Virus record (IMG/VR): IMGVR_UViG_3300045988_010419
Reading direction: 5' to 3' (one strand)
Origin: a virus
DNA length: 6,147 nt
Part shown: in pieces, positions 1 through 6,147 of the stretch
Layout of the letters: each line of letters begins with the position of its first letter
Numbering within the stretch: the stretch's first letter is position 1
The notes under the pieces: model-generated
Databases searched by the model: none
Told to the model about the DNA's origin: nothing
What the model saw: the letters and a program-made list of their open reading frames with translations, nothing else
Program-made: the position numbers and the translations under genes

Positions 1-99
1 CCTTGGCTTACGCTTCCACCTTGGCTTTGGCTGTTTCCTGTCTGACCCCATCCGCCTAAAGCTCCAGTGACGTTTTTTGCTGCTCCTGCGATTGTTCCG
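1..99. repeat. Terminal redundancy copy 1 (identical to 6049-6147); assembly overlap of a circular contig
   Basis: ccttggcttacgcttccaccttggctttgg...gctcctgcgattgttccg read at both ends, 99/99 identical by direct comparison. Confidence 0.95.
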
Positions 100-161
100 A
101 CCGTGTTCGCCACGTTTCCTGCTACGTTTAGTGCTGTTAAGAATCCTGATAATGCTCCCAT
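1..161 (-). CDS. VP2: VP2 minor capsid / DNA pilot protein, 5' (N-terminal) segment; continues at 6048 downward across the circular junction
   Basis: ATG at 161-159 (plus-strand cat). Minus-strand translation is MGALSGFLTALNVAGNVANTVGTIAGAAKNVTGALGGWGQTGNSQSQGGSVSQG..., with an uncharged Gly/Ala-rich N-terminus. Position 98 corresponds to 6146, which is in phase with the track ORF 5340-5948. Confidence 0.8.
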   Translation of the reverse strand, partial: MGALSGFLTALNVAGNVANTVGTIAGAAKNVTGALGGWGQTGNSQSQGGSVSQ

Positions 162-169
162 TTAAAAAT

Positions 170-189
170 AGCCCGGATTTCTCCGGGCT
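170..189 (-). terminator. Perfect 8-bp stem / GAAA-loop hairpin between the VP1 stop and VP2 start; candidate leaky intrinsic terminator and/or RBS-bridging structure
   Basis: Minus strand: AGCCCGGA-GAAA-TCCGGGCT followed by ATTTTTAA then ATG. The plus strand 170-177 agcccgga pairs with 182-189 tccgggct. It starts 10 nt after the VP1 TAA (202-200). Confidence 0.5.
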
Positions 190-199
190 TCCTCCTTTC

Positions 200-1882
200 T
201 TACAGTTTATACAAGCCCGGTACGCTGTACAACGGCATCCGTCTCGTGGTTTTGTTTGCTATGCGGATTGCACCGAAGAATTGCGGCTCATTCTGCACGA
301 TGAGCGTACGTGCAATTTCGGATTTCCCTTCTGTCATCCATTCCTGCGATAACGTTGGTACGGTTTCGTAGTAGTCTGCATAGTGCCAGAATTCCAGACT
401 GCCGGTTGCGTTGCTTCTCATGAGGCCTGAAACCCGATTGGGTTTCATCCTGTAGTCTGACCAGGCTTCTTGATACCCAAATGTTTCTTCGTCTGTCCCG
501 AGGCCTGTTAGCATGATTTCTTTCTTTTTGACAGGCTGTTCCCCCAAGTTTGCGAACTGGGGTACATAGTAATCCAGTCTGTCGGTTCTGCTCCAGAAAC
601 GTTCCAAACCCTGCTGATAACTGTGATTGTGTCGGACGCAACATACGCCAATTACAAAGCCATGTTCCTCAAAAGATTTTGTGAAACTGCTTTCATTGAT
701 TGGCGTTACCGACATTGCACCCGTCTCGCCAATTGGCGTGTCTCCGTTTGTCTGCTGACCGCTGGTCTGGACGATTTGATTAACGTTGACGTGATATCTG
801 CCACCGCCAAGGTACTCCGGCACCTGCACGGTTTTATCGCTGATTACCACGTCCCACAGTGCCTGTACCTGTTCGCGGTATCTGCTGCCGCCTCGTGCAA
901 GTGCCTCGTAGTACTGCTGTACTGCTACGGCTTTTCTCAAATCGTTGATGGTTGCTGCAGCTACTTCTCCAAGGTCTGCATACATCCATCCTCCTGCTCC
1001 TGTTTCGCCGCTTGCTCTTTCTTTTCCGTCGAATTGCATCGTCTTTTTTTCTCCGGGCGCTCCGGTGGAATTTCCGTATATCAGAGACCCGGGTGTGTTT
1101 TTTCCACTCACGTCTATTACCATTTCTACCGGTCCGTTGAAATTTTGGTAATTTCCTTTTGCGTCTCCCAATCTGATAGGTGCATTTCCTGCCAACGGTA
1201 ATGTCACTTCTGGTCCGCGCTGCGGATACGGCAGACAGCTGGTGAAGTAGTCGTGGAATTTGTTTACTGGTAAGCATCTGCCGCCGCTGATTGCGTGCTG
1301 TATATTTCCTTCAATGTTTTCTTCGTCTCCTGTGTCTTCATAATTTACATTATCGCTGTTGCTTTTCCATGCTGCTGCGTTTTCAACGTTTTCGTCCCTG
1401 AAAAACTCGTTCCAAATCATGACGTATGCTCTGACGGGAAGTGCGTTGACCGAGAATCCGTGCGAAATTTTTGTCGGTACTCCCATGTAGTCCAGGATGC
1501 TGTTTTCTTTTGGCAGTTTATTTTCTTCTTTTCCGTCTATAAAGATTTGCGGTACTCTGTAGGTCGTCGTTGGCATCCAAGGCGTTTTTTCGACTTCTCC
1601 CATAAATTGTTTGAATTCATCCCATAAGATGCGGTTAGGACAGTAGAAGTAGTAAAAATCGATGAACGCATCATCGAAAACAGGATATTTCGGCGTTGTC
1701 ATTCGGATGATTGCTGCCGTATCTACACTGAAAGTATCGCCCGGCAATACCTCGTCAACATAAAATGGAATCAGCTTGCCGGAATCGAACGTTGTTAAAA
1801 CCGTCTGGTCACGGTTGAATCTCGTTCGACTTGCTTTCATTTCCGGAATTTGGTTAAAGTGCCGTTCATTGTTTCGATTCAT
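200..1882 (-). CDS. VP1: VP1 major capsid protein (Microviridae F-like jelly-roll capsid), 560 aa
   Basis: Largest ORF. The N-terminus ...RFNRDQTVLTTFDSGKLIPFYVDEVLPGDTF... has the characteristic microvirus capsid motif (G.L.P....EVLPGD.F). A strong SD, AAGGAGGGAGAAGA, sits directly upstream of the ATG at 1882. An ATGA start/stop overlap with VP3 lies at 1879-1882. Confidence 0.95.
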   Translation of the reverse strand: MNRNNERHFNQIPEMKASRTRFNRDQTVLTTFDSGKLIPFYVDEVLPGDTFSVDTAAIIRMTTPKYPVFDDAFIDFYYFYCPNRILWDEFKQFMGEVEKTPWMPTTTYRVPQIFIDGKEENKLPKENSILDYMGVPTKISHGFSVNALPVRAYVMIWNEFFRDENVENAAAWKSNSDNVNYEDTGDEENIEGNIQHAISGGRCLPVNKFHDYFTSCLPYPQRGPEVTLPLAGNAPIRLGDAKGNYQNFNGPVEMVIDVSGKNTPGSLIYGNSTGAPGEKKTMQFDGKERASGETGAGGWMYADLGEVAAATINDLRKAVAVQQYYEALARGGSRYREQVQALWDVVISDKTVQVPEYLGGGRYHVNVNQIVQTSGQQTNGDTPIGETGAMSVTPINESSFTKSFEEHGFVIGVCCVRHNHSYQQGLERFWSRTDRLDYYVPQFANLGEQPVKKKEIMLTGLGTDEETFGYQEAWSDYRMKPNRVSGLMRSNATGSLEFWHYADYYETVPTLSQEWMTEGKSEIARTLIVQNEPQFFGAIRIANKTTRRMPLYSVPGLYKL

Positions 1883-2277
1883 TCTTCTCCCTCCTTTGCT
1901 TTAGGTTCTGCTTTAGGTTCCGCTGCTGCCATTTTTTGTAGTTCTTCAAGTTTCATGGCGTTTGCCTGTGCTGTTGCGATCATGCGGTGATACTCATGGA
2001 TATTTTGCGGAAATTCCGTAATATCCACTTCTGTTCCTTCCAGCGCTCCTTGTGACAGGCTTTTCAGAAATTGCGGGTCAAAACTTGCTTTTCGGACAAT
2101 GTTTTTGATATCACATTCATCCGCATAGCTTTCAATTTCCTGCTGGATGTCTATTGGTGCTGTTTCTTGCAGCACTTCTTGTCCTTCCTCGTCTTTTGCC
2201 CAGACGTATTGCTTTCGCATTTTTTCGCCTGGTGCAGAAAAGAAGGGCTTTCGCCCTTCTTCATATCGTTTATTCAT
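1879..2277 (-). CDS. VP3: VP3 internal scaffolding protein (132 aa from ATG 2277; the track version from TTG 2337 would be 152 aa)
   Basis: Position directly upstream of VP1 and translationally coupled to it, with typical size and an acidic C-terminus (AAAEPKAEPKAKEGEE). The ATG at 2277 (MNKRYEEG...) has GGGAGGG 8 nt upstream. The TTG at 2337 and ATG at 2334 have no SD and would overlap the preceding ORF by 60-68 nt. Identity rests on synteny and size, not on a motif I can verify. Confidence 0.6.
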   Translation of the reverse strand: MNKRYEEGRKPFFSAPGEKMRKQYVWAKDEEGQEVLQETAPIDIQQEIESYADECDIKNIVRKASFDPQFLKSLSQGALEGTEVDITEFPQNIHEYHRMIATAQANAMKLEELQKMAAAEPKAEPKAKEGEE

Positions 2278-2509
2278 TCGGCTTGCCCTCCCATACTTTC
2301 TCTTTGTCGTTCGTGAACGTGCCATGTTCGTCATCAAACACTGCCAGCTTGAAGCCGGTATAGTCGCCCGGTGCCTGTCCGACGAAAGTCTTTTCGTCTT
2401 TTGCCATCACATTGCACATACGTGCAAAGGTTGCATTGTTCTTGCTCTCGCCTACCCATGCGTAGCACTTTGCTACACTGTCCCAAAGACCAAAATATTC
2501 ATGTTTCAT
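2270..2509 (-). CDS. 79-aa conserved-type small nonstructural protein, tentatively VP5-like
   Basis: ATG at 2509 with SD AAAGGAGAG 8 nt upstream. The sequence Y..LWDSVAKCY......KNNATFARM.....PGDYTGFKLAVFDDEHGTF fits the pattern I recall for the small gokushovirus nonstructural protein (Y.D.KA...........A.R.F.......P.DY.L..LG.FDD.TG). The functional label is from memory and unverified. Confidence 0.5.
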   Translation of the reverse strand: MKHEYFGLWDSVAKCYAWVGESKNNATFARMCNVMAKDEKTFVGQAPGDYTGFKLAVFDDEHGTFTNDKEKVWEGKPNE

Positions 2510-2526
2510 GATATTTACTCTCCTTT

Positions 2527-2649
2527 TTACAGCCGGATGCCACCGCGCATTGGTTTCTGACTCAGGTTGATGGCTTTGGTTTTCCGTGCGGTTGTGTTAA
2601 ACATACGGCGGTCTTTTGCGCCTTTCATTGCTTTACGATGTCGTGCCAT
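2527..2649 (-). CDS. 40-aa highly basic DNA-binding/packaging protein (phiX174 J / gokushovirus ORF8 analogue); absent from the ORF track
   Basis: Hand translation of the minus strand gives MARHRKAMKGAKDRRMFNTTARKTKAINLSQKPMRGGIRL*, with 13 K/R versus 1 acidic residue. The C-terminal MRGGIRL resembles the MRGGIRF ending I recall for chlamydial microvirus ORF8. SD GAAGGGAG lies 7 nt upstream of the ATG at 2649. Confidence 0.75.
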   Translation of the reverse strand: MARHRKAMKGAKDRRMFNTTARKTKAINLSQKPMRGGIRL

Positions 2650-2860
2650 CGTTATACTCCCTTCGCATTAGCTCTAATTCAATGGCATTTACAAAGCTTT
2701 TCATTTGCCAAATTTCATCTATCAGCCTTTTTGCATCCTCAATGTTTGACACTTTTTTAATCATTTTGTAATTGCCGTCAATTTCTTTGTATTTTCGTGT
2801 GAGTAGCTCTTCTAGTGCTTCTTTGGTCTGGTCGCGCACATTCCATGTTTTGTGTACCAT
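2633..2860 (-). CDS. Hypothetical protein, 75 aa, predicted helical, no recognisable family
   Basis: ATG at 2860 with SD GAGGAG 5-6 nt upstream, embedded in the last codons of the preceding ORF. Tightly packed with both neighbours, and overlaps the J-like gene by 17 nt. Confidence 0.65.
   Translation of the reverse strand: MVHKTWNVRDQTKEALEELLTRKYKEIDGNYKMIKKVSNIEDAKRLIDEIWQMKSFVNAIELELMRREYNDGTTS
2825..2847. repeat. 23-nt direct repeat, copy A (ggtctggtcgcgcacattccatg)
   Basis: Matches 3035-3057 at 22/23 positions (g/t difference at 2834 vs 3044), 210 nt apart. Confidence 0.9.
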
Positions 2861-2862
2861 GG

Positions 2863-2985
2863 TTACTCCTCTTCTTTATCGTTGATGTTGTCATGCAGTG
2901 CATGATAGATTTCGTCAAGCTTTTCCAGAATCTGCATCATGATTCGGATTGCCTGTTTGACGTCTTTAATCGAAATCAGTGCCAT
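2863..2985 (-). CDS. Hypothetical small protein, 40 aa (MALISIKDVKQAIRIMMQILEKLDEIYHALHDNINDKEEE); absent from the ORF track
   Basis: ATG at 2985 preceded by AAGGAG plus a 7-nt spacer. The stop TAA at 2865-2863 lies 2 nt before the next ATG. The operon-like packing supports a real gene. Confidence 0.55.
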   Translation of the reverse strand: MALISIKDVKQAIRIMMQILEKLDEIYHALHDNINDKEEE

Positions 2986-2989
2986 TTGT

Positions 2990-3064
2990 TTACTCCTTCA
3001 TGTTTTTTCTGTTTTGCTCACAATTTGTTTTTTCGGTCTGGTCTCGCACATTCCATGATTTCAT
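2990..3064 (-). pseudogene. 24-codon mini-ORF (MKSWNVRDQTEKTNCEQNRKNMKE) whose 5' end duplicates the 5' end of the 75-aa ORF; possible truncated paralogue or very small gene
   Basis: Codons 3-10 (SWNVRDQT) are encoded by a 23-nt copy (3035-3057) of the sequence encoding TWNVRDQT in ORF 2633-2860 (2825-2847), with 22/23 identity. Only a weak SD (AAGGAAA) is present. Its last codons carry the SD for the next ORF. Confidence 0.3.
3035..3057. repeat. 23-nt direct repeat, copy B (ggtctggtctcgcacattccatg)
   Basis: See copy A. Both copies sit 8-36 nt inside the 5' ends of minus-strand ORFs. Confidence 0.9.
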
Positions 3065-3137
3065 TGCTTGTTTTCCTTTTTCCCTTTCCAGGTTATGGCG
3101 TCATTCGATTGTCAGTTGATGCTGGTAAGTGCCATTT

Positions 3138-3530
3138 TTACACCCCCTTTCTGTATTTTTTCCCGGTTCGTACATCAAAGTGCACCCAGGATTTATATAC
3201 GATAATGCCGCATCCATCCGGTACGATTTCATTTAGCTTGTTGGCAAGTTCTTTTGGACTTATTCCATCTACCCGGATATCTGCTGCCATACCGCGCATA
3301 TGATAGCTGTATTTTGCTCCGTTGCATTTTTTGTTCCATTCTGGTGTTCTGTATCCGCTGGTTATAATGACCGGTTTCCCTAGCTTATGTCTTAAGATAT
3401 CCAGGATGGTGTATAGGTAGTCGTCTATGAATATTACCTGACTACCGTCTTTGCAAGCAAATTCCCTTACCCTAAAGTGTCTTGCTAGCTTTACGTTTCC
3501 ATCTGTGTCCATGATATAGCATTTAAGCAT
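3138..3530 (-). CDS. Zinc D-Ala-D-Ala carboxypeptidase-fold cell-wall peptidase (Peptidase_M15_3 / YcbK-DUF882-like), 130 aa; probable lysis enzyme
   Basis: The motifs are in canonical order: FRVREFACKDG, ITSGYRTPEWN, SYHMRGMAAD (H-x6-D zinc ligands), WVHFD (third ligand). The ATG at 3530 has AGGAGGG 9-10 nt upstream. The track start at 3539 is a TTG immediately abutting that SD and is less likely. Confidence 0.88.
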   Translation of the reverse strand: MLKCYIMDTDGNVKLARHFRVREFACKDGSQVIFIDDYLYTILDILRHKLGKPVIITSGYRTPEWNKKCNGAKYSYHMRGMAADIRVDGISPKELANKLNEIVPDGCGIIVYKSWVHFDVRTGKKYRKGV

Positions 3531-3535
3531 TTTTG

Positions 3536-3721
3536 TCAACCCTCCTTTTCTGTGAAGTACAGCTTTATTTCTTCAATCTTGTACAGGCTGTAGATTCCTT
3601 TGTGTTCTTCTGCGTATTCCTTTGCTCTCTTTTTTGCGTTTTTCGGTTCATCATTGATTTTTAATACTGTGGTCATGCTGTCGTCGTCGTTCCAACTTCT
3701 CAGTTCATATCTGTGTTTCAT
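3536..3721 (-). CDS. Hypothetical protein, 61 aa, hydrophilic; first gene downstream of the intergenic promoter
   Basis: The ATG at 3721 is preceded by AGAAAGGAAGGTG (a near-perfect anti-SD complement) plus a 6-nt spacer. The track start at 3730 is the GTG inside that SD. The stop TGA lies 5 nt upstream of the ATG I call for the peptidase gene and overlaps the alternative TTG start at 3539. Confidence 0.65.
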   Translation of the reverse strand: MKHRYELRSWNDDDSMTTVLKINDEPKNAKKRAKEYAEEHKGIYSLYKIEEIKLYFTEKEG

Positions 3722-3748
3722 TTTTAGCACCTTCCTTTCTGTGATTAT

Positions 3749-3777
3749 ATTTTATCATATTTTTTAAAAAAAGTCAA
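3749..3777 (-). promoter_or_regulatory. Sigma70/SigA-type promoter: -35 TTGACT (3777-3772), 17-nt spacer, extended -10 TGATAAAAT (-10 hexamer 3754-3749)
   Basis: Minus strand reads aacTTGACTttttttaaaaaataTGaTAAAATataatcacagaaaggaaggtg. It has an A/T-rich UP-like flank and would give a leader of about 20 nt to the ATG at 3721. Confidence 0.6.
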
Positions 3778-3908
3778 GTTTTTTTTAGAATTTTATTGAT
3801 ATATCAGTAGCCTGTTTTGCTCCTTTGTTTTGAATGGCGCTTTAGCGCCTTGCCGTGCGTAGCGTATGCGGAGCTCGGCTAATCCATTCATTATGAGCGC
3901 TGTGCGCG

Positions 3909-4021
3909 TTTTCAACACTTTCAACACTTTCAACAGGTTTTCAACAAAATGTTGCACAATGATTTCCGTCATTTTGACGGACTTTCAACATTTCAACAAT
4001 TTTTCAACAAAACTTTCAATA
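3909..4021 (+). repeat. Iteron array: 7 exact plus 1 degenerate copies of (T)TTCAACA in two clusters of four flanking a 6-bp hairpin
   Basis: TTCAACA occurs at 3911, 3920, 3929, 3940 and at 3984, 3992, 4003, with TTCAATA at 4015. All copies share one orientation, with spacings of 9, 9, 11 and 8, 11, 12 nt. The central hairpin is tccgtc-atttt-gacgga at 3965-3981. Confidence 0.9.
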
Positions 4022-4117
4022 TTGTTTTTTGCTTTTTATTTACGCTTTAACGTTAAATTTTAGTACTTATCAACTTTTCCACATTGCCTACTACTACTCC
4101 TACAACAAGTTAATATA

Positions 4118-4168
4118 ATATACGCGTGTGTGCGCACGCGCGTTTGCGCGCGTGCGCGCGCGCGCGCA
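4118..4168. repeat. CG-rich alternating purine-pyrimidine tract (26 nt + TT + 24 nt) with internal 11-bp GC hairpin
   Basis: 4118-4143 atatacgcgtgtgtgcgcacgcgcgt and 4145-4168 tgcgcgcgtgcgcgcgcgcgcgca alternate Pu/Py without a break. (GC)7 runs 4154-4167. 4132-4142 pairs perfectly with 4147-4157 around loop TTTG. Confidence 0.9.
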
Positions 4169-4199
4169 AAGCGGCAGCCCCAAGATTGGGGCGTGACGC

Positions 4200-4227
4200 A
4201 AGGGGTTGACTTTTAAGTCAACCCCTT
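4200..4227. other. 12-bp perfect stem-loop (aaggggttgact-ttta-agtcaacccctt)
   Basis: Base-by-base pairing of 4200-4211 with 4216-4227 around a 4-nt loop. A further 5-bp GC hairpin lies at 4177-4192 (gcccc-aagatt-ggggc). Confidence 0.85.
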
Positions 4228-4267
4228 TGAATCACTGAATAGACTGATACATGGAGTCCATAAATGA

Positions 4268-4309
4268 CACCTAGCCAAGTACCTTACTTGATAGGTACTT
4301 GGCTAGGTG
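4268..4309 (-). terminator. 17-bp perfect stem / 8-nt loop hairpin starting 14 nt after the VP4 stop; candidate transcription terminator and/or ssDNA origin structure
   Basis: 4268-4284 cacctagccaagtacct pairs with 4293-4309 aggtacttggctaggtg. On the coding strand it is followed by TCATTTAT, a modest U-tract. The structure is certain but the function is inferred. Confidence 0.5.
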
Positions 4310-4323
4310 ACACCATGACACTG

Positions 4324-5343
4324 TTAAAGTGTCCCTCTCTTCTTCATCTGCTTCTTTATCACTCTCTCTTTCGTTTTACACTGTTCTGCAAAGTCTGCAT
4401 TTTCGTACTTTAGTCGGTTTTCTGCGATTGCTGCCGCTTGCCTGTTCTGTTTAATTCTCCACAATCTTTGTGGGTTTTCTGCTTCCATCATTTTTTCATA
4501 ATAACGTGGAATTTGTGCTTGTTTGCCGTTTGTGCATTGGATGTAGCCTTGTCTCCAGATTTCTGCTTTGTGCTCTTGATAATAGTGGTCTCCTAAGCCC
4601 GGCTTGAGGCTCATACATGCAAAAGGTTTTTGTTGCCCTAGTTCATAGTACTTGTTTGCTTTTTGACCGTCTATCTCATACATTTTTTTTGTGACGTATC
4701 CTGCAACATATCTATACGTTTCTGGTACTGCTTGCGCTATTTGGATTTGACCCATGCCCCATAGGTTTTCTAGCCATTTACTTGTGAAATATCCGTTGTG
4801 TTGTATCTTGTATAGGTGCTCTAGGTCTGTTGGTTGCCATCCGTATAGAATCATGTGATAGTGCGGTCTTGCTGTCTGTTCTCCGTACTCTCCCGCTACA
4901 AAATAGCGTAATTTGCCCCTATAAGCCTTTCTGAGACGTTTTAAGAACTTTTGAACGTCAGTATACAGTAACGTTTGGACGCTTTCAGGGCGCTTCTCTC
5001 CCGGTTTCCAGACGTATTGTACTTTTCGCATGATTTCACCTGTGTTTACTATCATGCCTGGTACATGGTCATCATCATAAGTTAACGTGATAAACCAAAC
5101 TTCTTCTTTTGGATAGTCTCGTGCTTCTAATTCTATTCGTGTTGTCCAGTCCTCCCTTTGTCTGATTCTGCATCCGATGCATTGCCCGCATGGTATCAAC
5201 ATGACGTTTTTTCGGTACATCAAATCTTCATATTTGAGCTGTTTTCCCGATATTTCAGAAAAACGGGCGAGTGAATACACCCGCCCGCTTATGCTTTTGT
5301 CTTCCGGGTTGTACAGCCTTATTAATGGCTTGTAACAACTCAT
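4324..5343 (-). CDS. VP4: VP4 replication initiation protein (HUH rolling-circle endonuclease), 339 aa
   Basis: Contains a Cys cluster IPCGQCIGCRIRQREDW, motif 1 FITLTYDD, HUH motif RPHYHMILYGW, and the catalytic Tyr motif YRYVAGYVTKK. SD AGGTGAT lies 8 nt upstream. An ATGA overlap with the VP2 stop is at 5340-5343. Confidence 0.93.
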   Translation of the reverse strand: MSCYKPLIRLYNPEDKSISGRVYSLARFSEISGKQLKYEDLMYRKNVMLIPCGQCIGCRIRQREDWTTRIELEARDYPKEEVWFITLTYDDDHVPGMIVNTGEIMRKVQYVWKPGEKRPESVQTLLYTDVQKFLKRLRKAYRGKLRYFVAGEYGEQTARPHYHMILYGWQPTDLEHLYKIQHNGYFTSKWLENLWGMGQIQIAQAVPETYRYVAGYVTKKMYEIDGQKANKYYELGQQKPFACMSLKPGLGDHYYQEHKAEIWRQGYIQCTNGKQAQIPRYYEKMMEAENPQRLWRIKQNRQAAAIAENRLKYENADFAEQCKTKERVIKKQMKKRGTL

Positions 5344-6147
5344 TTCAAATAATCACCTGGCTTTCGTTTTTCTCCGTAGCTTCCTGTTTTGTCCTGTGGC
5401 TTTATGCTTCTGCCTTGTTCTGCACCTTTGCCTTTTTCTGTCTTTGCTGTTGCATCTTTAATGGCTTCGCTTGTGTCGTTTCCGACTTTGGTTAGTGTTT
5501 TCATCAGTCCGTAGGGTGTCATTTGCGTTGTGCTTAGCATCTGCTGCCAGCTTTGTGCCGCATTGTACCAGTCGCTTTTGCTCCAGCTTGAGCTTGAGTA
5601 TGCATTTGGTACAAATCCACCGCTTCGGCTTACTCCTAGTGCACTACTGCTTGCAAGTCCCATACTTGCACCGCTGATTGTGCCGGCGCTTCCACCCGGT
5701 GTGCTCGCTCCCCCATTTGAGAATGCTAGGATAGGGTTAAGCCCCGCTTTTCGCATGTCTTCAACTGCACGCTGGTATGCTGTGCTTGACATGTGCTCTT
5801 GCCATTCACGGTTCGCTAGTGCTTCTGCACTGTTGTAGTTCATTGCTACGCTGTTTTCAATGTGGTTGTATACGCCTTGCATGATTGCTTGTAAGGTGTT
5901 GTAACCCATCTGTTTAAGCATACTTTGACTGTTGTATTTACCTTGCATGGCAGCCTCTTGCCCTTGGTATGCGTATGCTTGCTTTAGCCAGTCGTTTACC
6001 TGTTGAATGTTTGTGCCTGCTTGACTTCCACTTTCAGAGTGTCCGCCGCCTTGGCTTACGCTTCCACCTTGGCTTTGGCTGTTTCCTGTCTGACCCCATC
6101 CGCCTAAAGCTCCAGTGACGTTTTTTGCTGCTCCTGCGATTGTTCCG
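5340..6147 (-). CDS. VP2: VP2 minor capsid / DNA pilot protein, 3' segment (runs off the window edge; the true start is the ATG at 161 across the circular junction; total 289 aa)
   Basis: Carries the characteristic motif NREWQEHMSSTAYQRAVEDMRKAGLNPILAF. Hand translation from 6146 down to 5949 gives GTIAGAAKNVTGALGGWGQTGNSQSQGGSVSQGGGHSESGSQAGTNIQQVNDWLKQAYAYQGQEAA with no stop, in frame with the track ORF that starts at M 5948. Confidence 0.88.
   Translation of the reverse strand, partial: GTIAGAAKNVTGALGGWGQTGNSQSQGGSVSQGGGHSESGSQAGTNIQQVNDWLKQAYAYQGQEAAMQGKYNSQSMLKQMGYNTLQAIMQGVYNHIENSVAMNYNSAEALANREWQEHMSSTAYQRAVEDMRKAGLNPILAFSNGGASTPGGSAGTISGASMGLASSSALGVSRSGGFVPNAYSSSSWSKSDWYNAAQSWQQMLSTTQMTPYGLMKTLTKVGNDTSEAIKDATAKTEKGKGAEQGRSIKPQDKTGSYGEKRKPGDYLK
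6049..6147. repeat. Terminal redundancy copy 2 (identical to 1-99)
   Basis: Same 99-nt string as positions 1-99. It lies inside the VP2 coding frame, so it is coding sequence seen twice rather than a structural repeat. Confidence 0.95.

Follow-up and report, generated by a model that had tools for sequence, protein, structure and literature searches.

The window, by which we mean the whole stretch of 6,147 nt that was analysed, carries a 99-nt terminal direct repeat (positions 1-99 are identical to 6049-6147). This repeat is assembly overlap that was left in the record, so that the window holds a whole genome, a circle of 6,048 nt. All recognisable genes lie on the minus strand (Table 1), and the genome is that of a standard gokushovirus from the human gut: It encodes the F-type capsid protein VP1, the pilot protein VP2, the Chlamy_scaf scaffold VP3, the replication initiator VP4, VP5, and a small basic DNA-binding protein, which is the gene set that defines the Gokushovirinae. 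The size of the circle fits this subfamily (ca. 4.5-6 kb), and the nearest GenBank records are classified there, the closest being Gokushovirus WZ-2015a (KT264791) from human faeces with 84.6% identity over 89% of the length. An Rfam scan of the window gave no match.

Table 1. Positions of genes and other features. Coordinates are those of the window, except for TM27, whose coordinates refer to the three related contigs named.
Feature	Position	Strand	Remarks
VP2 pilot protein	161->1 then 6048->5340	-	289 aa; PHROG 8742 'pilot protein for DNA ejection'
VP2, first 28 codons	78-161	-	only recurrent hydrophobic, uncharged coding-strand segment; candidate for a putative membrane-active element
VP1 major capsid protein	200-1882	-	PF02305, E=4e-135
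VP3 internal scaffold	1879-2337	-	Chlamy_scaf
VP5	2270-2509	-	PF20577
Basic protein	2527-2649	-	40 aa
ORF75	2633-2860	-
ORF40	2863-2985	-	40-aa acidic amphipathic-helix protein
ORF24	2990-3064	-	24 aa
Peptidase	3138-3530	-	130 aa + stop; PF08291, PHROG 894
Active-site codons	3174-3350	-	R61 3348-3350, H77 3300-3302, D84 3279-3281, H117 3180-3182, D119 3174-3176
ORF61/64	3536-3721 (61 aa, ATG); to 3730 (64 aa, GTG)	-	no family match
Shine-Dalgarno motif	3540-3546	-	AGGAGGG, 10 nt upstream of ATG 3530
Promoter-like site (candidate)	3749-3777	-	TTGACT, 17-nt spacer, TG-extended TAAAAT; upstream of ORF61/64 and peptidase
Non-coding stretch	3973-4323		350 nt, between 'ORF59' region and VP4
VP4 replication initiator	4324-5343	-
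TM27 examples	L152 5266-5349; L164 4686-4769; L186 5002-5085

The peptidase gene and its product

The gene upstream of ORF24 encodes a peptidase. Its open reading frame can be extended to a TTG at 3539, but we regard the ATG at 3530 as the true start because the AGGAGG motif is spaced 10 nt from this ATG versus 1 nt from the TTG. The resulting 130 aa are also the length of most database homologues, and a gene of this size was called independently on two independent 6,103-nt assemblies with an identical peptidase sequence, one of them from a Human Microbiome Project sample.

A preliminary description of this DNA had recognised an M15_3-type zinc peptidase with intact ligand motifs that takes up about 6.5% of the genome. 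The size estimate is right (393/6048 = 6.5%), and the search with PF08291 and related M15 profiles that it had proposed confirms the family. The protein matches Pfam PF08291 (Peptidase_M15_3) with E=7e-22 and 78.1 bits against a cut-off of 23.2, over profile positions 2-108 of 108, and gives a second, weaker Pfam match to PF05951 (Peptidase_M15_2/DUF882; 35.7 bits against a cut-off of 27) as well as a match to PHROG 894 'endolysin' (E=2.5e-42). In an alignment of 38 sequences composed of the microvirus clade and a Faecalibacterium-phage clade, which are ca. 45% identical to each other, residues R61, S75, H77, D84, H117, and D119 are invariant. Two of these have counterparts in the zinc DD-peptidase of Streptomyces albus (1LBU), where H77 aligns with H154 and D84 with D161, both of them zinc ligands of that enzyme, and the ligand set of His-x6-Asp (H77, D84) plus a C-terminal His (H117) and a conserved Arg (R61) is present. 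The predicted product is a soluble single-domain zinc peptidase of the Peptidase_M15_3 family (LAS, clan MD), and its substrate is presumably peptidoglycan.

An AlphaFold2 model of the protein is of moderate quality (pLDDT 68.9, pTM 0.67; block-mean pLDDT 65-93 from residue 31 on). The leading PDB neighbours of this model all have the LAS fold (VanY, VanXY, Hedgehog-N, Ply500, 1LBU, and LdcB) and none of them reaches E<=0.001; the top matches, VanY and VanXY, are weak (E 3e-3 to 2e-2). An assignment to a specific M15 subfamily or bond specificity from structure was rejected for this reason, as PDB matches of this strength do not discriminate. Among the predicted viral structures in BFVD, the model matches phage 'Peptidase M15A' proteins with E down to 2e-11, other microvirus peptidases among them, and the equivalog model for MepK (NF053624) scores 47.6 bits against a cut-off of 185.

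The peptidase evolves under a constraint (dN/dS 0.15 across 75 clade sequences) comparable to that of VP4 (0.20; VP5, 0.08), which argues that the gene is functional. It is also widespread: We found more than 1,350 database homologues, many of them on complete microvirus-sized contigs, and the best 120 of these more than 1,350 are all at least 78% identical, with many contigs of ca. 5.3-6.1 kb. GenBank relatives carry the annotation 'peptidase M15' (KX513868, KX513876, KX513877) or 'similar to peptidase' (MG945xxx). The gene is absent from closely related gokushovirus lineages and from prophages of Clostridia, so that it must be dispensable for the basic life cycle.

These numbers contradict the preliminary description in one respect, because it had called such peptidases rare and only sporadically noted, while they are a recurrent and already published accessory gene of gut microviruses (PMC3394797, PMC9239249). 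Roux et al. 2012 (PMC3394797) described M15_3 peptidases in 11 human-associated microviruses, 5 of which are Gokushovirinae, inferred repeated horizontal transfer with a closest affiliation to Faecalibacterium for 4 of these 5, and saw that the homologues in bacteria and prophages have holins next to them; they put forward a function as endolysin and raised the possibility of Gram-positive hosts. Kirchberger et al. 2022 (PMC9239249) treat peptidases as recurrent lysis-associated accessory genes that are exchanged across microvirus families, and also reported the first microviral prophages in Gram-positive genomes. For another microvirus, Ebor, a virus-encoded hydrolase was found to degrade peptidoglycan (PMC11980548). 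A 2023 review repeats the textbook view, in which ssDNA phages lyse their hosts by a single gene and without an enzyme (PMC10707117). Our literature search turned up no paper with an explicit analysis of the missing holin.

Membrane segments, small genes, and DNA elements around the peptidase

Membrane-spanning segments were sought with Kyte-Doolittle hydropathy windows of 19 residues (KD19, threshold 1.6), used instead of TMHMM or SignalP, in ORFs of at least 20 aa. No such ORF in any of the three coding-strand frames of the circularised genome reaches the threshold. The highest value on this strand (1.12) belongs to the N-terminus of VP2, which the preliminary description had singled out, with the correct string, as the only uncharged stretch of transmembrane length in the genome; its hydropathy lies under the transmembrane threshold. 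For the peptidase, the maximum is 0.85 in an internal segment, the N-terminus (MLKCYIMDTDGNVKLARHFRVRE) is polar, and neither a signal peptide nor a signal-anchor-release segment is apparent by hydropathy. Likewise, no E-type small membrane protein was seen in any coding-strand frame, here or in the relatives, and none of the small ORFs matches a PHROG lysis family. When examined for a canonical holin-endolysin cassette, the locus thus has the endolysin homologue without an adjacent transmembrane holin.

The same screen was applied to a comparison set of 77 related IMG/VR contigs. Across ca. 75 close relatives, no recurrent holin-like ORF was found on the coding strand, only three unrelated singleton hydrophobic ORFs, and the sole recurrent hydrophobic coding-strand segment in the related contigs is again the VP2 N-terminus, with KD19 values of 1.4-1.56 in many of them. 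One 10.9-kb contig (L054, IMGVR_UViG_3300045988_007630) was kept out of all comparative counts; it has about twice the genome length and many hydrophobic 'coding-strand' ORFs in its first half, which suggests a head-to-head chimera or an inverted dimer. The approach recognised what it should in three positive controls: The scan flagged two transmembrane-bearing ORFs directly upstream of the peptidase on L078, which is a fragment of a tailed phage with 43% peptidase identity to ours; phiX174 E scored a KD19 of 2.79; and the annotated holin of FP_oengus was identified as PHROG 263 'holin' (E=5e-27).

Two hiding places for a secretion signal or holin were considered and rejected. Longer homologues of the peptidase (155-200 aa) have polar N-terminal extensions, and the one of 200 aa arises by read-through from the 'ORF59' region. 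Prompted by the complementary-strand ORF of Roux 2012, we also looked for an antisense holin, but none of 74 relatives has kept the 162-aa ORF on the strand opposite the peptidase intact, and no antisense ORF is conserved among them; antisense ORFs look hydrophobic because the antisense strand is T-rich. With both strands covered, here and in ca. 75 close relatives, the hydropathy screen agrees with the earlier statement that the genome has no holin, signal peptide, or E-like ORF.

Three of the small neighbouring ORFs are real genes under purifying selection, i.e., ORF40 (present in 78/79 relatives, dN/dS 0.12), ORF75 (48/79, dN/dS 0.18), and ORF64, the longer form of ORF61/64 (only 19/79, dN/dS 0.20). 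None has a family assignment in Pfam or PHROG, and none is hydrophobic or cationic-amphipathic; the small ORFs near the peptidase had been described as free of transmembrane-length stretches, and indeed none reaches the KD19 threshold. ORF64 is hydrophilic (maximum KD19 -0.38). ORF40 (MALISIKDVKQAIRIMMQILEKLDEIYHALHDNINDKEEE) has a net charge of -4, a maximum KD19 of 0.95, and an amphipathic helix (muH 0.70), and is unannotated in nearly all GenBank relatives. We considered it as a peptidase-specific partner and rejected this idea, since it is present in peptidase-less genomes too and must be a core gene of the lineage.

The stretch between the peptidase and ORF40 is a scar of local duplication or recombination. 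A 36-nt direct repeat (2816-2851 and 3026-3061, 86% identical) shows ORF24 to be what is left of a duplication of the 5' end of ORF75. The ribosome-binding site and start of ORF40 are also present a second time (3128-3146 versus 2978-2996), reading MALTSIN*, and this copy overlaps the peptidase stop. In KX513868 and on contig L082, ORF40 directly follows the peptidase.

On the other side of the peptidase, gene callers annotate a protein 'ORF59' (3793-3972, minus strand), sometimes fused to the peptidase (P0058). Its peptide (VENLLKVLKVLK) is the plain translation of TTGAAA repeats, and 8 of the 12 coding-strand TTGAAA hexamers cluster at 3915-4019 (minus strand), overlapping the frame. A role as fused partner of the peptidase was rejected given a dN/dS of 0.89 at a dS of only 0.17, the lack of a Shine-Dalgarno motif, and the repeats themselves. 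The cluster has the appearance of a conserved DNA element, similar to iterons or promoters, rather than of a protein. Promoter-like matches in the region, to which the candidate site in Table 1 belongs, are not enriched over shuffled sequences (7 versus 4.3 +/- 2.2 expected). The non-coding region after VP4 (3973-4323) contains a hairpin with 20-nt arms (4265-4312), a perfect 13-nt hairpin (4200-4227), and an alternating CG/CA tract of ca. 48 nt (4123-4170), all of which are possible origin or terminator elements.

The post-VP4 region of some peptidase-less sister gokushoviruses harbours small hydrophobic ORFs. A 27-aa ORF (TM27; MLNTMNFYPWNDIFWIILMLILLWITC) occurs there in 15 of 54 peptidase-less versus 0 of 50 peptidase-bearing genomes, and a 24-aa ORF (TM24; MVDVIQSIAIMLLSIAVIINAKRR) in a few peptidase-less genomes, such as L135 (KT264799, 3972-4046). 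They could be E-like lysis peptides or conserved DNA; TM27 has very high nucleotide conservation, and its variable sites are distributed 10:7:4 by codon position, without third-position bias. Counted together with a further ORF, TM23, small hydrophobic ORFs are found in 27/54 peptidase-less and 0/50 peptidase-bearing genomes. We rejected this mutual exclusivity as support for a lysis function of the peptidase, because it is confounded by clade structure, TM23 often has no start codon, and TM27 shows the codon-position pattern just mentioned.

Origin of the gene and probable host

The nearest homologues of the peptidase outside microviruses are endolysins of Faecalibacterium tailed phages (44-46% identity), and a search seeded with one of these endolysins retrieved a large clade on contigs of up to 135 kb. 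A VP1 alignment was also used to scan one genome per bacterial species. The closest relatives of VP1 on long contigs (41-47% identical) all lie in metagenome-assembled genomes (MAGs) of Clostridia, i.e., Peptostreptococcaceae, Lachnospiraceae, Oscillospiraceae, and unclassified Clostridia. Two loci that we inspected are flanked by bacterial genes (MutL, AlaRS, a Mur ligase, a PBP, and a Xer-type integrase), so that these VP1 relatives are integrations. Shine-Dalgarno-like motifs precede seven genes of the window, the peptidase included, and the use of such motifs fits Firmicutes better than Bacteroidota. Together, these motifs and the distant VP1 relatives suggest that the host is probably a Gram-positive member of the Clostridia.

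Some details of the integrated relatives may be recorded here. The gokushovirus prophages on contigs L083 (ca. 7850-12400) and L085 (ca. 9100-14300) comprise VP1, VP2, VP4, and the basic protein, without a peptidase. A methionine gamma-lyase gene lies upstream of both, and a Xer-type tyrosine recombinase gene is found near the one on L085. A 36-kb Clostridia MAG contig (L092, ca. 8900-18600) contains a microvirus genome twice in tandem with identical sequence, due to either a tandem prophage or an error of assembly.

Possible roles of the peptidase and comparison with known systems

We lean towards the view that the peptidase is a horizontally acquired endolysin for progeny release that would reach the cell wall by a non-canonical route. 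A lysis enzyme is favoured by its nearest relatives outside microviruses, which are endolysins in holin-endolysin cassettes, and we infer both the lysis role and the route of export from sequence. The ancestor of a large clade of mammalian-gut gokushoviruses would have taken the gene from a lysis cassette of Clostridia tailed phages of the Faecalibacterium-phage type. Expressed late and from the same strand as the structural genes, the enzyme would accumulate in the cytoplasm and finally cut stem peptides or cross-links of the host wall, so that progeny are released. The holin of the donor cassette would not have been acquired and no replacement is seen in the genome, in which case the peptidase must reach the wall non-canonically. 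Our guess is that it might be released when the membrane is compromised late in infection, for which the VP2 N-terminus would be the only encoded candidate; against this route stand the hydropathy of that segment below the usual transmembrane threshold (1.12) and the fact that the known function of pilot proteins is DNA delivery and not lysis. Alternatively, a host-dependent leak or export route may serve the same end.

No holin would be needed if the peptidase sat in or on the virion and opened the peptidoglycan locally during DNA delivery, and the lack of a holin speaks for such an entry enzyme. So do the wall of a Gram-positive host, which a tailless T=1 phage would find hard to pass, the M15A-type domains that also occur in tail-associated lysins, i.e., within large tail or cell-wall-hydrolase proteins (some with a gp5 N-terminal OB-fold domain), and the trace amounts of Gp7 in Ebor virions (PMC11980548). 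We nevertheless consider an entry function unlikely: The homologues nearest to the peptidase are endolysins that stand alone within lysis cassettes, and among the inspected homologues none is fused to VP2 or any capsid protein, the longer forms being polar read-throughs. Sister genomes and prophages moreover infect without the peptidase, and a T=1 capsid offers little spare room.

It is quite improbable, in our view, that the missing partner is present in the genome as an unrecognised holin-like or export helper, acting as chaperone or membrane disruptor and encoded by ORF61/64, ORF40, ORF75, or an ORF shorter than 20 aa or with a non-standard start. The mycobacteriophage Ms6 protein Gp1 is a precedent for a helper that is not a holin, ORF40, ORF75, and ORF64 are real genes (dN/dS 0.12-0.20), and the helix of ORF40 is strongly amphipathic (muH 0.70). 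The same ORF40 is acidic (-4) and shared with peptidase-less genomes, though, and ORF64 and ORF75 accompany the peptidase in only 19/79 and 48/79 peptidase-bearing relatives, with no hydrophobic segment in any of the three. An absent holin and signal peptide would also be accounted for if the enzyme were an enzymatic 'amurin' that destroys UDP-MurNAc-pentapeptide, lipid II at the cytoplasmic face, or D-Ala-D-Ala from within; wall synthesis would be blocked and growing cells would lyse with no need for export, as with phiX174 E. Such precursors are hydrolysed in the cytoplasm by the M15 relatives VanX and VanXY, and VanY and VanXY are the top PDB matches of the model, weak as these are (E 3e-3 to 2e-2). 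Yet the fold matches do not separate subfamilies, and the invariant residues are common to holin-adjacent endolysins at 44-46% identity; we therefore hold precursor attack to be very unlikely. If it were true, it would be a third lysis strategy of small phages, in a microvirus that probably infects Gram-positive Clostridia. The dispensability of the gene in sister lineages, finally, could point to a non-lytic accessory role such as wall remodelling or superinfection exclusion, or to a neutral hitch-hiker. Strong purifying selection with invariant catalytic residues in a 6-kb genome and the retention of the peptidase across many related contigs make this highly improbable.

Few phages of the mammalian gut are as abundant as gokushoviruses, and this clade offers a concrete handle on their lysis, since its peptidase appears to be an enzyme of endolysin type that is under constraint and was parted from the holin on acquisition. 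To know its path to the wall, or whether it works from within the cell, would clarify lysis in microviruses other than phiX174 and its kin, and the question of export would at the same time test the suggested Gram-positive Clostridia host. Both the gene and its interpretation as an endolysin have been published before, so that the window does not introduce a new type of element but contributes a further genome and a clearer formulation of the problem.

Among known systems, the cellular clan MD enzymes 1LBU, VanY/VanXY, and E. coli MepK (YcbK) have the same zinc-ligand motif and the fold class that is predicted for the microvirus peptidase; the latter has no Tat or Sec signal and no membrane anchor. 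phiX174 E and other 'amurins' resemble the proposed role of the peptidase in that they release progeny from a very small genome. E itself is a small, transmembrane, non-enzymatic MraY inhibitor encoded in an overlapping frame, in contrast to a soluble enzyme in a genome without a coding-strand transmembrane ORF. Gp7 of Ebor (proposed 'Tainavirinae'; PMC11980548) is likewise an accessory wall hydrolase of a microvirus; the zymogram activity is that of Gp7, whose HHpred homologue is PDB 6SSC. Ebor belongs to another microvirus lineage with an alphaproteobacterial host and encodes a predicted 45-aa membrane protein, Gp1, unlike the genome studied here.

The endolysins of the Faecalibacterium phages FP_oengus (AUV56575), FP_Toutatis (AUV56799), and Lelie are likewise single-domain proteins (ca. 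137 aa) that match PF08291 and PF05951 and have all catalytic residues in common with the microvirus peptidase. They differ by a 7-residue insertion before the WVH motif that the latter does not have, and in FP_oengus an annotated holin lies two genes downstream of the endolysin, whereas the microvirus has none. The closest counterparts are the M15_3 peptidases of gut Gokushovirinae and Alpavirinae (PMC3394797; GenBank records), which agree in family, habitat, affinity to Faecalibacterium, and position in the variable region between VP4 and VP5. The closest record, KT264791, contains the peptidase gene without annotation. Compared with its gut Gokushovirinae relatives, the genome described here has an extra small duplication scar between the peptidase and ORF40; protein identity to the GenBank gokushovirus peptidases is 61-92%, and nothing essential differs.

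Follow-up and report, generated by a model that had tools for sequence, protein, structure and literature searches.

A DnaA-box and DnaA-trio module in a gokushovirus genome resembles the unwinding module of Ruminococcus/Oscillospiraceae chromosome origins

Between VP4 and orf64 of a circular gokushovirus genome of 6048 nt lies a discrete 215-nt module (positions 3908–4122) that is probably a self-contained mimic, acting on double-stranded DNA, of the host origin unwinding module. The genome was analyzed as a window of 6,147 nt, meaning the whole stretch of IMG/VR record IMGVR_UViG_3300045988_010419, which carries a 99-nt terminal duplication. All elements of the module read on the + strand, in the order eight distal boxes, two proximal tandem boxes, a 4-nt gap, triplets, and an AT-rich stretch. 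The composition, order, polarity, spacing, and conservation of these elements, together with their independence of Rep type, position, and orientation, are observations at the sequence level. The TTTCAACA repeats, at first taken for iterons, are predicted DnaA boxes of a Ruminococcus/Oscillospiraceae variant, and the sequence suggests DnaA binding, unwinding, helicase loading, and a benefit to the phage.

The repeat array is part of a larger module

The initial annotation of this DNA described seven exact copies and one degenerate copy of TTCAACA, spaced 8–12 nt apart, and both descriptions are borne out. The seven exact copies lie on the + strand at 3911–4009 and the degenerate copy, TTTCAATA, at 4014–4021; the array as a whole spans 3909–4021, with start-to-start steps of 9, 9, and 11 nt in the first cluster, 44 nt between the clusters, and 8, 11, and 12 nt in the second. 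One further TTCAACA in the window is on the opposite strand. About 1.5 copies are expected by chance (mean 1.47), and a count of eight was reached in none of 200 dinucleotide-preserving shuffles. The long non-coding region (3722/3731–4323, approximately 600 nt or 10% of the genome) is likewise as reported. The unit does not end at 4021, however, as had been claimed; two more boxes (4067–4075 and 4075–4083) and the triplets at 4088–4102 belong to it. The evolutionary limits of the module are 3908 and approximately 4120–4122, the edge near 4120 being set by inversion breakpoints.

Several other readings of the array were considered and set aside. Two small ORFs that overlap it (3866–4063 on the + strand and 3793–3972 on the − strand) were rejected as genes because, of 73 close relatives, only 26 keep the first reading frame open and only 36 the second. 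An Rfam scan of the whole window (E ≤ 1) returned two sub-threshold chance matches and no known RNA family. The idea that TTGAAA on the other strand of the repeat acts as a −35 element found no support in a promoter scan, which gave one weak 9-of-12 match inside the array and no matched −10 element, and the array was rejected as a set of promoters. A strong sigma-70-like promoter is located outside the array, 130–240 nt away (3777→3749).

The first predicted distal cluster (cluster A, boxes 1–4; 3909–3946, + strand) reads TTTTCAACA, CTTTCAACA, CTTTCAACA, TTTTCAACA at steps of 9, 9, and 11 nt and has a near-twin in Ruminococcus sp. RUG11850, with spacing 9-9-9-11. It is followed by an inverted, degenerate box-like element (3950–3958, − strand; TGTTGCACA on the + strand, TGTGCAACA on the −), which is kept as (T/A)GTTGCACA in 88 of 121 modules; inverted boxes likewise separate clusters in Ruminococcus oriC. 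The palindrome between the clusters, TCCGTC-ATTTT-GACGGA (3965–3981), is present in the window as the initial annotation had noted, but it is a variable feature rather than the conserved centerpiece it was thought to be. Relatives have TTCGTC/GACGAA (a compensatory change), the different pair TGCACAAA/TTTGTGCA, or no palindrome, and it is absent from KT264784 and KT264801. A Spo0A-box reading of this palindrome was rejected: TTCGTCA-N3-TGACGAA occurs in 25 of the 121 modules, is inexact in the window, and shows no enrichment in Ruminococcus origins. The second predicted distal cluster (cluster B, boxes 5–8; 3982–4021, + strand) reads CTTTCAACA, ATTTCAACA, TTTTCAACA, CTTTCAATA at steps of 8, 11, and 12 nt, and its last box is CTTTCAACA in most of the 121 modules.

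Beyond a moderately conserved, T-rich to AT-rich spacer (4022–4066, + strand), in which 20-nt windows reach 85% A+T, lie the two proximal tandem boxes on the + strand (4067–4083), TTATCAACT at 4067–4075 and TTTTCCACA at 4075–4083. Their start-to-start distance is 8 nt, as in 94 modules (9 nt in 15), and the second box in relatives is TTTTCCACA, TTTTCCACT, or (A/C)TTTCAACA. The gap that follows, TTGC on the + strand (4084–4087), is C-rich in relatives (CTCC, ACCT, GCCT, GCCC), as are most of the gaps among 114 modules, 96 of which have a gap of exactly 4 nt. The candidate DnaA-trios (4088–4102) read CTA CTA CTA CTC CTA on the + strand and 3ʹ-GAT GAT GAT GAG GAT-5ʹ on the − strand, which is the strand that DnaA would bind as single-stranded DNA, and runs of three to seven consecutive trios are found in 110 of 114 modules. 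CAA CAA comes directly after the trios (4103–4108), at the start of the AT-rich stretch CAACAAGTTAATATAATATA (4103–4122, 85% A+T), a presumed duplex-unwinding element to which no strand is assigned. This element is short, with approximately 14–20 bp to the GC-rich tract at the module edge and a meltable region of approximately 35–40 bp. Both the CTACTACTAC core and CTACAACAAGTT are invariant at a level of at least 95% across the 121 modules. A strand-separation scaffold based on the module would consist of TTATCAACTTTTCCACATTGC and CTACTACTACTCCTA.

The proximal part matches the basal unwinding system

In order, polarity, and spacing, the predicted elements of the module match the basal unwinding system (BUS) of oriC as established by experiment (Richardson 2016/2019; Pelliciari 2021). 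In the incC of B. subtilis, the BUS comprises DnaA boxes #6 and #7, a GC-rich gap, DnaA-trios, and an AT-rich element (PMC8287927, PMC6669920), and its "GC-rich region" averages 4 bp (PMC8287927). The published definition calls for a DnaA box with at most two mismatches to TTATCCACA or to a species-specific box; an optional second tandem box in the same orientation, with at most four mismatches and at most 3 bp away; a box-to-trio spacer of 0–16 bp; and at least three consecutive trios (3ʹ-NAN-5ʹ, consensus 3ʹ-GAT-5ʹ) of correct polarity relative to the box (PMC8287927). In the window, these parts are represented by TTTTCCACA (one mismatch to TTATCCACA), TTATCAACT (two mismatches), the 4-nt TTGC, and five consecutive NAN trios, four of them GAT, with the polarity checked against the B. 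subtilis scaffold. Polarity and layout are those of that validated scaffold, 5ʹ-TTATCCACAAATCCACAGGCCC|TACTATTACTTCTACTA. A strict version of the BUS pattern was used because the published "general" pattern is not discriminating (15 matches observed vs 9.8 expected); the strict pattern has a single match in the genome and none in any of 1000 shuffles.

The module is conserved, moves as a block, and keeps its polarity

Comparison of related intergenic regions, proposed in the initial annotation as a check, showed that the octamer array persists, whereas the central hairpin varies or is missing. Of 80 genomes picked by Rep similarity alone, 78 have the array, and in 71 proven-circular genomes each of the 73 arrays is followed by the box-trio element. 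Three contigs that seemed to be module-less or BUS-less relatives were rejected as exceptions: L015 is a chimeric contig with tailed-phage portal, Mu-F, and terminase genes, and L032 and L038 are linear, with a break that falls within the intergenic region. A scan of IMG/VR with a two-copy octamer was too unspecific for use.

In 7 genomes the module is inverted whole, and in approximately 20 others it occupies the interval between VP2 and VP4; every moved or inverted copy keeps its internal box-to-trio polarity. Such block movement with polarity kept is expected of a double-stranded DNA origin, not of a single-stranded or Rep-linked element. The Reps are 37–45% identical across phages whose modules are 72–80% identical in nucleotide sequence, and the array is missing from the classical gokushoviruses Chp2, phiMH2K, and SpV4, whose Reps are related. 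Because it moves as a unit, spans divergent Reps, and is absent from these three phages, the module is not considered a Rep iteron origin.

The flipped genomes have common junctions, and their module is 77–81% identical to that of the window, compared with 86–95% in the co-oriented close relatives sampled. Shared junctions and a diverged module point to one old inversion rather than active switching, and a phase-variable inverton was rejected on the same grounds; a mix of orientations among near-identical genomes, as an inverton would give, is not seen, and neither clear inverted repeats at the GC-rich module flanks nor terminal inverted repeats or target duplications were found. An attP of the dif/Xer type was also rejected. 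The reverse complement of 4108–4140 resembles the XerD arm and center of E. coli dif, with the XerC-like part shifted by 4 nt, but close relatives have unrelated sequence in place of the GC-rich half, and no prophage was found among the bacterial matches. The AT-rich half of this dif-like stretch is better explained as the unwinding element.

Chromosome origins of Ruminococcus/Oscillospiraceae share the design

Of 120 matches to the array in bacterial genomes, 10 lie beside dnaA/dnaN, where approximately 0.4 would be expected by chance; every one of these 10 is of Oscillospirales type. The gene order at the Oscillospirales-type loci is dnaA, array, dnaN, recF (Pfam). Within Ruminococcus/Oscillospiraceae, the dnaA-dnaN spacers contain 13–20 TTCAACA boxes and end in ...GTTTCAACA-CCCC-CTACTACTACTACTA; ends found among these origins are TTTTCCACA-GCCC-(CTA)5, TTTTCCACAGTTTCAACA-TACC-(CTA)5, and GTTTTCAACAGTTTCAACA-CCCC-(CTA)5. 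Examples are JAFYFU010000007.1 (L352), CAMWQJ010000019.1 (L304), and JAFUWN010000005.1 (L380), and the proximal boxes of the last two are laid out as in the phage module. Oscillospiraceae oriC and the module have in common the TTTCAACA box variant in clusters of three to five at 9–11 bp, occasional TTTTCCACA boxes, inverted boxes between clusters, and a terminal box-box-NNCC-(CTA)n-AT design. Unlike the module, the host spacers are 480–1280 bp long, with their 13–20 boxes in both orientations, and the (CTA)5 of host oriC corresponds to CTA CTA CTA CTC CTA in the window. The likeness extends to motifs and architecture but to no long alignment of homologous sequence, and the module may have arisen by capture of a host oriC or by convergence, both of which are compatible with the sequences.

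The reading of the repeats as DnaA boxes draws further on their substitutions. At homologous positions in the 121 modules, TTTTCAACA interchanges with TTTTCCACA (40 modules at box 4) and with the perfect consensus TTATCCACA (15 at box 7, where TTTTCCACA is found in 10), and DoriC uses TTTTCAACA as the species-specific box for Chlamydophila. Half of the distal boxes have three mismatches to the E. coli consensus; they were judged good because Oscillospiraceae origins use them. Among the roles offered in the initial annotation, a host-factor array resembling DnaA boxes is strongly supported. TTATCAACT at 4067–4075 had rightly been flagged there, while the overlapping TTTTCCACA, the trios, and the Oscillospiraceae oriC match had been missed.

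Box variant and BUS design together suggest a host within Ruminococcus/Oscillospiraceae. An exact-protein look-up returned the source metagenome only and indicated no host. The octamer array is also found at non-origin sites, namely inside the rep gene of a RepA_N plasmid, beside a prophage portal gene, and next to a melibiase gene. As the module resides in a phage genome and not in a chromosome beside dnaA/dnaN, it is not oriC itself, although by its sequence it is predicted to work like an oriC module.

Proposed function and alternative explanations

Under the preferred explanation, host DnaA-ATP would bind both the two proximal boxes and the eight co-oriented distal ones, the latter concentrating DnaA locally. 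From the proximal boxes, a DnaA oligomer would extend onto the 3ʹ-GAT-5ʹ trios of one strand, and the adjacent AT-rich stretch would melt. The opened replicative-form duplex would then admit the host helicase-loading machinery. In this way the phage duplex may be replicated (theta-type) or maintained without Rep, or the module may at least be a site of host-driven opening and priming. A more far-reaching version, in which this gokushovirus clade carries a complete miniature oriC and persists in Ruminococcus/Oscillospiraceae as a DnaA-dependent minichromosome, keeping pace with the host cell cycle in a Rep-independent, plasmid-like carrier state, is a tentative proposal that is somewhat doubtful at present. 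Weighing against the main explanation are the Rep-driven replication mode that a microvirus already has, the shortness of the AT-rich element and its meltable region, the three mismatches to the E. coli consensus in half of the distal boxes, a likeness to oriC limited to motifs and architecture, and the occurrence of the octamer array in non-origin places.

An unlikely but serious alternative is that the module binds host DnaA without firing, as a sink that disturbs host initiation or genes under DnaA control, a tether to membrane DnaA, or a DnaA-dependent switch on the phage promoter nearby. The DnaA-box evidence is the same for this alternative as for an unwinding module, the AT-rich element is short, the phage has its own Rep, and the sigma-70-like promoter described above could be the target of a switch. 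In addition, the iss region of T5-like phages, a long non-coding, oriC-like stretch thought not to be replicative, has eight conserved DnaA and variant boxes, including TTATCAACA, that are presumed to bind DnaA (bioRxiv 10.1101/866236). However, the most invariant parts of the module are the trios, the fixed 4-nt gap, and CTACAACAAGTT, not the boxes; a sink or tether could do without these parts, which in oriC serve only to open DNA, and distance and orientation to promoters vary between lineages. It is very unlikely that the array is instead a centromere-like or regulatory site read by a small phage protein (ORF5-like, orf64, or orf75) or by some host factor that is not DnaA. Its short direct repeats, set 8–12 bp apart in two groups about a core, do recall ParR/omega-type sites; the genome has small ORFs to which no function is assigned; and the four TTTCAACA repeats inside the RepA_N plasmid rep gene (L322) mean that another protein may read similar repeats. 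Yet no DNA-binding Pfam domain was found in any small ORF, and orf64 and orf75 are not common to all module-bearing lineages: the annotated genes of KT264784 and KT264801 are VP1, VP2, VP4, and VP5 only, plus VP3 in KT264801. VP5 is found in Chp2 as well, which is without the array, and a small-protein site would leave the substitution by consensus boxes, the trios, and the identity with oriC unexplained.

The initial annotation had favored an iteron-plus-hairpin origin of the kind known from rolling-circle plasmids and CRESS-DNA viruses, with the VP4 Rep as a candidate binder, and this can be credited with only the slightest chance of being correct. It accounts for direct repeats near a hairpin, for a long non-coding region adjoining the Rep gene, and for the recovery of the array by Rep similarity alone. 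The boxes nevertheless remain identical between phages with strongly divergent Reps, with no Rep co-variation; the module is flipped, or lies in another intergenic region, with respect to the Rep gene; the related Reps of Chp2, phiMH2K, and SpV4 occur without it; and host oriC is built of the same boxes and triplets. The central stem-loop, moreover, differs or is absent among relatives. A better nick-site candidate is the conserved long-stem hairpin at 4265–4312, with its phiX-like ACTTGAT loop, which stays with VP4 and not with the module. It is barely credible that the array is a low-complexity expansion, a selfish miniature mobile element, or an invertible promoter segment. For these ideas speak a discrete segment of approximately 213 nt found in both orientations between GC-rich flanks and the −35-like TTGAAA. 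They are opposed by nucleotide identity of 72–80% across lineages whose proteins are approximately 40% identical, by the invariant internal geometry, by the marks of a single old event without active switching, and by the lack of terminal inverted repeats, target duplications, and a matched −10 element.

Implications

In the textbook view, microviruses replicate by a rolling circle that their own Rep drives, and a conserved DnaA origin module of host type would mean a second mode of replication or persistence, dependent on the host initiator. If the preferred explanation is true, the module could account for the approximately 10% of non-coding DNA retained in these genomes. If the more far-reaching version holds, no DnaA-trio origin would have been described in a virus before this one; searches of the literature turned up neither DnaA boxes nor trios in Microviridae. 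Few gut gokushoviruses have a known host, and on that version the pointers to Ruminococcus/Oscillospiraceae would amount to the first sequence-based host assignment for this group of microviruses, which is abundant in the guts of humans and animals. Mimicry of host origins may also be of wider use in predicting phage hosts, as a signal that has been overlooked. Additionally, the module would offer a natural, minimal (approximately 215 bp), evolution-tested version of an origin from a clade rich in uncultivated members, useful for the study of DnaA-trios and for Clostridia replicons.

Comparison with known systems

The pMV158 "bind" locus and the iterons of CRESS viruses are read by their own Rep, co-vary with it, and are fixed relative to the nick hairpin. 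The module shares with them short direct repeats in non-coding DNA near a stem-loop, on a small circular replicon that encodes a Rep; unlike them, it shows neither co-variation with Rep nor a fixed position or orientation relative to the nick hairpin. The plasmids pSC101, P1, F, and RK2 need 17–22-bp iterons bound by a plasmid Rep initiator, whereas the module has DnaA-type elements only and in this respect is minichromosome-like, alongside an HUH rolling-circle Rep. Theta iteron plasmids combine DnaA boxes and an AT-rich region with host DnaA and a helicase loader (PMC4980987), and the module resembles both these plasmids and oriC minichromosomes in placing DnaA boxes and an AT-rich region on a small circular replicon. 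The iss boxes of T5, a double-stranded DNA tailed phage of Enterobacteria, differ from those of the module in being paired in inverted repeats, with no trios or unwinding element described, and in their proposed role, which is DNA-injection arrest rather than replication.

The closest parallel is the BUS. The module differs from it in being known from sequence alone, in its location in a 6-kb single-stranded DNA phage away from dnaA/dnaN, in the compactness of the whole unit (approximately 215 bp), in its eight tightly packed, co-oriented distal boxes, and in its shorter AT-rich part. Shared by both are two head-to-tail boxes 8–9 bp apart, in the layout of B. subtilis boxes #6/#7 (TTATCCACA-AATCCACA); a 4-nt C/G-rich gap; at least three 3ʹ-GAT-5ʹ triplets opposite the box reading strand, followed by AT-rich DNA; and further boxes upstream, which parallel the distal and proximal subregions of B. 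subtilis incC. In both, the box-to-trio polarity is always kept.

Genome organization and the intergenic repeat array

Judged from its sequence, an intergenic element of this gokushovirus is rated as a predicted origin module of the DnaA-trio type, borne by a single-stranded DNA (ssDNA) phage. The window spans one full circular genome (6048 nt) plus an exact 99-nt terminal duplication (1-99 and 6049-6147). The genome was seen in a single metagenome assembly only (ENA ERZ2117763, where it forms a contig of 6103 nt), and its nearest GenBank relatives are gokushoviruses of the human, pig and monkey gut (top match KT264791, 84.6% identity). The minus strand carries every gene: VP1 capsid (200-1882), the Chlamy_scaf scaffold protein (1879-2337), an ORF5-like protein (2270-2509), orf75 (2633-2860), an M15 peptidase (Peptidase_M15_3 cell-wall hydrolase; 3138-3539, E = 7e-22), orf64 (3536-3730), the Rep VP4 (4324-5343) and a VP2-like protein (5340-5948). 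The peptidase gene is an accessory lysis gene that some gokushoviruses lack. The long non-coding region described in the initial annotation (3722-4323) is the only one of its kind in the genome, at 3722/3731-4323. The best sigma-70-like promoter of this region (3749-3777, minus strand; TTGACT-17-TG-TAAAAT, 10/12 matches) immediately precedes orf64 and is 130 nt distant from the array.

The eight repeats described earlier, in two clusters, were confirmed as seven exact plus-strand copies of TTCAACA at 3911-4009 (1.47 expected) and one degenerate copy at 4014-4021; eight copies arose in 0 of 200 shuffles. Spacings are 9, 9 and 11, then 44, then 8, 11 and 12, and the reported tccgtc/gacgga hairpin is present as the palindrome TCCGTC-ATTTT-GACGGA at 3965-3981. 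Two small ORFs across the array are open in just 26/73 and 36/73 close relatives and are therefore not genes. Rfam returned no match.

Three independent lines of evidence identify the TTTCAACA repeats as predicted DnaA boxes. The species-specific box for Chlamydophila is TTTTCAACA, given as its complement AAAAGTTGT, and TTATCAACA-type boxes occur in clostridial elements of the basal unwinding system (BUS) of bacterial oriC (PMC8287927, supplementary table). Across 121 distinct phage modules, the repeat is exchanged for canonical boxes at homologous positions: TTTTCAACA stands at box 4 in 71 modules and at box 7 in 81; TTTTCCACA takes these places in 40 and 10, respectively, and the perfect consensus TTATCCACA takes box 7 in 15. 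At proximal box 10, 64 modules have TTTTCCACA or TTTTCCACT and 34 have (A/C/T/G)TTTCAACA. Together with Oscillospirales-type dnaA-dnaN arrays, the Chlamydophila box and this interchange bear out a host-factor, DnaA-box-like array, which had been offered as an alternative to a Rep origin.

A predicted basal unwinding system in the phage module

In distant relatives, the most conserved block is window 4067-4122 rather than the eight repeats. It reads TTTTCAAC-TTTTCCACA-NNCC-CTA CTA CTA CT(A/C) CTA CAA CAA G-TTAATATA, in which TTTTCCACA agrees with the DnaA-box consensus TT(A/T)TNCACA (bioRxiv 10.1101/866236) and the triplets, on the complementary strand, are 3'-GAT-5', the DnaA-trio consensus (PMC8287927). 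By its published definition, a BUS has a box with no more than two mismatches, with or without a second one in tandem; after a gap of ~4 bp come three or more trios, then AT-rich DNA (PMC8287927). The phage module conforms to this definition in its boxes, gap and trios, and the short AT-rich stretch beyond them is the putative unwinding element. Polarity was checked against the experimentally validated B. subtilis scaffold (5'-ACTTATCCACAAATCCACAGGCCC|TACTATTACTTCTACTA-3'), with which the phage element shares order, polarity and spacing. The strict BUS pattern has a single match in the genome, and none of 1000 dinucleotide shuffles produced it, whereas the loose published pattern is non-discriminating (15 matches observed, 9.8 expected).

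Conservation, inversion and relocation of the module

With the intergenic region as query, 50 phage records were matched, and the widely common core was query 178-390 (window 3908-4120). Locus sets selected by pattern are ascertainment-biased; the one set free of this bias comprises 80 IMG/VR genomes picked solely by a Rep at least 90% identical. The initial annotation had proposed comparing relatives' intergenic regions; the octamer is present in 3-12 copies in 78 of these 80 genomes, and the exceptions are one chimeric and one truncated contig. Among the records encountered, L015 (IMGVR_UViG_3300045988_086966) is a chimeric assembly, since microvirus sequence is joined in it to tailed-phage genes (portal, Mu-F and terminase). 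Two different microvirus genomes are combined in each of L018 and L002, and in L018 both have their own box array.

The array is reversed in six Rep-anchored genomes, in which blastn places the inversion at precisely 3908-4120 with both flanks collinear. These genomes have identical junctions and a more diverged module, indicating one old event rather than an active inversion switch. The module lies downstream of VP4 and flipped in KT264801, and between VP2 and VP4 in KT264784; among the matches listed (145 non-identical microvirus genomes), placement is of the window type for 98 arrays, flipped for 7 and between VP2 and VP4 for ~20. Flips and relocation point to a self-contained double-strand element, as they would be intolerable for a strand-specific ssDNA element or one tied to a Rep nick site. 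Directly adjoining the module is a GC-rich alternating purine-pyrimidine tract, (CG/TG)n, of ~46 nt (4123-4168), prone to Z-DNA or cruciform formation; similar tracts stand beside the module or hairpin in KT264784, KT264801 and many relatives, and are the flanks where inversion took place.

A box-trio element follows the array on the same strand in 73 of 73 cases (71 distinct proven-circular genomes); 70 are strict, two have one interrupting substitution and one reads CTATTACTACGACTAC. Two seeming exceptions to this pairing are contigs broken within the intergenic region. The box-to-trio gap is exactly 4 nt in 96/114 modules, the spacing of the proximal boxes is 8 or 9 nt throughout, and the trio core CTACTACTAC and subsequent CTACAACAAGTT are at least 95% invariant.

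Bacterial origins with the same octamer

In a test capable of refuting the DnaA-box idea, 185,579 bacterial species genomes were scanned for three adjacent TTTCAACA copies. Approximately 46 of the 120 matches listed are Oscillospiraceae, Ruminococcus or Clostridiales, and dnaA and/or dnaN fall within 10 of the 120 8-kb blocks around the listed matches (~0.4 expected). In every one of these ten the DnaA is of Oscillospirales type, and the array either sits in the spacer between dnaA and dnaN or precedes dnaA; Pfam bore out the order DnaA, array, DnaN, RecF. The origin spacers contain 13-20 TTCAACA copies, clustered at 9-11 bp, and end in TTTTCCACA-GCCC-(CTA)5-AT (L352, JAFYFU010000007.1), TTTTCCACAGTTTCAACA-TACC-(CTA)5 (L304, CAMWQJ010000019.1) or GTTTTCAACAGTTTCAACA-CCCC-(CTA)5 (L380, JAFUWN010000005.1); therefore, TTTCAACA sits at BUS box positions in these bacteria. 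A Ruminococcus contig bears gttTTCAACAttTTCAACActTTCAACAttTTCAACAggttTTCAACA, nearly the phage's first cluster, with 9-9-9-11 spacing. The likeness between the phage module and Oscillospiraceae oriC is at the level of motif and architecture, so capture and convergence are inseparable. The module's anatomy, this likeness and that to the validated system, and its evolutionary behaviour are direct observations. No prophages were found among the bacterial matches listed; we infer a Ruminococcus/Oscillospiraceae host.

The octamer array is also found at a few non-origin sites and on further mobile elements from the same bacteria. In Ruminococcus sp. RUG11850 (L383, CACYDZ010000036.1), 21 TTCAACA/TTCCACA boxes in both orientations occupy ~600 nt (500-1120), with a small ORF and then genes for a DUF6512 protein and a SpoU methylase beyond them; the 8-kb block is without dnaA/dnaN, and the field may represent either another DnaA-box cluster or an origin away from dnaA. 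A Eubacteriales MAG (L345, 7566-7920) has eleven octamer copies next to a prophage's SPP1-type portal gene, and a Ruminococcus MAG (L322, 4604-4637) has four within a gene for RepA_N plasmid replication. A 68-kb non-microvirus viral contig (L256, IMGVR_UViG_2531839741_000003) has 21 + 7 TTCAACA/TGTTGAA copies in both orientations plus TTTTCCACA at ~1900-2700, and in several further large IMG/VR contigs, arrays of 8-12 copies were not accompanied by a strict BUS. DnaA-box use may be common among mobile elements of these hosts.

Alternative readings and a candidate Rep origin

The initial annotation likened the array to iteron-plus-hairpin origins and named the Rep VP4 first among the candidate binders. 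Three configurations, however, have Reps just 37-45% identical to one another, almost as far apart as they are from the Chp2 Rep (30-32%), and VP1 proteins 40-46% identical, but modules that can be aligned over ~200 nt with 72-80% identity and share their boxes. Neither box array nor BUS was found in Chp2, phiMH2K or SpV4 (4.4-4.6 kb). Nor was the central hairpin conserved: relatives have TTCGTCA-TTT-TGACGAA, from which the window's TCCGTC/GACGGA differs by one compensatory pair, or TGCACAAA/TTTGTGCA, or none. Rep divergence against a kept module, the array-less phages, the variable palindrome and a separate VP4 hairpin led us to reject the module as a Rep origin. The Spo0A box is TGNCGAA, and TTCGTCA-TTT-TGACGAA contains two inverted matches; this reading was also rejected, the form being found in only 25/121 modules, inexact in the window and unenriched in Ruminococcus origins.

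The separate hairpin, long-stemmed with an ACTTGAT loop, lies directly after VP4 (4265-4312). It is kept even in bee- and tunicate-associated microviruses and stays with VP4 when the module flips; counterparts lie at 2904-2941 in Chp2 (L413), 512-544 in SpV4 (L415), 3562-3593 in L290 and 3045-3075 in L291. The phiX174 nick site is CAACTTG^ATA, which the window's loop and the ACTTG loops of Chp2 and SpV4 resemble, and this hairpin is the better Rep-origin candidate. ACTTG is on the coding strand in Chp2 and SpV4 and on the non-coding strand in the window and gut relatives. The window's T-rich strand is likewise non-coding (VP1 third-position T on the coding strand, 16%, versus 45% in Chp2 and 55% in SpV4), and the clade may possibly package the strand antisense to its genes. 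Composition alone cannot settle the packaged strand, because phiMH2K has the window's skew, yet no ACTTG-loop hairpin was found in it. Between VP4 and the GC tract, a perfect hairpin with a 13-bp stem (AAGGGGTTGACTT-TT-AAGTCAACCCCTT, 4200-4227) is ~93% conserved in relatives; without a T-run, it is no obvious terminator.

Proposed mechanism and comparison with known systems

Boxes that bind DnaA could also act purely as a sink or tether for DnaA, or as a regulator. We consider an actual origin or unwinding role more likely, because the trios, together with the 4-nt gap and AT-rich junction, are under the strongest constraint and are needed only for DNA opening. Host DnaA-ATP would occupy the eight distal and two proximal boxes on the double-stranded replicative form. 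The filled distal boxes would raise the local DnaA concentration, the role proposed for the distal subregion of B. subtilis incC (PMC8287927, PMC6669920). DnaA would then oligomerise along the minus strand of the window at its 3'-GAT-5' trios, 4088-4122 would open and the host helicase loader could gain entry. DnaA binding, opening, helicase loading and a benefit to the phage, as replicative-form amplification or plasmid-like persistence, are what we infer from the element's sequence.

In full-text searches of the literature, neither DnaA boxes nor DnaA-trios were found described for Microviridae, and no BUS was found reported for any phage. The nearest precedent comes from T5-like phages, whose injection-stop region carries eight DnaA boxes for which non-replicative DnaA binding was proposed (bioRxiv 10.1101/866236). 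In B. subtilis incC, reversing the proximal boxes #6/#7 inactivates the element and the distal boxes are flexible (PMC8287927, PMC6669920); in agreement with this, the box-to-trio polarity of the phage module is always kept, even where the whole unit flips.

Follow-up and report, generated by a model that had tools for sequence, protein, structure and literature searches.

An alternating CG tract in the non-coding region of gut gokushoviruses appears to be conserved as a strand-specific hairpin

The window analyzed here, a 6147-nt stretch of viral DNA (IMG/VR record IMGVR_UViG_3300045988_010419), carries a 99-nt direct repeat at its two ends, and on account of this terminal overlap it is a circular gokushovirus genome of 6048 nt. 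Every gene identified in the window lies on the minus strand: the major capsid protein (200–1882; Pfam Phage_F, E 4e-135), the scaffold protein (1879–2337; Chlamy_scaf), ORF5 (2270–2509; Phage_ORF5), an M15 peptidase (3138–3539; Peptidase_M15_3), the Rep protein, VP4 (4324–5343; REP_ORF2-G2P), and a VP2-like ORF (5340–5948) that had no Pfam match and stands where VP2 is annotated in relatives. The closest GenBank relatives, at ~85% identity, are gut gokushoviruses of human, pig, and monkey (e.g., Gokushovirus WZ-2015a and Human gut gokushovirus). The tract under study sits inside the single large non-coding region (3731–4323), which is bounded by the end of VP4 on one side and by the next gene's promoter on the other; at the left end of this region, a consensus scan placed a sigma-70-like promoter on the minus strand (TTGACT-17-TGnTAAAAT, 3749–3777), predicted to drive the downstream genes. 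GC content over 3901–4100 is 31.5%. A tRNA search found no tRNA. A known RNA family was rejected for the tract, as no Rfam family reached its gathering score (best 26 bits against a threshold of 90) and all matches were to low-complexity miRNA models.

The tract, at 4118–4168, reads ATATACGCGTGTGTGCGCACGCGCGTTTGCGCGCGTGCGCGCGCGCGCGCA. As originally described, it is CG-rich and alternates between purine and pyrimidine without interruption over 4118–4143 (26 nt) and again over 4145–4168 (24 nt), the second run including (GC)7 at 4154–4167. The two runs do adjoin, but the two-base TT gap first placed between them is in fact a single intervening base, T4144, the alternation being broken at the T4144–T4145 step. 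The third-ranking alternating run of the window is only 14 nt long, and in 1000 dinucleotide-preserving shuffles the longest run averaged 13.1 nt, with one shuffle in 1000 reaching 24; chance would not come close to producing two such runs next to each other. The palindrome saturation that had been noted was borne out as well: of the 16 CGCG sites in the window, 10 fall within the tract, as do 11 of the 24 GCGC sites, all 6 GCGCGC sites, and the sole ACGCGT and TGCGCA. The AT-only stretch reported to precede the tract lies at 4110–4122 (TTAATATAATATA), is composed of just A and T, resembles a DNA unwinding element, and separates the tract from a trio repeat described below; the first alternating run begins within it, at 4118. 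All relatives read have a 13–20-nt A/T-only run at the matching position. By eye, the AT stretch and the start of the tract weakly resemble a dif arm. A prophage or XerCD/dif site was rejected: searches of 185,579 genomes with the Rep protein or a conserved 22-mer yielded no related prophage, and the AT stretch is variable.

Folded as DNA, the + strand of the tract was predicted to form one continuous 20-bp stem, in which a 5′ arm (4123–4142) pairs with a 3′ arm containing the (GC)7 run (4147–4166) around a loop, TTTG (4143–4146), at −28.9 kcal/mol. The original prediction was thus right that the tract is self-complementary and folds. The 11-bp hairpin that it had proposed for the packaged strand (4132–4142/4147–4157) stood as the Watson–Crick core, but not as the whole of the helix, which extends on the + strand to 20 bp and includes three G·T pairs. 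Dinucleotide shuffles of the tract alone folded almost equally well (z −1.6), indicating that much of the stability of the hairpin is owed to composition.

We then turned to related genomes. The non-coding region was homologous in 46 GenBank phage records, and a search with the Rep protein gave 233 related IMG/VR contigs, of which 80 were taken into the comparison. Counting all loci taken that had recognizable anchors, and defining a tract as at least 36 nt, we found it in 71 related loci with 52 distinct sequences, from independent human, pig, and monkey datasets. The tract is therefore not unique to this contig, which is the outcome that the original prediction had named as fatal to it. An assembly artefact is excluded by the recurrence of the tract in GenBank genomes of French and Chinese (human, pig, and monkey faeces) and Spanish (human blood) origin, and in many IMG/VR samples. 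Retention in 71 loci from independent studies indicates selection, as had been suggested on the basis of the single sequence. The sole locus without a full tract, L086, keeps a 5-bp remnant; either the tract may be dispensable or the L086 genome may be defective.

The variants share a common build, two alternating arms of about 20–28 nt on either side of a short, mostly T-rich centre. Lengths and arrangement vary by lineage, and the arms are narrowly distributed in length. The centre is T, TT, TAT, TAC, or a bare phase break without spacer; a central break is present in nearly all variants listed, and one relative, L003, alternates without any break. Alternation is strictly maintained in essentially every variant. 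In an alignment with six GenBank relatives, the position of the tract was always CG-rich and alternating, with a different sequence each time, and was bordered by near-invariant DNA on the left and by a conserved hairpin on the right. The tract is likewise present in four relatives of greater divergence, which come from human faeces, human blood, and rhesus faeces and are included in the 71; tract-bearing lineages differ by ~15–25% in nucleotide sequence. In L105 and L106, some arms are direct repeats of each other, and in some lineages other hairpins stand between the tract and the AT stretch. Across the tract variants, we could read no conserved loop or stem motif that a priming protein might recognize. 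Judged by these sequence comparisons, the tract is a real conserved feature of a gut microvirus clade.

Covariation between the arms was measured in 15 distinct variants of the same length (type A). Among the 15, five of the 20 pairs had changed on both sides (C–G to T–A, or G–C to A–T); shuffled sets averaged 2.0 ± 1.0 such pairs, and this count was matched by a single shuffle in 500. When the partner was slid by ±2 columns, which is the proper control because it leaves the alternation intact, 0–1 doubly changed pairs remained. Once G·T was counted as a pair, 99% of cells in these 15 variants were paired, with 41 G·T cells against 3 A·C cells. Similarly, over 50 variants, A stood opposite T in 97 columns and opposite C in 33, though T makes up only ~1/4 of the pyrimidines, and T stood opposite G in 172 columns. 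The excess of G·T over A·C could partly stem from strand-biased mutation rather than from selection. The polarised rare-allele spectrum in VP4, inspected for strand-specific C-to-T pressure, did not show the expected C-to-T bias.

The two strands differed in their folding. The + strand fold was more stable than that of the minus strand in 51 of 52 variants. In a permutation control in which alternation, composition, and spacer were kept and only T and A were moved among positions, the + strand folded at −25.7 kcal/mol compared with −22.7 for the permutations (mean z −1.23; 35% below −1.64), whereas the minus strand, at −20.3 compared with −20.2 (mean z −0.04), showed no optimisation. In the four divergent relatives, the + strand was predicted to form an unbroken helix of 18–20 bp (z −2.5 to −3.9), and the minus strand folded weakly throughout, outdoing shuffled sequence in L107 (z −2.2) but not in the other three. 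Taken together, these comparative data show selection for a predicted strand-specific hairpin of ~20 bp, on the + strand only. Compensatory changes in register, combined with optimisation of one strand, are not what selection for Z-DNA only or for a cruciform only would predict.

Four hairpins make up an array in the right half of the non-coding region (4095–4325), where the predicted stability is extreme (z −12.9 on the + strand and −10.3 on the minus strand). The CG hairpin is the first of the four and alone in the array is found in nearly every relative; relatives have two to four stable hairpins just upstream of the putative nick site. The second hairpin (GCGGCAGCCCCAAGATTGGGGCGTGACGC, 4171–4199, + strand) is a variable module present in only some relatives, and the third (AAGGGGTTGAC-TTTT-..GTCAACCCCTT, 4200–4227, + strand) is likewise variable and is followed in some relatives by a + strand T run. 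The last, a conserved 17-bp hairpin with the loop TACTTGAT(A) (4268–4309, + strand, antisense to the genes), shows compensatory changes and is a putative Rep nick site; it starts ~100 nt beyond the end of the CG stem at 4166. Gene A protein of phiX174 cleaves at CAACTTG^ATA, and the loop TACTTGATA resembles this site in sequence. A long hairpin with a CTTGAT or CTTGTT loop occurs once per genome in Chp2, SpV4, and many others, and its retention where Rep is only ~30% identical argues for a conserved nick site.

The orientation of this hairpin bears on which strand is packaged. In Chp2 and SpV4, the equivalent hairpin lies on the coding strand. Of 72 environmental gokushoviruses, 39 likewise carry it there, and none of these genomes has it on the anticoding strand. 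The window clade and chicken microvirus mg7_10 show the opposite orientation: both carry the hairpin on the anticoding strand, with an identical GGTGACA after it. If the hairpin at 4268–4309 is the nick site, rolling-circle replication would displace the + strand, and the virion strand would be antisense to the genes; from the polarity of this hairpin, we infer displacement and packaging of the + strand. Independent support for this assignment comes from the CG hairpin, which is itself strand-specific. By contrast, Microviridae are described as positive-sense, in which case the poorly folding minus strand would be packaged, and this speaks against a role for the + strand hairpin. AT skew was tried as a marker of the packaged strand and rejected: it separated the first 13 genomes perfectly, but in a larger sample the genomes with the motif on the coding strand spanned −0.29 to +0.24.

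The left half of the region (3800–4125) is conserved in sequence yet unstructured (z about −1.6 on both strands), which suggests a cluster of sites for proteins that bind the duplex. A protein-coding account was rejected, as no open reading frame in the conserved block is retained across relatives. On the + strand, eight TT(T)TCAACA repeats in the same orientation (3899–4030; 7–11 copies in relatives) are variants of the DnaA box; the origin-like repeats beside which the tract had been placed thus prove to be DnaA-box-like. They are followed by a module resembling the basal unwinding system (BUS) of oriC (4067–4102, + strand), made up of two overlapping DnaA-box-like sites, TTATCAACT (4067–4075; two mismatches) and TTTTCCACA (4075–4083; one mismatch), the 4-nt spacer TTGC (4084–4087), and the trios CTA CTA CTA CTC CTA (4088–4102), which read 3′-GAT-5′ on the minus strand (GAT GAT GAT GAG GAT). 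To the right of the trios come CAACAAG and the A/T-only stretch, and then the CG tract directly.

We compared this module with the B. subtilis oriC basal-unwinding-system scaffold, ACTTATCCACAAATCCACAGGCCCTACTATTACTTCTACTA, taken from the supplement of PMC8287927. The + strand at 4064–4104, ACTTATCAACTTTTCCACATTGCCTACTACTACTCCTACAA, which comprises three flanking bases, the module, and CA, matched the scaffold at 31 of 41 positions without a gap. The two do not differ in geometry, and the spacing is 12, equal to that in the Bacillus, Listeria, Staphylococcus, and Clostridium rows of the tables in PMC8287927. The search rules of that work ask for a DnaA box with no more than two mismatches, a spacer not exceeding 16 bp, and three or more NAN trios with the consensus GAT, and the sequence at 4067–4102 agrees with all of them. 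Under a stricter pattern, defined after the match had been seen, the module arose in 3 of 2000 genome shuffles and in 0 of 9 other gokushoviruses. Among the boxes, the supplement of PMC8287927 gives TTTTCAACA as a species DnaA-box motif; in the tables of that paper TTTTCAACA and TTATCAACT are DnaA-box variants of Chlamydia, Porphyromonas, and Mycoplasma, and TTATCAACA is the first box in Clostridium acetobutylicum. The relative L107 holds a perfect TTATCCACA. Trios 1–3 and 5 are invariant across relatives, and the spacer varies in sequence but is constant in length, which is the pattern expected of a basal unwinding element. At the level of sequence, therefore, the layout of 4067–4122 matches that of the Firmicute oriC basal unwinding system.

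What is the tract for? Structurally, it is a GC-rich inverted repeat of ~45–50 nt, built of alternating CG, TG, and CA dinucleotides around a loop of 3–4 nt that is usually T-rich, and the comparative evidence suggests that it is kept because the single-stranded + strand folds into the ~20-bp hairpin. We consider it best filed as an origin-region single-strand hairpin of a rolling-circle replicon, unusual in its alternating-CG build, that probably serves as a landmark for starting complementary-strand synthesis; we give this reading as a whole a probability of roughly 0.45. The + strand hairpin would be a duplex landmark that resists the coat of single-strand-binding protein, and it would mark or enable the start of complementary-strand synthesis on the viral strand. 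In rolling-circle plasmids, the displaced strand carries the single-strand origin shortly upstream of the nick site; provided that the TACTTGATA hairpin is the nick site, the tract would occupy the corresponding place. The original prediction had listed a complementary-strand priming signal among its options, and this one survives as our preferred reading. Intergenic hairpins of microviruses have been assumed to serve complementary-strand initiation (PMC9865509). A promoter scan found no conserved + strand promoter for a hairpin-bearing RNA. Because the tract adjoins the AT-rich end of the DnaA-box/DnaA-trio module, it may in addition bound or lock a DnaA-opened bubble in the replicative form.

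A second possibility, which we regard as unlikely, is that supercoiling of the replicative form drives the tract into Z-DNA or a cruciform, thereby tuning the melting of the AT-rich/DnaA module or of the nick-site hairpin. The strict alternation in essentially every variant is what such a switch would call for, as is the location of the tract against the A/T-only stretch and the DnaA-trio module. The transition is also physically plausible: rough estimates with published energy parameters put the critical sigma at about −0.035 to −0.038 for the B–Z transition, which would relax 4.4–8.7 of the ~35 turns, or up to ~1/4, in a 6-kb circle, and at −0.036 to −0.048 for the cruciform. However, Z-DNA needs no complementarity between the arms, and the compensatory changes are found only in the hairpin register; a cruciform needs both strands folded, and the minus strand is neither optimised (z −0.04) nor, in 51 of 52 variants, as stable as the + strand. 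The central phase break costs Z-DNA a Z–Z junction, whereas it suits a hairpin loop, and in some lineages other hairpins part the tract from the AT stretch. Nor is the alternation itself decisive, since a hairpin constraint on an ancestral (CG)n suffices for it: a stem descended from (CG)n tolerates C-to-T changes (as G·T) and paired transitions but not transversions, so that alternation persists automatically. Strict alternation is thus most simply a legacy of a (CG)n origin. Accordingly, the Z-DNA or supercoil switch proposed at the outset is not supported as the selected property, given compensatory changes that follow the hairpin register and optimisation confined to one strand.

It is quite unlikely, in our judgment, that the tract acts chiefly as the boundary or lock of a replication bubble, whereby DnaA would melt the trios and the AT stretch and the GC-rich tract would halt the spread, or the + strand hairpin would hold the region open for Rep. 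In the lock variant, a host helicase loaded on the + strand would pass, after which the + hairpin would keep the nick-site loop within reach of Rep. The left module is conserved and matches the geometry of the Firmicute oriC unwinding system; the trios lie on the minus strand, leaving the + strand free, and it is the + hairpin that is optimised; and the order of DnaA module, AT stretch, hairpin array, and nick site is constant in all relatives. Against this, the DnaA sites are putative, the adjacency of tract and AT stretch is not strict, the mechanism calls for several further hypothetical steps, and full-text literature searches found neither a precedent for the use of DnaA by a microvirus nor any paper linking DnaA to microvirus origins. 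A broader proposal, that this clade has a functional copy of the unwinding module of Firmicute chromosomal origins and that its virions contain the antisense strand, is distinctly improbable. Under this proposal, host DnaA would melt the trios and AT stretch, a host helicase loaded on the + strand would run through the CG tract, and the + strand hairpin would then lock the region open with the nick-site loop exposed to Rep. In such a hybrid DnaA/rolling-circle origin, the tract would have a mechanical role, and possibly also that of a supercoil sensor via Z-DNA.

That the tract has no function, being a slippage-prone CG/TG microsatellite palindrome kept up by mutation pressure, seems highly unlikely. 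Length and arrangement do differ by lineage, the arms of L105 and L106 are partly direct repeats, and one genome (L086) is without the full tract; but the tract persists in 71 loci across lineages ~15–25% apart, its arms are confined to a narrow range of lengths, and its compensatory changes and strand-specific optimisation go unexplained. CpG-rich palindromes are, moreover, normally prone to deletion, so their persistence needs a cause. A terminator or insulator that ends the VP4 transcript (minus strand) and shields the origin region from read-through is barely credible: the tract is downstream of VP4 and a consensus scan flags 4141–4122 on the minus strand with the tail ATATTATATT, but the mRNA-sense (minus) hairpin is the poorly paired one, the + strand has no T run and the minus strand only a mixed A/T tail behind a weak hairpin, many relatives have no minus-strand T-rich run after the tract, and a better candidate exists in the conserved 17-bp hairpin that comes immediately after VP4.

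The single-strand hairpin that we favour has several counterparts among known systems. The primosome assembly site hairpin of phiX174 and the oric hairpins of G4 are, like the CG tract, stable non-coding hairpins of the viral strand in which structure matters over sequence; their sequences are unrelated to the tract, which is alternating-CG, rich in G·T, and placed beside DnaA-box-like repeats just upstream of a putative nick site. The single-strand origins (sso) of Firmicute rolling-circle plasmids resemble the tract in being strand-specific, highly structured, and non-coding. Two traits of such elements are found in the tract, namely a stable structure specific to one strand (the + strand, in 51 of 52 variants) and base pairs maintained by compensatory change (5 of 20). 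Unlike ssoA, the tract and its loop do not consistently contain the RSB and CS-6 (TAGCGT) motifs; a TAGCGT at 3859–3864 varies among relatives, and membership of the ssoA class was rejected because these motifs are not conserved. The IR-II cruciform of the pT181 family is likewise a GC-rich inverted repeat in the rolling-circle origin of a supercoiled circle, but it carries the nick site in its loop, whereas the loop of the CG tract is not conserved, the nick-site-like motif lies in a separate hairpin, and the minus arm is not optimised.

The (CG)n "flipons" of supercoiled plasmids share with the tract alternating CG-rich runs, here of 24–26 bp, and an estimated transition within natural supercoiling; sequences prone to Z-DNA are alternating, CG-rich, and at least about 12–16 bp long, a description that fits both runs (26 and 24 nt) and is kept in relatives. 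The tract differs in having two arms with a phase break that covary as a hairpin on one strand, and we did not find the constraint on alternation alone, acting on both strands without arm complementarity, that is characteristic of Z-DNA. The neighbouring block at 4067–4122 resembles the Firmicute oriC basal unwinding system in its two tandem boxes, 4-nt spacer, GAT trios, spacing of 12, and AT-rich DNA. It differs in belonging to a 6-kb phage genome that encodes a rolling-circle Rep, and its DnaA sites are putative; a CG hairpin after the module is a feature that the cited oriC papers do not describe for chromosomal origins. In full-text searches, gokushoviruses were nowhere described as having Z-DNA tracts, DnaA boxes, or origin hairpins, and neither the tract, nor the DnaA-like module, nor the orientation of the origin hairpin is described in the literature searched.

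Gokushoviruses are among the commonest phages of the human gut. For the question of how their replication starts and is controlled, the non-coding region studied here offers several elements open to experiment: a putative nick-site hairpin that is conserved throughout the subfamily, a strand-specific CG hairpin present in almost all members of the clade, and a block that resembles a Firmicute origin. The tract itself is a natural test case for separating selection on a hairpin from selection on Z-DNA. Its context is more surprising than the tract, combining a Firmicute-like unwinding module with a nick-site-like hairpin on the antisense strand. If the DnaA-like module works, it would indicate the host group, probably Clostridia, and would add a novel mode of host-initiator use by rolling-circle phages. 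If the orientation of the nick site can be taken at face value, the antisense strand is the one packaged in some microviruses, and strand-specific virome data and genome annotations would then have to be read differently.

A long hairpin whose loop contains CTTGAT or CTTGTT and resembles the phiX174 nick site was conserved among distant gokushoviruses. In the window, this putative nick-site hairpin occupies 4268-4309 on the anticoding strand. Hairpins with a similar loop were found at about 2904-2941 in Chp2, about 512-548 in SpV4, and about 2715-2751 in chicken microvirus mg7_10, in the last case also on the anticoding strand. Among 72 environmental genomes, 39 carried such a hairpin on the coding strand and none on the anticoding strand. 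The anticoding orientation shared by the window clade and mg7_10 implies that the antisense strand would be displaced in these phages, and it is probably also the strand that is packaged. Over the whole window, the coding strand is strongly enriched in A, at 37% against 18.6% T (AT skew, +0.33), and 55% of VP4 four-fold sites are A. This skew exceeds that of all 39 genomes whose origin motif lies on the coding strand (maximum, +0.24); AT skew alone did not cleanly separate them from genomes with an anticoding-strand motif.

Between the CG tract (the alternating CG-rich hairpin) and the nick-site hairpin lies a mosaic of hairpin modules (window 4167-4267, and the corresponding interval in related loci L001-L086), whose presence or absence varies by relative. 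Examples include GCAGCCCC..GGGGCG, AAGGGGTTGAC..GTCAACCCCTT, GGCGCTTGTGAGCTTGCGAACAATAGCGCC, and CTACTTGATAGACTGAATAGACTGATACATGG; the motif CTTGATAG recurs outside the main hairpin in several modules. The CG tract itself was missing from a single relative, IMGVR_UViG_3300045988_000102, in which the conserved flanking anchors are just 51 nt apart and enclose a remnant 5-bp hairpin (AGCGT-TTTTGC-ACGCT). This genome may have lost the tract through natural deletion; alternatively, its assembly may be defective or collapsed. In two divergent relatives, L105 (about 345-390) and L106 (about 493-540), the tract arms are near-identical direct repeats (e.g., CGCGTGCGCATGTGCGCGCG twice), suggesting that the tract turns over by duplication or slippage; these arms nonetheless pair together via many G.T wobbles.

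At the edge of the non-coding region, window 3749-3777 on the minus strand holds a promoter close to consensus (TTGACT, 17 nt, TG-n-TAAAAT). After it come AAAGGAAG and then a 64-aa ORF (3536-3730) that begins with GTG and sits upstream of the M15 peptidase gene. Window 3820-3900 is highly conserved and nearly invariant in relatives (GGCGCTTTAGCGCC TTGCCGTGCG..GCGGAGCTCGGCTAATCCATTC..AGCGCTGTGCGCG); a 22-mer from this segment had no match among 185,579 bacterial genomes.

To the left of the CG tract, a conserved block on the plus strand (window 4067-4122) has the same layout as the basal unwinding system of Firmicute oriC: DnaA-box-like sites in tandem, a 4-nt spacer, five GAT trios with a spacing of 12, and an A/T-only stretch. 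Ahead of it lie 7-11 copies, depending on the relative, of the DnaA-box variant TT(T)TCAACA; the window's eight copies span 3899-4030. Window 4064-4104 aligned without gaps to the B. subtilis scaffold of this unwinding system (supplement of PMC8287927), matching at 31 of 41 positions. This layout points tentatively to a Firmicute host, clostridial or otherwise, and to a rolling-circle phage that may make use of host DnaA.
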